Shown here: piece by piece, positions 1 through 64,000 of the stretch
Layout of the letters: the number at the start of each line of letters is the position of its first letter
Position numbering within the stretch: position 1 is the first letter of the stretch
Assembly (NCBI GenBank): GCA_963816145.1
Contig: CAWFJP010000014.1
Location: forward strand, 160,001 to 224,000
From: an uncultured delta proteobacterium
GTDB lineage: Bacteria; Desulfobacterota; Binatia; UBA9968
Reading direction: 5' to 3'
DNA: 64,000 nt
Position numbers and translations under genes: made by a program
The notes under the pieces: model-generated
The model's input: only the letters and a program-made list of their open reading frames with translations
The model's database searches: none
Told to the model about the DNA's origin: nothing

Positions 1-1739
1 CTTTGGCGGTGGAGAGTCTCACGCAAAAATCGGATGACAGCGCGGCGGCACGTGCCAACGCCGAAAAGACGCTGAGGGAGGAATTGCGCAGGGAGAAGGA
101 GTTACGCCAAGCCAGGGAGTCAGGCAACAAAGAATTGGAAGCCCGCTACACCGGCGAACTGAAAAACTTGCAGCACCAGCTCACCGAACGAGACGGTCTG
201 CTGCAGACCCGCGGCGCCGAAATCGAAGCGCTCCAAACCCAACTCGCTTCGTTAGCGGAACAACTCAGCAAGGTCGGTTCAGCGAAAGAGCGCGCTGCCA
301 ACCTGCTCCAAGAAAAGCTGCGTAAAGAGAAGGCATTTCTGAGCGCCGGCGACTCGGCCTTGCGTGAATTGGAAGGCAACTTCAGCGCCAAGATCAGCGC
401 TCTCGAGCAGCAATTAGCCGAACGCGAAAAGCTCGTCGGCAGCCGCGACGCGGAGGTCGGCGCCCTGCGAGCGGAGTTGATCGCGGCGCAACAGCAGGCC
501 AGCGAGTGGTCTACAGCCAAACAGCAGGCTGAGAAAATGCTCGAAGAGGCCTTCAAAGAAAAAGCCGCGCTGCTCAGCACCAAGGATAGCGCGGTGCAAA
601 AGCTGCAAGCCGAGATACTGGCAAAACAACATGCGCTGGAAGGCCAGCTCGGGGAGAAAGAAAAGAGCCTCAAAGATCGTGAGGTCGAACTCCAAGCCGT
701 GAAGCGGCAACTGGCCGAGTTGGATGCGGCCAACGATCAGACGGTACGCTTGTTCCAAGCTGACGCCAAAGAAAAGGAAGATCTCTTGCGCGCCCGCGAG
801 GCGGCGCTCAAAGAGCTGGAAAAACGCAGCGAGGATCGTCTGCGTGCGCTCGAAGCGCAATTGGCCGAGAAGCAGGGGCTGGCGGACGCCCGTCACGGCG
901 AAGTCGAAACGCTGCGTTCCAAGCTTAAGGATCTAACCGGTCAGATCGACCTTTTGAGCAATACCAAAGAGGAGTCGGTGCGCGCTCTTGATCGAGAATT
1001 GCGCCAGCGCAACGAAGTACTCCAGGCGAAGGAAGCTGCGCTCGCCAAGCTTGAAATCCACTTCAAAGGCCAGGTGCAGACCCTCGAAGCCAAACTCAGT
1101 GAGCAGCAGAATTTAATGGCGACCCGGGAAGGCGAAGTCGACGCGCTCATGAACAAAGTGCGTGAGATATCGGAAAAGTACAGTTCGCTGGCTTCGGAAA
1201 AAGAACGCAACGACCGGGCGTTACAAGAGGAGCTCAGAGAGAAGACGGCGCTATTGGCGGCCAAGGAATCCTCCGCCGGCGACGTCGAGGAGCGGTTGAG
1301 CGGCAAACTTGAATTCCTGGAACGGCAGATTGCGGAAAAACAAAAACTGCTCGAAAGCGGCGGTACGGAGATGGCTGCCATGAGAGAGCAGATCGCGACG
1401 CTGCAGGAGAAACTCCAGGAAACCGAGGCGGCGAAGGTTCACACCGAACGGTTGCTCGAAGAAGCGCGTGCCAATGGGCCGCATCTGCCAGTGGTGATTC
1501 CGTCCGACGACGACGACGATGGTGTGGCAAGTGGCGACACCAACGGCTTGGATACCCTGCTCAACGAACGCGAAGAACTGCTGAAGGCGCGTGACAACCT
1601 GATTCAGAATCTCATGACGGAATTGAAGGAAAAGAAGACCCAGCTAGCGCGCCATGAAATCGAAGTCTGGCAAGGCATCGAGCGGCGCGGCGTGTGGAAA
1701 CACAGATTGTCCAAGGTCGGTATTCGATTGAAAGATTAG
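1..1739 (+). CDS. Large coiled-coil protein with ~78-aa tandem repeats (5' end outside window)
   Basis: Frame is open from the window edge. E/K/L/Q/A-rich heptads with a recurring LExQLAEKxxL...RxxEV motif every 78 aa. Confidence 0.85.
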   Translation, partial: LAVESLTQKSDDSAAARANAEKTLREELRREKELRQARESGNKELEARYTGELKNLQHQLTERDGLLQTRGAEIEALQTQLASLAEQLSKVGSAKERAANLLQEKLRKEKAFLSAGDSALRELEGNFSAKISALEQQLAEREKLVGSRDAEVGALRAELIAAQQQASEWSTAKQQAEKMLEEAFKEKAALLSTKDSAVQKLQAEILAKQHALEGQLGEKEKSLKDREVELQAVKRQLAELDAANDQTVRLFQADAKEKEDLLRAREAALKELEKRSEDRLRALEAQLAEKQGLADARHGEVETLRSKLKDLTGQIDLLSNTKEESVRALDRELRQRNEVLQAKEAALAKLEIHFKGQVQTLEAKLSEQQNLMATREGEVDALMNKVREISEKYSSLASEKERNDRALQEELREKTALLAAKESSAGDVEERLSGKLEFLERQIAEKQKLLESGGTEMAAMREQIATLQEKLQETEAAKVHTERLLEEARANGPHLPVVIPSDDDDDGVASGDTNGLDTLLNEREELLKARDNLIQNLMTELKEKKTQLARHEIEVWQGIERRGVWKHRLSKVGIRLKD

Positions 1740-1807
1740 CCAACGTTTTAAGTCATTCAGCTCAAGACTATAGTCGCTTGTAGTTCGCACTCAAATTTCG
1801 CTACCCA

Positions 1808-2422
1808 CTACTTCATTAAATAGCTCGCCGATTGGGGGATGCGCAGGATACTTGCGCCTTCGGTGTCTTCAACATAACGGATGAAGCGGTATTTGTTTTC
1901 CAGCTCGTCATACTTGAGCGGCGGCACCTCGGCGCGGCCGGCTTCGATGTTGGCGGCGATGAAATGCGGGCCGTCGCTTTCCAGGGCATGGCTCACTGCG
2001 TCTATGAGTTCTTCGACGGTAGTTACGGCGCGCGCGCTTTCGATGCCGGCGCTGCGGGCGATGCCGGCGAAGTCGATATTGCCGGCGGTGGCCACCGTCG
2101 GTTCGCCGCCGGACGATTCGTATTGTTTGTTATCCCAACAGATGTGAATCAGGTTTTTCGGCCGATGCAGCCCGATGGTGGCGAGCGAGCCCAAGTTCAT
2201 CCACAAGGCGCCGTCGCCGTCGAAGACGAATACTTTGCGTTTGGGCAAACCGAGGGCGAGCCCCAGGCCGATGGAAGAGCACAGCCCCAGGGTTTTGACT
2301 TGGATGTTGCCATCGCTCGGGCGCACGGCGTTCCACTCGTTGGTGGCGCCGCCAGCGGTGGTGACGAACAGTTCGTCTTTGATTAGCGGAGCGATCGCTT
2401 GCAGGCATTCAAAGCGTTTCAT
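1808..2422 (-). CDS. TPP-dependent decarboxylase beta subunit, sulfopyruvate/phosphonopyruvate decarboxylase (ComE)-like
   Basis: TPP-binding motif DGDGALWMN...WDN and YESSGG. Adjacent to the alpha subunit. Start taken at ATG 2422. Confidence 0.85.
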   Translation of the reverse strand: MKRFECLQAIAPLIKDELFVTTAGGATNEWNAVRPSDGNIQVKTLGLCSSIGLGLALGLPKRKVFVFDGDGALWMNLGSLATIGLHRPKNLIHICWDNKQYESSGGEPTVATAGNIDFAGIARSAGIESARAVTTVEELIDAVSHALESDGPHFIAANIEAGRAEVPPLKYDELENKYRFIRYVEDTEGASILRIPQSASYLMK

Positions 2423-2434
2423 AGCGGCTATCAC

Positions 2435-2929
2435 TTATAGTACGGCGCGTGTCAACAGCAGCGCCACCGGTCGTTTGGAGGCATTCGCCAACGTCACCGC
2501 GCCGGCGATTTCCTGCTTCACTTTGGCCGGGTCGCGCATGACGACATACTTGATGCCCAATCCCTGAAGCACGGGCTCGGTGACCAAGCCAACCATGTGG
2601 AATGCGTTGTCGCCGAGGTCGCCGGCATAGTAGATCAAGAGCAACACCGGGATGCCGAATTGCAGCGCCGTGGTGGTAAGTCCGTTGGCGCTGTTGAGCA
2701 AGCCGCCGTTCTGCATCAGCATCGCCGGGGTCTTGCCGGCGAGATGGGCGCCGGTACAAACTCCGATGCCTTCTTCCTCGCGTCCCACTGGCACATGGGC
2801 GATGTCCTTGTCTTGGTAGAGCAAGTTAAGCAGTTGGAGCATGTTAATGTCCGGCACGCTGGCGATCAAGTCGATGCCGGCGCCCTTGAGACCGGCTAGG
2901 ATATTCTGCGCTCCGGCGATGGTTCCCAT
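2435..2929 (-). CDS. TPP-dependent decarboxylase alpha subunit (ComD-like)
   Basis: SVPD, REEEGIGVCTGA and MQNGG motifs of the pyrimidine-binding domain. Confidence 0.85.
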   Translation of the reverse strand: MGTIAGAQNILAGLKGAGIDLIASVPDINMLQLLNLLYQDKDIAHVPVGREEEGIGVCTGAHLAGKTPAMLMQNGGLLNSANGLTTTALQFGIPVLLLIYYAGDLGDNAFHMVGLVTEPVLQGLGIKYVVMRDPAKVKQEIAGAVTLANASKRPVALLLTRAVL

Positions 2930-2980
2930 AGTGGTTCGACCTCTGGTTGGTTCTAGATAACCGGGCCGGTGCTGTCAAGC

Positions 2981-3010
2981 TGCGTGCGGAAAAGATGCGT
3001 GCGGAAAAGA
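2981..3010. repeat. Perfect 15-bp tandem duplication TGCGTGCGGAAAAGA x2, followed directly by TTGACA
   Basis: Read directly; lies in the divergent intergenic region between the ComD-like gene and tctC. Confidence 0.8.
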
Positions 3011-3094
3011 TTGACACTTCCCCGGCGATTCTGTTAGCAGAGGAAGCGGCTTAGAATTGTCAGCGCAAACGATTCCACGCGGAGAGGCATCAAG

Positions 3095-4057
3095 ATGAAG
3101 TTAAATTCCAAGCTTGGCGCATTGGCGTTTGTCGTTTTCTCATTCGCTGCCCCGGCGGCATGGGGGCAGTATCCGACCAAGACCGTGCAAATCATCAATC
3201 CCTTTCCGCCCGGGGCGGTGACCGATATTGTTGCGCGGATTCTCGCGCCGAAAATGTCGCTGGCGCTGGGGCAGCAAGTGGTGATCGTCAACAAGGCCGG
3301 CGGCGGCGGCGCGGTCGGCATCCAAGCGGCGAAGGATTCGGCGCCGGATGGTTACACGATCCTGGTCACACCACCGCCGATTGCGTTGATCCCGATCATC
3401 AACAAGAATTCCAGCTTTACCTTGAAAGACTTCACGCCGCTGGCGCTCGCTACCAGCAGTCCCAACACCACCGTGGTGAAGAGCGACGCGCCGTGGAAAA
3501 CTTTCGAGGAGTTTATCGCCGACGCCAAGAAAAACCCTGGCCAGCTCACCTACGGTTCCGCCGGTCCCGGGACGACACCGCATTTCATCGGCGAGTTGGT
3601 TAAACTCAAGACCGGTATCGACATGACTCATGTGCCGCTCGGTTCCGAGTCGGCGGCCGCGACCGCCGTGTTGGGCGGACATGTGAACGTCGCCTTTTTG
3701 ACCCTGGGAACGACACGCAGCCACATCGAAGCCGGCACCATGCGCGCGCTGGCGGTGGCATCCAATCGCCGTCTGAAAGATTTTCCCAATGTACCGACGA
3801 CGGTGGAGAAGGGTTATCCGGAACTCAATTTGAAAATCTGGGTGGGCTTTTTTGTCCCGGTCAAGACGCCGCCGGCTGCGGTCAAGAGATTGGCCGCGGC
3901 GATTAGCGATAGTTTGAAAGATGCGGAAGCCGGGGCGACTATCGAAAAGGCCCAAGCTTTGATCGAAAATCTCGGTCCCGCCGAGTTTGCCAAGTTCCTC
4001 GCCGACGAGGAGCGTAAGTGGACGGAAGTGGCGCGCGCCGCGAAAATTACCCAGTAG
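3095..4057 (+). CDS. tctC: Tripartite tricarboxylate transporter substrate-binding protein (Bug/TctC)
   Basis: Signal peptide, YPTK..INPFPPGAVTDIVAR, NKAGGGG and PDGYT motifs. Confidence 0.92.
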   Translation: MKLNSKLGALAFVVFSFAAPAAWGQYPTKTVQIINPFPPGAVTDIVARILAPKMSLALGQQVVIVNKAGGGGAVGIQAAKDSAPDGYTILVTPPPIALIPIINKNSSFTLKDFTPLALATSSPNTTVVKSDAPWKTFEEFIADAKKNPGQLTYGSAGPGTTPHFIGELVKLKTGIDMTHVPLGSESAAATAVLGGHVNVAFLTLGTTRSHIEAGTMRALAVASNRRLKDFPNVPTTVEKGYPELNLKIWVGFFVPVKTPPAAVKRLAAAISDSLKDAEAGATIEKAQALIENLGPAEFAKFLADEERKWTEVARAAKITQ

Positions 4058-4093
4058 CCGCGCGAACGCCGTCTTTGCGCCGTTGCGCTTGCC

Positions 4094-4549
4094 ATGAAAC
4101 GACTCGATCTCATTGCCGCGGCGGGGCTTGCTGGTTTGGCGGGTTACATCTTGTTTGAGTCGCGTAAGCTAGCCTTCGGCAGCTTGCGTGTGCCCCAGAC
4201 CGGCTTCTTCCCGAGAGCCCTGGGTATTTTGTTAGTGCTCCTCGCACTTGGTGAACTCCTCCGAGCCCTACGGCATTCCGAGGCGGTGTTTTCGATGGAA
4301 AAAATTGCCGGCGAAGGCTGGATCAGAATCGGCGCAACGCTGGCGACCATGCTTGGCTTTGCGCTTGTCTTGGAGTGGTTGGGGTTCTTGCTGGCAACCT
4401 TTTTGCTGATGGTCTTGCTGCTGCGCGCCATCGAAGCGCCGCGCTGGCCGAAAGTATTCGTTGTCGCGCTGGTAACTGCGTTGCTCTCGTATGGCCTTTT
4501 CGCCTATCTCTTGGGCGTGCCTCTGCCCGCCGGGATCTTAGGGATCTAG
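4094..4549 (+). CDS. tctB: TctB family small membrane subunit
   Basis: Four to five TM segments, GFFP motif, C-terminal LGVPLP; lies between tctC and tctA. Confidence 0.88.
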   Translation: MKRLDLIAAAGLAGLAGYILFESRKLAFGSLRVPQTGFFPRALGILLVLLALGELLRALRHSEAVFSMEKIAGEGWIRIGATLATMLGFALVLEWLGFLLATFLLMVLLLRAIEAPRWPKVFVVALVTALLSYGLFAYLLGVPLPAGILGI

Positions 4550-4550
4550 A

Positions 4551-6032
4551 GTGGAATTGCTGCATAACTTTGCCCTCGGTTTGTCGGTGGCGTTGACGCC
4601 GATGAACTTGCTGTTCTGTTTTATCGGCGCGCTGGTCGGCACCTTGGTCGGCGTGCTGCCGGGGCTCGGACCGGTGGGCGCTGTGGCGTTTCTACTGTCG
4701 ATTACCTTCAAGATGGAGCCGGCCAGCGCGATCATCATGCTCGCGGGAATCTACTACGGCGCTATGTACGGCGGGTCGACGACTTCGATTTTGGTCAACA
4801 TCCCCGGCGAAACTGCGTCTGTCGTCACCTGTCTCGACGGCTACCGCATGGCGCGGCAAGGGCGCGCCGGCGCAGCGCTGGGTATTTCCGCCTTCGGCTC
4901 GTTCATCGCCGGCACGTTCGGTGTGGTCGGCCTGATGTTTCTCGCGCCGCTGCTAGGGAGAGCCGCGCTCAGTTTCGGTCCGGCGGAATATTTCGCTCTC
5001 ACTCTCGCCGGCCTGACTTTAGTCGCCTATTTGTCCCAGGGATCGATGCTCAAAGCGCTGATCATGGCGACTCTCGGTCTGCTTGCCGGCACCGTTGGCA
5101 TGGACCCGATCTCCGGCGAGGAACGGTTCACTTACGCTACACTGACTCTGCGCGATGGCTTTGGCTTGGTGCCGGTGGCGATGGGGCTCTTCGGTATCGC
5201 CGAAGTGCTGGAAAATCTCGTCGTTATCGGCACGCAATCGGTCTATGAAACCAAGATCCAGGGACTGCTGCCGAACCGCCAAGATTGGCGCGATAGCGCG
5301 GCGCCGATCGCTCGCGGCTCAGTGGTGGGATTCTTTCTCGGCATTCTTCCCGGGCCCGGACCGGTGATTGCGTCGTTTGTTTCCTACGCCATGGAGAAAC
5401 GGCTATCGCCCACGCCGGAAAAATTCGGCACCGGCATGATCGAAGGCGTCGCCGGCCCGGAAGCGGCAAACAATGCCGCCACCGCCGGTTCGTTTATCCC
5501 GCTGCTTTCGCTGGGCATCCCCACCAGCGCGATCATGGCGCTGTTCATGGGCGCCTTGATGATCCACGGCATCCAGCCGGGGCCGCTGTTCATCGCCAAG
5601 TATCCCGAGCTGTTCTGGGGATTCATCGCCAGCATGTACGTCGGCAACGCCATGCTGCTGGTGCTCAATTTACCGCTGATTGGTATTTGGGTGCGGTTAT
5701 TGAAAACACCTTACGTGATTCTTTTTCCGCTGATCTTGTTATTCTGTCTGATCGGCGTTTACAGTCTCAATTCTAACGTTGCCGAGATCGTCATCATGCT
5801 CGCCTTCGGCGTCATCGGCTTTTTCCTGCGCCGGGTTGGTTTCGAAGGCGCGCCGTTCATTCTCGCCATGGTGCTCGGGCCGATCATGGAGACTTCGTTG
5901 CGCCAGACGTTGTTGATCTCGCGCGGCAGTTTTTACATTTTTCTGACGCGGCCGATTTGTGCGGTTTTGATAGGATTGACCGTGGCGTTTCTGATTTGGC
6001 CGACCTTCAGGCGGAAGAGCAAAAGCGATTAA
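4551..6032 (+). CDS. tctA: TctA family large membrane subunit
   Basis: GVLPGLG, YYGAMYGGS, GVAGPEAANNA and LGIP motifs. Confidence 0.95.
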   Translation: MELLHNFALGLSVALTPMNLLFCFIGALVGTLVGVLPGLGPVGAVAFLLSITFKMEPASAIIMLAGIYYGAMYGGSTTSILVNIPGETASVVTCLDGYRMARQGRAGAALGISAFGSFIAGTFGVVGLMFLAPLLGRAALSFGPAEYFALTLAGLTLVAYLSQGSMLKALIMATLGLLAGTVGMDPISGEERFTYATLTLRDGFGLVPVAMGLFGIAEVLENLVVIGTQSVYETKIQGLLPNRQDWRDSAAPIARGSVVGFFLGILPGPGPVIASFVSYAMEKRLSPTPEKFGTGMIEGVAGPEAANNAATAGSFIPLLSLGIPTSAIMALFMGALMIHGIQPGPLFIAKYPELFWGFIASMYVGNAMLLVLNLPLIGIWVRLLKTPYVILFPLILLFCLIGVYSLNSNVAEIVIMLAFGVIGFFLRRVGFEGAPFILAMVLGPIMETSLRQTLLISRGSFYIFLTRPICAVLIGLTVAFLIWPTFRRKSKSD

Positions 6033-6077
6033 CCGCAAAGGGCGTAAAATTGATAAGACGGATTTCCTGGCATCGGA

Positions 6078-7079
6078 TTATTTACCATACTGCCGGCCCA
6101 TCTCGTCGAAGAAGCCGGAACTCTCCAACTCATTGACATAGCGCGCTTCGATGAAACCATCCGGATTGGCGCCGGCGACTTGCGGGCTGGAGCGCGACAG
6201 CAGGTAGAGCATCGACTTGGCCACGCTCACCGTCGGCGTCGGTTTGTACATTAATCGTTCTTTGTACAGATTATAGATCGTGTTCAGGACCTCTTGATCC
6301 TGAGTCGCGACGTATTTTTTCAAGACGGTGACAGCGTAGTCGGGCTTGGCTTTGAAAAGATATAGACCTTCGATCCAAGCTTTAAGGAAGCGCAGTGTGG
6401 TATCGGGATTCTTGGCAACGTAGGAGCGGCGCACCAGGATGCCGGAGCCGGCGATTTCGATCGGTAGTTTGGAATAGTCGATGAGCGTGCGAAAGCCCAT
6501 TTTGTTCGCTGTCAGGGTCTGGATGCCGGCGATGATCGCGCCGTGAATTCTACCAATCTGTAAACCGCTCAAGCGGGCGCCGAGATCGCCCACCGGCAGA
6601 ATCGTGACATCTTTCTCAGCGATTCCGTTCAAGCGCAGCCCTTCGCGCAGCAAAATATCGGTGAGCGACCCTTGAGTGCTCATGCCGAGGATCTTGCCGC
6701 GCAGTTGCTCGGTGCTGGTGATGTTTTTTTGGACCACCAGCGAATGCTCCAACTGGTTCATCGGCGTGGCGATGAGCGCCGTGTCGGCGCCGCGCTGATA
6801 GGCTTCCAACGCCGGCATGCCGGAGTGATTGACGAATTGCACGCTGCCGCCGATCAGCGACATGATGCTGCGTGGGCCGCCCGAGATGTAGACGAGATTG
6901 ACGTCGAGGCCATGTTTTTCGAATAACTTAGCTTCCTTGGCCACCCAAGTTTGCCCCATGGAGCCCGAGATGGCGCCGTAGCTGACGTTGATTTTCTCCA
7001 ACGCCGCGGCCAGCGTTGGGCGGGCGAGGCTGCCGATAATCACCAGGGTGATTAGGACGGACGATAAGTGTGTCATCAT
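6078..7079 (-). CDS. ABC-type substrate-binding protein, NMT1/SsuA/TauA family
   Basis: Signal peptide, FEKHGLDVNL and LRGKILG motifs. Confidence 0.88.
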   Translation of the reverse strand: MMTHLSSVLITLVIIGSLARPTLAAALEKINVSYGAISGSMGQTWVAKEAKLFEKHGLDVNLVYISGGPRSIMSLIGGSVQFVNHSGMPALEAYQRGADTALIATPMNQLEHSLVVQKNITSTEQLRGKILGMSTQGSLTDILLREGLRLNGIAEKDVTILPVGDLGARLSGLQIGRIHGAIIAGIQTLTANKMGFRTLIDYSKLPIEIAGSGILVRRSYVAKNPDTTLRFLKAWIEGLYLFKAKPDYAVTVLKKYVATQDQEVLNTIYNLYKERLMYKPTPTVSVAKSMLYLLSRSSPQVAGANPDGFIEARYVNELESSGFFDEMGRQYGK

Positions 7080-7087
7080 AGGATCTC

Positions 7088-8329
7088 CTATTGGGCCGCG
7101 GCGCTGGGGATTCGATAACGCCGCAGCACGGGATAGCCGGCCGTGACCGCCGCTAAAATCACCAACGTCGCCAGACCGCCGGTGAGCGCTGAGGCTTCGG
7201 CGCCGAGCCAGGCGGCGACGAGACCGGATTCGAATTGTCCTAACTGCGGTCCATTGCTGGTGAAGATGCTGTTGATCGACGACATGCGGCCGCGCAATTC
7301 GTCCGGCGTGCTGAGCTGGTTGATGGTCGAGCGCAGTATCGAACTTATGGTGTCACCGGCGCCGGTCAGCGTCAACATGAGCACGGAAAACCAAAAGATC
7401 TCGGATTGCGCAAACAGCGCGGTGGAAAGACCGTAAATTCCAATGCCGATGACGATCCAGCGGCCGCCCCGTCTTACCGGTCCTAGCAAGGTCATACCGA
7501 CGGCGGCAAGCAGCGAGCCGACAGCGCGAGCGGCGTAAAGCAGCCCGAGTCCGGCCGGACCGACGAACAAAATATCGCGCGCGAAGATCGGAAACAATCC
7601 GCGCGCGTTGCCGAAGAAGGTTGCGCTGAAGTCGAGCAACATCAGCGGGAATATTACGCCGTGCGACCAGACGAAGCTCCAGCCTTGGCGCAGCGAGGCG
7701 AGCGAGACGCTTTTCCAACCGCCACCTTCGGGGATCTTGGTGCGGAGCATTCTCAGGGCCGACAGCATCGCCAGCCAGGAGCAGGCATCGACGGCATAAC
7801 AGGCGGCCGGCCCGGAAAAGGCGAGTACCAATCCGGCGATGGATGGACCGGCGATGATCGGCACATAGCGTTGCGTCCCTTGCAGCGCCAATGCTTGCGC
7901 CAAATGATGGCGCGGCACGAGATTGGGAATCATCGATTGGCGCGATGGTTGTTCGAGCGAAGTGAAGATCGCCAGTAGCATAGTCGCGCCGTAAAGCATC
8001 GCCGATGACGCCTGGCCGAAATAACTGAGCAGCGCTAAAGTGGTCGAGACGCAAAACAGGCCGGTCTGGGTGCACATCATGAGTTTGCGCCTATCCATGG
8101 CATCGGCCAGCAAGCCGCCCACCAGTAGTAAAACGATCTGTGGCAAAGCGCGGGCGAGCCCGAGCAGACCGATCTGCATCGGCGAATTGGTTAGCTCGTA
8201 GATCTGCCAGGCCATCGCCACGGTGGTAAATTGCGTGCCCATGCTGGAGAGAAACGAGCCGGTCCAGAAGACGCTAAAATCGCGGTTTCGAAAAGGTAAG
8301 AGATAATCTTTGTCGGTGGATGCGGTCAT
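7088..8329 (-). CDS. MFS transporter (EntS/MFS_3-like)
   Basis: About 12 TM segments, GGLLADAMDRRK and PDELRGR. Start taken at ATG 8329. Confidence 0.88.
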   Translation of the reverse strand: MTASTDKDYLLPFRNRDFSVFWTGSFLSSMGTQFTTVAMAWQIYELTNSPMQIGLLGLARALPQIVLLLVGGLLADAMDRRKLMMCTQTGLFCVSTTLALLSYFGQASSAMLYGATMLLAIFTSLEQPSRQSMIPNLVPRHHLAQALALQGTQRYVPIIAGPSIAGLVLAFSGPAACYAVDACSWLAMLSALRMLRTKIPEGGGWKSVSLASLRQGWSFVWSHGVIFPLMLLDFSATFFGNARGLFPIFARDILFVGPAGLGLLYAARAVGSLLAAVGMTLLGPVRRGGRWIVIGIGIYGLSTALFAQSEIFWFSVLMLTLTGAGDTISSILRSTINQLSTPDELRGRMSSINSIFTSNGPQLGQFESGLVAAWLGAEASALTGGLATLVILAAVTAGYPVLRRYRIPSAAAQ

Positions 8330-8395
8330 GGGAAAGTGTTTGTCTCCAGTATCACGAAAGCCGGTTCGAGCAAATCCAGGCAACGCTTCGATGAG

Positions 8396-9823
8396 CTAGG
8401 ATGGTGCGGTGGCGCGGATGCGGCCGCGCACCAGCGACGTGAAAATACCCGCGGCGCAAATGAGCGCGAGGATCGTCAGCGCGCTGTGCATGCCGCGCAT
8501 GAAGGCATCCGCCGGTAGTTTGGCGCCAGGGCCGCGCGAAACTGCCATGCCGCCGAGATTGGCGGACAACACGGAGGTGGCGACGGCGAGGCTGATCGCT
8601 TGACCGGTGAAACGCATTGTCGAAAGAATTGCTGCGGCGATGCCGTATTGGGTTCGGTCCACCGAGCTCATGGCCGCATTGGTGTTGGGCGAACTGAAAA
8701 AGGCGTAACCGAGGCCGAGTATCATCAGCCGTAGTGCGGTGTCCCACCACGGCGAGTTGGCGTGAAGCAAAGAGAGCGAAAAAATCGCCGCGGCGACAAC
8801 GCTCATGGCAATGGACGAAACGATGCGCGGTTCGATGCGGTCCGAAAGTCGGCCGCCCAACGGCGAAAACAACGCCATCATCACCGGTTGCGTGAGCATG
8901 ATAAGACCGGCTTGCGCCGCGCTGAAGCCCGGCACCAGTTGTAGATAGAGCGACAGAATAAAACCGACGCCGAAGACCGAGCTGTAATTTAAGAGCGAAG
9001 TGAGCACGGTGCAGGCGAATGCGGTGTTCTTAAAGAGGCTTAGGTCCAAAAGTGGCGTCGAGGCGCGCCGTTCGTAACAAACAAAAAACGCCAGGGTGGC
9101 GAGGCCGCCGACGATGAGTGAGACCGACATGGCGGAGGCCCGCCCCTCGGACAGAGTCAAGCCGAGTACGATCATGAACAGCGCCATGCCGTAGGTGATC
9201 ACGCCGACGGGATCGAGCTTTTCGGCTTTGGCGACGATTTGTTCCCGTTTGAGTTTGAATAAGGCTAACAGTATCACCACGGCGCCGATCGGCACATTGA
9301 CATAAAACACCGAGCGCCAGCCCAAATGTTGGACCAGCAATCCGCCTAGCGATGGACCGACCGAAAGACCGACATAAACCGTCGCGGTGTTGATGCCCAA
9401 GACTTTGCCGCGCTCGTTGGCTGGAAAGACGCTGGTGAGGAGCGCGATGGAATTACCCGCCATCATCGCTGCAGCGATGCCTTGCACGACCCGCATGGCG
9501 ATTAGGATTGGCAGCGATGGCGCCAGGCCGCATAGCGCAGACGCCAGTGTAAAGAGCGCCACGCCCAGAGAATAGACGCGGCCCCGGCCGCGAATATCGG
9601 CTAGCCGGCCAAACGGAATCACGCAGACCGTGAGCCCAAGCACGTAGGCCGTCGCCACCCAGCCCAACGAGACGACATCGCCGCCCAACTCTTTGCCGAT
9701 GGATGGCAACGCCAAAGTGACGACACTGCCATCGAAGGGCGTCATGAACGAACCAAAGGTGGCGACGATCAGAGCGATGCGCTTGGCCGCCGGTGTAACG
9801 ATCTCGGGAGTTTCGTCGGGCAT
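8396..9823 (-). CDS. MFS drug:H+ antiporter (DHA2, 14 TM)
   Basis: D.SVV.LALPSI, GRLADIRGR and GPSLGG motifs. Confidence 0.9.
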   Translation of the reverse strand: MPDETPEIVTPAAKRIALIVATFGSFMTPFDGSVVTLALPSIGKELGGDVVSLGWVATAYVLGLTVCVIPFGRLADIRGRGRVYSLGVALFTLASALCGLAPSLPILIAMRVVQGIAAAMMAGNSIALLTSVFPANERGKVLGINTATVYVGLSVGPSLGGLLVQHLGWRSVFYVNVPIGAVVILLALFKLKREQIVAKAEKLDPVGVITYGMALFMIVLGLTLSEGRASAMSVSLIVGGLATLAFFVCYERRASTPLLDLSLFKNTAFACTVLTSLLNYSSVFGVGFILSLYLQLVPGFSAAQAGLIMLTQPVMMALFSPLGGRLSDRIEPRIVSSIAMSVVAAAIFSLSLLHANSPWWDTALRLMILGLGYAFFSSPNTNAAMSSVDRTQYGIAAAILSTMRFTGQAISLAVATSVLSANLGGMAVSRGPGAKLPADAFMRGMHSALTILALICAAGIFTSLVRGRIRATAPS

Positions 9824-10262
9824 CCCGCAATGATAGAGGAAATTGTATTTTACTTCTAATATCGACGGAAAAATTCACGACTGTAGCGCCACGCATAGCC
9901 CCGCAGGCTGATTGATGAGACTCTTGCGGAGGTGTCGGGAATTCTGCTTGACGGCCCGGTTCGACTGGAAGTATTTTCTCCGTGCGCTGCTCTGACGCTC
10001 GGTGTGGCGCAGCGCAGCCGCGACCTAAGCAGAAAAAGCTAATCGCACCGCGAAGTCACAGAGCTCGCAGAGTCTGGAATTATCTTAATCATAAACCTGT
10101 GACTCCCCGTCCTCGGTGCCACTGCGGTGAGTCATTCGAAGGTCTGCGCAGATCGAGCAATTTTCGACGGATCGCAATGCAAAGAACGAAACATGGAATC
10201 GGAACTTGAAGAGTTAGGTTCGGAACTCGCCCTCTCGGATTGAGAACGGAACGGAGAACAGG

Positions 10263-11219
10263 ATGCAAAATCGCTTATTAAATTTTTTACTGTTGACCGC
10301 CCTGGTCTTGGCGCTGGCGCTGTCGACGGTGCACGCGCAATCGGCGGGAAGCTGGACCATGAAAGCGCCGATCCCGACCGCGCGCACCGAGGTGGCGCTG
10401 GCGGCGGTGGGCGGGAAAATTCATGTCATTGGCGGCAGTATGCAGAACAAGGCGGTGACCCTTCATGACGAATACGACCCCGCGACGGACAACTGGCGCA
10501 GCCGCGCACCGCTGCCATTCGCTCTCGACCATATCGGAACGGCGGTTTTGAACGGCAAGATCTACACCGTCGGCGGCTTTGTCGCCTCGGTTCACAAGGA
10601 CGGCCAACCCCATGTGCTTGAGTACGATCCCGCCGTGGACAGTTGGCGCGTGCTGAGCCCGCTCAAGGTCGGTCTGGGCTCGGTGGGCGTCACCGGGCTC
10701 GACGGCAAGATTCATGCGGTCGGCGGACGCACTCCTGCGGGCGATACCGTTACCACGCACCAAGTCTACGATCCGGCGGTCAACAGTTGGAGCGAGCGCG
10801 CCCCTTTGCCAAAGGCGCGTGATCACATGGCGCTGGTCGCCGCCGACGGGAAAATTCATGCGATCGGCGGACGCTTCGGCGCGAGCAATGATATGACCGA
10901 TCTGCACGATATCTACGACCCGGCGAGCAACTCTTGGACCTCGGGGCCGCCGCTGCCGACCGCGCGCAGCGGGCTCGCCGCAACCCTCTATGAAGGCATG
11001 GTGCTGGTGTTGGGCGGCGAGCTCGCGCCCAATACCTTCGCTGAGAATGAGGCCTACAATGCGAAAACAAAAACCTGGAGAACTCTCGCCCCCATGCCCG
11101 GAGGCCGCCACGGCACCGCTGCCGCGACGACCGGCGGCCGTGTATACCTCGCCGCCGGATCGTTGAAACCTGGGGCGGGCGGGGTGACGGATCAAATGAT
11201 TGTATTCAGCTTGCCGTGA
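10263..11219 (+). CDS. Secreted Kelch-repeat beta-propeller protein
   Basis: Signal peptide and six GKI(H/Y)xxGG...YDP..xxW repeats. Confidence 0.92.
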   Translation: MQNRLLNFLLLTALVLALALSTVHAQSAGSWTMKAPIPTARTEVALAAVGGKIHVIGGSMQNKAVTLHDEYDPATDNWRSRAPLPFALDHIGTAVLNGKIYTVGGFVASVHKDGQPHVLEYDPAVDSWRVLSPLKVGLGSVGVTGLDGKIHAVGGRTPAGDTVTTHQVYDPAVNSWSERAPLPKARDHMALVAADGKIHAIGGRFGASNDMTDLHDIYDPASNSWTSGPPLPTARSGLAATLYEGMVLVLGGELAPNTFAENEAYNAKTKTWRTLAPMPGGRHGTAAATTGGRVYLAAGSLKPGAGGVTDQMIVFSLP

Positions 11220-11894
11220 TACGTCGGGGCGTGATGTGATGAAAAGGCGGGCGGTGTTAATCGCATGGTTATGAACTCAATTCCTTGAAAATCGTCGATC
11301 GAGCATTTCGCCGACTGACGGGGAAATTACGTTACTAACCAAGAACATTTGCCCTCCTTGCCGCGGATTTGAAAATCTATACAGCCTGAGTGACCCGGTA
11401 TCGAAAAGGCCATTGCGGGTTAGGAAAAATATAGACTGTTTCGCGGTGACGCGCGGCGAGATCGCGGCTCCAGAGAGCGTCTCCGTTTGGAGGTTTATGG
11501 GTGGCGCAATGCCATCTGACCGCGCCTGGGCGAGCAACATTGGCCTGATGATCGTTCATCGGCACGTTTATTTATGAGTGCGGGAGTCAACATCTTCTTC
11601 CTCAAGATTTCTCTCAACGAGCAAACGCTGCCTGCCAGTGCGCAGGAGTCGCTCGTCCCAAGGCGTGATAAAACCGTAGCTAACAAACGCCTTGAAATTG
11701 ATCTTCGGCCCCGCTTGCTCCGCTCGCTGGTCCCGTCCGTTCGGTGTTCGCGCTGCCCGCAGCTTTAGGACTTTTTCGTTATCCCATGCGGCGAGCTTTC
11801 GGCATCGCTCAGGGTCACCGCGTGGGACTATGGTGGGTGGATGTTTAGACGCGCGCGTTACGGCGAGACGTGCGCTGGTGTGATTTCTTGTAAA

Positions 11895-12869
11895 CTATTT
11901 TCTCAGCTCAGCCAGCACTTCTTTTAACAAGCCATAGTCCACCACTTGGGCCGTGAGTATGGTCGCCTTGATCTTATTTTGCTCCCGGACCAGCTCGATA
12001 TCGGCGCGGATCGCGTCGTCGCTGGTGGTGCCGTCCTTGGAGTAGTGCTTAACGATCTCGCGCAAGGACGCCTCGGCGGTTTTACGGTCAAGCTGAAAGT
12101 CCTCGATGATGTATGGAATGATCTTGTCTTGATTCGCCGGGTCGCGCGCGAAGTCCATGCCGCGCAGCGACGCACGGATGGTGCGTTTGACTTGTGCCGG
12201 ATTGGCTTTAATGCGTACGTCGGAAGTGCCCAGGCCCGACAGCGCCGTGCGCAGAAAATCGGCGGCATTGCCGAGGCTACGGTAGCCCAATTCCTCGGCT
12301 TTCAGGTTAAACGGAATCGACAACATCGCTGCCGCTGCCGAACCGGCTTGCAGCGCCGCAAGCGCGTTGGCGGTATTGCCGGCGCTCAAGAAAACCAAAT
12401 CTTGATCAGGGTTCATGCCGGCGGCCTTAGCCATAGCGCGGGCGCTGAGGGCGTCGGTCGCGGCAAGTGCGGTGACGGCGACCGCCTTGCCTTTGAGATC
12501 CTGGATGCGTCGGGTCTCGGCTTTGACCATCATGAAGAAGATCGGTTTGTCGAGGGCGAACATCACCGCCTTGACCGGCAGACCGCTGGCCGCGCCTCGC
12601 AACACCGTGCCAACCGCGGCGATATATTCCATCTCGCCGGTGACGACCGCGGTGAGTTGCACGTCGGCCTTGCCGACAGGAAAAGTCGCTTCGAGGCCTT
12701 CATTTTTGAACAGGCCGAATCTGTCGGCGAGGTAGTAATTTAGAAACGTCAGGCTTTTGGATGGCATGGCGATGCGAATCGGTTCGCCGAAAGCGCCGCC
12801 GATGGCGAAGCCGATTATTCCCAGGACAATCATTGAGCGTAGAATTGTCATCCGAGACACGGCGATCAA
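11895..12869 (-). CDS. ABC-type substrate-binding protein, NMT1/SsuA family
   Basis: Signal peptide, FKNEGLE and DLKGKAVAV. Exact start uncertain. Confidence 0.85.
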   Translation of the reverse strand: MIAVSRMTILRSMIVLGIIGFAIGGAFGEPIRIAMPSKSLTFLNYYLADRFGLFKNEGLEATFPVGKADVQLTAVVTGEMEYIAAVGTVLRGAASGLPVKAVMFALDKPIFFMMVKAETRRIQDLKGKAVAVTALAATDALSARAMAKAAGMNPDQDLVFLSAGNTANALAALQAGSAAAAMLSIPFNLKAEELGYRSLGNAADFLRTALSGLGTSDVRIKANPAQVKRTIRASLRGMDFARDPANQDKIIPYIIEDFQLDRKTAEASLREIVKHYSKDGTTSDDAIRADIELVREQNKIKATILTAQVVDYGLLKEVLAELRK

Positions 12870-12947
12870 TCTTGCTTAATTTTTGATGACAACCAGGGCA
12901 CGGTGATGGGCGGTTCTCAAACGGATCTGTACGGCTCTGCGCCGGGC

Positions 12948-14540
12948 TTAGCTATTGATCGCCAACCCAGGGTATTCTGTTGCGGCTTTTGGCTGCGTGG
13001 CAATCTTGCTGCGCTCTAGGTAGGAGGCTAAGACCGTGCGCATGAATTCAAGCTCGTTGCCGAAAAGCGCTTTGATTCTGTCGATCAAGAAATTATCGAT
13101 AAAAAACAGTCTGGCAGGATCAATATGAAAGTCGGCCTTCAATGTTTTGCCGAGCTGCTGCTGTCTCATGGCATGAGCGCGGATGGCGACATCCAAGGTG
13201 ATCGCCTGTTGCCGATCGGCCGCCGAGGTCAATCTCTCGGCGATCTTGCGTAAGCGGACGCGGGTTTCTATGGCGTCAGCCAGGCGATGCACTTCTATCG
13301 GTATTAACGGCATGAGTTGTTTTTGGATCGATATCGCTTTAGCGATTCCTTTAGCTAGGTCATCAGCGCGCATGCCGTAACGTGTCGCGCAGATACGCGA
13401 CAGCGAACCGTCCTCGTGAGCTGTGCGGACTTTGGCAATGACACGATCGTTGAGCTCGGGTTGGTTGGGAATGGCCATCGCATGAAACGGGTAGAGCGTC
13501 TTGATCGCCTCGTTTTCACCGATCAAGCCGCGAATCAACAGCCCTGAGTGGACGAGGTGTCCTTGGCATAACTCTTTCATCTCCGTATCGTCATCGGCGA
13601 AGACCACCGTCAGATGGGACAACGTTCTGTCCAATGCGGTGACGGCGCGCGATAGCTTGTCGAGGGTCAAGAACCGGGGTGCGGTCTCGCCGAAATCGTT
13701 GAAACTTTTAGATCGGTCGAAACTCAAGCAGCTAACCTTGTTAATTCCCTCGTGAATCTCACCGACTTCAGCGAAGAAACGCGATTGCGCTTCACAGCCG
13801 ACCAGTTCGTCGAGCCGAGCGTGCCAATCGATGCGGCACGTTTGATCGTCGCATGGGGTTCCCGCACGGATATGCTCCACTGCCCGACGGAGACCGCACT
13901 CTAAAACGTCCCGGTCCTGTGAGCTATCTTTGTCAGCGCAGGGCGGCGCTTGATCCACGACATTGTCGTGCCACAGGTGCAGTGCAAATACTGGATCGAC
14001 GAACAGCGCGAGCCAAAGCATGGTTTCGGTTGCGTAAGCGCCATTGTGAATATAACGATTCATCTTTTGCTTGAACCCGGGTGAAATGTCGCTGTCTTTT
14101 CTCAGGGCGGCGTGGAGCGCGTTCACCAGCGGCGCTAAGTCGCTGGCCGTCAACGGCGCTGTCTCTCGAAGTTTTGCTAAGATCGGATAGAGCGGCGGCC
14201 GGATCAGTCGCTGCGCCGATAAGAATGAGACAAAGATCTGTGCTCGTTTGCGCGCATCGCCCGCCATGGCATCGACGTAGCCGCGCAGGGTGGCGATCTC
14301 TTCGCGCTTTGCGTCACTCGGCTTTTCGCTTCTATCGTGGCTATGACGTAGCAAATGCGCGTCGATGATGCTTTTGGCGCTGCCGAGTCGCACCAGCACT
14401 TTCAAGCCAGCATAGAGTTGGCGGGAGTAAGTCGATACCACCGCAGGCTGGATGGTCTCCGGTAACAGCACCCAGACCGGTTGATCGGTATCGACGGATT
14501 CCGTCGAGGTTTTGCCAATGGTGACAAATGTTTTGGCCAC
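12948..14540 (-). CDS. Hypothetical protein (530 aa, mostly helical, no recognised family)
   Basis: Long ORF with GTG start preceded by GAAGGAG; fills the gap between recognised genes. Confidence 0.7.
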   Translation of the reverse strand: MAKTFVTIGKTSTESVDTDQPVWVLLPETIQPAVVSTYSRQLYAGLKVLVRLGSAKSIIDAHLLRHSHDRSEKPSDAKREEIATLRGYVDAMAGDARKRAQIFVSFLSAQRLIRPPLYPILAKLRETAPLTASDLAPLVNALHAALRKDSDISPGFKQKMNRYIHNGAYATETMLWLALFVDPVFALHLWHDNVVDQAPPCADKDSSQDRDVLECGLRRAVEHIRAGTPCDDQTCRIDWHARLDELVGCEAQSRFFAEVGEIHEGINKVSCLSFDRSKSFNDFGETAPRFLTLDKLSRAVTALDRTLSHLTVVFADDDTEMKELCQGHLVHSGLLIRGLIGENEAIKTLYPFHAMAIPNQPELNDRVIAKVRTAHEDGSLSRICATRYGMRADDLAKGIAKAISIQKQLMPLIPIEVHRLADAIETRVRLRKIAERLTSAADRQQAITLDVAIRAHAMRQQQLGKTLKADFHIDPARLFFIDNFLIDRIKALFGNELEFMRTVLASYLERSKIATQPKAATEYPGLAINS

Positions 14541-14765
14541 GGCCGAACTCCTTCGGCATCGCGAGCTGCAAGCGGTATCTTATGCGGCAGTGAAGCAAGC
14601 TCAAACGTACGAAAGCTGTAGCTGCGGTGCGATGAACTGGTATCGACCATAGCCCTAGCGAGTTGGAATCTCAAGACTTGCTCGCGGCGCTTTTGCGGCG
14701 CGGCGGTTGAGATGGTAATTCTTTGCGCCGGCATCGTGCCCGGCTGTGATTCCAGCGCGTTGCCG

Positions 14766-15896
14766 TCAGCGATCGTACTCGAGTATCTCCAGACCATCGA
14801 GCCGGTCGATCAAATAGAGCAAGCCGTTGGCGCCGCGGTAGACGTCGTTGCTCTTCACGGTCTTTTGTCCGCGCCCTGGATTGGGCACGTAGTAGCCGAT
14901 CTCCTGCAGGCTGTAGGGATTGCTAATATCGACGACGCGCAGACCGCCGCTGAACCAGGTGACGAACATCTTGTTGTCGTAAACTTGTTCGGCCGGTTGA
15001 TGCGCGCCATATTGATTGCCCGGCGCGACGCTGAAGGCGCCGTCCGGATTGAACGTCGAAACCGACACCGGGTGTTTTTCGTCGGTGATGTCGACCATCC
15101 ACATGAACGCCGGCGGCGCCGGCGCGCGTTTGCCGGCTTCCTCATCGACCACCACCATCATATCGCGGCCCATGAGCTTCCAGGGAATCGGCAGCGTCGT
15201 GTGAATTGGCGAAGGGTAGGGCGGTGACCAGTTGAGGCCGCTGATAAATTGCGGCTTGCTCATGTCCGAAATATCGAGGATGACGAAACCGCCGTGCCAA
15301 TAACTCACGTAGAGCCGGTCGCCGTAACGGATCGGATGATGGCATTGATGCGCCGTGCCATCCCAGTTGGGCTTCTCGCCGCCGCCGGTCCATTGACCCG
15401 GCATCCACCAGCGGCCGACTTCCTGCGGCTGCACCGGATCTTTCAGATCCAAAATGATCGGGATGCGTCCGATATACCCTTCGACATGCACCGACAGGTA
15501 GGCGTAGCGGCCATCGAAGGTGAAGCGATGCACGCCGCCGTTGGTTTCGTAAAAGGCGATCTCTCGCGGTTTCTCGCGATTGGCAATGTCGTAGATTTTT
15601 AGTCCCGTCGGTAGTCTTTCCTTTGGCCGGTATCTTTCCAGGTTGACTAACATGATGTCACCGCTGACCCGGACTTTATGCGAATGCACGCCTTGGGGAA
15701 TCTCGATCTGCGCGATGACCTTCGGATGTTTGGGATCTTTGACATCGAGGATGGTCGTGCCGTGGGGCGGGTCCATATGGCCGACATAGGCGTAACCATT
15801 CTCGACCACAACCTGCCCGCCGCCGGCCAGGTCGGTACGGCCGACGAGTTTTACATTCTTGCTGACGCCGAATTGGGGAAGATTGCCTTCGCTCAT
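14766..15896 (-). CDS. LVIVD-repeat beta-propeller protein
   Basis: Repeats ILDVKDP, IYDIAN, ILDLKDP, ILDISD and VVDISNP. ATG 15896 follows AAGGAG. Confidence 0.85.
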   Translation of the reverse strand: MSEGNLPQFGVSKNVKLVGRTDLAGGGQVVVENGYAYVGHMDPPHGTTILDVKDPKHPKVIAQIEIPQGVHSHKVRVSGDIMLVNLERYRPKERLPTGLKIYDIANREKPREIAFYETNGGVHRFTFDGRYAYLSVHVEGYIGRIPIILDLKDPVQPQEVGRWWMPGQWTGGGEKPNWDGTAHQCHHPIRYGDRLYVSYWHGGFVILDISDMSKPQFISGLNWSPPYPSPIHTTLPIPWKLMGRDMMVVVDEEAGKRAPAPPAFMWMVDITDEKHPVSVSTFNPDGAFSVAPGNQYGAHQPAEQVYDNKMFVTWFSGGLRVVDISNPYSLQEIGYYVPNPGRGQKTVKSNDVYRGANGLLYLIDRLDGLEILEYDR

Positions 15897-16206
15897 AGTT
15901 ATACTCCTTGGGTGAGAATAGAGATCTTCTACCAATCTCAACCTGAAGCGGTCAAATGAAAGTTTTCTCTCAAATCAAGCGTAAATTCTCTTAACAGTTT
16001 TTACCGTCCAACATTTTAATCGAGACGATCCGAGGATGGACGGCAATGCCCGGTTCGAAACGTGCTTTTCCTGTGCAGGCAAGTCTGATCGCTTCCTTTG
16101 GGAGCTTTAAAGCAGCTGAATCCCGATCTGAGCCAGAACGACGCGGCATGGCTCTGGCAAATGGTCGCGGTGGAAAACCCATTAATTCAGATGGCCTGGT
16201 GAAGTT

Positions 16207-16518
16207 GTGCAGACTCCCATCGTCAAATTGCTCTTGGCAAACTTATTATTGCAGATCCTGGACGGGGTGGCCTCATACCATATTCTTTCTGCCGGCGTGC
16301 CCGAAGTAAATCCGCTGATGTCTGATTACATAGAGAACTGGGGACTGATGGGCGGCTTGCTGTATGGCAAACTCGTCGGTTGTGCTCTCGTCTGGTTCAT
16401 ATTCTTGCTGCGAAAACGCGTCGGGCCGGTCGTCGTCAAAGGATTGATGCTTGTCGCCTGTTTGTACTCAATTCTCGGTATCTTGTTGATGGCCAAAATA
16501 GTGTCGCTCTACGTTTGA
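16207..16518 (+). CDS. Small membrane protein (DUF5658-like)
   Basis: LQILDG..SY...EVNPLM...K motif with three hydrophobic helices. Confidence 0.7.
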   Translation: MQTPIVKLLLANLLLQILDGVASYHILSAGVPEVNPLMSDYIENWGLMGGLLYGKLVGCALVWFIFLLRKRVGPVVVKGLMLVACLYSILGILLMAKIVSLYV

Positions 16519-16578
16519 GCCGCAGGATCAGCAGGCAGTATCGTGCCGACGGTAATCGCTGTCAGCTTGGCATCTCCT

Positions 16579-18084
16579 CTACAACTCCGCCAGCTTGGTG
16601 CGGTCGATCTTGCCGAGCCCCGTGCGCGGTAAACTCGTGCAGAACTCCACGACTTTGGGCGCTTTGTAGGGCGCCAGGTTGTTTTTGCAGTATTCAATCA
16701 ATGCTTCGCCGCTGGTGCTGGCGCCGCCGCTCAACACCACGAAGGCTTTCACCGCTTCGCCCCATTCTTGGCTCTTGAATCCAACCACGGCAGCATCGGC
16801 GACGTCCGGATGTTTGCGTAGCGATTCCTCGATCTCTTCGGGAAATACGCTGATGCCGCCGCTCTTCACCATGTTTTTCTTGCGCCCGGAGATGTGCAGG
16901 TAGCCTTCTTGGTCGAGAAATCCAATGTCGCCGGTGTGACACCAGCCGTCGGCAAGAAACTCTTCGGTCACGTTTGGATTGCGATAGTAGCCTTGAATGG
17001 CCAGGGGCGTGCGCACGCAAATTTCTCCAGGCACGCCGCGCGGCATTTCAAGGCCGTCATCATCGGCGATGGCCACGAGCACGCACCAGATCGGTTTGCC
17101 GACGGTGTCACCGTGCGTCTCCCAGTCGTCGGCGTCGATGGTGGTGATCTGGCCGCAGTCGGTGGAGGCGTAGGCTTCGAAGATGCCCGGGCTCAAGCGG
17201 CGCCGCGCTTCGCGCGCGAGTTCGCGGGGGAGGTGGCCGCCGGTGATGCCGAGGAAGCGCAGTGAAGTTATTCGATAGTTGTTCATGTGCTCTGAGCGCA
17301 ACAATCGCTCGCACAAGGTCGGCACCAGCATGGTGTAGGTGATCCGCTCACGCTCGATGGTTTGCAGGAAGCGCTCGGCGTCGAACTTTTCCTGAATGAT
17401 GATCGTGCCCCCAAGATACAGGATCGCCAGCACAGAGCCGCGGCCGGCGTTGAAGTGCACCGGCAGCACCATCAAAGCTCGTTCGTTGTGGTTCATGCCT
17501 TTGCTGATGCTGTAGTTCATGCAGCGCAGCGCATAGGTCTGGTGATCGATGCTGCACGCTTTGGGAAATCCCGTAGTGCCGGAGGTGATCATGAGTAGGA
17601 ACGGATCATCGCTTACTACGGTCGCTTCCGGTTCATCGGGCTCGCTTCGCTCGATCGCGCTTTCGATGCCACTGCCGTTTGCGCAAATGGGGTTGCCAAC
17701 GACGACCAATTTCCCAGGGTCCATGCGCTTGTCGGCTAGCGCGTGCAAGGCAGCGGTCTCTTTGCGTGCTTCGACAAAAAACGCTTTGGGTGCAAAGAAG
17801 CTGAGCATAGCCTCGCATTCCTGGGCGCTCCAATTGAAGTCGAAGGGAACGGCGATGGCGCCGATCTTGGCGATGGCGAAGAGCGCTTCGAAGTGCTCGG
17901 CCCGGCTGCCGATCGAAAGGGCGATCAAATCGCCTTGGGCGAGACCTTGTTTGAGCAGATAATTAGCCAGGCGATTAGTCCGCTCGTGCAATTCGGCATA
18001 GGTAACCGATCGGCTGGCGTCGACTATGGCGCGCTTGTCGGGAAAGTGTTGCGCGTTGCGGATTAGGGATTCGCCGATGTTCAT
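16579..18084 (-). CDS. AMP-binding acyl-CoA synthetase
   Basis: TSGTTGFPK, YASTD, HTGDIG and GKIDR motifs. Confidence 0.93.
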   Translation of the reverse strand: MNIGESLIRNAQHFPDKRAIVDASRSVTYAELHERTNRLANYLLKQGLAQGDLIALSIGSRAEHFEALFAIAKIGAIAVPFDFNWSAQECEAMLSFFAPKAFFVEARKETAALHALADKRMDPGKLVVVGNPICANGSGIESAIERSEPDEPEATVVSDDPFLLMITSGTTGFPKACSIDHQTYALRCMNYSISKGMNHNERALMVLPVHFNAGRGSVLAILYLGGTIIIQEKFDAERFLQTIERERITYTMLVPTLCERLLRSEHMNNYRITSLRFLGITGGHLPRELAREARRRLSPGIFEAYASTDCGQITTIDADDWETHGDTVGKPIWCVLVAIADDDGLEMPRGVPGEICVRTPLAIQGYYRNPNVTEEFLADGWCHTGDIGFLDQEGYLHISGRKKNMVKSGGISVFPEEIEESLRKHPDVADAAVVGFKSQEWGEAVKAFVVLSGGASTSGEALIEYCKNNLAPYKAPKVVEFCTSLPRTGLGKIDRTKLAEL

Positions 18085-18092
18085 AATTTGAC

Positions 18093-18158
18093 CGTAAGGG
18101 GTGAAGGGTTAGGGGTTAGGGGTGGGGACGCCTTTCGCCTCACCCTTTACGCTTTACG
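18093..18158. repeat. 7-mer-period inverted repeat (G(T)AAGGG/TTAGGG arm versus CCTCAC/CTTTAC arm); related copy at 20391-20457
   Basis: Short tandem units followed by their reverse complement, located between genes. Confidence 0.7.
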
Positions 18159-18163
18159 TCGTG

Positions 18164-19159
18164 TCACTTCTTCCAGACCGCGTCGATGAAACCGCTCTTG
18201 TCGAGCTCTTGAATGAAACTGGAGTCGACCACGGCGTTGGGGTCGAAGGTTTTGGCGCGCGGGTCGCGCAGTTCTAAAGTCTTAAGCATGAACTCGATGC
18301 CTTTCATGTTGACGTAGGGGACGCGGTCTTGGAATTTGGTGACGATCTCGTAGGTCGGCCGGAGCACTTCGGGGTCGCGGTTCTGGGCGAAGTCGGCGGT
18401 GACTTTCAAGACGAAGTCGCGGTTGTCTTTGTAGTAGCGGAGTCCTTCGACGAATGTTTTCATGACCCGCATGACGGTGTCGCGATGGGTTTTAATGTAG
18501 CTCTTGGTGCTGGCGAAACAGCTGCCGGGATTGTAGAGACCGAGGGTGCTCATATCGATGAGCTCGTGCAGACCGAGTCTTTCGGCCGCAATGTCCTGTG
18601 GTGGAATGAATGTCGATGCGTGGATAACGCCTTTGCTCAAGGCGGCCAGGCGCGTCGGCGCGCCGCCGACGGCAACCATGGCGAAGTCGCGGTCAGGATT
18701 GAGGCCACGTTCCTTCAAGATGTACCGGATGACGCTGTCTTCCTGTGAGCCGATGGTGGTGACGCCGATCTTTTTGCCCTTAAGATCACCAATGGTTTTG
18801 ACATCCGGTGTCGAGAAGACGCGCCAGTAGAGCGTATTGATGCCGCAAGCGAGATAGACCGTATCGGCCCCGCCGACAGCAGAGGCGACGATGGCCGCGC
18901 CGCCGATGAAGCTCAGCGGCACCTGGCCGGAGACCATGGCCGTGGTGAGTATCGGGCTGCCTTGGATGTAGACCAGGTCGACGTCGAGACCGTTCTTTCT
19001 GAATAGCCCGGACTTGCGCATAACCTCGATGATGCCCAAGGAGGCTACCGGCGCGGGATAGCCGATGACGAGCTTTTCCAGTTTTGGCGCGTCGGCTGGC
19101 CATCCGATCCTTGGAAAAATAACTGCAAGTATCAGCGCAACCCTAGCAACGACTCTCAA
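18164..19159 (-). CDS. ABC-type substrate-binding protein, NMT1/SsuA family
   Basis: Signal peptide, FRKNGLDVDL and DLKGKKIGV. Confidence 0.88.
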   Translation of the reverse strand: MRVVARVALILAVIFPRIGWPADAPKLEKLVIGYPAPVASLGIIEVMRKSGLFRKNGLDVDLVYIQGSPILTTAMVSGQVPLSFIGGAAIVASAVGGADTVYLACGINTLYWRVFSTPDVKTIGDLKGKKIGVTTIGSQEDSVIRYILKERGLNPDRDFAMVAVGGAPTRLAALSKGVIHASTFIPPQDIAAERLGLHELIDMSTLGLYNPGSCFASTKSYIKTHRDTVMRVMKTFVEGLRYYKDNRDFVLKVTADFAQNRDPEVLRPTYEIVTKFQDRVPYVNMKGIEFMLKTLELRDPRAKTFDPNAVVDSSFIQELDKSGFIDAVWKK

Positions 19160-19396
19160 ATCATACCTCCGTCGCGCAATTGTTTCGTTTGACGAAATTA
19201 CCCATTGTCGGATGCCGATGTCAAATCATGCGCTGGTTTTTCAAATTGACAGGTTCCAGCTCGGATGTTAGCTAGGGCTAAGCGCGGGAGCCGCGGCGTT
19301 TAAAACATTCAAGCCGTTCAAAATGTTCATATCGTTTCGAACCTCGGATGTTCGGCAAGTCGGCGGCAATCGCATATCTCAGTGGATGGAGCTTAA

Positions 19397-20380
19397 ATGA
19401 AATTACTTCGAATCGCTTCTGCTGTGCTCGCATGGTTCCTCATTGCGAAATCAACGCTTTGGAGCGCAGATGTCGTGCGCGTTGGTTATCCTTCGCTCGC
19501 CACCGGGTTTGCCGCCTCATGGGTGACGGCGGACAAGGGCATCTGGAAAAATCACGGGCTCGACGTCGAGTTGATTTTCCTGCGCGGTGGTTCGCGCACG
19601 GTTTCCGCTCTGATCGGTGGCAGCGTTGATTTCATTCTCGGCTCGGACCTGGGAATCACGACGGCGATTATCCAGGGGGCGAGTTTGACGCGGGTCGGCG
19701 TGACCACCAATACCTTGGGTTATTCCATGGTCGTTCAACCCGGCATCAAAACCGTTCGCGATCTCAAGGGTAAGATCATCGGTATCACCCCTGGTCGCGA
19801 CGCCGCATATGCGCGAGTGGTCAAACTGCTGCGCGACAACGGCATGGACGCGGCCAAAGACGTGACGTTTCTTTCGGTGGGCGATGGCGGCCCGGCGGCG
19901 CGAGTGGCGGCGCTGTCGAGCGGCGTGATTCACGCGACCATGTTTACGCCGCCGTCGGATAAGATCTCCGAAAAGTCGGGCATGAGCATTCTCTCGCGGC
20001 TCGATGTCGCCAACGTTGGCGGCGGTATCAACACGACGCCTGGATTTATCCAGAAGAACCGGCCCCAGGCGCTGCGCTTTCTGCGCGGTTACATGGAAGG
20101 CATTCACTATTTGAAGGCGAACAAGGACGAAAGTCTGAAAATCTTTTCCAAGTACGTGCGCAACCCCGACCTCGGCATCATGGCCTATCTCTACGAAGAA
20201 ATTTCCACCCGCGCGGAAAAAGATTTGCGGCCGCAGTCGGACGCCATGCGCGCCATGCTCGATCTCGCCGCCCTGGACTTTCCGCAGGTGAAAAAATTGA
20301 GCGAGAAAGACAACTGGGATCTGAGCTTGATCGACGAGATTCAACGCTCGGGGTTCTTGGAGCAACTGTATCGGAAGTAG
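19397..20380 (+). CDS. ABC-type substrate-binding protein, NMT1/SsuA family
   Basis: Signal peptide, WKNHGLDVEL and DLKGKIIG. Close paralog of 20463-21440. Confidence 0.88.
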   Translation: MKLLRIASAVLAWFLIAKSTLWSADVVRVGYPSLATGFAASWVTADKGIWKNHGLDVELIFLRGGSRTVSALIGGSVDFILGSDLGITTAIIQGASLTRVGVTTNTLGYSMVVQPGIKTVRDLKGKIIGITPGRDAAYARVVKLLRDNGMDAAKDVTFLSVGDGGPAARVAALSSGVIHATMFTPPSDKISEKSGMSILSRLDVANVGGGINTTPGFIQKNRPQALRFLRGYMEGIHYLKANKDESLKIFSKYVRNPDLGIMAYLYEEISTRAEKDLRPQSDAMRAMLDLAALDFPQVKKLSEKDNWDLSLIDEIQRSGFLEQLYRK

Positions 20381-20462
20381 AGCCGTTGGGTATGAGGAGT
20401 AAGGGGTTAGGCGTTTCGGATGAGTGGGCGCCTTACGCCTCACCTTTTACCCCTGACTATGA

Positions 20463-21440
20463 TTAATTCTTGTACAGCTGTTCGATAAAACCGGAGCGGC
20501 GGATTTCCTCGACTAAGCTGGCATCCCAAAAGGTTTTCTCATTCGCCTGTTTGGCGCGTGGGTCGTCGAGGGCGGCCATGTCGTAATGGAAGGCGATGGA
20601 TTCCGGGCTGGCGCGCAGTTCTTTTTCCAGCCGGCGCGTGGTTTCGTCGTAAAGATAGCCCATCGCCGTCATGTCGGAATTTTGAAAATAGCGTTGGAGA
20701 ATTTTTAAACTCTCGGGCTTGTGGCCGATCATGTAGTGAATGCCTTCGATGTAGCCCTTGAGGAAGTTCAGCACCAGCGGGCGGTTTTGCTTGAGCAGCA
20801 CCGCGGTGGTGTTGATGCCGCCGCCCGGCGTCGGCACGTCGAATTTGCTCAGGACTTTCAAGCCTTCGTTCCTGGCGATCAAATCCAGCGGCGGGAAAAG
20901 CATGGTGCCGTGAATAATCCCGGCTTTCAGTGCGGAAAGCCGGCCGCCTTCACCGCCGCCGATGGAGAGAAATTTCACATCTTCGTTGGGATTGAGACCG
21001 TTATCGCGCAGCAATTTGGCCAGCCGGATATAGCTGGCGTCGCGCCCGCGCGAGATGCCGAGAGTTTTTCCCTTCAAGTCTTGGACGGATTGGACACTTG
21101 CTTGGGTCAGCAGAGAAGATCCCAGAGTGTTCATCGTCACGCCGAGCCGCACGATCGGGATGCCCTGCAACTGCGCCGTGGTCACGCCGGTGTCCGAGCC
21201 GATGAGAAATTGCACGCTGTTACCGATCAAGGCCGGCACGGCGCGCGCGCCGCCGCTGACGAGAATCGGTTCGACATCGAAGCCGTACTTGCGCCAGATA
21301 CCTTTCTCGGCCGTGACCCAGGATGGTGTCGAACCCGGTGCGATGGCCGGGTAGGCGGCGCGAAGTTTTTCGGCGGCTTGAAGTCTGCCCCCCACAGATA
21401 CCAGCCCAAGGGTAATGAAGAGGACGGCCGTCAGCTTCAT
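20463..21440 (-). CDS. ABC-type substrate-binding protein, NMT1/SsuA family
   Basis: Shares SWVTAxKGIW, IGSD.G.TTA and GRDA.Y.R..KLLRDNG with 19397-20380. Confidence 0.88.
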   Translation of the reverse strand: MKLTAVLFITLGLVSVGGRLQAAEKLRAAYPAIAPGSTPSWVTAEKGIWRKYGFDVEPILVSGGARAVPALIGNSVQFLIGSDTGVTTAQLQGIPIVRLGVTMNTLGSSLLTQASVQSVQDLKGKTLGISRGRDASYIRLAKLLRDNGLNPNEDVKFLSIGGGEGGRLSALKAGIIHGTMLFPPLDLIARNEGLKVLSKFDVPTPGGGINTTAVLLKQNRPLVLNFLKGYIEGIHYMIGHKPESLKILQRYFQNSDMTAMGYLYDETTRRLEKELRASPESIAFHYDMAALDDPRAKQANEKTFWDASLVEEIRRSGFIEQLYKN

Positions 21441-22289
21441 CTAAAACCACCTTCCAGTAAGAAACTGATTGATATTTCTTTCCACCATGCGGGTTTTGCC
21501 GAGTGCTGCATAAACGCCGCTTTGCATATGACGCGCGACATCTTCGCGGCTTGCGCGCCCGGAATCGATATCCACGAGATGACCATAAAAGTCTTCAAGG
21601 TAATCGTGCATGCGCTTGAAGTAAGCTCTGCCGGACTGCTCGCCGTCGACGGCAGGTCCGTGTCCGGGAATCAGTTGTTTGTAGTGGCATTTGAACAGCG
21701 GCTTCAACGCCGTCAGCCAGTTGGGAATATTGCCGAAGAAAGTCACCGGGTGAACTTCGGTATAGAGCAGATCGCCGGCAATGAATACTTCTTCTTCATG
21801 AAAATAGATGGTCGTGTCGCCCTTGCTATGGCTGTGGCCGTTCTCGGCCCGGTATTCCAGAGACAGCGTTACGCCCGGCAGTCTAATTTCAGTTGCCTTG
21901 TCGAAGACGACATCGGGCAAGGTCAGACAGAGTCCGGGAAAACGCTCGTAAAACTCCGGCACGGGTTTGAGCATGCGCGCGAAGTCGGCGGGACCGTCGT
22001 CCTGCATTGCTTGCAAGCAACCCGCGCTGGCGACGATGGGGATCTGTTTTTGCGCGAAGTAGAAATTTGCCGAGGTGTGGTCGAAGTGCTCATGGGTGTC
22101 GATCAGGTACCCGACGCGGGCACAACCCGTTTGCCGCAGCGCTTCTTTCACTTCATCGATGCGGCGAATGTCGGCGTCGATCAGCGCGGCGGCGCCGTCG
22201 CCGGCTTTTATGATCGTGAAGTTAGTCGCCCCTTCGGGACCGATGACGGCGAATACGGATTTGCTGACCTGGCGGATAGTGGATTCCAT
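21441..22289 (-). CDS. Metallo-beta-lactamase-fold hydrolase (cyclase/glyoxalase II-like)
   Basis: THEHFDH, HSKGD, AGD and IPGHG motifs; no signal peptide. Confidence 0.85.
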   Translation of the reverse strand: MESTIRQVSKSVFAVIGPEGATNFTIIKAGDGAAALIDADIRRIDEVKEALRQTGCARVGYLIDTHEHFDHTSANFYFAQKQIPIVASAGCLQAMQDDGPADFARMLKPVPEFYERFPGLCLTLPDVVFDKATEIRLPGVTLSLEYRAENGHSHSKGDTTIYFHEEEVFIAGDLLYTEVHPVTFFGNIPNWLTALKPLFKCHYKQLIPGHGPAVDGEQSGRAYFKRMHDYLEDFYGHLVDIDSGRASREDVARHMQSGVYAALGKTRMVERNINQFLTGRWF

Positions 22290-22368
22290 TGGTTACGGGG
22301 ATAGCGGATTGACTTGTAGCTTTCAAGGCAAAAGTAGGTCGCTACGCTTAAGGAGAAGAGTTGGTCTT

Positions 22369-22448
22369 ACCACGAAGGGCACGAAGAGCACGAAGTTCGG
22401 AATTCTATTTATCCGAACCCTTCGTGTCCTTCGTGATCTTCGTGGTGA
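22369..22448. repeat. REP-like palindrome (CACGAAGNN)x3-TTCGGA-spacer-TCCGAA-(CTTCGTGNN)x3
   Basis: Near-identical inverted copy at 55492-55571 and a shorter copy at 25126-25199. Confidence 0.9.
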
Positions 22449-22531
22449 AGGCCTCCTTTCTCACTGGTTGACCGAAACGGATGGCAAGTGTTATTCGCCT
22501 ATGGTACGAGGAATTCAGAAAGGAATTGGCA

Positions 22532-23308
22532 ATGATCAAAGAAGGCAAGTTTACGATATTGGAAAGCCGCGGCGCGGTGGCGAAGTTGACGATCAACCGG
22601 CCGGAGAAGCGCAATGCGTTGAGCCGGGATGCGATTAGAGAGATACTCGCGGTGTTCGAGGAGCTGCGCAACGACGACGAGATCGCCGTGGTGTTGACCA
22701 CCGGCGCGGGCGATGTGGCTTACTGCGCGGGCCGCGATCTGTCCGAATTTCCCACCGAGGGCGGGCAGAATCGCGGCAAAGACCGGCGCAAGGAGCCGCG
22801 CGCTTATCATGTCGCGGAGGTGATTCGGACTTTCCCCAAAGTGACCATTGCAGTAGTAAACGGCTTTTGTCTCGGCGGCGGCATTACGCTGTTGTTGCCC
22901 CACGACCTGGCGATAGCCTCAGACAAGGCGATGTTCGGTTTGCCGGAGATCAAGCGCGGCTTTTTGCCCTATCCGATCATCGCGACCATGTTCAAAACTT
23001 TAATTCCGACCAAGTTGGCTTTCGAACTAATTCTCACTGGGGAAAATTGGGACGCGGTGAAATCGATGAACGCGGGATTGATCAACCGCGTGGTGCCGCA
23101 CGTGCAGTTGCAGGATGAAGCCTGGAAGTGGGGCGAGGAGATCGGCAAGTTCGACAAGACGACGCTCAAATACTGCAAGATGGCGGCGCATTCGTCGATG
23201 GAAGCGGCGAGCGTGCCGATGGCGGCGGAGATCGCCTGGTTGATGCAGGAAGAACATGCTTTGGTCAATCCGCGGGCGTATGCGGGCACTAAGGAGTTTC
23301 ACAAATAG
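22532..23308 (+). CDS. Enoyl-CoA hydratase/isomerase (crotonase) family protein
   Basis: NRPEKRNA, CAGRDL, NGFCLGGG and FGLPEIKRG. ATG 22532 follows AAGGA. Confidence 0.9.
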   Translation: MIKEGKFTILESRGAVAKLTINRPEKRNALSRDAIREILAVFEELRNDDEIAVVLTTGAGDVAYCAGRDLSEFPTEGGQNRGKDRRKEPRAYHVAEVIRTFPKVTIAVVNGFCLGGGITLLLPHDLAIASDKAMFGLPEIKRGFLPYPIIATMFKTLIPTKLAFELILTGENWDAVKSMNAGLINRVVPHVQLQDEAWKWGEEIGKFDKTTLKYCKMAAHSSMEAASVPMAAEIAWLMQEEHALVNPRAYAGTKEFHK

Positions 23309-23535
23309 CGCGCGCTGTGTGTGCGCCGTTCAAGGTTCAAAGTTCAATGTTTCGGAATCGGAGGGGGGCCGCACCTTCGACGTCGCCCAAGGCGGTCGGT
23401 GTGCAAGGAGGTGCAATGAAAGACGGTATTTCTTACCCGATCATTAATGATATTTTCCAGCGCAAAGGACGCTGGATTGGCGACTTAGGAAGTTCAAGAA
23501 TTTAGAACCGCCGTATTTACGGAGGAATATAAACG

Positions 23536-24012
23536 ATGGCTCTTCGACTGCGACGGGTAGTCACAGGACATGATGCGAACGGGAAGGCTGTGGTCAAAAT
23601 CGATGAAGTCTCTCAAAATCTCTCTACGGGCCGGCCCGGACGGTCTGCTTGTGTGGTCTGGACCACCGAAACTTTTCCGGTTGATAATACCGGCGATGCT
23701 GACGAGGGGCTGCGGCAAGTCGGTACGACGCTGAAAAACGGCACCGTCTTTCGCGTTATCGAGTTTTCGCCGGGCGTCGCGCCGCGCAACCATCGGACGG
23801 ATTCCATCGACTATGCCGTCGTAATGTCGGGAGAGATCGATATGGAGCTCGATGACACGGTCGTTCACCTGAAAGCCGGGGACGTGCTGGTGCAGCGCGG
23901 CACGATCCACAACTGGGTCAACCGTGGCACCGAACCGTGCGTGATGGCTTTTATCCTGATTGACGCCAAGCCAGTCGAGGTTGGCGGAAAGGTCTTGAGT
24001 GCTGTGGGCTAG
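23536..24012 (+). CDS. Cupin domain protein
   Basis: RRVVTGH, HRTDSIDY and QRGTIHNW motifs. Confidence 0.88.
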   Translation: MALRLRRVVTGHDANGKAVVKIDEVSQNLSTGRPGRSACVVWTTETFPVDNTGDADEGLRQVGTTLKNGTVFRVIEFSPGVAPRNHRTDSIDYAVVMSGEIDMELDDTVVHLKAGDVLVQRGTIHNWVNRGTEPCVMAFILIDAKPVEVGGKVLSAVG

Positions 24013-24045
24013 ATCGTTAGCGGGAAGAGTTCAACGCGGAACAAA

Positions 24046-25047
24046 ATGATGCGAACTACCTTCATAACAACGCTTCTGATCGCACTCCTGCTCGTTTTTC
24101 CGAGCGCTGAGGGATTTGCGGCCGGTACCAAAACTCAACTCCGCGTCGCCTACAGCTCGATCTCCGGTTCCGCGGTGATTCCGTGGATCGCGGTCGATAA
24201 GGGAATCTTTGCCAAGTACGACCTCGATGTCGAGCTGATCTACGTCGCCGGGTCGCCGGCGATGCAGTCGCTGCTCGGTGGGACGACTCAGGTTAGCATC
24301 CAAGGCATCGAACCGGTGATGCGTGTCAATGCCCAGGGTGGTGATACCGTGATGATCGTCGGGCTGGTGACCAAGCCGCCGTTTTCGATCATCGTGCGGC
24401 CGGAGATTCGCGAGCCCAAGGATCTTAAGGGCAGGGCGATGGGCGTTACCCGGTTCGGTTCGGTCACCGACGCGCTGTTGCGGCTGGCGCTCGACAAGTG
24501 GGGGCTCCGGCCGGAATCCGACGTGCCGATCATTCAGATGGGCGGCGTGCCGCCGATTCTTTCCGGCATGCAGAGCAAGAAGATCTTCGGCGGGCCGATC
24601 TCGCTGCCTACATTGGCCGTCGCCAAGCAGGAAGGCTTTCGCGAGCTGGTGGATCTCGGCGACGTGATTCCCGATTATCAGTCGGCGGGAGTGGTGACGC
24701 GCAAAGCGTTTCTGCGCCAGAATCCGGAGATCGCGCGCAACTTCGTCCGGGCGATGGGCGAAGCGATTGCGGTATTCAAGACTGACGTGTCCTTTTCAAA
24801 GAAGGTCATCAAAGACCGGCTGAAAATCGACGATGCGCTTGTGCAAGAAGAAACCCAGCGAACCTATCTCAACTACGTACCGCGGGTGCCCTATCCGACC
24901 CGCGCCGGCATCGCACTGATCAAAACCTTCCTGGAGAAAAGCGAGCCGCAACTAAAGCCGCTCTCGGTCGACGATCAGATCGATAACTCGTTCGTGCGCG
25001 GACTGGAGCAGAGCGGTTTCTTCAACGCCTTGTATCCCGCGAAGTAA
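24046..25047 (+). CDS. ABC-type substrate-binding protein, NMT1/SsuA family
   Basis: Signal peptide, FAKYDLDVEL and DLKGRAMGVTRFGS. Confidence 0.88.
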   Translation: MMRTTFITTLLIALLLVFPSAEGFAAGTKTQLRVAYSSISGSAVIPWIAVDKGIFAKYDLDVELIYVAGSPAMQSLLGGTTQVSIQGIEPVMRVNAQGGDTVMIVGLVTKPPFSIIVRPEIREPKDLKGRAMGVTRFGSVTDALLRLALDKWGLRPESDVPIIQMGGVPPILSGMQSKKIFGGPISLPTLAVAKQEGFRELVDLGDVIPDYQSAGVVTRKAFLRQNPEIARNFVRAMGEAIAVFKTDVSFSKKVIKDRLKIDDALVQEETQRTYLNYVPRVPYPTRAGIALIKTFLEKSEPQLKPLSVDDQIDNSFVRGLEQSGFFNALYPAK

Positions 25048-25125
25048 TCGGCAGAATAGCTATCAGTTTTGCGCAACATGCATATCCTTGCACGGTCGGG
25101 CTACAGCCATATGAGAAATATTATT

Positions 25126-25199
25126 TTCACCACGAAGATCACGAAGTGCGGAAGTAATCTTGACCGAAACCTTCGCGTCCTTCGTGCCTTCGTGGTGAA
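25126..25199. repeat. REP-like CACGAAG palindrome
   Basis: TTCACCACGAAGATCACGAAG ... CTTCGTGCCTTCGTGGTGAA. Confidence 0.85.
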
Positions 25200-25247
25200 G
25201 GGATCTTCACAGCAAACACGATAATCCAATTCTATTAAGAGGTTGTT

Positions 25248-26174
25248 ATGAGTATAAAACTCACCGGGATTCTTTCCGCCAACGTTACGCCGTTCAAAGA
25301 TAACTACGATCTTGACGAAGCCGGGCTGCGCAAGCTGATCCGGTATCAAGCCAAGCCTGCCGGCATCAACGCCATCGTCTGCAACGCCGGCGCTGGGGAG
25401 GGCGCGACGCTGACGCGCGAGGAGCGCGTGCGCTGCATTGAGATCATCCGCGAGGAGATTCGTCCCGAGCAACATGTCGTAGCCGGCATCGAAGCGTTGT
25501 CGACGCGGGAAGCGATTCAACAGACCCGCGAGGCCAAAGCAGCTGGAGCGGCGGCGATTATGTTGACGCCGCCGCATATTTACGATTGGGATTCGCGGAC
25601 CAATCCGGAATTCGCCGTGCAGTATTTTCACGATATCGCCAAAGCCGTGGATATCCCGATCACGATTTTTCATTATCCGGCGGCGGTCACTTCCGGTTAC
25701 ACACCGGACACGGCAGTTCGCATCGCTCGGGAGGTCGACAATGTCACCGCGGTCAAAGTTGCCAGCGGCGCCAACATCCGGCGCTACGAGCAAGTGCTGC
25801 GCGGCATGCGCGCGCTGCCGCGCCATGTCTCGGTGCTTGCGACTTCGTCGCTGTTCCAACATTTCGTCACCGGTGGCGACGGCGCGTTGACCGGGTTTGC
25901 CAATTTCGCGCCGGATTTTTGTTGCGATCTTTTCAAAGCGGTCGGCGACGGCAAGCTCGACGAGGCGCGCCGCTTGCACGAGATCAACTGGGCGCTGGAA
26001 GCCGCAGTCTACAAGGCACCCAACGTGTACAAGCATAGCCGCTACAAAGTCGCTGCTTACTTCGCCGGCTTGATGGACAACTTCATCGTGCGGGCGCCGC
26101 AGGTGCCGGTGCCGGAAGGCGAAGTGAAATTGATTCACGACGCCATGGCCAAGTTGGGAATGGTTAAACGATAA
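25248..26174 (+). CDS. Dihydrodipicolinate synthase/N-acetylneuraminate lyase family aldolase (not DapA itself)
   Basis: VTPF, Schiff-base Lys in AVKVAS; GAGEG replaces the DapA GTTGE. Confidence 0.85.
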   Translation: MSIKLTGILSANVTPFKDNYDLDEAGLRKLIRYQAKPAGINAIVCNAGAGEGATLTREERVRCIEIIREEIRPEQHVVAGIEALSTREAIQQTREAKAAGAAAIMLTPPHIYDWDSRTNPEFAVQYFHDIAKAVDIPITIFHYPAAVTSGYTPDTAVRIAREVDNVTAVKVASGANIRRYEQVLRGMRALPRHVSVLATSSLFQHFVTGGDGALTGFANFAPDFCCDLFKAVGDGKLDEARRLHEINWALEAAVYKAPNVYKHSRYKVAAYFAGLMDNFIVRAPQVPVPEGEVKLIHDAMAKLGMVKR

Positions 26175-26208
26175 GAGTGAGATAAGGATGAGGGATGAAG
26201 GCGGAAGG

Positions 26209-27204
26209 ATGAACAAGATAATTCGCGTCACGGTGATTTATCGCATTGGACTGTTCATCGGTATTTTTTCGCTGCTATCATGCCTCGCTCCGGCCCGGGC
26301 GCAGGAGCGGCGCAAGATTCGCATCTCCAACGCGACTCTCAGCTATTCGGCCTTGCCGCTGGTGGCGGCGCGCGAGTGGAAGCTGTTTCAAGAACAAGGA
26401 CTTGACGTCGAGATCATTCTCATGCGCTCGGCGGCGGCTGCGGCGGCGCTGGTTTCCGGAGATCTGGACTATCAATCGGGCATCGGCCCGGCGAGCATCA
26501 GCGCGACCTTGAGCGGCGTCGATTCGCGCGCCCTCTGGTCGTCGACCAGTCGCATCACCTATTGGCTCATGGCCAAGCCGGAGGTGAAGAACGTCACGGA
26601 GCTCAGGCGCAAGAAGATCGGCGTCTCGGGGCTGGGTGGCACCAGCCATGTGGCGTTGACGATCGCGTTGGAAAAGCGCGGCATCGGGCCGAAGGATTAT
26701 GTCGCGGTTTCGGTGCCGGGGGGCAATCTGGTGCAGTCGCTGGATTCCGGTTTCGTCGATGCCGCGGCGCTCAATCCACCGACGATGTTTTTCGCCCAGC
26801 GGCGCGGCTTTGTCCGGGTGCTCGATATCGGCTCACTGGTCGAGATGGCCTCCGGCGGTCTGACCGCGATGACGCGGAACATTCGCAGCCGGCCCGATGA
26901 AGTGAAACGCATTATTCGCGCACTTCAACTGGGCAAGAAGGCGATGCTGGCGTCGCGCGAGAAAACTCTCGCGCTCATCACCGGCGTGCTCAAGATGGAT
27001 AAGGACACCGCGTCGGATACCTATAAGATCGTCCAGGAGAGCTTCAATGACACCGGCATCCCGACGCCGGAAGGGATCGCCAACATTATCAGAGCGATCA
27101 AAGCCGAGGGACGCTTCGCCGATCGCAATGTCGCCTACGAGGAAGTCGCCGAGCCGCGCTTCGCTATCGAGGTGGCGAAGGAATTAGGTTACAAGGTGCA
27201 GTGA
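26209..27204 (+). CDS. ABC-type substrate-binding protein, NMT1/SsuA family
   Basis: FQEQGLDVEI and LRRKKIGVS. The upstream ATG at 26188 lies inside a GGATGAA repeat, so ATG 26209 is preferred. Confidence 0.85.
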   Translation: MNKIIRVTVIYRIGLFIGIFSLLSCLAPARAQERRKIRISNATLSYSALPLVAAREWKLFQEQGLDVEIILMRSAAAAAALVSGDLDYQSGIGPASISATLSGVDSRALWSSTSRITYWLMAKPEVKNVTELRRKKIGVSGLGGTSHVALTIALEKRGIGPKDYVAVSVPGGNLVQSLDSGFVDAAALNPPTMFFAQRRGFVRVLDIGSLVEMASGGLTAMTRNIRSRPDEVKRIIRALQLGKKAMLASREKTLALITGVLKMDKDTASDTYKIVQESFNDTGIPTPEGIANIIRAIKAEGRFADRNVAYEEVAEPRFAIEVAKELGYKVQ

Positions 27205-27343
27205 GTCGGAATCGGATTTTCTCCCGCCAAGGCGCAAAGACGCAAAGTTAAACCGGGAAAGAAATTAACCGCAAAAGCAATCCGAGGTAGGGGCGTATGG
27301 CGTACGCCCGCGGGGCGGTGTTGTGCGGCTTTTCCCTCGACGC

Positions 27344-28297
27344 TCAATTTCCCACCGGGGCGAATAATTCGCTGAGCGCCGGGCGGTTCGGAATGTACCC
27401 CTGCTCGTTGGCGTACTGGACGAACTTCTCCAACACGACTTGGTTCTCGGCGGTAAGTCCGTGTCCCCATGGATTCTTGCCGAAAACTTCTTCCTCTTCT
27501 TCCAAGATCAATACCGCCGATGGAAACGCCGAACGTTTGGCGTAGGCGTAAGAGTTGCGGCAAAGTTCTTCAGCTTCGTTGAATGCTTTGAGCAAGCTCG
27601 CCACCAGCCAAGGCTGTTTGTCGAACAGCTCTTGGCGCACCACCAACGTGTGAGTGATCGGAAAGATTCGGGTTTGAAGAAAATAATTATTGACGGTGGC
27701 GCGAATGTCTTTGAAGACACGGCGAATTCGCGGGTCTTGGTTGCGGAACGACGCCACGATGTTGGGCGGGATCAAGGCGTCGAGTTCGCCGTTTAGGAGC
27801 ATTGCTTCAGTGGACTTGTTGGCGCAGGTGATCTCGACATTCGCCGGCAGCCGGAAACCGGCATCCTCTGTTTCAAGCTCGCTGGTGAACCAGCGGCAGT
27901 CTTGCGGCCGTACGCCGTAGTGCTCCTGCAGGATGCCGCGCGCCCACAGACCGACCGTCAAGCGGTATTGGTCCATGCCGATTTTTTTGCCCTTCAAGTC
28001 TTCGGGACTCTCAATGCCGGAAGCCGGCGAGCAAAAAATATAGGGGTGTATCTGCATGCGCAGCGGGAAGATCGGCAGGGCGATCACCGGCTCGTTGCGG
28101 CTGCGCGCCATCACATACCATGACAACGACATTTCGGCGATGTCGTACTCTTCGTAGACCGGCCGCATGCAGGCGACGCCAGTTTCGGCGCGGTGCAGCG
28201 AAAACTCGATGCCCTGTGCTTTAATCTCGCCGTTCAACATGGGCCGCGTGCGGTGGTAGTCGGCGAGGAGCAGACTCAGTTCAATATTTTGTTCCAT
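27344..28297 (-). CDS. 4,5-dihydroxyphthalate decarboxylase (OphC)-like protein
   Basis: DIAEMSLS.Y, LPIFPLR, LWARGILQEHYGV and FPITH motifs. Confidence 0.8.
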   Translation of the reverse strand: MEQNIELSLLLADYHRTRPMLNGEIKAQGIEFSLHRAETGVACMRPVYEEYDIAEMSLSWYVMARSRNEPVIALPIFPLRMQIHPYIFCSPASGIESPEDLKGKKIGMDQYRLTVGLWARGILQEHYGVRPQDCRWFTSELETEDAGFRLPANVEITCANKSTEAMLLNGELDALIPPNIVASFRNQDPRIRRVFKDIRATVNNYFLQTRIFPITHTLVVRQELFDKQPWLVASLLKAFNEAEELCRNSYAYAKRSAFPSAVLILEEEEEVFGKNPWGHGLTAENQVVLEKFVQYANEQGYIPNRPALSELFAPVGN

Positions 28298-28397
28298 GGT
28301 TTCTCCCTCTGTGACATTTGTCTAGGGTTTCGCGTCTAGGGTCCAGGGTTATGGCACCGGAACACGGGACGCAAGACCCGAGACGCTAGACGCGTTC

Positions 28398-29438
28398 TCA
28401 ACGGCTTTGGCCGATGGCTTTGTTTAGAAATTGCCGGGTGAAAAATTTGTCCGCTCCGCCAAGCTTCTTCGCTTCCGCTTCGATGCGCGTGGCGCCGATC
28501 AGCGACTCGATGTCTTCACGGGAGATCGCGATGGAATACTGCTTGGCAAACTGATTGACGACCAGGCGCACCGTCGCCGCATCCCCGAAGCTGTTGTTTT
28601 TCTTGCTCACCGCGGCGGCAACGCGCTCTTGATTGGTGCTCAAAAAGTCCAGACCGCGCTTGATGCCGCGCAACATTTGTACGATGCTGTCGCCGTCGGA
28701 CTCGGCTTTCGCTTTACTGGTGATGATGACGACGAAGGGGAAGCCCGGCAGGACCGCGCCGACGTCATAGAGTGACGGAAAGCCTTTGCGTTCGAGCTCG
28801 AGTTTTTCCAGGAAAGAAAACGGCGAAGCTTGAATCTTTCCGGTTTCCAAGGCTTGGGCGCGCGCCGGGCTATTGCCGACGCCGTAGAGAATTTTGTAGT
28901 CACGATCGCGCACCAGGCCTTTTTTTGCGAGACTCTCCACAGAGGACCATTCGGCGATGCCGCCGGGGCCGGTGACGCCGACGACTTTGCCTTTGAGATC
29001 GTTGACCGTCGTAATTCCCTTCGCGCCCATCATTGTGTAATCCATGTAGGGCTGCATGCCGCTGATGATGGTTATCGGCGCGTTTTGCGCGATGGCGCGC
29101 ACCGAGGCGACGCCCGCGACAAATGCGTACTCGACTCCGCCGCCGACCAGCGCGGCCATGGCCGTCGGCCCGCCGCGGATCAAAACCGTCCTGACATCCA
29201 AACCTTCGGCGGCAAAAAAGCCGAACTCTTGAGCGACAAAGAGGGGCAGCGTGCCGCTCAGTGTCGGCGTGTTCGAGGCGAAGTTGACGATCTTGGCGGC
29301 CGCCATGACCTGCGCGGGCGCGAGACCTAGGACAATCGCGACGACTCCCGCAAGCAGCAACCCGCGGTAGACCGATGTCCGATAACTTCTGCGGTTGTAA
29401 GGTTTTTCGAACGCGAATGGGTTCTGTATGATTCTCAT
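28398..29438 (-). CDS. ABC-type substrate-binding protein, NMT1/SsuA family
   Basis: FAAEGLDV and DLKGKVVGV. ATG 29438 overlaps the upstream TGA (ATGA), so the longer 29768 start is spurious. Confidence 0.85.
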   Translation of the reverse strand: MRIIQNPFAFEKPYNRRSYRTSVYRGLLLAGVVAIVLGLAPAQVMAAAKIVNFASNTPTLSGTLPLFVAQEFGFFAAEGLDVRTVLIRGGPTAMAALVGGGVEYAFVAGVASVRAIAQNAPITIISGMQPYMDYTMMGAKGITTVNDLKGKVVGVTGPGGIAEWSSVESLAKKGLVRDRDYKILYGVGNSPARAQALETGKIQASPFSFLEKLELERKGFPSLYDVGAVLPGFPFVVIITSKAKAESDGDSIVQMLRGIKRGLDFLSTNQERVAAAVSKKNNSFGDAATVRLVVNQFAKQYSIAISREDIESLIGATRIEAEAKKLGGADKFFTRQFLNKAIGQSR

Positions 29439-30448
29439 AGGTCCCGCGTACTCTCCGCGAACAGTTCTTCGATCTTGGGCTTTTTTGCGATCAGTCCCTG
29501 CTCGTGGGAAAAGTCGACGAGCGTTTCCAGCAACTTCCGATTGGCCTTGATGCCGTAGGGAAACGGATCGCTGCCGAAGATTTCCTGCGTCTTGGCCAAA
29601 TACTCTTTGCCGAAGAACATCGCTGACGGGATGCGATCGACCAACCTGGCGTTGAAGTATTCCTTGGCTTTGACGAAGGCGCTGTAAAGATTGAAAGCGA
29701 CCCAGGGATGTTTGCGATAGATGTCGCCGCGAATCGTGTAAGTATGGTTGACCGGCAAGAATCCCCACTTGTCGAAAAACCGCTTGCCTTCGGCGATCCG
29801 GTCGGGAAAGAGCCGCTTGACCTTGCTCCAGTCGCCGTCGGCGCCGGTGATCTGGTGCGACCGGCCCAGCTGGGTGGGGGAGTGTTTCACCGGGCTGTTG
29901 ATGGCGGCGACATCGAGCTCTCGGTGCACGAGCATGGAGGCCAAACTTTTTTCCGGCGGGACGCGCTGGAACGAAATGCCTTGGGGCGGCGTAAAGCCGG
30001 TGACGCCGCCATGGCTCATCTCCTCGGTGCGTTCCATGTACCAGTGGACTTTGTATTGCGACACGCCGAAGTCATGGTCGAGGATGCCGCGCTGCCACAG
30101 CGCGGCGGTCTGTTGATATTCGCTAACGCCGATGCGTTTGCCGACGATGTCCTCCGGTTTGGCGATCCCAGAGGCGGCGTGGATCGAGAGTTCGGTGTGA
30201 AACAGCCGCCGGCTGGGAAAGACCGGCAGCGCGATCATGTCCAAGCCGCGCTCGCGGCCGATCAAGTAAGAGGACATGGACATCTCGCCAACTGGAAATT
30301 CCAAATCTCTTAGCTGGCGCAAAAACGTTTCCGATGGGTGCGAATAGGTCGGTGCGATCTCGATGCCCTCTGCCTTAACGATGCCGTTCATAAGCGGTTC
30401 GACACGCTCGTTGAAGTTGGAAATAAAGTTCAATGTGAGCCTGGCCAT
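29435..30448 (-). CDS. OphC-like decarboxylase-family protein (paralog 2)
   Basis: EMSMSSY, PVFPSRR, EYQQTAALW.RGIL and LPVNH motifs. Confidence 0.8.
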   Translation of the reverse strand: MARLTLNFISNFNERVEPLMNGIVKAEGIEIAPTYSHPSETFLRQLRDLEFPVGEMSMSSYLIGRERGLDMIALPVFPSRRLFHTELSIHAASGIAKPEDIVGKRIGVSEYQQTAALWQRGILDHDFGVSQYKVHWYMERTEEMSHGGVTGFTPPQGISFQRVPPEKSLASMLVHRELDVAAINSPVKHSPTQLGRSHQITGADGDWSKVKRLFPDRIAEGKRFFDKWGFLPVNHTYTIRGDIYRKHPWVAFNLYSAFVKAKEYFNARLVDRIPSAMFFGKEYLAKTQEIFGSDPFPYGIKANRKLLETLVDFSHEQGLIAKKPKIEELFAESTRDL

Positions 30449-30492
30449 TGGGAAGTTCCTTGCGTCTTGGCGCGAGTTTTTTCGCGGTCGAA

Positions 30493-31500
30493 TTACGTAT
30501 CCAGCAGGCTTTCCGCGAACAGTTCTTCGACTTTCATCTGGCGCGGCGTCAAGCCCTGCTCGTGGGAAAAGCCGATGATCATGTCGAGCATGGCGCGATT
30601 GGCTTTGATGCCAAAGGGAAATGGGTCGTCGCCGATGAGCTCGCGGGTCTGAGCCAAGTATTCGGGGCCGAAGATCAGCGCCGCGGGGATTTGTTCGGTT
30701 AGCCTTTCATTCGCAAACGCTTTCGCTTGGACAAATCCATCGTAAAGCTTGGCGGCGAGCCAAGGGTATTGGCGGTGGATGTCGCCGCGGATGATGTAAG
30801 CATGATTGACAGGCAAAAAGCCGTGCTTGCGGTAGAAGCGGGCACCCTCGGCCATGCGGTCGGGAAACAGCGGCCGGATCTTGCTCCAGTCGTCGCCACC
30901 TATGCGGCTCGATCGGTCCAACGCGTTGGCCTGCAGCACCCATGGACTCGCGACATGGGCCACGTCCAGTTCGTGCGCCAACAGGCTTGATTTGAGGCTT
31001 TTGCTCTTGTCGATGCGGCTGAATGAAATTCCCGGCGGCGGCTTGAAGCCGGTAGCACCGCCATGGCTCATCTCTTCGCTTCGCTCCATGTACCAGTGAA
31101 TCTGGTATTGCGACACGCCGAAATCGTGTTCGAGGATGCCGCGCAGCCACAACGCCGCGGTTTGCTGATACTCGGCAACGCCCAAACGCTTGCCCTTGAG
31201 GTCTTGCGGTTTCTCGATGCCTGAGTCGACGTGATAGGACAGCTCGGTTTGAAACAAACGGCGGCTCGGAAAGGCCGGCAGCGCGATCATGTCGGCTCCT
31301 TGCGAGCGGGCGATCAGATACGAGGACATCGACATCTCGGCGACTTCGAATTCGCCGAACTTGAGCTGACGCCAAAATGTTTCGGCGGGATGCGAGTAAG
31401 TTGGGATGAGACTTACGCCCTCGACCTCGATTGTGCCGTTCATCAGCGGCTCGACCCGTTCGTTGAAGGCGGAAATGAATCCTAGGGTGAGTTGTTCCAT
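30493..31500 (-). CDS. OphC-like decarboxylase-family protein (paralog 3, tandem duplicate of paralog 2)
   Basis: Long identical stretches with 29435-30448, e.g. FNERVEPLMNG, PTYSHP and HWYMER. Confidence 0.8.
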   Translation of the reverse strand: MEQLTLGFISAFNERVEPLMNGTIEVEGVSLIPTYSHPAETFWRQLKFGEFEVAEMSMSSYLIARSQGADMIALPAFPSRRLFQTELSYHVDSGIEKPQDLKGKRLGVAEYQQTAALWLRGILEHDFGVSQYQIHWYMERSEEMSHGGATGFKPPPGISFSRIDKSKSLKSSLLAHELDVAHVASPWVLQANALDRSSRIGGDDWSKIRPLFPDRMAEGARFYRKHGFLPVNHAYIIRGDIHRQYPWLAAKLYDGFVQAKAFANERLTEQIPAALIFGPEYLAQTRELIGDDPFPFGIKANRAMLDMIIGFSHEQGLTPRQMKVEELFAESLLDT

Positions 31501-31570
31501 GGTATCTCGATTATAGTCTGTATCGGCTGGGCAAATTCTGTCGCCGGCCGAGCCCCGCTTCCCCGCCCCA

Positions 31571-31672
31571 GGGCGTATGCCATACGCCCCTACAAAGATT
31601 TCCGAACTTTGCGCCCTTTGCGTGCTTGGCGCGAGATATTCCGGGTTTCGCTAGTAGCACTGCCGCGCCGGG
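31571..31672. repeat. Composite intergenic element: GGGCGTATGCCATACGCCC palindrome plus (CTTTGCGNN)n 9-mer arm
   Basis: Related copies at ~27221-27310, 40314-40388, 44147-44194, 56336-56484 and a degenerate one at 60514-60575. Confidence 0.8.
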
Positions 31673-31675
31673 TGT

Positions 31676-32362
31676 TTATTTATCATAGCCGTCGATGGAC
31701 CAAATATCGTAGAGCAGTTCCATGCGGCGAAACGTCGCTTTGTAGGTTTGCTCCTGGAGTGCCGGCGAGTGGAGATAGCGTACGGCGATCTCTTCGGCGA
31801 GGCTGCTGTGATCTTCGTCGGCTTCCGAATGGACGGTGAAGAAGCGCACGTCGTCCGGCTTCATATGGTAATTTTTCAGCAACCCATTACCGATCGCAGC
31901 TGCCGCCGGACCGAAGGTCCCTTCGGCGCCAATCTGGATCGACATGACGACGAACCATGGCAACGTGTGGATGATCAATTCTACATAATAAAGATGCGCC
32001 GCGGTGGACGGCCGCAGCACCGCGTTCTCCAATTGCTGCTGGGTGAGACCGATGGCGTTGGCGAAACGAATCGCCAGCTCGTTGTGACCGGCGCTGCCGG
32101 TGTCCATGCCGCGAGTCTCTTCTTCAACCACGCCCCAGAGCTTTTGCGCGATCTCCGGATCGGTGCAGGCGAGGTAGCGCAGCATCGCGATGCGCGGCAC
32201 GACGGCGCGAAATTGATAGTCTTGAATCGCCCAGGCGCGAATTTGCTCCATGGTGGCGGTGCCTTCGCAGACCGCTTTCAAGAACGGATGCTTGATGCGG
32301 ATCTTGGGGAACGCCTGGATATCTTTCTTCAGTTTTGCGACAAATTCTGCGGATGTGGCCAT
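31676..32362 (-). CDS. Heme-oxygenase-like diiron protein (PqqC/TenA/CADD family)
   Basis: HPF, EEE..G.....H and FF.VH.EADEDH metal-ligand pattern. Confidence 0.85.
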   Translation of the reverse strand: MATSAEFVAKLKKDIQAFPKIRIKHPFLKAVCEGTATMEQIRAWAIQDYQFRAVVPRIAMLRYLACTDPEIAQKLWGVVEEETRGMDTGSAGHNELAIRFANAIGLTQQQLENAVLRPSTAAHLYYVELIIHTLPWFVVMSIQIGAEGTFGPAAAAIGNGLLKNYHMKPDDVRFFTVHSEADEDHSSLAEEIAVRYLHSPALQEQTYKATFRRMELLYDIWSIDGYDK

Positions 32363-32393
32363 TGTGAAATTCCTCCTCTATTGCTTAATCCGA

Positions 32394-32467
32394 TGGGACG
32401 TTGGAGTCATGGAGTGCTGGACTGCGGCAAGGACCACAACTCCAGTGCTCCAATACTCAATTACTCC
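32394..32467. repeat. 8-mer-period inverted repeat (TGGAGTNN)n/(TCCANTAC)n
   Basis: Read directly; overlaps the aldolase stop codon. Confidence 0.7.
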
Positions 32468-33189
32468 GATTGGTCTTTGTTTCGGCTCAGCCGGGTGACG
32501 AAATATTCCCAGCCGCGCAGCGGAAAACGTTGGTCGGCGTTATACACTTCCAACTCTTCAGCAGTGAGATATTTCGGTTGGCCGTGCAAGAGGGCCAAGT
32601 GATTCCACTCGCCCAACATCGCTAACCTGGTGGTGCGCTCGATCATCTGCTCTACGCTTTCGCCGACGACCGCGTCGCCGTGAGCGCGCATGAGGACCGC
32701 CGGTCCGTCGCCGAGCGCGGCTGCCAAGTCGTTGCCGCGCTCGAGCGTGCGCACTAAGCCAACGCCCTCGTACACCGGCGGGCCGTCGGCGGAGAGAAAC
32801 TTGCCATAATGGTGCAGCGGTTTGAGCTTGATCGGCAGCACGCTGAAGATCGTGCTCCATTTCGAGTGGGTATGGGCCACGCTGACGATTTCCGGACGGG
32901 CTTTGAAAATGCAGGCGTGGATCGGCCATTCGTTGGGCGGGGTGGTGGCACCGTCGAGGTGGTTGCCGGTGAAATCCTGCATGATCAAGCGGTCGCGCGT
33001 GACCGATCCAGGGCTGATATTGGCGATGGTGATAAACGCGTCGGCGCCAGGCACGCGCACGCCGACGTGGCCGTATCCGTCAGTAACCCCTTCATGATCG
33101 AGAATATGACAGGCGGTAATCAGTTTGTCGGTGAGCTCTTTGAGCTCGGCGGAGTCGATGGTGGGAACATCTTTGCGATTGGTGGCCAT
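32461..33189 (-). CDS. Class II aldolase/adducin family protein
   Basis: GHV.VR, EWPIH, HTHS and RAHG Zn ligands. Start taken at ATG 33189. Confidence 0.88.
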   Translation of the reverse strand: MATNRKDVPTIDSAELKELTDKLITACHILDHEGVTDGYGHVGVRVPGADAFITIANISPGSVTRDRLIMQDFTGNHLDGATTPPNEWPIHACIFKARPEIVSVAHTHSKWSTIFSVLPIKLKPLHHYGKFLSADGPPVYEGVGLVRTLERGNDLAAALGDGPAVLMRAHGDAVVGESVEQMIERTTRLAMLGEWNHLALLHGQPKYLTAEELEVYNADQRFPLRGWEYFVTRLSRNKDQSE

Positions 33190-33262
33190 GCCGGTTCCTT
33201 CACGCGGATTGCGCGATAAAATCATCTGTTCGCCGCGACTCTAGTTGCGGTTATTCTAGCTG

Positions 33263-33985
33263 TCAAGCACCGCGCCGCTCACCCAAGCGGCTCAAAAAAT
33301 ATTCCCATGGGCGGGCGGGAAACGATCGGTCGCCGGCGAAAGTCGCCAACTCTTCTTCGGTCAAGTAATCCGGTCCGCCGTGGACCGCCGCCAAGTGCGC
33401 CAACTCGCCGAGAAACGCGAGCTGAACCGTGCGCAGAATCGCCTGCTCGACGCTGGCGCCGACGACGGCGTCGCCATGAGCGCGCAGCAAAGTGGCTGCG
33501 CCGTCTTTCAAGGTGTCGGCCAGCGCCTGGCCTCGCTCAACGGATGTGATCAGTCCGGCTTTGGGATAGATCGGCGCGCCGCCAACGGGAAGAAATCGGC
33601 CGTACATATGCGCGGGGCGCAGCCCTTTCTTGAGCACGCTGAAAAGCGCGCTCCATTTCGAATGGGTGTGGCACACGCTCATGACGTCGGGCCGCGCGCG
33701 CATGATGCAAGCGTGGATCGGCCATTCGTAAGGCGCCGGTTTGGCGCCGCCGAGATAGTTGCCGTCGAAGTCGAGCAAGACGAGCTTGTCGAGCGCCGCA
33801 CAGCCGGGGCTGACTTGAGCGATCGTGAGAAGCGCCGACTGTTCCGGAATCCGCACGCTGACATGGCCGAATCCGTCTGTGATGCCTTCGCGATCGAGGA
33901 TCAGACAGCCATTGACGACTTTCGCTTTGAGTTCTTTGAGCTCGCTGGAATCGAAAGCAGGTCCTTTGTACTCACTCGCAGCCAT
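33263..33985 (-). CDS. Class II aldolase/adducin family protein (tandem paralog)
   Basis: GHVSVR, EWPIH, HTHSKWS and RAHG. Confidence 0.88.
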   Translation of the reverse strand: MAASEYKGPAFDSSELKELKAKVVNGCLILDREGITDGFGHVSVRIPEQSALLTIAQVSPGCAALDKLVLLDFDGNYLGGAKPAPYEWPIHACIMRARPDVMSVCHTHSKWSALFSVLKKGLRPAHMYGRFLPVGGAPIYPKAGLITSVERGQALADTLKDGAATLLRAHGDAVVGASVEQAILRTVQLAFLGELAHLAAVHGGPDYLTEEELATFAGDRSFPARPWEYFLSRLGERRGA

Positions 33986-34123
33986 CGTTACTCCTTGAGT
34001 TATTCGTTTCGTGGTCTCATGGTTCTAATCGCGGGCGAACAGGGAGTCAAGGAGAGTCTTTGTATGCTGGTGTAATGACTCCTGATCGGTTAGTTTTCGT
34101 AACGAGCATGGCAGCACCCGACT

Positions 34124-34690
34124 ATGAATGACTCGATGACCTCGCTAAAACCTTTTACTCTTGGCCATGGTGGCGCGGAAACCATTCAAGTCAAGCGTTG
34201 GTTACGTTGAACAGAATCTTTTGCGGATCTACTTATCTGGTGAAAGGTGACATTCGCACGCTGAAGATTCCGGAAAAGTGTTCATCTCATCGTGTCGATC
34301 GACTGTGGGAGCATACATGTTTCGAGGCGTTCATCCGTGCCGATCGGCGATCCGTCGTATTACGAGTTCAATTTTTCACCGTCGGGTGAGTGGGCGGTGT
34401 ATTCGTTTCGCGGTTATCGCGATGGCGGGCCGATTCAGGACGAGGAGCTGGCCCCTGATATTGTCGTTTGTTGCATGTCGATCGAATCGAGATCGATGCA
34501 GTCGTGCACTTGGATCGATTGTCGATGATTCGAACCGGTTCGATTGCTGCGGATCGGTCTGTCGGCGGTTATCGAAGCCACCGACGGCACGTTTTCCTAC
34601 TGGGCGCTGAAACATCCCGCGGCGAAGCCCGACTTTCACCACCCCGATTCTTTTGCTCTTGAGCGAGCTTTTCCTAGCCAGGGCGCGTGA
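34124..34690 (+). pseudogene. DOMON-like domain protein with several frameshifts
   Basis: LWEHTCFEAF, YYEFNFSPSGEWAVYSF.GYR and LSAVIE..DG..SYWAL.HP..KPDFH lie in different frames. Confidence 0.75.
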
Positions 34691-34711
34691 TTGCGTTTAA
34701 AATAGATTTCT

Positions 34712-35917
34712 ATGAGATTTGGCATCGACCGACTGCTAGAAGAACCGGCGTTGCGCAAACCGCTCTCCGGCAAGCGCGTGGCCTTACTCGCCCATCCGGC
34801 ATCGGTGACGCGGGATCTGGTCCATTCGCTTGACGCCTTGACGGCACTTTCGGGTATCAAGCTAAGCGCTGCTTTCGGCCCGCAGCATGGGCTGCGCGGC
34901 GACAAACAGGACAACATGATCGAGTCGCCTGATTTTCTCGATCCGGTACATAATATTCCAGTTTTCAGCCTCTACGGCGAAGTACGCCGGCCGACGGCGG
35001 CGATGATGGATAGCTTCGATGTCTTGCTCGTCGATCTGCAGGACGTGGGTTGCCGCATTTACACGTTTATCACCACGCTTCGCTACGTTCTCGAAGCGGC
35101 GGCGCATTTTAGGAAGTCTGTTTGGGTGCTTGACCGGCCCAACCCTGTGGGCCGGCCAGTTGAGGGATTGCTGCTCCGGCCCGGTTGGGAGAGTTTTGTC
35201 GGCGCCGGCCCGCTGACCATGCGTCATGGCCTGACGCTCGGTGAATTGGCGCAGTGGTTCGTTAAAACTTTGAGGCTCGATGTCGATTGCCAAGTCGTAC
35301 AGATGGAGGGATGGAATCCAGACGGCGGTCCCGGCTTTGGCTGGCCGCTCGGTGAGCGAAGTTGGGTCAATCCCAGTCCCAATGCGTCCAATCTATCGAT
35401 GGCACGCTGCTACGCCGGCACCGTCATGCTCGAAGGCACGACGCTTTCCGAAGGGCGCGGCACGACCAGGCCCTTGGAGCTGTTCGGCGCACCGGGCCTC
35501 GACCCGCCCGCGCTGCTGCAGAAGATGGAATCCCTCGCCCCCGATTGGCTGCGCGGTTGCCGGCTGCGAGAGTGCTGGTTCGAGCCGACCTTCCACAAAC
35601 ACGCCGGCAAACTCTGCGCTGGCATTCAGATCCACGTCGACGATCCGCATTACGATCACGGTGCGTTCAAGCCCTGGCGCTTGATGGCGCTGGCGTTCAA
35701 AGCGCTGCGCTTGTTACAACCGGATTACGAGCTCTGGCGGGATTTTCCCTATGAGTACGAGAAGGACCGGTTGGCGATCGATCTGATCAATGGCGGAGAG
35801 GTGCTGCGACGATGGGTGGATGATCCAACCGCGGTTGTAGCGGATATTGACGCACTTGCGGCTGTCGACGAATTGGCGTGGGCCGATGAGCGGCGATCAT
35901 GCGAATTGTACAAGTGA
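34712..35917 (+). CDS. DUF1343 / exo-beta-N-acetylmuramidase NamZ family protein
   Basis: FGPQHG, DLQDVGCRIYTF, LDRPNP, RHGLTLGE and SEGRGTTRP motifs. Confidence 0.9.
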   Translation: MRFGIDRLLEEPALRKPLSGKRVALLAHPASVTRDLVHSLDALTALSGIKLSAAFGPQHGLRGDKQDNMIESPDFLDPVHNIPVFSLYGEVRRPTAAMMDSFDVLLVDLQDVGCRIYTFITTLRYVLEAAAHFRKSVWVLDRPNPVGRPVEGLLLRPGWESFVGAGPLTMRHGLTLGELAQWFVKTLRLDVDCQVVQMEGWNPDGGPGFGWPLGERSWVNPSPNASNLSMARCYAGTVMLEGTTLSEGRGTTRPLELFGAPGLDPPALLQKMESLAPDWLRGCRLRECWFEPTFHKHAGKLCAGIQIHVDDPHYDHGAFKPWRLMALAFKALRLLQPDYELWRDFPYEYEKDRLAIDLINGGEVLRRWVDDPTAVVADIDALAAVDELAWADERRSCELYK

Positions 35918-36048
35918 TGTTATCGAAGACTTCTGGAATTTTGGTCGTGTCGGTTCGGTGCAAGGCGACGTCCGGTATTGTGCGGCGAACTTAAAATGAA
36001 GATGGATGCCGGCGTCCGCCGGCATGACAGTCTTGCACTGATCCGTAT

Positions 36049-37047
36049 TTATTTCAGCCCCAGACTCCTGACGAAGCCGCTCTCGTCCAATTCCTTCACG
36101 ATACTGTCGTCGAGAATTTCTTCCACCTTGACGTCCTTGACCTTGGGATTGTCGCGGGCGGTAAAGTCGATCAGGGTTTTCCAGCCGCGGTTGACCGGGT
36201 AGGGGACTTTAGCGCGGATCTTGTTCACGTAGATGTCGTAGGCGACTTCCAGGATTTCGTCGTCGTTGACGCCGCCGTGGCTGGCCAGCAATTTTTTCGA
36301 CAGCGGTTTGTTTTCTAGGTTTACCTTGATCGCTTCGAGGTAGGCTTTCATGAAGCTGACAACCACCGGTCTCTTGGACTGCATGAACCGGCGCGTGGTG
36401 GCGACGCCGTTGAACGGGAAGTCGCCGCCGAGTTTCGAGATATCGATGAGCGTGTTGTAGCCCTGGCGCGCAAGCAGTTGCGCGAAGGAGTTGCCAAGAC
36501 CCATGGCTGCCGCGGAGATTTGGCCGGCCTGGAGCGCCGTGTAAGTTTCGCGCAGGCCGCCGGTGTAGATGACTTTCACGTCTTTGTCCGGCACCAGCCC
36601 ATGATGGCTGAGGCCGAAGCGCGCCCAATAGTCTGTGTTGGCGCCGCGCCGGGTGACGCCCACCGCTTTGCCTTTGAGATCATTCGGTTGCTTGATCTCG
36701 GGGCGCGACATGATTTGCGCCGCCATGCTGTTGATGATGGTGGCGATGAACACTGCGTCGACGCCCGCGGCTTTGCCGAAGAGCACGGCGGAGCCACCGA
36801 TCTGGCCGATCTGCACGTCGCCCGAGATCATCGCCTGGATGATTCTTGTGCTGCCGCCGAGATAGACTGTGCTGACATCGAGGCCGTACTTTTCGAACAA
36901 GCCGGTTTTTGACGCGGTGATCAGGGTCAGTTCGGACGGGCTGATCGATGAATAACCGGCGACGAGTTTTTCCGCGGCGGAACCATGCCGCGTCAGGGCA
37001 GTGCTGAGTATGACGAGGGCGACGAACGCAATGGATAGTTGTCTCAT
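36049..37047 (-). CDS. ABC-type substrate-binding protein, NMT1/SsuA family
   Basis: Signal peptide, FEKYGLDV and DLKGKAVGV. Confidence 0.88.
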   Translation of the reverse strand: MRQLSIAFVALVILSTALTRHGSAAEKLVAGYSSISPSELTLITASKTGLFEKYGLDVSTVYLGGSTRIIQAMISGDVQIGQIGGSAVLFGKAAGVDAVFIATIINSMAAQIMSRPEIKQPNDLKGKAVGVTRRGANTDYWARFGLSHHGLVPDKDVKVIYTGGLRETYTALQAGQISAAAMGLGNSFAQLLARQGYNTLIDISKLGGDFPFNGVATTRRFMQSKRPVVVSFMKAYLEAIKVNLENKPLSKKLLASHGGVNDDEILEVAYDIYVNKIRAKVPYPVNRGWKTLIDFTARDNPKVKDVKVEEILDDSIVKELDESGFVRSLGLK

Positions 37048-37130
37048 CGATTCCCTCCCATCGATCGTACCGGTCCTATCAGAGTGGCGGCGGAACCGTC
37101 AATTGCTTTATGCCATCGGCTAGAATCACG

Positions 37131-37159
37131 TTGACGGCGAATCGTTGCCGCATTATAAG
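37131..37159 (+). promoter_or_regulatory. Putative sigma70 promoter TTGACG-N17-TATAAG
   Basis: Near-consensus boxes with 17-bp spacing, upstream of the GGAGG RBS of 37188. Confidence 0.55.
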
Positions 37160-37187
37160 CGAGCTAGCAAATCACCGGAGGTGATCC

Positions 37188-37955
37188 ATGGGCAAGCTCA
37201 GACATATCGCCTTTATTTCCAACGAACCGAAAGTGCAAAGCGATTTTTACCAAAAGTATTTCGGTTTCGAGGAATGCAAGGTCTTTCCCAGCGGCTCGCG
37301 CATGGTGATCGACCCGTTGTTCAATCTCGCCTTCTTGCAGCAGGCGGCCGTGTCGGTGGCGGTTTCCGGGACGCATCGAGCCGATGGCAGCGAGACCGAG
37401 TTGACGGTGGGAATACATCACTACGGTTTCCTGGTGGACAATTTGGAGCAAGCGGTCGCCAAATTGCCGGCGGGCGTAACCCGCGGTGCCAACCCGCAGA
37501 TCTCCGCCGGCGTCTCTGGCCCCGAAGCGGCGCGGCCAGCCGAAGTGCGTTTCATCGACCCCTGGGGCAACAACGTCGATCTGTCGTCGCGCGGTTATTT
37601 GGGGCGAGAAGAAAAGAAACTTCCCGCCGTGCGTCTACTCGCTGTGCAGGTGCCCGATTTGGCCGCGGCGTGCGAGTTTTACCAGCAACAGTTCGGTCTC
37701 GAGATCGCCGGCTGGACCGATGACGGGACAATTCGCTTGAGCGACGGCACGCTGACGCTGATGTTGACCAAGTCACAAGTGCGTCCAAAGGGTGGCGTGC
37801 AGTATTTTGGCATTCAGGTGAGCGATATTACCGGTCTCAAGAAGCGCTTACAGGACGGCGGTGTGGCAGTTTCGGATAACACCAATGGGCAGATTCAGTT
37901 TAACGATCCGGAAGGGAATCGGGTTGTGGTATCGGAAACTGGGTGGGCGAATTGA
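37188..37955 (+). CDS. VOC/glyoxalase family protein (two domains)
   Basis: LRHIA..FY..FG, HHYGF, DPWGN and DPEGN. Confidence 0.85.
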   Translation: MGKLRHIAFISNEPKVQSDFYQKYFGFEECKVFPSGSRMVIDPLFNLAFLQQAAVSVAVSGTHRADGSETELTVGIHHYGFLVDNLEQAVAKLPAGVTRGANPQISAGVSGPEAARPAEVRFIDPWGNNVDLSSRGYLGREEKKLPAVRLLAVQVPDLAAACEFYQQQFGLEIAGWTDDGTIRLSDGTLTLMLTKSQVRPKGGVQYFGIQVSDITGLKKRLQDGGVAVSDNTNGQIQFNDPEGNRVVVSETGWAN

Positions 37956-37996
37956 AATAGTTTTCTGCCAGCATTCCGTGATCGCAAAGTAAAATC

Positions 37997-38103
37997 TGGA
38001 TGCCGGTTTTCACCGGCATGACGACTATGGGCGCTCTCCAGTTCTCCCTCGAATCTCTTATCCTTTTCCGTCATTCCGGCATGTTTTAAGCCGGAATCCA
38101 GGG
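37997..38103. repeat. REP-like TGGATGCCGG..CCGGCATGAC / GTCATTCCGG..CCGGAATCCA pair; single copy at 36003-36029
   Basis: Inverted pair between convergent genes. Confidence 0.7.
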
Positions 38104-38161
38104 GAGGCGGGGAGGTTCAGCACGGCTGCTTCTCATCCCGTAAGTTTTGTTCGCGCGCTGT

Positions 38162-40075
38162 TCAGGTTTTTGCGCCAAGTGCCCGCGCGATATAATCGCG
38201 CCGAACCTTGGTGCGCGGAACTTTGCCGGTAAACCAGCTCCGCACATCGGCGTCGAGGCCGATGCCGTGCATGTAGTTGTACAACGCCTTGTTCAGGGCT
38301 GTGCCGAGGGCGTCGTGGTCGACGCCGATGGGGTCGAGGAAGCCGACGTCGTTTTTGGCGAACGAGATCTCCGGCAAAGGGACGAGCGTGACGCCGTATT
38401 GTTCGGGATGCTTGCCCACCGGTGAATGCACCGTGCAGGCAAAGCGGTGGAAGAAGCCTGACTGGATGCAGCCGGCTATGAACAATTGCCGGACATATTC
38501 GAGGGCATCAACCGTGTCTTGCACGGTTTGGGTCGGGAAGCCGTACATCAAATAGGCGTGGACGAGAATGCCGGCGTCGGAAAATGCGCGCGTGACTCTG
38601 GCGACTTGCTCGACGCTGACGCCCTTCTTCATTAAATTGAGCAGGCGGTCGGAGGCGACCTCGAGCCCGCCGGATACCGCGATGCAGCCGCTGTCGACGA
38701 GTTCTTGGCAGAGCTGCGGCGTGAAAGATTTCTCGAAGCGAATGTTGCCCCACCATGAAATGGCCAGCTTGCGTTTCTTGATCTCGGCGGCGAGTGCTTT
38801 CAAGGTTTTTGGCGGTGCGGCCTCGTCGACGAAATGAAATCCGGTCTGTTGGGTTTCGGCGATGACGGTCTCGATGCGGTCGGCCAGGGTTGCGGCGGCG
38901 AGGTCGTCGTAGCGCGAGATGTAGTCGAGGGTGACGTCGCAGAAACTGCACTTTTTCCAGTAGCAGCCGTGGGCGACGGTGAGTTTGTTCCAGCGGCCGT
39001 CGGACCACAGCCGATGCATCGGGTTGAGCATGTCCAGTAGCGACAAGTAGCCGTCGAGCGGCAGTCCGTCCCAAGTCGGCGTGCCTACTTCCGCGAATGG
39101 AATGTCGGGCTCGCGTGCGTCGATGTAGCGGATTGTGGATTTATCGGCAGTGCGCCGGAAGGTGCGAACCAAATTGCTTTCGGGCCGGTTGCCGCCCAGA
39201 TATTCTAATAACGCCAACAGCGGCCGCTCGCCGTCATCCAAGGTGACATAGTCGAAATAATCGAACACCCGCGGCTCGCTCAGTTCGCGCAGCTCGGTGT
39301 TGACATAGCCGCCGCCGAGCGCGGTGATTATCGATGAATCGCGGGCTTTGATCGCCTGGGCGATGCGAAACGCGGCGTACACCGAGCCTGGGAACGGCAC
39401 CGAGAGCAGCACCAGATTCGGCGCATGGCGCGCCAGCGCCGCCAGCGTTAGGTCACGCAGTGTGCTGTCGACCAGATTGAGCGGCGCGGCCAGCGCTTCG
39501 GCGAGGGGATCGAAGGTCGGTTGGCTTTGCGCTAGAGACTCGGCATAGCGGACGAACTCAAAGCGCGGGTCGACGGCCTCGCGCAACACGTCGGCGAGAT
39601 CATCGAGGTAAAGAGTCGCCAAGTGTTTAGCGCGGTCTTCTATCCCAAGCGCTCCGAACGCCCAAGCCAGTGGATCGTCGGTGCCGCCTTGCAGATAAAA
39701 ATCTATTGGCTTGAAGCGCGGCCCTTCGGGAAGGAATTGCCGTCCACAAATGCGATGCGCCAGGGTCGGATCACGCCCCTGCAGGAACGCGATGGCGGGG
39801 GTGATCGTCGAGAGATAACGGTCGAATTTCTGGAGAAATGCTTTGGCGATCGGCGAACGCTTGCGCTGCGGGATCGCCTCGGCACGGTCCCGGATGGCTA
39901 ACAGCCCGTCAGTGGAAAAAAGCTTTAAGACTAGAGCCAATGCAAGATCTTCCTGCACAGCATCGAAACCCCGCGAGCGCAAGAAGCCGGTGAGATATGC
40001 CGTTGACGGATATGGCGTATTTAGCTGAGTCATCGGTGGGATTAGCGACAGCACGCGAATAGAATTGGTCGACAT
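38162..40075 (-). CDS. B12-binding-domain radical SAM protein
   Basis: CYWKKCSFC (CxxxCxxC), N-terminal PP.TQLNTPYP and GGGY.NTELR. Confidence 0.9.
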   Translation of the reverse strand: MSTNSIRVLSLIPPMTQLNTPYPSTAYLTGFLRSRGFDAVQEDLALALVLKLFSTDGLLAIRDRAEAIPQRKRSPIAKAFLQKFDRYLSTITPAIAFLQGRDPTLAHRICGRQFLPEGPRFKPIDFYLQGGTDDPLAWAFGALGIEDRAKHLATLYLDDLADVLREAVDPRFEFVRYAESLAQSQPTFDPLAEALAAPLNLVDSTLRDLTLAALARHAPNLVLLSVPFPGSVYAAFRIAQAIKARDSSIITALGGGYVNTELRELSEPRVFDYFDYVTLDDGERPLLALLEYLGGNRPESNLVRTFRRTADKSTIRYIDAREPDIPFAEVGTPTWDGLPLDGYLSLLDMLNPMHRLWSDGRWNKLTVAHGCYWKKCSFCDVTLDYISRYDDLAAATLADRIETVIAETQQTGFHFVDEAAPPKTLKALAAEIKKRKLAISWWGNIRFEKSFTPQLCQELVDSGCIAVSGGLEVASDRLLNLMKKGVSVEQVARVTRAFSDAGILVHAYLMYGFPTQTVQDTVDALEYVRQLFIAGCIQSGFFHRFACTVHSPVGKHPEQYGVTLVPLPEISFAKNDVGFLDPIGVDHDALGTALNKALYNYMHGIGLDADVRSWFTGKVPRTKVRRDYIARALGAKT

Positions 40076-40415
40076 AGATATTTGGGATGTTTAAGGTCTA
40101 TATCCCTGTTTCAACTAACCCAGCATTAGCACGCACAACAGGAAAATAAACGGAGATCTTGCACAAGCCGGGTGTCCGAGTTTTTCGATCAGCCCGGCTC
40201 GTCTAATGAAACGCTGTACCGTGACGATCTTGAAAAACGAACACGAGCCACGATCGCGCGGCAACCCCTTGACGCTTTCGGCGTGACCGGTGTAGTTGTG
40301 ACGATGCCAAGACGGGCGTATGCCATACGCCCCTACGGCGGATTTAACAATAGTCTTGCTTTGCGCCTTTTGCGTTCTTTGCGGTTAAATCGTTCCGAGT
40401 CCAAGGAGGTCAATA

Positions 40416-40790
40416 ATGCGCGTGCTCAAAATCAACGATCTTAAGGAAACCCCGATGGACACGGCAACGCCGATCGCCGGCTGGACCGGCGGGGCGGTGA
40501 GCCGGACGCGGCAGGCGGTCATCGGCGATGGGCAGTCGGACAACTTCCGCTGTAACGTGGTCAACTTTCGCGTCGGCGCCACCACCGGCTGGCATGTCCA
40601 TGACTGCGATCAGATTCTCGTGGTCACGGCCGGCAAAGGCTTCGCCGCGACGGAGAGTGAACAGCGCGAGATCACCGTCGGCGATATCGTGCATATTAAA
40701 TCTGGCGAGCGCCACTGGCACGGCGCTTCGGCGGATTCGCCGCTGTCGCATATCACGGTGACGACGGTGGGCAGCACTTCGAAGCATTAG
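40416..40790 (+). CDS. Cupin domain protein
   Basis: WHVHDCDQ and GERHWHGA; AAGGAGG RBS. Confidence 0.88.
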   Translation: MRVLKINDLKETPMDTATPIAGWTGGAVSRTRQAVIGDGQSDNFRCNVVNFRVGATTGWHVHDCDQILVVTAGKGFAATESEQREITVGDIVHIKSGERHWHGASADSPLSHITVTTVGSTSKH

Positions 40791-40850
40791 CCGGTCGGTT
40801 ATGATTTTGGGCGAAGGTTTGGTATCGGGACCGTTCCAAGGAGGATTTTC

Positions 40851-41741
40851 ATGGAAATTATCCGCGGCAACTTGAGCGATATCAAAGGCATCCCGCCGAG
40901 CGGTTTATGCGTCGGTGTGCACCGCGCCGGCGCGGTGCATAAGAAGATGGTCGCCAAGCATGGCGACGGTCTGGCGGTCTGGTCGCTTAGGCCCGATCTC
41001 GATTTCATCGCGTTCAAAAAGGAAGGCCTTGGTGAACAGGGGATTCGCTCGACCAACGACATGGCATCGATCGACGGCAATGAAAAACTGATTTATGGCG
41101 TGCGCGGCGCGCCGCCCGAGGTGCGCGAAACGGCGCGCGAGAAAGGTCTGACGCTGCTCGCCGACGCGACCTGTCCCTTTGTTTTACAGCAGGAAGAGGC
41201 CGAGATCGAGCTACTCAACGACGGGCGCCACTTGGTGTTACTCAGTAGTCCTACCCATCACGGCGTGCCGAGGATTCAAGGCATCGCGCGGACCAAGGGT
41301 AAAGAAGTCTTTATCGTCGAGCATGAGGACCAGGTCGACTCGATCCATCTGACTCGATTCGAACCCATCGGCGTGATCGTGCAGACGACTTTCTGGGTGG
41401 AAACCTACAAGAAAATCGTCGCCCGTTTACTGGAGCATTTCGCCAACGTGCAAATTCGCAACACTTCCTGCATCGACTCGCTGCAGCGCCTTCCCGAAGT
41501 CGAGAAGCTCGCCAAGCAAGTCGAAGCGATCGTTATTTTTGGCTGGACCGAAGGGATGACCACCCGGATGCTCGAAGTGGCGCGCGCTTTCAATCCGAAT
41601 GTTTACAAAATCGAGAAGGTGGACGATCTCCGGCTCGACTGGCTGCGCGGCAAGGAAACGGTCGGTATCATCGGTGCCAACGAGACACCCGAATGGATGA
41701 TGAACGATGCCATCGAGCGTATGAAGAGCATGGTGGCCTGA
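40851..41741 (+). CDS. Divergent IspH/LytB-fold [4Fe-4S] protein
   Basis: Three cluster Cys in IspH contexts (GLCVGV.RA, DATCPFV, NTSC) and QTT; VHN, AHG, HPE and SSN substrate motifs are absent. Confidence 0.85.
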   Translation: MEIIRGNLSDIKGIPPSGLCVGVHRAGAVHKKMVAKHGDGLAVWSLRPDLDFIAFKKEGLGEQGIRSTNDMASIDGNEKLIYGVRGAPPEVRETAREKGLTLLADATCPFVLQQEEAEIELLNDGRHLVLLSSPTHHGVPRIQGIARTKGKEVFIVEHEDQVDSIHLTRFEPIGVIVQTTFWVETYKKIVARLLEHFANVQIRNTSCIDSLQRLPEVEKLAKQVEAIVIFGWTEGMTTRMLEVARAFNPNVYKIEKVDDLRLDWLRGKETVGIIGANETPEWMMNDAIERMKSMVA

Positions 41742-41744
41742 ACC

Positions 41745-42026
41745 GTGCCGAAGATCACTTTCATTCCAGCGGAAAAATCGTTCGATGTCGCGCCAGGCAC
41801 GACCATCCTGGTTGCCGCAGTGCAAAACGGATTGCACCTGCGCCATGATTGCACCGAAGCGGTTTGCGGCACCGACCGGGTGAAGATCCTTTCCGGTGCG
41901 GAGCAGCTGAGTGCAATAACCGACAACGAGGAATTGACCCTCGAGATGATGAACGCGGGGCCCAACGAAAGGCTGGCTTGCGTCGCACGGATCGCCGGCG
42001 ATGTGATTGTCGAAATGCCCGAATAA
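41745..42026 (+). CDS. 2Fe-2S ferredoxin with CxxxxCxxD...C motif
   Basis: G.TIL.AA, HDCTEAVCGTD and RLAC. Confidence 0.85.
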   Translation: MPKITFIPAEKSFDVAPGTTILVAAVQNGLHLRHDCTEAVCGTDRVKILSGAEQLSAITDNEELTLEMMNAGPNERLACVARIAGDVIVEMPE

Positions 42027-42045
42027 GCGACTCTAAGGAGAATTA

Positions 42046-43152
42046 ATGCCGGCACCTGTGGCAATTCTAGCAAAACCGGACGATCACCGCGGCATTCTCA
42101 CCATGGCAGAAGCGGTCGACGCGATGCTCGATGCATTTCGCAATTGGGCGAATGACCCGCTGGTGGCGGAGCTGCGGCGACGCACGCACACGCCGAAGAA
42201 CGTGCGCATTACCCTACATCAGGGCGCGGCACCGGCTTATGGCACGACGGGCATCATGACCCATGCGGAGCTTGTGCGCATTTTCGGCGACAAACAAAAA
42301 TATCCGCGCCGCGGCCGCCCGGTTCTGGTGCTTTATGACAGCGACACGGCGGCTTTGAAGCTCATTCTCGTCGGCGAAATGCATCCCAAGGAGCTGCCGG
42401 ACGCCAACAGCGTGGTGGCGATGCCGACGGCCTGTGCCTCGATGGTCGGCACCGATTTGCTCGCGCGCAAAGACTGCCGGGTCGCCGGGGTTTTCGGTGC
42501 TGGAGATCAAGCGAAGATGCATCTCCTGGCGCTCACCTGTATTCGCAAGTCGATTGACAAGGCGCGCGTCTTCAGTCCGACCCGCGAGACTCGCGAAAAC
42601 TTTGCCGCGGAAATGAGCGCCGTATTGGGCATCGCAGTGACCGCCGCGGAGAGCGCTGCAGATGTTGTCGACGGCGCCGACGTAATCCTGTGCGCGACCA
42701 ATTCAAATGTTCCGGTATTCGACGGCAATTGGCTGGTTCCCGGCCAACATGTCACCTCGATCGTTTCGAGCAATATCGGATTGAAAAAGCGCGGCCACGT
42801 CATTGAAATGCGCCGCGAGATCGACGAGAGGACTCTGGAGCGGGCCGATATTTTGCTGACCAACGTTTGGGGACAGGAAGAGCTGGACAAGACCGCGGTG
42901 TTCTGGGAAGCCTCTCTCGATCGCCCAAACATCGCGGGCAAGATTGTCGATAGCGGAGAGCTCATCCGCGGTGAAAAAAGCGGACGAACCGACGCTGCTC
43001 AAATTACCTATTTCAAAAACTGCGCGTTTTGGGGTATTGGCGCGGCGGCCATCGGCGGACTGATCTATGACAAACTCTTGCAGCAGCGCAAGGGTTTGGC
43101 GCTCGACTTCAACCCGCATGAGTTCTATGACGATACTTGGGCGGAGGATTAG
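42046..43152 (+). CDS. Ornithine cyclodeaminase/mu-crystallin family protein
   Basis: FGAGDQA Rossmann motif, ADVILCATNS, GQHVTSI, REID and ITYFK. Confidence 0.88.
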   Translation: MPAPVAILAKPDDHRGILTMAEAVDAMLDAFRNWANDPLVAELRRRTHTPKNVRITLHQGAAPAYGTTGIMTHAELVRIFGDKQKYPRRGRPVLVLYDSDTAALKLILVGEMHPKELPDANSVVAMPTACASMVGTDLLARKDCRVAGVFGAGDQAKMHLLALTCIRKSIDKARVFSPTRETRENFAAEMSAVLGIAVTAAESAADVVDGADVILCATNSNVPVFDGNWLVPGQHVTSIVSSNIGLKKRGHVIEMRREIDERTLERADILLTNVWGQEELDKTAVFWEASLDRPNIAGKIVDSGELIRGEKSGRTDAAQITYFKNCAFWGIGAAAIGGLIYDKLLQQRKGLALDFNPHEFYDDTWAED

Positions 43153-43218
43153 ATTTGTTTGAATGAGCGGGAAGCCTGGGTTACAGCGCGAAGATGATCG
43201 CAAGGAGGATTGGATAGC

Positions 43219-44124
43219 ATGCGCGGTATAACACCGAGACGAGAACAGGGCATGGCCGATCCGGTGTTGGCCGAGATGGTTCATGCCACCGGGGCGACGG
43301 AGTCGCGTCACTACGCGGCGGTGAAGCCGATCATTCAAGCCTATCGCGCCAGTTGGGTGAAGTTGGCGCCGTTTCGCGACGGGCCGGTCAACCCCCAGCG
43401 CGTGCCGGTCGACGATCCGGCGGCGATGACGGCGCAGATCAAGGCGAAGGCGAGCGAGTGGGGCGCCAACTTGGTCGGCGTCTGCCGCCTGCAGCCGCAT
43501 ATGATCGATCTCGGCTCGGAAGTGTCCCACGAGTTTGTCATCGCCTGCTGCGTCGCCGAAGACTACGAAAAGGTGCTTCAAGGCCCGGACGCCGTCGAGG
43601 AAGAGGCGATGCGGACGTACGCGAAGTGCACCGAGATATCCACTGCGTTAGCTGCCTACGTCCGTGAGATGGGATATCCCGCCATCGCGCACCACAACGG
43701 CGCCAGCGAGGTGCAGGCGATCCCAATTTTCTACCAAGTCGGATTCGGCGAGCTCGGCCGGCATGGCAGTCTGATCAATGAAAAGTATGGCGCGAGCTTT
43801 CGCCCTGGTTTCGTCACCACCGATTTGCCGCTCGTCGAAGACCAGCCGCGAGAGTTCGGCGTTCAGGACTTCTGCATGAACTGCAACGTTTGCCAGCGCA
43901 ACTGCCCGGGCGACGCGATCCCGCAAGACCATGTCATGACCCATGGCATCAAGCGCTGGCTGATCGATTTGGAGAAGTGCTATCCGTATTCCCGCCTGCG
44001 CGAGGAGTATTGCCATCTCTGCGTCGACGTCTGCCCGTACAACGTGAAGTCGCATCCGGACACGTACAAAGCGCTTATGAAAGAGCGTAAACAGGTTGGC
44101 TATAAGACACCAAAGACTTATTGA
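43219..44124 (+). CDS. Reductive-dehalogenase/QueG-like 2x[4Fe-4S] protein (probably cobalamin-binding, no TAT signal)
   Basis: GANLVG, GFGELGRHG, VTTDLPL, FCMNCNVCQRNCP and C..CHLCVDVCP. ATG 43219 follows AAGGAGG. Confidence 0.85.
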   Translation: MRGITPRREQGMADPVLAEMVHATGATESRHYAAVKPIIQAYRASWVKLAPFRDGPVNPQRVPVDDPAAMTAQIKAKASEWGANLVGVCRLQPHMIDLGSEVSHEFVIACCVAEDYEKVLQGPDAVEEEAMRTYAKCTEISTALAAYVREMGYPAIAHHNGASEVQAIPIFYQVGFGELGRHGSLINEKYGASFRPGFVTTDLPLVEDQPREFGVQDFCMNCNVCQRNCPGDAIPQDHVMTHGIKRWLIDLEKCYPYSRLREEYCHLCVDVCPYNVKSHPDTYKALMKERKQVGYKTPKTY

Positions 44125-44203
44125 AGCGAGTTTGCACTAAGAGATCTCGGAAAAGAATATTTTCCCGCAAAGGCGCAAAGGCGCTAAGTTCGGAAAGGTT
44201 GGG

Positions 44204-44401
44204 ATGGAAAAGCTTTACGTCAATGCCATCGGACCCGACGGTGATGTCAGCACTGTCGGTTTGTTTTACTCGCAACCTGAAGCGCAAAAAACTGTTGACA
44301 TGCTGGGAACCAATCCCGAGCGAGTCGGTTATCGCTACGAAATCGTCGAAGCGGTGCGGCATGTGCTTTCAGAAAAAAATCCGCCAACCAGCAAGGAGTA
44401 G
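44204..44401 (+). CDS. Small hypothetical protein (65 aa)
   Basis: ATG start; stop lies 2 nt before the next ATG, and the ORF contains that gene's AAGGAG RBS. Confidence 0.5.
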   Translation: MEKLYVNAIGPDGDVSTVGLFYSQPEAQKTVDMLGTNPERVGYRYEIVEAVRHVLSEKNPPTSKE

Positions 44402-44403
44402 CC

Positions 44404-44955
44404 ATGCCCTATATCAAGACGATTCCGCCCACAGAGGCGACCGGAAAACTGAAGGAAGTCTATGAAACGGCGGGCGGCCCTTCGGCGGCGCGCGGCAAGG
44501 TCGCGATGGTGCGCCAGGTGCAAAGCCTCAATGCCGACGCGCTCGCCGCCTGGAGCGATCTTGGCGCAGCGATCATGCACGGCCCGTCGCGCCTGAGCAG
44601 GCGCCAGCGCGAGATGATCGCCACGGTGGTGTCGGCGACCAATCATTGCAGCTATTGAACGACTGCGCACGGAGAGGCTCTCCGTAGCGAAACCCACGAC
44701 GATCCGTTCGTCAAAGCGATTAAACAGGATTACACCAAGATTGATTTAACGGCAGCGGAGCGGGCCATGCTCGATTACGCGGTGAAACTGACGGTGACGC
44801 CGTCGAGCGTAACGGCAGAAGATGTTTTGATATTGCGCGCTCATGGGTTCGACGACCGCGATATACTCGACATCATCTACGTTGTTTGTTTGTACAATTT
44901 TAACGACCGGCTGGCCGACGCGACCGGCATCAAAGGGCATGATTTTCTTAGTTGA
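44404..44955 (+). CDS. AhpD/carboxymuconolactone-decarboxylase-like peroxidase selenoprotein (CxxU), 183 aa
   Basis: REMIATVVS..NHCSY-TGA(44656-44658)-TTAHGEAL continues in frame into ORF 44767-44955 (AMLDYA.KLT..P...NRLAD-like C-terminus). Confidence 0.9.
44666..44689 (+). promoter_or_regulatory. Bacterial SECIS-like hairpin
   Basis: CGC-ACGGAGA-[GGC]-TCTCCGT-A-GCG; G-initiated loop starts 17 nt after the UGA. Confidence 0.8.
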
Positions 44956-44994
44956 CATCGTCCGCCGCCGGGTGTGACGCACAGGTTGGCCATT

Positions 44995-45876
44995 ATGCCG
45001 TTCAGCTACGCCGAGTTCATGACTCAACTGATGGCGCCCAAGCCCTATCCAGCGCAGGCGGTTTTTACCGCGCCCCGGATAACGGCACTGCGCAAGCCGG
45101 TTGCAGAATGCACCCTCGGTGTCTTTACCAGCTGTGGCGCACAGCTGAAGGACGACCGACCGCTGGCCGAGACCAACGATCTTTCCTACCGGCTGCTGCA
45201 CCGTGACGTAGCGCTCTCGGAGCTGAAGATCAATCACATGACGCCGTCGCGCAAGTGGGCGCTGGAGGACTTGAACGTCGCTTATCCGCGCGACCGGCTG
45301 ATCGAGTTGGAGGCGGAGGGGGTTTTCAAGAAGCTTGCGCCCAGCGCCGTTTCCATGGTCGGTTCGATCACGTTGTACACGGAGCTTTTGAGCGATGCCG
45401 TGCCGCGGATCAAGCAAGAATTCGACCGGCAGGAAGTCGACCTGGTGCTGATCGTGCCGTTTTGACCGCAATGCCATCGGTCCGTGGGACTGATCGCAAG
45501 AGGACTGGAAGCGAGAGGTTTGCCGACCGTGAGCCTGAGCACCGTATGGGACATCACTCTGGCGGTAAAACCGCCGCGGCCATGCTTCCTGGATTTCCCG
45601 ATCGGCTGTCCGGTCGGCAAGCCGGGCATGCCGGAATTGCAGCGGCAAATACTGAAAGCGGTCTTCTCCCAGGCGGAGAAATTTACCGGTGATTGGGCGC
45701 TGCATGAGCTGCCCTTCCAGTGGGCAAAGGATGGCAGCCGTCATTGGGAGGAAGAGCTCAAGGATCTCTACCGGCGAGGCCTCGGCACGGTGGAGGCGCA
45801 TGTTGCGGATCATCGCCGTCGCGGTGAGGCGCTGATCGGTCAAGAGGAAGCGTTTGCGCTGCGCTGCAATTGCTAG
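44995..45876 (+). CDS. Glycine/sarcosine/betaine/D-proline reductase selenoprotein B (GrdB/PrdB)-like protein (UxxC), ~293 aa
   Basis: VDLVLIVPF-TGA(45463-45465)-PQCHRSVGLIARGLEARGLPTV joins ORFs 44974-45465 and 45484-45876 in one frame; also D.N..YP.DRL.ELE.EG and PPR..F..FP.G.P.G. Confidence 0.92.
45472..45498 (+). promoter_or_regulatory. Bacterial SECIS-like hairpin
   Basis: TGC-C-ATCGGTCC-[GTG]-GGACTGAT-C-GCA; GU loop starts 18 nt after the UGA. Confidence 0.8.
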
Positions 45877-45933
45877 CGTCCTGTCCACCCACTGACCGCC
45901 AGCCAATGAACGTATGAAAAGGAAGGTGCTGCG

Positions 45934-46719
45934 ATGATCGAACTCTATCACAACGACATGTCGGTGTGCGCGCAAAAGGTGCGTTTTACCCTGGCCGAGA
46001 AGAAACTTGCTTGGGACAGCCACCATATGAATCTGCGCGCCGGCGATCAGCAAAAGCCGGAATATTTGAAACTCAATCCCAACGCCCTGGTGCCTACCCT
46101 GGTCGACGATGGCACCGTTATTATCGAATCCACCGTGATCAACGAATATCTCGATGACGCGTATCCCGACCTGCCGCTGCGTCCGGCGGCCGCGACCGCG
46201 CGGGCGCGCATGCGTCTATGGACCAAACAGTTGGATGAAGGCGTTCACGCCGCGACCAGCGTGGTCAGCTCGGCGATCGCCTTTCGCTATCAAAAGCTCG
46301 CCATCGGCATGGAAGCGCTCGAAGAATTTCACAGGAAGATGCCCGACCCGGTGAAGCGCGAGAAGAGCTGGGAGAATGTCACCAAGGGCGTCGAGTCGCG
46401 CTTTTTCCCCGAGGCGGTCATGCGCTTCGACAAATTGCTTGGCGACATGGAGTCGGCCTTGAAAGACTCTCCGTGGCTCGCCGGCAAAGAGTTCTCGCTG
46501 GCCGATATCGGCTACGCGCCCTATGTTACCCGGCTCGATCACCTGCAACTGCAATTTCTCTGGGACAAGCGGCCGCACATTCCAGAATGGTACGATCGGC
46601 TGCGCGAACGGCGCGCGTATGGTGAGGCGCTGGAAAACTGGTTCAATCCCGCCTATTTGCCGCTGATGAAGGAAAAAGGATCGGAAGCGCGAGCCCGGGT
46701 CAAAGAGATCGTCGGCTAA
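45934..46719 (+). CDS. Glutathione S-transferase family protein (N-terminal SVC motif)
   Basis: LYH..MSVCAQKVR, LNP...VPTL, ES..I.EYLD and FSLADI. Confidence 0.9.
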   Translation: MIELYHNDMSVCAQKVRFTLAEKKLAWDSHHMNLRAGDQQKPEYLKLNPNALVPTLVDDGTVIIESTVINEYLDDAYPDLPLRPAAATARARMRLWTKQLDEGVHAATSVVSSAIAFRYQKLAIGMEALEEFHRKMPDPVKREKSWENVTKGVESRFFPEAVMRFDKLLGDMESALKDSPWLAGKEFSLADIGYAPYVTRLDHLQLQFLWDKRPHIPEWYDRLRERRAYGEALENWFNPAYLPLMKEKGSEARARVKEIVG

Positions 46720-46916
46720 AGAATTAGAGCATTGGAATCGAGACGAGACGATACGAGGCAAACTCCGGATCGGTTCTGGCTACTTTGGGCGGCGCCGGAA
46801 ACAAGGTGCGCGGCGCGACAGGTTGTTTGGCGACGGTGAAAAATGAAGTCCAGCGGCCGGTTCCCTGGAGTGGAGGAAGGTAACGAAGGCTAACACTCCG
46901 GTTAGACCGCTTGGTT

Positions 46917-47774
46917 TTAGGTAGTCGCCACCAGCAGTTCCTCTGAATTCTTTGGCGGAAGAAGGCCATCTGTCCTGCCCGCGAAGTAGCGTTGGGCAAG
47001 CGTAGCTGCCGATACGTGCTCAACCTCTCTAAAGCCGGCATCGCGGGCCAGTGTCAGCATCTCTGTTGGCGTGAAGAAGCTGATGAACGGCGTGCCGTTT
47101 GCTCGCGCCCCCGCTAGCGCTCGCTCAATCCCGGGACGCACCTCGGGGTCCGTCATCTCGATCGGAAGCAGGAATGACATGGCGAGTGTGGAGCCGGGAG
47201 CGAGCGCCGCGACCTGGCGCAGCGTCGCCGTAATCGCGTCCTTGGTCAGGTACATGCTGACACCGGTCGACGCCACGACCGCGGGCCGCTCAGGGTCGAA
47301 TCCCGACGCAGCCAGCCGCTCGCACCATGGATCGCCTGCCTCGAAGTCGACTGGCACGAGCCGCAAGAACGACGGAATGCCGAAGCCGAGTTCGACGAGG
47401 CGCTGGCGCTTCCACATCTGAGGGCCGGGCTGATCGATCTCGAACACGACCAGACGGGAGGCAAGCTCCGGCCGACGCTGGGCGAAGGTGTCCAAGCCCG
47501 CTCCAAGGATGACGTACTGCCCGACGCCACGGGCAGCTTGCTCCGCGACGAGATCTTCGATGAAGCGGGCGCGGGCCACGATGGAGGCGCGGAATGGCCG
47601 CGTGAACGGGCTCATGTCCGGACGGCTGCGCCATCCGTCGTCTGGAGCCGCCAGCTTCAAGCCGACTTCGTCTTCGAGTACGTGCGGCGGCGAGTCGACT
47701 TCGACATGCAGCGCCCGCCACAAGGCGACCCGCACCGCCGTGTTGTCTGGCGCCGCCACTTGCGTATCATGCAC
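46917..47774 (-). CDS. SAM-dependent methyltransferase (LCM/TcmP-like), cassette gene
   Basis: TA..VA..RA, R.RFIED, QYVILGAGLDT, FEIDQP and VDF. Confidence 0.9.
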   Translation of the reverse strand: MHDTQVAAPDNTAVRVALWRALHVEVDSPPHVLEDEVGLKLAAPDDGWRSRPDMSPFTRPFRASIVARARFIEDLVAEQAARGVGQYVILGAGLDTFAQRRPELASRLVVFEIDQPGPQMWKRQRLVELGFGIPSFLRLVPVDFEAGDPWCERLAASGFDPERPAVVASTGVSMYLTKDAITATLRQVAALAPGSTLAMSFLLPIEMTDPEVRPGIERALAGARANGTPFISFFTPTEMLTLARDAGFREVEHVSAATLAQRYFAGRTDGLLPPKNSEELLVATT

Positions 47775-47806
47775 GACATTCTCTCTCTTGGTTTTCGGCG
47801 TTGTCG

Positions 47807-47866
47807 GTCTAACGTTTTCGGTGAGAGGCGCGAATTTCAGCGTCCTTCTCGACCCAATGGTTAGGT
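47807..47866 (-). mobile_element. attC site (60 bp)
   Basis: Minus strand ACCTAAC (contains the toxin TAA)...GTTAGAC; inner stem with unpaired G and T on the opposite strand. Confidence 0.9.
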
Positions 47867-48199
47867 TCCGATAATCTCGTTCAATCCTTCAACAACCTGA
47901 GCCAATTCCTCTGGAGACGCCCGACCCATCACCTTTCCAATCCGTTCGACCGCGAGTGTTCGGATCTGGCTGATTTTCACCCACGACTTTTTCGGTAGCC
48001 CCCGTACATGAAGTTCGAGTGTTAAGGGGAACCCAGCGCGTTGAGGTTGACTCGTGAGCGCAACAGCAATCACCGTTCCGGAACGTTCATTGAAAACGTC
48101 CTGGCTTAGAATCAAAACCGGACGTAATCCGGCCTGTTCACGTCCCCGTACCGGATTCAAGTCGGCCCAGCGGATTTCACCCCTCAGTATTCGGGCCAT
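47861..48199 (-). CDS. mazF: Type II toxin, PemK/MazF family endoribonuclease
   Basis: RGEI.WADL.P..G.EQ.G.RP.LILS and QIRT..ER motifs. Confidence 0.93.
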
Positions 48200-48426
48200 T
48201 CCGCTAGATCCTCGGACAGCCCTTCTTCTGCAAGCGCCTTCTCAAAGGTAGGATCGAGCTTGGCGCACTCTTGGGCTAGACGACTTTTCTCAAGCCGCGC
48301 GAGTTTCTCCGCAACAGCTTCCTCGATGGCCTGACTACGGTTGGGAAAGACTTGTTTCTTAACCAGTTGATCGAGACGAGCGAGGGTAGATTCATCTAAA
48401 GAAATTGCAACCTTGGATCTTGCCAT
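48184..48426 (-). CDS. Ribbon-helix-helix (CopG) antitoxin
   Basis: KVAISLD...LD.LV....NRS.AI and an acidic tail; overlaps the toxin start. Confidence 0.88.
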
Positions 48427-48491
48427 GACTCACCTCGTGGTATGACATTACTTCATACCAGAAACTGCGTCAAGGACAATGCAACTTTCAA

Positions 48492-48562
48492 ACCTAACGC
48501 CCCGCATCACCTGCCAGCGGAAGTGGGCAAGGCCCGCTGTAGCCGGTCAGGTGCATGCGGCA
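48492..48562 (-). mobile_element. Degenerate attC site (R' GTTAGGT and inner stem intact, R'' not recognisable)
   Basis: ACCTAAC-GCCCGCATCACCTG...CAGGTGCATGCGG on the plus strand; the expected closing GTTATGC is missing. Confidence 0.65.
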
Positions 48563-48637
48563 CTATTGATTGAAGCAGTGTCTAATCGACCTATTTCGAT
48601 CCTACGCTGCCCTTGGCCGACAAGCCGAGACTCGCAA

Positions 48638-49594
48638 TCAGCGCTTTGCCCCATTGGCGACCTTCATCTCGGCGTCCACTTCGTCCTCGAATGCGCGACG
48701 CTTCGACGCAACAAACTGCCGGTAGCCCTCGGGGTCCATCCACGCGTTGACGCCCTCGTTCACGGCGCGCTTGCGCTTCGCCTCCATGCCGAAGTACTCG
48801 GTGTGGTGTGCAAGCCAGATGTCCGGCTTGAGCATCTCCCAGGTATGGAGCGTCCGCCGGTAGTCGTCCTCGACGCCGGGGTACGAGGGATCTCGTGCCG
48901 CGACCCGGTAACCCGGATTGAACCCGCCGCCGTCTGGAAACACGACGGCGTAGGCCTTGCCAGTCTCGAAGAGTGTTGTGGTCCACGTCGTCGCACCGCG
49001 TGTATGGCCGGGCGTATGGAGAGCCGTGAGCAGCACGTCACCGAGCCGGACCTGGACGCCATCGCGGAGCACACGGTCGACCTTCACGGGCGGCTGGCCC
49101 ATGACCTGCCAGTCCTTGCCGTAGTGAAAGTCGCTCTTGCCTCCGTCCTCAACCATCGCGACGTCTTCCTGCATGATCGCGACCTGCGCGCCTGACAACT
49201 GCTTCAGGTAGGCGAACGCGCCCGCGTGGTCGGAATGGCCATGGCCATTGATAATGATCTTGATGTCTTCAGGCGTGAAGCCGAGCTTGCGAATCGACCC
49301 GACGATCATCGGGCCGGATTTCGGCGTGCCTGTATTCAGCAGGATGTGGCCCTCGCGTGTCGCGAACAGCCACGAGCTCAACCCCTGTGTACCGACGAAG
49401 TACAGTGGTCCGACGATATGGATCGGCTCCGCAGGTTCGTCCCACTTCAGGTATTTCGTGGCGAGTTCGATGAACAGCTTGTTGTCGTTCGCGAGCTGTT
49501 CCTTCGTCGGGGCGTTCGGCGGCAGCTCCTGCGCACCGGCCGAGAGCACTAGCGAGGCTGCGAGCGAAACGGCAATGAACCAACGCTTCTTCAT
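48638..49594 (-). CDS. Subclass B3 metallo-beta-lactamase, cassette gene
   Basis: Signal peptide, P..IVG.LYFVGT, HGHSDH, TPGHTRG.TTW and WLAHH. ATG 49594 follows GAGGGAG. Confidence 0.88.
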   Translation of the reverse strand: MKKRWFIAVSLAASLVLSAGAQELPPNAPTKEQLANDNKLFIELATKYLKWDEPAEPIHIVGPLYFVGTQGLSSWLFATREGHILLNTGTPKSGPMIVGSIRKLGFTPEDIKIIINGHGHSDHAGAFAYLKQLSGAQVAIMQEDVAMVEDGGKSDFHYGKDWQVMGQPPVKVDRVLRDGVQVRLGDVLLTALHTPGHTRGATTWTTTLFETGKAYAVVFPDGGGFNPGYRVAARDPSYPGVEDDYRRTLHTWEMLKPDIWLAHHTEYFGMEAKRKRAVNEGVNAWMDPEGYRQFVASKRRAFEDEVDAEMKVANGAKR

Positions 49595-49667
49595 GGCGAT
49601 GCTCTCCCTCGGCAGCAATCACTGCACCACCGGTTTCGAGGACGACTGCAATGCGGCGTCCAATGCC

Positions 49668-49747
49668 GCATAACGCAAAGGCTGAGAGGGCGAGACCAGC
49701 GAGCGAAGCGAGCGGGTTGAAGATCCTTCTCAAGCCGTTTGTTATGC
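49668..49747 (-). mobile_element. attC site (80 bp)
   Basis: GCATAAC...GTTATGC, starting 3 nt after the upstream stop; inner GGCTGAGAGG/CCTTCTCAAGCC stem with bulged bases. Confidence 0.9.
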
Positions 49748-49750
49748 GCC

Positions 49751-50344
49751 TCACGGTGCCGACACACGCGCTTGCAGAGTTCGGAGAAATGCTGGCGCGA
49801 TATCATGTCCCGAAAACCATTTGCCTCGAGAACGACCTACGGTGGCCAGCCGGAAACAGCCGAGACAGTAGGGTCCGTCCGCTGGCCTCTTTTTGATAAG
49901 ACCTTTGACTGTGAAATAGGTGCACGACAGGCAAAGTTGAGTTCCGCACCTTTTGCAGCTGAATGCTTGTGGCATTTCTCTGTGTCTTATGCAGTAGTTC
50001 TTCGTTACGACAGCCTTGAGAAAATCCGCCTCAATCTTGTTTGACGCCTCAACACACTCGTGACAATGCCAGAGTGGTCCGGCAGCGGTAAAGGGATTCG
50101 TTTCGCGAGCGCAGCAAACCTTGCATATTGGTCGCTGACAGAGGCAGCACGTCCACTCGGCAGCGCTGTTGGTGTGGAAAGAGCACCGTTCCCCATTTTC
50201 TAGTGGCAGCGAATTAAAGGCGAGCGAAACATGTCCACACGTCACACAGTACGCAATGTCGTGCGTGAGAGGCGTCCAGCACCGCGTACAGCGATCCAAT
50301 GGGCCAACGACGTTCGGATCCCAAGAAGAGCCGTGATTATTCAT
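49751..50344 (-). CDS. Cys-rich zinc-finger protein (zinc ribbon plus two B-box-like modules), cassette gene
   Basis: CxxC..CxxC, then CxxH..CxxC...CxxC..CxxC twice. Confidence 0.75.
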   Translation of the reverse strand: MNNHGSSWDPNVVGPLDRCTRCWTPLTHDIAYCVTCGHVSLAFNSLPLENGERCSFHTNSAAEWTCCLCQRPICKVCCARETNPFTAAGPLWHCHECVEASNKIEADFLKAVVTKNYCIRHREMPQAFSCKRCGTQLCLSCTYFTVKGLIKKRPADGPYCLGCFRLATVGRSRGKWFSGHDIAPAFLRTLQARVSAP

Positions 50345-50618
50345 GGTGTCTCAGGCGCTCTACCTTGCCGCCTAACCTATTAAGTGAGCCGCCATAGCCG
50401 CCGACAATTGCTGGTCGGCTTATTCCGGCAATGGCTCGGACAACAAAAAAGTTCAAATCGACTGCAATATCGTTCAGGTAACTGAGCATGTCAACGTCAA
50501 GTTTTCCGGCAATAGCGGACCGGCGCGGCGGGTTATTCCAGCGAGTGGCGCGGCAACTGGGAATCGTTATCGGCGAACTTTGCTTGCAGGTCTGGCTTCC
50601 TTCGTGCTCGCTATCCCG

Positions 50619-51650
50619 CTACCGCCCGGATTGCAAAGCCACTCGTTTCCTCGCTTCCGCCAGGTAGCCGTTTTCTTCGAGCGCTTTCACGACGCTCATG
50701 TTGATGGATTCGTTGACGTCGACTTGGCCGGCCTTGGGATTGACCCGGGCGATGAATCTTTGGATATTCTTCCACGCCGCCGGGTCCGGCGCGATGTCGA
50801 GGCTGGTCATCGAACGCACGGAAAGATACGAGGTCTCGGCATCCTCGTCGGTGGTCAGGCGCAGGTGTTTTTTCATAACCTCGGCGACTTCCCGTTTGTT
50901 GCGCGGATCGAGAATGTAAACGATGCCGTCGATCATGCCTTTGGTGAGGCGCATGATCAGGTCGGGAGAAGCGGCCAGTCGCTCAGCCCGTCCACAGATA
51001 CCCACAGTCTGCAGCGGGATGCGCAGATCCGACGAGTTGACCAACGAGCGCATGCCGCCGCGCTTGGCCACCGCCGCGGAGGGCAAGGTCACGACCGCGG
51101 CATCTATGTTCGCACTGAGCAGTGCTTGGACGATGGTCGGTTCATCGCCGATGACGCGAATTTTCATGCCCAACTTGTCGGGGTCGAGGCCGAGACCGTC
51201 CAGGACCATCATAGTCTGGAGCCAGAATCCGCCGCCGATGCTTTGCACTCCGATAGTCTTGCCGCGCAGCGCCGCCACCGAGTCAATATCCTTGCGCACC
51301 ACCAGTTCGCGCGAAATCCCCTTGATCGGGAACGCGACGCAACCGATCTTCACCCCGGCCGACACGCCGCTCAGTACATTGCCGACCGACGGTAGAAAAA
51401 TCGGCACCTCGCCCGACACCAGCGCCGCCAAACTGATCTGCGCGTTACGCACCTGCAGCAAGCGCGCGTCGATCCCGTGCTTTTGATAGAGCCCTTTGTC
51501 GATCGCCACCCAATAGGGGCCGATGGTTTCGTTATGGCCGCCGTAGGCCATCAGCACAACGTCATCGGCGTGGGCTCGCCCTAGGAGCGAGAAAAACAGA
51601 ACGATGGAAATGCATCGACAAAGTCTCCAGGGTAGAAGCGCCAAATACAT
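50619..51650 (-). CDS. ABC-type substrate-binding protein, NMT1/SsuA family
   Basis: Signal peptide, YQKHGID and LRGKTIGV. Confidence 0.88.
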   Translation of the reverse strand: MYLALLPWRLCRCISIVLFFSLLGRAHADDVVLMAYGGHNETIGPYWVAIDKGLYQKHGIDARLLQVRNAQISLAALVSGEVPIFLPSVGNVLSGVSAGVKIGCVAFPIKGISRELVVRKDIDSVAALRGKTIGVQSIGGGFWLQTMMVLDGLGLDPDKLGMKIRVIGDEPTIVQALLSANIDAAVVTLPSAAVAKRGGMRSLVNSSDLRIPLQTVGICGRAERLAASPDLIMRLTKGMIDGIVYILDPRNKREVAEVMKKHLRLTTDEDAETSYLSVRSMTSLDIAPDPAAWKNIQRFIARVNPKAGQVDVNESINMSVVKALEENGYLAEARKRVALQSGR

Positions 51651-52063
51651 GCAATACCTCCGGCGAGCAGCGGAGATGCTAGGCCAGCGGCAATCCGGCT
51701 GTCAATCGCTTTGTTGTGTCACGCTGACGATTACCACTGGGGTCAACCCGCAAAGGGTCGGGCCAACAGTTTAACCTGCCATCGTTGCCGGGTTCGCTTT
51801 GTACCGTTGATGGCCAGACTATGCTCGGGGTCGTGGTCTCATGACAAATAAACGAAGGGTACACCCAGGGTCTGAGAATTTTCACGGTTCCGCATGCATC
51901 GTCCGACCGGAGCGTCCATTCTCCATTTTCGACCGGCCACTGCGCCGCGCCATCTGACAGATATTCTGGTGGGCTTGAATTCGCAGCCCGACTTGAAAAT
52001 AGCGCCGCACCTTGGTGCTTGAGGCAAAATCGTGTAGCTTTTTGCCCTGATAGGGGAGTCCGA

Positions 52064-53959
52064 ATGAACGCCGCACATTCATTTCTGCCGCTTCTAGTAG
52101 TTTTGCTGATCGCTGTGACCGTGCCGATCTTACTTGCGCGGGTCATACGCGTCGCGATCCCGATCGTGGTCGGTGAAATTCTCGCCGGCATGGTAGTGGG
52201 CCGCAGTGGCTTGGCCTGGGTGGCTGCCGGCGACCCGCTGATCAGTATCCTTGCCGATTTTGGCATCGTGTTTTTGATGTTTCTCTCCGGCATGGAGATC
52301 GATTTCAGCAGCCTGCGCATCAACCCGCCTTCCACACAGCGGTCCGACGGCGGACGAGTCGGCGTGCTGCCGCTGGCATTGTTGCATTTTGCCCTTACGC
52401 TGCTGTTGGCTAGCGCCGCGGCCTACGCATTGTTTCATTTCGGGCTGGTGAAAAACATTTGGATCGGAGCGCTCATCTTATCGACGACATCCCTAGGCGT
52501 TGTCGTTCCGGTACTCAAAGAGCGCAATCTCATCACTCAACGGTTAGGCCAATGCATCCTCGTGACGGCGGTCATCGCCGATTTTGCAACCATGCTGCTG
52601 ATCACCGTCGCAGTGGCGATCGTGTCGCAGGGTTTGACCGCCGAAATTTTGCTGATCAGTCTGCTCTTCGTGGTGTTTTTCCTGATGTACCGCTTCGGCA
52701 CGATCCTCAATCGCGTGGTGGCGCTGCGCCGCACCATCGAGGAGCTAAGCCACGCCACGGCGCAGATCAAGGTGCGGGCGGCGTTTGCGGTGATGATTGC
52801 GTTCGTCGGTCTGTCCGAAACGCTGGGCTCGGAAATTATTCTCGGCGCCTTTCTCGCCGGCGCCATCATCGGCTTGCTGCGCACTGCCGATGACGCCGAG
52901 CTGTCGCGGCAACTCGAAGCGATCGGATTCGGTTTTTTCATTCCGATTTTTTTTATTAAAGTCGGGGTTGATTTCAATTTGCCGGTGCTGCTGGCGTCGT
53001 CAGGGGCGCTGTTGCTGGTGCCCTTTCTGCTGGCGGCTGCCATCCTCGTGAAAGTGATTCCGGCCTTAAGCTTCACGGCGAATTTTCCGTTGCGCCAGGC
53101 CCTGGCTGCGGGGATCCTGTTGTCGGCGCGCTTGTCGCTGATTATCGCCGCAGCAGCCATCGGCAAGCGTCTCGGCGTGATCGGCGAAGCGGTCAATGGG
53201 GCGATCATTTTGGTTGCCGTCGTCACCGTTACCGTCGCGCCAATGATCTTTGTGCGTCTGGTTCCGGGCCGCCGGCACAGTAAGCTCGACCGCATCGTTG
53301 TCGTCGGCGCTGAAGATCTGGGAATGCAAGTGGCGAAACGGCTCAAAGCCCATCTGGAGCCAGTGACGATTGTCGATACGGCTCCCGTGCTGATCGCGCG
53401 CGCGAAGCGCAACGGCTTTGACTCTGTCTGCTGTGATCTCGATCAGGACGAGGGAAAATTCAAGGAAGTCTGCGATACGGCACGCGCTCTCGTGTGCACC
53501 TACGACGACGCGGAATCGGCCTATAGGATATGCTCGCTGGCCAAAGGAGTTTATAAAGTTCCTCATGTGGTGGCGCAGGTGGCGGATCCGACCGCGCGTG
53601 CCCGCTTCGACGCGCTCGGTGTGACCTCTATGAATGCCGCGCTGGATCGTCCCGCCCTGCTCGCACTGTTGACCCGAACGCCGGCGCTTTTTGCGCTGCT
53701 TTCGCGCACCGATGACGATAAGGAAGTCTTCGAGGTCGTAGTCGCAAATGACCGGGACCTGGATCGGCCGCTGCGCGAACTCGATCTCCCCGGAGGGTTG
53801 CTTGCCTTGGCGGTGCGCCGGGACGGCGAGCTGTTGCTGCCCAATGGCAACACCCGGCTATGCCGTAACGACCGCCTCACGATAGCGGGCTCCGTCGCCG
53901 ATATCGAACTGGCAAAGCAAAGATTCGGGGAAGTCGCGGCGCCGCGTTCGGAAAGCTAG
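52064..53959 (+). CDS. CPA2 cation(K+/Na+):proton antiporter with TrkA-N and TrkA-C domains
   Basis: P.VVGEI.AG, FLMFLSGMEID, STTSLGVV and ILGAF.AG; C-terminal RCK domains. ATG 52064 follows GGGGAG. Confidence 0.9.
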   Translation: MNAAHSFLPLLVVLLIAVTVPILLARVIRVAIPIVVGEILAGMVVGRSGLAWVAAGDPLISILADFGIVFLMFLSGMEIDFSSLRINPPSTQRSDGGRVGVLPLALLHFALTLLLASAAAYALFHFGLVKNIWIGALILSTTSLGVVVPVLKERNLITQRLGQCILVTAVIADFATMLLITVAVAIVSQGLTAEILLISLLFVVFFLMYRFGTILNRVVALRRTIEELSHATAQIKVRAAFAVMIAFVGLSETLGSEIILGAFLAGAIIGLLRTADDAELSRQLEAIGFGFFIPIFFIKVGVDFNLPVLLASSGALLLVPFLLAAAILVKVIPALSFTANFPLRQALAAGILLSARLSLIIAAAAIGKRLGVIGEAVNGAIILVAVVTVTVAPMIFVRLVPGRRHSKLDRIVVVGAEDLGMQVAKRLKAHLEPVTIVDTAPVLIARAKRNGFDSVCCDLDQDEGKFKEVCDTARALVCTYDDAESAYRICSLAKGVYKVPHVVAQVADPTARARFDALGVTSMNAALDRPALLALLTRTPALFALLSRTDDDKEVFEVVVANDRDLDRPLRELDLPGGLLALAVRRDGELLLPNGNTRLCRNDRLTIAGSVADIELAKQRFGEVAAPRSES

Positions 53960-54314
53960 CATGGGCGAGCGCGCCGCTCCCCAACCGACGATCTGCTCGC
54001 CTGAGAGACACAGCCAAAACTAAAGGCGGCAATGTTCACGCCGAGTGACCGCGCCGCCGGGGGAAAATCATACTCGATCTCGATCAGGCGGAGCGCTGCT
54101 ATGATTGCTCAATCAACCGGGGATTTCGCGATCGGGGTATCAACCCCGCTCGCGACCAAAGGGGATGTTCAACTCTCTTTGCAAACCCCAGCAATTTTGT
54201 GCCCGCAGCAAGTTGCAGGGAATATTAGGTTGAACCGACCTGGGGCTGACCCCGGTGCTCTTGCCCGCTGCCGTGCTTCGGGCGTAGAAATAGCCATCGA
54301 CTTGCGAGGTTGCT

Positions 54315-55458
54315 ATGAAATTTTCCTTATTCATGATGCCGCTGCACCATCCGACGGAGAGTCCGTCGCTGGCGTTCGACCGCGACATTTCGCTGATCCA
54401 TCTCGCCGACGAACTCGGTTACGACGAGTGTTTCATCGGCGAGCACCACTCCGGCGGCTGGGAGACCATGCCGGCACCGGAGATGGCGTTGGCGAAGGCT
54501 TCGGCTTTGGCGCACCGGATTCGTCTCGGCACGTCGGTGATCAGTGTGCCGTTTCATCATCCTTACTATGTCGCCGAGCGCATGGCGTTTCTCGACCACT
54601 TGACGCGCGGGCGGGCGATCCTCGGTGTCGGGCCCTGTGCTTTGGTGACGGACAAAGTGCTTTTCGGTCTGCCCACTGAAAAACTCTATCCGATGATGGC
54701 GGAGTCGGTGGATATTATTGTCCGCCTGCTGGAATCGACCGAGCCGATCGACTACGACGGCCAGTTTTGGAAGTTCAAACAAATGCGTTTGCAGCTGCGC
54801 TCGTACCAGCAGCCGCGCCTGCCGATGGCGATCGCTTCATCGGGTAATCCCATTAGCCTCGAACTCGCCGGCAAATACGGCATGCTGTTCTTATCGCCGG
54901 CCGGGAAGAATGTCAGAAACAACCAGACCAAAGCCGAGCAGTGGAACAAGGTCGAAGCGATCGCCGCCCAGCACGGCACGGCGACGAGCCGCGACAACTG
55001 GCGCATTGCCACTTGCGTTTATCTCGCCGACAGCAAAGAAGAGGCGTGGCGGGACGTCGAGGCGAGCATCGGTCGCGACATGGAATATTTCGCTGCCATC
55101 GGTTTGAAAGCGCCCTACGAATCCTACCCTGGGCAACCGTTCAGCGAAATCACTCCCCGTTCTGGCGCCGACCGGCGCGACTGGATCATCGGCACGCCGG
55201 ACGATGCCATCCAAGCAGATCGAACGGATGCAGCTGGAGACCGGCGGCTTTGGCGGCTTGTTATTCTCGACCCATGAATGGACCGGCACCGAGAAGATCC
55301 GCCGCTCTTATGAATTATTCGCGCGCTACGTCATGCCGCACTTCCGCGGCCACACCGCCGGCTATCACGACGAATGGCGGCGCATTCAACACGCCAATGC
55401 TAACGGCGGATTCAAATTGGAAGACTTCGGTGCGCGCAGCAATCTGGCGGCGAAATGA
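54315..55458 (+). pseudogene. LLM-class (luciferase-like) flavin monooxygenase with one frameshift at ~55211
   Basis: GEHHSGG and RI.LGT motifs; IGTPDDAI continues as KQIERMQ..GGFGGLL if one extra C is removed. Confidence 0.85.
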
Positions 55459-55491
55459 AATGGAATTCTGTGTTTGCGGGCACGATGATCA

Positions 55492-55571
55492 CACCCCGAA
55501 GGTCACGAAGGACACGAAGGGTTCGGATATCTAAAACTCCGAACTTCGTGCTCTTCGTGTCCTTCGTGGTG
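55492..55571. repeat. REP-like CACGAAG palindrome (inverted copy of 22369-22448)
   Basis: Direct sequence comparison. Confidence 0.9.
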
Positions 55572-55615
55572 AGAAAAAACAAGCTCGTTGGATATGCTAC
55601 TGATTAAGGATCGAT

Positions 55616-56329
55616 ATGACCATTGCGACAGGCGTTCATGATTGGGAACAAGCGATCGGCGCGCGTGTGCACGCCACGATGGCGTCGTCGGAAATGGAAC
55701 GTTACTTCGCGGTCAAGATGACGCCGGCACGTGCGCGGGTGGCGCTATTGCAGCTAAGTCTGTTCGTCAGTTGCCGGCGCGATGGCTGGGCCAATTTGAT
55801 CGCCAACTGCGACGCGCCGGCGATGCGCCAGCGCTTGATGACGCACGAGTATGACGAACTAGTCGAAGACGAGTATAGCTCGAAAGGGCACTACGATTTG
55901 CTGATTCGCCAAGGGGCGTTGATCGGTCTCACGGCGGACGACTTCGCTCGGGTCGAGCCGCTGCGCACGAGCATGGCGACGTTTTACGGTTGGAAGTGGA
56001 TCACGCGCGCGGCACCTTGGCAGGATGGTCTGATCGCCATGATGGCCACCGAGTGGGTAAACGACGATCGTCGCCTGCTCGATCAAGGCGGCGGTCTTTC
56101 GCGCCGCGACGGACTGCGGTGGATCCGAGACTTCGGCTTCAAATGGGAGGAGATGCCCAACTTCGCCGCCCATGCTGTAGCCGACGAAAAGCATAGTGAT
56201 TTATTCGTGCCGTTGCTCGACAAATTCATCACGAATCCCGAGAGTGCGCTCAAGGCGGCGGACGATGCGCTGGAGCTATTCAAGTTGTATCACTTGGGCG
56301 TGGCGGAGGAGATGGAGCGATTGGATTAA
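55616..56329 (+). CDS. Heme-oxygenase-like diiron protein (PqqC/TenA/CADD family)
   Basis: HEYDEL..D....GH, TE and NFAAHAVADEKH. Confidence 0.8.
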   Translation: MTIATGVHDWEQAIGARVHATMASSEMERYFAVKMTPARARVALLQLSLFVSCRRDGWANLIANCDAPAMRQRLMTHEYDELVEDEYSSKGHYDLLIRQGALIGLTADDFARVEPLRTSMATFYGWKWITRAAPWQDGLIAMMATEWVNDDRRLLDQGGGLSRRDGLRWIRDFGFKWEEMPNFAAHAVADEKHSDLFVPLLDKFITNPESALKAADDALELFKLYHLGVAEEMERLD

Positions 56330-56537
56330 AAGATTTAACCACAAAGGGCACAAAGTTCACAAATTTAGAATGTTTCGGAATCGGACATTGGCCGCAAAGG
56401 CCGCAAAAAACGCATAGAATATGCGCAGCAATCTGCGCCGTTGGAATAGGACATTAACCGCAAAAAGCGCAAAGGGCGCAAAAGAGAATTCTGACGCGCG
56501 AGTCGACGCGTCCGTCTTCCGTTGAACGTTTGAACCC

Positions 56538-57773
56538 TTGAACCTTGAATTTTTGAACTCTCGTCTCCACCGCTCGTTTCCCCGCGTCCCCCTCGCCGTG
56601 CCGTTCTGGAGCGGCGAGACCTATCGCAATATTCTGCGCTGTATCGTTACCGGCGAAATTATCGTCGGTCCCGACCTTGTAGAGTTAAAGAGTCAACTTC
56701 TCGCACACTTCGGCGTTCCCGATCTAGTTCTTTGTGGGTCGGGCAGCTTGGCGCTTGAGCTCGCCCTGCGTGTGTGCGACTTGCGCGCCGGCGATGAAGT
56801 GATCATTCCTACACTGTGTTGTAGTGCCGTGGTGGCACCGATCTTAGCGCTGGGCGCGACACCGGTGTTGGCCGATGCCGGCAGCGAACTCAATGTTACT
56901 GTTGAAACCGTCGACGCTGTGCGCACGCGCAAGACCCGGGCGGTTATCGTACCCCATTTGTTCGGCAATCCAGCGGACATTGGACTAATCGCAGAGCTCG
57001 GTAACGCGAATAACATAGTTGTCATCGACGATGCCGCACAGGCTCTTGGGGCGACGATCGACGATCAACCGGTGGGGAGCTGCGGCGACATGGGCGTCAT
57101 CAGCTTCGGCGCCGAGAAAATCTGTTTTGGCCTTGGTGGCGGAGTCTTGGTTGCCCACAGCGGCGGCGTGCTCGACGCGGCTCGACAATTTGTTCTTGGC
57201 TACCCGAGCGTCGGTCACACGCTCGCGAGAATGACTTCGACGCTAATTCGACGCCGCTGGCGCCGTTGGACTTTGCCGTTTCAACGCTTGCACGCTTTCG
57301 GACATGAAAGAAGCCCCGAAGCGCTGCCTGAGCAGTATCGACAGGAAAGTATGGCGAACCTAAACGCCGCGGTGACGCGCAGTCTCGTCGCTTCGTTGCC
57401 GAAGAATCTCCAAGCGCGCCGCGCCCGGGTTCAGGCTTACCGGGAACTACTGGGAAACCACGCGGGTGTCGAGTTAATTGGCCATCGGCCGGGATCGGCT
57501 TGTCTGACCCAGGTCCTGCGCGTATTGTCGAAGCGCAGCGGTGACGATGCGGCAGCACGGATCATTGGCGCCCTCGGCCAAGCCGGCTACGAGGTGCAAG
57601 GAAGCTACCTGCCGATTCACTTGCTAGCGCAATTTCCCCAGTGTGTTTGGGATACCTTGCCTTATGCCGAACGGGTATGGGCCGATCTGGTCGAGTTGCC
57701 TTGCGAGCCCAGCGTGAGCATGGCCGATGTGGAAAGCATCGCCGCCCTCGTCAAGCGAGTCTTGACGGCTTAG
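56538..57773 (+). CDS. DegT/DnrJ/EryC1/StrS PLP-dependent aminotransferase family protein (start uncertain)
   Basis: SGS.AL.LAL, GDEVI.P, HLFG.P, DDAAQA.G and SFGAEK. Confidence 0.85.
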   Translation: MNLEFLNSRLHRSFPRVPLAVPFWSGETYRNILRCIVTGEIIVGPDLVELKSQLLAHFGVPDLVLCGSGSLALELALRVCDLRAGDEVIIPTLCCSAVVAPILALGATPVLADAGSELNVTVETVDAVRTRKTRAVIVPHLFGNPADIGLIAELGNANNIVVIDDAAQALGATIDDQPVGSCGDMGVISFGAEKICFGLGGGVLVAHSGGVLDAARQFVLGYPSVGHTLARMTSTLIRRRWRRWTLPFQRLHAFGHERSPEALPEQYRQESMANLNAAVTRSLVASLPKNLQARRARVQAYRELLGNHAGVELIGHRPGSACLTQVLRVLSKRSGDDAAARIIGALGQAGYEVQGSYLPIHLLAQFPQCVWDTLPYAERVWADLVELPCEPSVSMADVESIAALVKRVLTA

Positions 57774-57918
57774 ATTCTCCGCCCGATGCAATTTAGGGTT
57801 GAGCAATGAAGGTCGTATACCGACGCCGCTCGACCGAAAAGGCGCACTTGTGATATTGGTCGCAGCCGTGAGTAATTTTCTACGAGCAGAGTTGCGCAGC
57901 GTTTTTGCTTGCTGCGTC

Positions 57919-60430
57919 ATGCTCTCGACGGCGGGCGGTTTTACGGCTTGCGCTTTGTCTCCGGATGGCTCGGCGCAGCGGCAGCGACCATTTGTTTCCG
58001 CGCCATCGGATGGCTTTACCAATTTTGAAACCGAACCGGTGCGCCCATTGGCGCTGTCGGCGGACGGTCGCTATCTCTACGCACTCAACACCGCTGACGA
58101 CCGCTTGGAGATCTTTGAAACGCAGGGCGACGAGCTGCGTTCAATCGGCGAAACCGGAGTCGGCCTGCGCCCGGTGGCGCTCGTCGTGCGCGGGCAACAA
58201 GTTTGGGTCGTTAACCATTTGTCCGACTCGGTGAGCGTCGTCGATGTCGGTGATCCGGCGCGCCCCCGTGTCATCCACACACTGCAAGTGGGCGACGAGC
58301 CGCGCGGCATAGTGGTTGGCGGGCCGAAGCGGGATCGCGTGTTCGTCGCCACGGCGCGGCGCGGCGAAACCCTGACCCCTGGCATTGGACGGGCACAGCT
58401 CTGGGTCTTCGACGCGGCGCGGCCGGAGGCGCCGCCGCGGATCGTGACGCTGTTCGGCGCCAAGCCGCGCGCCCTTGCGGCGTCCGCCGACGGCAGGCGT
58501 ATTTATGCCGCGGTGTTTCTTTCCGGCAACCGCACCGCTTCAGTCTCTGGCGAAGACGCCGTGCGCCTCGGCCGGGCGCGGCAAATCTATTTCGATAATA
58601 TTCCGTATGCCGCTGTGCCCAAACAGGGCGTCATTGTGAAGCGAACCGAGCGCGGTTGGCGCGACTACGACGGTCGCGACTGGAGCGCCGCGGTGGCGTT
58701 CGATTTGCCGGATTACGATGTCTTCGTCATCGATGCCGAGGTGGAGCAGCCTAGGGTCGTCCAGACCATCAGCGATGTCGGCACGGTGCTGTTCAACATG
58801 GCGGTGCAGCCCGGCACTGGCGAGATTTGGGTATCCAACACCGAGGCGTTCAATCTCATCCCGTTCGAATCCCGGCTCAACGGTCGATTCGCCGAGAATC
58901 GCATTACGCGGGTGGTCCCGGATCAGTCGAACGATTACCGGACGGTGGTGGTTGATTTGAATCCGCATATCGCGTCCGCTGCGGGACGCGCCGCTGGCGA
59001 GATCGGACTAGCGCAACCGTTGGATTTGGTTTTTCAACCCGATGGGGGCGAAGCCTACGTCGCTGCGTTCGGTTCGCGCAAGGTCGGCGTGCTCGATGGC
59101 AGCGGCACCATCATTGATCACATCAACGTTGGTTTCGGCCCCGGCGGCTTGGCCCTCGACCCAAAGCGCCGGCGGCTGTATGTGCTCAACCATCTCGCTG
59201 CGACGATCTCGATCGTTGATCCTGGCAAGCGCCGGAGCATTGGAGAAGTCGCCTTGCGCCACGATCCGACGCCCGCGACGATCAAGGAAGGACGGCGTTT
59301 TTTTTACGACGCCGCCTTGACTTCGCGCTTCGGCGATTTGTCCTGCGCCACCTGTCATGTGTTCGGAGATGTCGATGGATTGGCCTGGGACCTGGGCGAT
59401 CCCAGCGGGCCGACGTTGGATATTCCGGTCGGCTTGCGCAACACCGGGCTCTCCACGCCGCGGCAAAACCTCCACCCTCTCAAAGGTCCCATGGTGACGC
59501 AGAGTTTGCGCGGGCTTGCCGGCAACGCGCCGTATCATTGGCGCGGCGACCGTTTCGGCGATGCGGCGGCGCCGGGCGGCGACGTCGCAGGCTTCAAAGA
59601 CTTCAATCCGGCCTTTGTCGATCTGCTCGGCCGCGCCGAAGAGATTACCGATGCGGCGATGGAGGCATTCGCCCGCTATATTTTCACCATCCGTTTCCCG
59701 CCCAATCCGCTGCAGCGGCTCGATCGCTCTTTCGATGCGCAGCAACAAGCCGGCTTCGAGTTTTTTACCGGGCCGTTCCTTTCCGGCTCCGGACAACAAA
59801 ATTGCGAGAACTGTCACCAACTCCCGGCAGGCACCAATCGTTTGGTCAATTTCGAAGGGCCGCAGATCGGCCGCGATATGAAGACAGCGCAGCTGCGCAA
59901 CGTCTACGACAAAATCGGCCGCTTCAATGCCGCCGGACCGCAAGTGTCGGGCTTCGGTCTGCTGCACGACGGCACCTTCGAAAGCGTGGCGAGTTTTTTG
60001 CGCTTGGACGTGTTCTTTTTCCCCGGAAACTCCGAGACGGAGAAAGATGTGATTCGGCGCCAGCTGCATGATTACGTTATGGCATTTGATACCGGCATGG
60101 CGCCGGCGGTGGGACGGCAGCTGACCATCAACGGCGCATTGACAGGCGATGAGCGGCCGACCTTCGAACTGCTTACGAACCGAGCCGGGGCTGGCGATTG
60201 CGACCTCATCGCCCGCGGCTGGGAAGGAAAAGCTCTGCGCGGCTGGTTGTATAAAAGCGGCGCATTCCAAGGGGATCGCAGCGGCGAACCGGCGCTGGCC
60301 CCGGATGCGCTGCTCGAGCGTTTCATTAATTACGGCGAACCGTTGACGCTGACCTGCGTGCCGCCGGGGGACGGCCGGCGCAGCGCCCTCGATCGCGCCT
60401 TGGATGGAAATCTCGACGGCGACGCGAAGG
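57919..60430 (+). CDS. YVTN/YncE-type beta-propeller fused to a di-heme cytochrome c peroxidase-like domain (N-terminal part of ORF 57799-61758; both ends approximate)
   Basis: Propeller repeats (WVVNHLSDSVSVVD, VGDEP); CATCH at 59344-59358, CENCH at 59803-59817 and PYHWRGD. Confidence 0.85.
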
Positions 60431-60573
60431 CGCGCCGGCGGCGCTCGGGCGGGGCATCGCAGCTTTGTGCGGCAAGCGGAATTCAACCCATGAGATGGTC
60501 AGAACTTGACATGCCGCGGCGGAGCCGCCGGTGCAATTCGGAATCTCCCGCGCAAACACGCAAGGTCGTAAAG

Positions 60574-61758
60574 TTGTCGACTCGATTTCGAAGACTGGCG
60601 TCATGTCGAGATCGCTGCGGATTTGCCGGGCGATATTTCAATTTCAATCAATCGATCGTCGCGATGCTCACGGCGATCTCGTTGGCCGCTTGCGCCGGTC
60701 TTCCCGTGCACGGCCTGGTCGGCGGACAGAGTTTCGACACCCGAGTCGATGCCGAAGTAGCGCAGTATTATCTGGCGAGCTATCTTTCCGGCCGCCGCAC
60801 CGACCCGGTGCTCGACCAGCGAATCGCCAAACTCTACCAGAACCCTTCCGGACTGCTACCCGACCGCGCCGAGCTCAAGCGTCTGAGCGATGAATTTTCC
60901 GTCGATTTCGCCGCGGCGTATTTCGCCGACCGCGTCGCCGAGATGCCCGACAATCGGCAATTCAGACGTGTGTTCAGCGAGAACCGCCGCGCCTTTGCCC
61001 AAGGCCACTTGAAACTGCCGGCGGTTGCGGCCCAGTACGAGGTGATGTTCGTGCCGACATATCTTTATAAGAGAGTGCCGTTGATCGGCTCGGATCTCGC
61101 CGTGCCCAAAAAGGCGTTGGAGAAAGCCGGCATGGCGGTGCATTTCGTCGAGACGGTGGAAGACGGCGCCGTCGAGGCCAACGCGGAGATTGTCGCCGCC
61201 GCGATCGTGTCACGGACGTCGAGCGGGCGGCGTTTGATTCTCGTCAGCGCGAGCAAATCCGGACCCGAAGTGGCGCTCGCCTTGACGCAGCTGGGACCGG
61301 TGCGGTCGCGCCATGTCGCCGGCTGGGTCAATGTGGTCGGCGCCCTGCAAGGAACGCCGCTTGCCGACGAGAAGGCGCTGTCCGACGCGGAGAGCCTGAT
61401 CGGCGCGGTCGATCCGGCCGGCATGGAAAGTTTGACGACCGAGCGGAGCCGGCGCCGCTTTAGACGATTTCGCCTCCCCGACCACATCATGGTCGTGAAC
61501 TACTTCGGCATCCCGCTCTCGGGTGATTTGTCGTCCTGGGCTCGGGTTGGATTCAAACCCTTGTCCAGGTATGGCCCCAATGACGGCATTCTTTTGCTCC
61601 CCGATATGATTTTCCCGGGCGGCATCAGCGTTGCCGAGATCGGTTTGGATCATTTCTTATTGGATCGAAATACCGATGCGGCCACGGTCGGCCTGGTGGC
61701 GGCGATGATGCAATGGATCGGGCAGGCGCCCGGCACGTTCATGCCGGTCTCAAACTGA
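60574..61758 (+). CDS. Alpha/beta-hydrolase-like lipoprotein (C-terminal part of ORF 57799-61758; start uncertain)
   Basis: Lipobox LAAC (Cys codon 60691), SASKSG nucleophile elbow, GTP.AD, NDG and DH. Confidence 0.7.
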   Translation: MSTRFRRLASCRDRCGFAGRYFNFNQSIVAMLTAISLAACAGLPVHGLVGGQSFDTRVDAEVAQYYLASYLSGRRTDPVLDQRIAKLYQNPSGLLPDRAELKRLSDEFSVDFAAAYFADRVAEMPDNRQFRRVFSENRRAFAQGHLKLPAVAAQYEVMFVPTYLYKRVPLIGSDLAVPKKALEKAGMAVHFVETVEDGAVEANAEIVAAAIVSRTSSGRRLILVSASKSGPEVALALTQLGPVRSRHVAGWVNVVGALQGTPLADEKALSDAESLIGAVDPAGMESLTTERSRRRFRRFRLPDHIMVVNYFGIPLSGDLSSWARVGFKPLSRYGPNDGILLLPDMIFPGGISVAEIGLDHFLLDRNTDAATVGLVAAMMQWIGQAPGTFMPVSN

Positions 61759-61811
61759 TCGGCTACACACTTGCAGCTGGGATTTTCAAGATAAGGAAAG
61801 CGAAGCGCGCG

Positions 61812-63346
61812 ATGAAGGAAATTCGTTTTGTCGATACGACGGTCCGCGATGGCTCCTTGAGTTTGTGGGCGTTGGGCATGCGCACCGGCGCCATGCTGGC
61901 GATCGCCGAGCAGATGGACCGCTGTGGTTTTGAGTCCATGGAGTTCTTCGGTTTCGCCGGCTACATCAAGTACGTCAAGGAGCATAAGGAAAATCCCTGG
62001 ACCTGGATGGGCGAGGGCGCCAAGAAATTCCGCCGCACGCGCCTGCGCTACCATGGCGGGCTGGCGTCGGGTTTCGAGAAAATCCCGCGTTCGGTGCGCC
62101 TATTGATGATCGAGCGGGTGGTGGCCCATGGCATCACGCTGACGCGTTCGTCCGATCCGTGGAACGATTACGATGCCGCCGCGCTAGAGATTGCCGCGCT
62201 GCAAAAGCTCGGCATGGAGGTGATCATCAACATCATCTATTCCGTGTCGCCGCGCCATACCGATGAATACTTCGCGACCCGGGCGCGCCAGGCGGCTGCG
62301 ATCATGCCGTATCGGATTTGTTTCAAGGACGTTGCCGGGCTGCTGACCCCGGATCGAACACGGACGTTGATTCCGCTGATCAAGCAAAATATCGGCGCCA
62401 TTCCGCTGGAATTTCACGCCCACTGCAACAACGGCATGGCGCCGTTCAATTATCTCGAGGCGATGAAGCTCGGCGTCGACACCTTTCACACCGGCGTGCC
62501 GCCGCTGGCCAACGGTTCCGGCCAGCCATCGATTTTCAACGTGGCGCGCAATGCTCAAGCGCTCGGGTTCAAACCGCAAATCGACTTGGAAGCGGTCAAG
62601 CCGGTGGAAAGACATTTCACGACCATCGCCAAGCTCGAAGGCCACCCAGTGGGCGCGCAGCGCGAGTACGATCATGCGCAGTATTTGCATCAAGTGCCCG
62701 GCGGCATGATCTCCAATCTGCGCTTTCAGTTGACCAAGTTGGGCATGGCGAACCGGATCGAGGAAACGCTCGAGGAATGCGGCAGGGTGCGCGCCGAGTT
62801 CGGCTATCCGATCATGGTGACGCCGCTGGCGCAGTTCGTCGGCAGCCAGGCGGCGATCAACGTGATCACCGGCGAGCGCTACAAAGAGGTCACCGACCAG
62901 GCGATTCAATACGCGCTGGGCTACTGGGGCAAGGAAGCGCCGACGGTGATGGACGCCAGCGTCAAGGACAAGATTCTCAGCCGGCCGCGCGCCAAAGAGT
63001 GGGCTAACTGGTCCGTGCCGGACTTGTCGCTGGCAGAAGTGCGGCGCAAAATCGGCGGCTGAACGTTTCCGACGAGGAATTAGTCCTGCGCGTCATCGCC
63101 GGCGACCCCGCCGTCGATGCCATGCTCGCCGCCGGCGCACCGCAGGAATATCTGAGCGCGACGCAACCGCTGGTCCAGCTCATCGGTGAGCTCGTCAAGC
63201 GCAAAGACTGCAGCCAGGTGTTCATTGAGAAGAAAGGTTTGAAGTTGCGGCTGGAGAGGAGTCGGCCGGTGCCGGCCGTTGAAGAGTCCGTCCGCGCCAC
63301 CATTGAACAGTTTGCTCCAACAGCAGGGCCAATGGCAGACCGCTGA
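61812..63346 (+). pseudogene. Pyruvate/oxaloacetate carboxyltransferase-like (PycB/OadA CT domain) gene with a frameshift at ~63059
   Basis: DTTVRDG, KDVAG, HAH, HQVPGGMISN and MVTP; continues as NVSDEELVLR in the frame of ORF 63122-63346. Confidence 0.82.
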
Positions 63347-64000
63347 GGATAATTACCGGGAACAGAAAACGATTGCCGTAGTGGCTAGTGTCCCAGAAGC
63401 GATACGCGGCGAAAAAGCCGTAAAGTAACAAAATGGATGCGCCGAGAGCGGCGCCAAGACGCCACCGTATCCGCACCAAGTAGACAAGTCCCACCAGCGA
63501 CGGCACGGTAATCGGACTTGTCCAGAGCAAGCCATGCCGACGGTCCAGTAGTTGCCCGACCAGACCACGTGGAAAGATCGCCGCCGAGAAGTCGCCGCGG
63601 TGGGTCGCTACATGCCATGCGCCTGCCTCGAAGATGGCGATGCGGTCGTAGGAAGTCACCAGCGGATGGCCAAACATTGCGCTGTTATACCCCAGCAAGA
63701 GCGCGACCGGACCGGCGAATCCAACGCCGAAATAGACCCAGCGCAAGGGTTTCGCTGGCAGCAGAAACATCAATGCCGGCAGCACTACGAGGTAGGGAAA
63801 TTTGGCAACGCAAGCGATGCCGAATGAAACGCCGGCTAAAAGCAGCCCGATCCGGCGATCGCTACGGCGATCGAGGCAGATAAAAGCGCCCAGCAGGAAC
63901 GCGGTGGCAAGAATGTCTTGGGAATAATTGTAAACATAGTGCGGCGCGAACGACGCCACGCCGACGAGAAATGTCGCCACGGAAGCGGCACCCGGCGAGC
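63222..64000 (-). CDS. Polytopic membrane glycosyltransferase-like protein (GT-C/ArnT-like; 5' end outside window)
   Basis: Many TM helices, YN..MFG.P, GL..SP and YG.RFL.P motifs. Confidence 0.7.
   Translation of the reverse strand, partial: SPGAASVATFLVGVASFAPHYVYNYSQDILATAFLLGAFICLDRRSDRRIGLLLAGVSFGIACVAKFPYLVVLPALMFLLPAKPLRWVYFGVGFAGPVALLLGYNSAMFGHPLVTSYDRIAIFEAGAWHVATHRGDFSAAIFPRGLVGQLLDRRHGLLWTSPITVPSLVGLVYLVRIRWRLGAALGASILLLYGFFAAYRFWDTSHYGNRFLFPVIILSGLPLALLLEQTVQWWRGRTLQRPAPADSSPAATSNLSSQ

Follow-up and report, generated by a model that had tools for sequence, protein, structure and literature searches.

Selenoproteins of the PrdB/GrdB 'protein B' superfamily have been described from several sources. 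PrdB of the Clostridium sticklandii and Clostridioides difficile type carries its selenocysteine (Sec, U) in a U-x-x-C-H-R motif and has its partner PrdA beside it or in the genome, and GrdB, GrdF and GrdH (PF07355) are proteins of roughly 435 residues. Metagenome selenoproteome surveys (Zhang, Gladyshev and co-workers) define a 'Proline reductase (PR/PrdB)' class with a UxxC motif and Cys homologues, which they recorded in non-Stickland Deltaproteobacteria and, in abundance, in samples from the ocean (PMC1088965, PMC2398784, PMC1794560, PMC1976440); among the selenoprotein classes of ocean metagenomes proline reductase ranks with the most abundant (PMC1088965, PMC2398784). The gene analysed here would fall within this class; in the available passages the surveys treat it as proline reductase, separate no CxC-tailed subfamily and leave an absence of PrdA undiscussed, while the supplementary tables might say more. 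Action of a GrdB-superfamily Sec on a C-alpha–X bond other than C–N has been proposed from transcriptomics for FarB/FarE, the putative fluoroacetate reductase of Cloacibacillus, a GrdB/GrdE-like pair that would cleave the C–F bond by Sec attack (PMC10838667). FarB has the length of GrdB and a GrdE-like partner, and nothing in the available portion of that report ties it to a CxC-tailed subfamily. In a literature search the term 'PrdB-like' was not found in use, nor were PrdB, PrdA and selenoproteome found together, and automatic annotation labels the family considered below 'D-proline reductase PrdB' or 'selenoprotein B family'.

The locus lies in a stretch of 64,000 nucleotides (the window) from an uncultured delta proteobacterium and encodes an orphan PrdB-like protein that, judged by alignment, is a member of a distinct subfamily of the 'protein B' superfamily. 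Its Sec occupies the same alignment column as that of PrdB, but PrdB ends about 45 residues earlier, whereas the orphan subfamily has an extra C-terminal extension of ~48 residues ending in CxC. Furthermore, no PrdA gene adjoins the orphan gene, and a search of ten family-bearing genomes from other phyla found none in any of them. Of GrdB only the C-terminal half aligns, with orphan residues ~81-220 and including the UxxC, while its N-terminal ~200 residues are without counterpart in the orphan protein.

Gene structure and the selenocysteine codon

The following elements of the gene are referred to throughout:

44995..45876, + strand: orphan PrdB-like selenoprotein gene, 293 codons plus TAG stop
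45463..45465, + strand: in-frame TGA read as Sec (U157), first residue of U-P-Q-C-H-R, opposite Cys (TGC/TGT) in Cys-form homologues
45472..45498, + strand: SECIS-type hairpin within the coding sequence, with a 3-bp lower stem, an 8-bp upper stem and a GUG loop
45730..45873, + strand: subfamily-specific C-terminal extension, residues 246-293, with no counterpart in true PrdB; H273 is invariant
45865..45873, + strand: codons for C291-N292-C293, the invariant C-terminal CxC, directly 5' of the stop codon

When TGA is translated as U, positions 44995-45876 of the plus strand form a single open frame of 293 residues with one in-frame TGA, which places U157 in the context ...LIVPF-U-PQCHRSVGLIARGLEARGLPTV... 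and in the motif F-U-P-Q-C-H-R. The start ATG at 44995 agrees with the MP(Y/F)S(F/Y) start of homologues, and the protein closes with ...ALRCNC followed by TAG, so that the CNC tail noted in a preliminary description of this DNA is indeed the end of the protein. Cys stands opposite U157 in all 19 homologues of alignment A1, and among 47 genome loci the codon at position 157 is TGC or TGT in 42 and TGA in four, the remaining locus (L065) being frameshifted. A search of 40 relatives found the TGA kept at the same codon in orthologues (62-78% identity) of seven further genomes, one of which (G010) is unpublished and carries no conclusion here. The homology continues downstream of the UGA, as in other bacterial selenoproteins with an in-frame UGA opposite Cys of homologues, and runs unbroken over all 293 residues. 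Database fragments of the family stop at residue 156 or start at residue 164, the expected product of gene callers halting at a Sec codon. The genome itself has profile matches over the respective cut-offs for selB (417 bits), selA (616 bits), selD (380 bits) and tRNA-Sec (74 bits), all on contig 30, and its selD also contains a TGA. By these comparisons 44995..45876 is a genuine selenoprotein gene; the preliminary description had proposed a GrdB/PrdB-like selenoprotein, which agrees with the open frame through the TGA, with the profile match given below and with the Cys opposite U157. The homologues are single genes with Cys opposite the UGA, and not, as that description had allowed for, two halves encoded separately and lacking a Cys/UGA alignment.

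In bacteria a SECIS element takes the form of a stem-loop that follows the UGA at a short distance and carries G-U in its apical loop, and the hairpin at 45472-45498 is of this form. Its lower stem pairs 45472-45474 with 45496-45498, one C is left unpaired on each side, and the 8-bp upper stem pairs 45476-45483 with 45487-45494 around the GUG loop at 45484-45486. The stems of 8+3 bp and the GUG loop had been recognised in the preliminary description, which let the hairpin start 18 nt after the UGA; it is the loop that lies at this distance, counted from the last base of the UGA, while the hairpin follows a 6-nt spacer. Folding was not above chance for the 86-nt stretch (z -1.34, with 18 of 200 shuffles equally good) or for the 60-nt stretch from the UGA (z -0.82), so that support for the hairpin is comparative. 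In the same register all eight upper-stem pairs form in each of 10 distinct Sec-form genes (80 of 80 cells paired), as opposed to three to six of the eight in 40 distinct Cys-form genes, and a GUN loop is found in 10/10 Sec forms compared with 1/40 Cys forms. A complete upper stem of 8 bp, topped by a GUN loop 18 nt past the UGA, thus occurs in 10 of 10 Sec forms and in none of the 40 Cys forms. Covariation is thin, with one compensatory, two-sided change (U-A to C-G, in L080) next to G.U to A-U changes in L037 and L060, and the observed score was reached by 55 of 500 shuffles. A scan of 44000-47000 with Rfam by E-value matched no SECIS family. The comparative evidence taken together shows UGA 45463 to be decoded as Sec, aided by the putative SECIS hairpin and the selA-selB-selD-tRNA(Sec) cluster. 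The one Rfam match inside the gene, Twister-sister at 45767-45845, scored 24.3 bits against a gathering score of 34 and was taken as chance.

Family membership and the C-terminal CxC

The orphan protein matches the PrdB profile NCBIfam TIGR04483 with an E-value of 2.4e-33 and 115.6 bits (residues 26-245 against profile positions 17-236 of 238), which is below the equivalog cut-off of 300 bits, whereas the true PrdB reference P0206, obtained from the search, reaches 453 bits on this profile. In the alignment with P0206, GGCGTCHRS...ACEAEGM of the reference lies against PFUPQCHRS...GLEARGL of the orphan protein, so that U157-P-Q-C160-H-R falls in the motif column of PrdB, opposite C-G-T-C-H-R; the likeness to a selenoprotein-B active site that the preliminary description had read from the letters is therefore confirmed. 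Its suggestion of an HMM search with the GRDB family had a mixed outcome: Pfam PF07355 gave a partial match (profile positions 268-344 of 347 only) with 17.5 bits against a cut-off of 22, and the homology is instead carried by the PrdB profile. D62, D92, G123, R195, P202, G204 and G208 of the orphan protein are shared with PrdB and found superfamily-wide. Within the family, C/U157, C160, H161, C291, C293, H81, H273 and R195 are invariant in all 46 aligned members, an alignment that leaves out two frameshifted loci, and conservation in the non-actinobacterial branch extends to C47, C197, C205 and H269 (36-39 of 46). Position 157 is Sec or Cys, with Cys in most members, and the Cys form is common in records of Acidobacteriota, Vulcanimicrobiota/Eremiobacterota and Actinomycetota, which are not known for Stickland fermentation.

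The ~48 extra residues, ending in CxC-COOH, are carried by the members of the subfamily. The conservation of the CxC, a check proposed at the outset, holds throughout: it is the C-terminus of 120 of the 120 best database matches and of the product of 46 of 47 genome loci, and the remaining locus (L052) is frameshifted and encodes ...RCNC in the shifted frame. Enzymes with a C-terminal dithiol relay, a comparison by function and not by homology, likewise end in a conserved pair of closely spaced Cys. Such Cys or Sec tails occur in high-Mr thioredoxin reductase (GCUG), MerA, Erv2p (CGC) and the R1 subunit of class Ia ribonucleotide reductase, in which, as in the orphan protein, the pair follows a helix at the very end of the chain and could carry electrons or a ligand to a centre buried in the protein. 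By contrast, the folds of these enzymes are unrelated to that of the orphan protein, in which the tail would serve as a redox relay by analogy. The preliminary description regarded the CxC as a possible resolving pair, which is probably the wrong term: since resolution falls naturally to C160, invariant in the UxxC, the tail would act as a further dithiol in the role of a relay.

Predicted structure

The AlphaFold2 model built from a deep alignment has a pLDDT of 93.5 and a pTM of 0.93, and places the Sec where a helix begins after a beta-strand of a predicted Rossmann-like alpha/beta core. The C-terminal extension is modelled as three helices (251-261, 263-276 and 284-291), and pLDDT block means of 84, 80 and 73 mark the tail as ordered. 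In the model from a shallow alignment residues 276-293 have a pLDDT under 50, as against 73-84 in the deep one, so that the placement of the tail depends on alignment depth. A PDB profile search by sequence gave nothing relevant, and with Foldseek neither model matched the PDB at E <= 1e-3; a solved structure of the PrdB/GrdB fold was thus not found by sequence or fold searches. A wide search with VIA-align returned generic alpha/beta sandwiches only (LacI, SDR, CheY-like), with best Z scores of 8.4 (first model) and 7.4 (second model), and no fold relative can be named from these since such values are in the range common for the tool.

The natural Cys homologue P0006, which is 58% identical to the orphan selenoprotein and was modelled in its place, is predicted to form a homodimer. 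The ipSAE was 0.83 compared with 0.00 for the best of three controls, the runs agreed in 100% of contacts and the pLDDT of the partner was 94; the ipSAE mark was attained in 20 of 30 cases by proteins solved as pairs, and in one of 23 by those solved as single chains. The tail and the CxxC are both absent from the confident interface residues of P0006 (48-68, 110-114 and 131-144), and residues not named are uncertain, so that the list is neutral on a swap of tails between subunits.

Gene neighbourhood and the pyruvoyl partner

The gene is flanked on the same strand by:

44404..44955, + strand: AhpD-like 'peroxidase-related enzyme' gene, 39 nt upstream, itself a selenoprotein gene
45934..46719, + strand: glutathione S-transferase (GST) gene, 57 nt downstream, which also adjoins the orthologue in the closest relative (L058)

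The AhpD-like gene has its in-frame TGA at 44656-44658, within C-S-Y-U, and is a neighbour in this genome only, while GST genes are also found within 2 kb of the family gene at L081 and L083. A tblastn search with the nine neighbours in the window gave matches at the closest relative locus only, and de novo clustering of neighbour ORFs from 48 loci produced no cluster present in more than 15 of them. Local profiles for 52 loci found NMT1-type binding proteins at 12, Amidohydro_2 at seven, luciferase-like monooxygenases at six and GST at four, which are leads at most. A 207-aa upstream gene in one group of Acidobacteriota had no match in Pfam or NCBIfam and shows no relationship to the gene found upstream at L019. 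As neighbours are not conserved across phyla, neither donor nor substrate can be read from the context. A terminator-like site lies at 44235-44259, between an RDH-like gene and the AhpD-like gene, and the promoter/terminator scan yielded no more sites than shuffles (5 vs 6.8). Contigs of 151-186 nt without differing letters, from the soil metatranscriptome libraries X15/X16 (which look like one data set filed twice) and X17, flank the UGA at 45239-45389, 45528-45678 and 45534-45719; none bridges the UGA or a gene junction, several parts of the stretch are without cover in the runs used, and the contigs do not prove transcription.

A gene for a pyruvoyl proprotein of the PrdA/GrdE type (PF09338) is absent from the window and its contig by profile search, and from all ten genomes of other phyla that carry the family, the matches in the window's own genome serving as positive control. 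This suggests that the family works without a pyruvoyl partner. The claim of the preliminary description that such a partner is lacking holds to this extent, but its wording of "missing partner subunits" is too strong for this organism, in whose genome PF09338 is matched nine times (about eight genes) and PF07355 (GRDB) six times. The GRDB matches are located on six contigs away from the window gene, each with a PF09338 (Gly_reductase) gene nearby, and the PF09338 match at C1:405505-406683 has no PF07355 match on its contig.

Proposed chemistry

We favour, with a probability of about 0.55, a partner-independent selenoprotein of a distinct PrdB/GrdB subfamily that would act as a self-contained reductase with a CxC relay. 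In this selenol/thiol reductase Sec157 would attack the substrate and C160 would resolve the adduct, giving a Se–S bond, to which C291-x-C293 as second dithiol would pass reducing equivalents from an outside donor. Candidate donors are glutathione together with the neighbouring GST, thioredoxin or, in this organism, the AhpD-like selenoprotein. The superfamily-conserved R195 suggests, at the level of alignment, a carboxylate substrate, which may bear an alpha-substituent able to leave with no activation as an imine. A more tentative extension, which we consider doubtful, would make the CxC-tailed PrdB-like proteins widespread, self-sufficient, selenol/thiol-dependent C–X bond reductases that cleave alpha-substituted carboxylates reductively in the manner of selenoprotein B, have no pyruvoyl subunit and rely on glutathione or thioredoxin to recharge them through the dithiol at the C-terminus. 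Candidate substrates for such an enzyme would be halo-acids, betaine-like compounds, and thioethers or conjugates of glutathione.

Alternative readings

The proposed reductase has to be weighed against three other readings, the most radical of which takes the TGA for a true stop, with two short ORFs or a pseudogene in place of the gene and the hairpin as a by-product of coding sequence. Calling ORFs with table 11 does split the locus into 44974..45465 and 45484..45876, and the folding energy of the hairpin is not significant against shuffles; faced with the homology across the TGA, its retention in seven relatives, a hairpin that accompanies TGA and never the Cys codons, and a genome with full Sec machinery, this reading is hardly credible. 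It is also quite improbable that the protein is an ordinary 'protein B' selenosubunit which pairs in trans with a GrdE/PrdA-type protein of this genome, for example that of C1:405505-406683, in classical amino acid or betaine reduction. At least one PF09338 gene is unpaired by the counts given above, all eight genomes of the lineage with an orthologue have PF09338 as well, and some neighbours have a link to amino acid metabolism, for example an ornithine-cyclodeaminase family gene in the window, GCV_T at L062 and aminotransferase IV at L054. Such co-presence says little, since 38 of 41 genomes of the lineage have PF09338 and eight of 41 the orthologue; the ten family genomes of other phyla do without PF09338, and no PF09338 gene adjoins in 52 loci, as assessed by clustering of neighbour ORFs and sampling with Pfam instead of a PF09338 profile run.

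An unlikely reading, though one that makes use of the same residues as the relay, is that U/C157, C160, C291 and C293, perhaps with H161, H81 or H273, bind a metal or metalloid (Zn or Fe-S; Hg, As or Cu), the CxC being a ligand or, like the Cys pair that ends MerA, an arm for metal delivery in place of a disulfide relay. That four Cys and three His are invariant throughout the 46 aligned members would suit a metal site, as would the additional C47, C197, C205 and H269 of the non-actinobacterial branch and the order of the tail in the deep model, which would be expected of a ligand. Position 157, however, switches between Sec and Cys within the family and shares its column with the catalytic Sec of PrdB, and no metal-binding family was matched in Pfam or NCBIfam. 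The swap of Sec and Cys is a feature of redox-active cysteines in the selenoproteome surveys (PMC1794560).

Significance

The evidence points to a separate subfamily with an invariant CxC module of its own and no need for a pyruvoyl partner, which occurs mainly in the Cys form in soil Acidobacteriota, Eremiobacterota and Actinomycetota. Its chemistry is probably other than the database label implies, because the usual partner subunit is lacking and the CxC tail is constant; if the subfamily is indeed separate, Stickland-type proline reduction inferred from such matches is wrong. Sec and Cys forms of the family make up a clean natural pair, the SECIS hairpin being gained or lost to match, and the Cys forms in culturable actinomycetes, such as Amycolatopsis rhabdoformis, Saccharopolyspora soli and Pseudonocardia sulfidoxydans (loci L062, L059 and L063), make the function directly testable there. 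Should the reading as C–X bond reductases be true, much of the 'proline reductase' counted in surveys of soil and ocean would be a different, aerobic-compatible enzyme, which may serve in detoxification or in the scavenging of organic sulfur or nitrogen.

Reading frame and family placement

The PrdB-like gene forms a single frame of 293 codons if its only in-frame TGA is read as selenocysteine (Sec).

Features of the PrdB-like locus and of a second PrdB-like gene (window positions unless a contig is named)
43210-44124, +, reductive-dehalogenase-like protein of 304 aa with a 4Fe-4S dicluster domain (TIGR02486, E 3.3e-34, below cut-off)
44404-44955, +, AhpD-like "peroxidase-related enzyme" gene (TIGR01926, 143.6 bits), 39 nt upstream of the PrdB-like gene
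44995-45876, +, PrdB-like selenoprotein gene, stop codon TAG
45463-45465, +, in-frame TGA read as Sec
45472-45474 with 45496-45498, +, lower hairpin stem, 3 bp
45476-45483 with 45487-45494, +, upper hairpin stem, 8 bp
45484-45486, +, hairpin loop GUG
Contig C4 of the same genome, 264069-264839, -, second orphan short PrdB-like selenoprotein gene (L018), 32% identical, motif U-P-F-C-H-E

The translated product reads ...LIVPF-U-PQCHRSVGLIARGLEARGLPTV... around the Sec and terminates in ...FALRCNC directly before the TAG, while a table 11 reading splits the frame into two ORFs (44974..45465 and 45484..45876). Membership in the PrdB/GrdB family, as proposed in the preliminary description, was borne out by the nearest NCBIfam model, TIGR04483 (D-proline reductase PrdB; E 2.4e-33), which aligns residues 26-245 with profile positions 17-236 of 238, although its score is far under the curated cut-off (115.6 vs 300 bits) and that of Pfam GRDB is also below the cut-off (17.5 vs 22 bits). 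The matches to the NCBIfam models of GrdF, GrdH and GrdB are limited to residues 81-220. Word-indexed searching across 5.8 billion proteins gave 1900 candidates, 301 of them relatives; the 120 best relatives are 267-314 residues long, 50-59% identical and, where named at all, mostly called "D-proline reductase (dithiol) PrdB" by JGI. Exhaustive searching without a profile, against cluster representatives at 50% identity, gave 1004 proteins at E <= 1e-3, some of them fragments with their last residue at 156 or their first at 164, as are produced when gene callers halt at a Sec codon. Only one of 19 representatives scanned is a true PrdB (P0206, 241 aa, 453 bits); 17 of the other 18 match TIGR04483 below its cut-off, and P0132 gave no match to it at E <= 1e-20.

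A "proline reductase (PrdB)" class with a UxxC motif has been listed for non-Stickland Deltaproteobacteria and described as abundant in metagenomes from the ocean (PMC1088965; PMC2398784), and the same class appears in selenoproteome surveys (PMC1794560; PMC1976440) and reviews (PMC9312934; PMC13188914). The accessible text of these surveys and reviews neither sets a CxC-tailed subfamily apart nor remarks on a missing PrdA, and their supplements may hold relevant sequence lists. Phrase searching found no literature on a "PrdB-like" family.

Selenocysteine decoding

The genome encodes selA, selB, selD and tRNA-Sec within 15 kb of each other on its contig 30 (562492-576851), all above curated cut-offs; selA, selB and selD follow one another head to tail with the tRNA-Sec ~10 kb downstream, and selD has an in-frame TGA of its own. 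Orthologues of the PrdB-like gene were found in seven of 40 relatives' genomes searched, with 62-78% identity across all 293 residues and a TGA in every case (7/7); one of the seven, G010, is an unpublished genome on which no conclusion rests. Across the 47 loci of the family most members have Cys at codon 157 (TGC/TGT 42, TGA 4).

The 8+3-bp hairpin with a GUG loop that had been described behind the UGA does exist, but the distance of 18 nt assigned to its start is that of the loop. Its folding energy is no better than that of shuffled sequence (z -1.34 and -0.82), and the covariation shuffle control is weak (55/500), because the stem is nearly invariant. The upper stem AYCRGUCC/GGACUGRU and, in identical register, a GUN loop are common to ten distinct Sec forms (the window's, L019, L058, L072, L080-L083, L037 and L060), with 80/80 upper-stem cells paired, a single two-sided change (U-A to C-G in L080) and a G.U to A-U change in L037 and L060. 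By contrast, only three to six of the same eight column pairs are paired in 40 distinct Cys-form genes, one of which has a GUN loop. This comparison of Sec with Cys forms is a stronger test than the shuffle control. In the translated sequences, S-V-G-L-(I/V) is found in all Sec forms at the place where Cys forms have A-T-x-x-(I/V), a difference that the hairpin seems to have imprinted on the coding sequence. We regard the PrdB-like gene as a genuine selenoprotein gene, a status that is nearly certain.

In a quick maximum-likelihood tree (54 rows excluding L052, L065, L069 and L079, SH-aLRT support only, long-branched outgroups), the Sec forms branch as a grade at the base of the non-actinobacterial clade, and two state changes are needed. 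Near-identical DNA occurs in 14 wetland and soil metagenome runs, at no less than half of the sampled words. Soil metatranscriptome contigs match both sides of the UGA, as well as the AhpD-like gene, with zero differing letters; a contig bridging the UGA was not found among them, and the RNA libraries may include DNA. A Twister-sister ribozyme candidate in the 3' part of the coding sequence (45767-45845, +) was rejected as a probable chance match (Rfam 24.3 bits vs 34, E 0.034).

Gene neighbourhood

The AhpD-like gene is a second selenoprotein gene directly upstream, with an in-frame TGA at 44656-44658 (motif C-S-Y-U) and a 7+3-bp hairpin 10 nt past the UGA (z -2.17); L058, the closest relative locus, lacks it at the corresponding position. 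A GST gene follows 57 nt downstream of the PrdB-like gene, and farther upstream lie the reductive-dehalogenase-like Fe-S protein, an ornithine-cyclodeaminase-family gene and a LytB-like gene. The LytB-like, reductive-dehalogenase-like and GST neighbours are retained in L058 only, where the reductive-dehalogenase-like protein is 90% identical and likewise upstream. In three other relatives the orthologue is surrounded by two GST genes, an NMT1-type binding protein, Amidohydro_2 and a luciferase-like monooxygenase, in Eremiobacterota NMT1-type genes lie alongside (separated by 3 nt in L020 and by 26 nt in L030), and at an Amycolatopsis locus the neighbours include an IclR regulator and a GCV_T-domain gene. 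No general neighbour was found among 52 loci, the commonest, NMT1, being present in 12.

The CxC-tailed subfamily

When true PrdB and other PrdB-like branches are aligned with the window's protein, a C-terminal extension of ~48 residues is confined to the branch to which the latter belongs; true PrdB terminates soon past the residue-245 column. At the end of the extension stands Cys-x-Cys, immediately followed by the stop codon. The preliminary description had suggested that this CxC could be a built-in resolving pair, and its conservation is upheld: it ends 46 of 47 loci found by the family-profile search (CNC 34, CAC 6, CGC 4, CDC 2) and 120/120 best database relatives (CNC 119, CDC 1). The sole exception, L052, encodes ...FAIRCNC out of frame and is thus a frameshifted copy. 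Its frameshift lies just ahead of the tail (about 6840-6890), that of L065 within the active-site region (about 6400-6580); both are Acidobacteriota copies and either pseudogenes or assembly errors. Once two frameshifted loci were dropped, U/C157, C160, H161, C291, C293, H81 and H273 are invariant in all 46 aligned members (the window's and 45 loci), as are D62, D92, S120, S124, R195, D200, R249, W251, E252, Y259 and E284, while C47, C197, C205 and H269 are lost jointly in the actinobacterial branch. The L018 protein lacks both extension and CxC tail; its orthologues in relatives' genomes also have TGA, and its gene adjoins one resembling, by eye only, a TctC/Bug-type binding protein.

With 20 aligned sequences AlphaFold2 gave pLDDT 81.5, residues 276-293 being under 50; when 135 sequences were aligned, pLDDT rose to 93.5, with pTM 0.93. 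In this second model helices 251-261, 263-276 and 284-291 make up the extension; mean pLDDT is 84, 80 and 73 in the last three blocks of ten residues. U157-C160 are predicted to begin helix 158-173, preceded by strand 150-154. No solved relative was found by PDB sequence search or Foldseek, and VIA-align returned generic alpha/beta sandwiches only (Z up to 8.4). A homodimer is predicted for the natural Cys homologue P0006 (58% identical), with ipSAE 0.83 vs 0.00 for the best of three controls, a mark reached by 20/30 proteins solved as pairs and 1/23 solved as single chains; contacts agree 100% between runs and partner pLDDT is 94.

Pyruvoyl partner, mechanism and substrate

The lack of a pyruvoyl partner alongside the gene, noted from the start, held in a profile search of the whole genome, in which the window's contig has none of the nine matches to PF09338 (GrdE/PrdA). 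PF07355 (GRDB) has six matches distributed over six contigs, each with a PF09338 gene nearby, so that the genome has several classical protein-B systems besides two orphan short PrdB-like selenoproteins. The same six contigs carry full-length GrdB-like frames with one TGA each; GRDB/Gly_reductase genes are located on C27, C5, C31, C8, C29, C4 and C1, the last with a further Gly_reductase gene (405505-406683) and no GRDB match. This set is unusually large for a 7.8-Mb genome whose nearest relatives with a name bear the label Binatia or "delta proteobacterium". In the window's organism the PrdB-like protein could conceivably pair in trans with a PF09338 protein, since within the lineage PF09338 is nearly universal (38/41 genomes) and the orthologue is present in 8/41 only. 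Outside the lineage PF09338 was found in none of ten genomes carrying the CxC subfamily, including complete Amycolatopsis and Lustribacter chromosomes, with the same search succeeding in the window's own genome as positive control; on this basis the CxC family as such needs no PF09338 partner. There is good support for assigning the window's protein to a subfamily of its own that is PrdA-independent and CxC-tailed.

Redox catalysis would take place at position 157, because Sec and Cys alternate there and the column is the catalytic column of PrdB, with C160 as the putative resolving residue. By analogy, the best explanation for two invariant cysteines at the very end of a redox enzyme is that they act as a second, relay dithiol; C-terminal Cys relays are found in thioredoxin reductase, MerA, Erv2p and ribonucleotide reductase R1. 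The main rival to a relay dithiol is a metal site built from the four cysteines and the conserved histidines. The superfamily-wide conservation of R195 hints at a carboxylate as the substrate. PrdB/GrdB-type chemistry is not necessarily confined to C-N bonds, because a GrdB-like system has been proposed to cleave fluoroacetate (PMC10838667). Three paralogues of the CxC-tailed family (L023, L028 and L036) are encoded on one complete Lustribacter chromosome and two (L059 and L064) on one Saccharopolyspora contig; the presence of two or three paralogues in some genomes suggests a diversification of substrate or of role.
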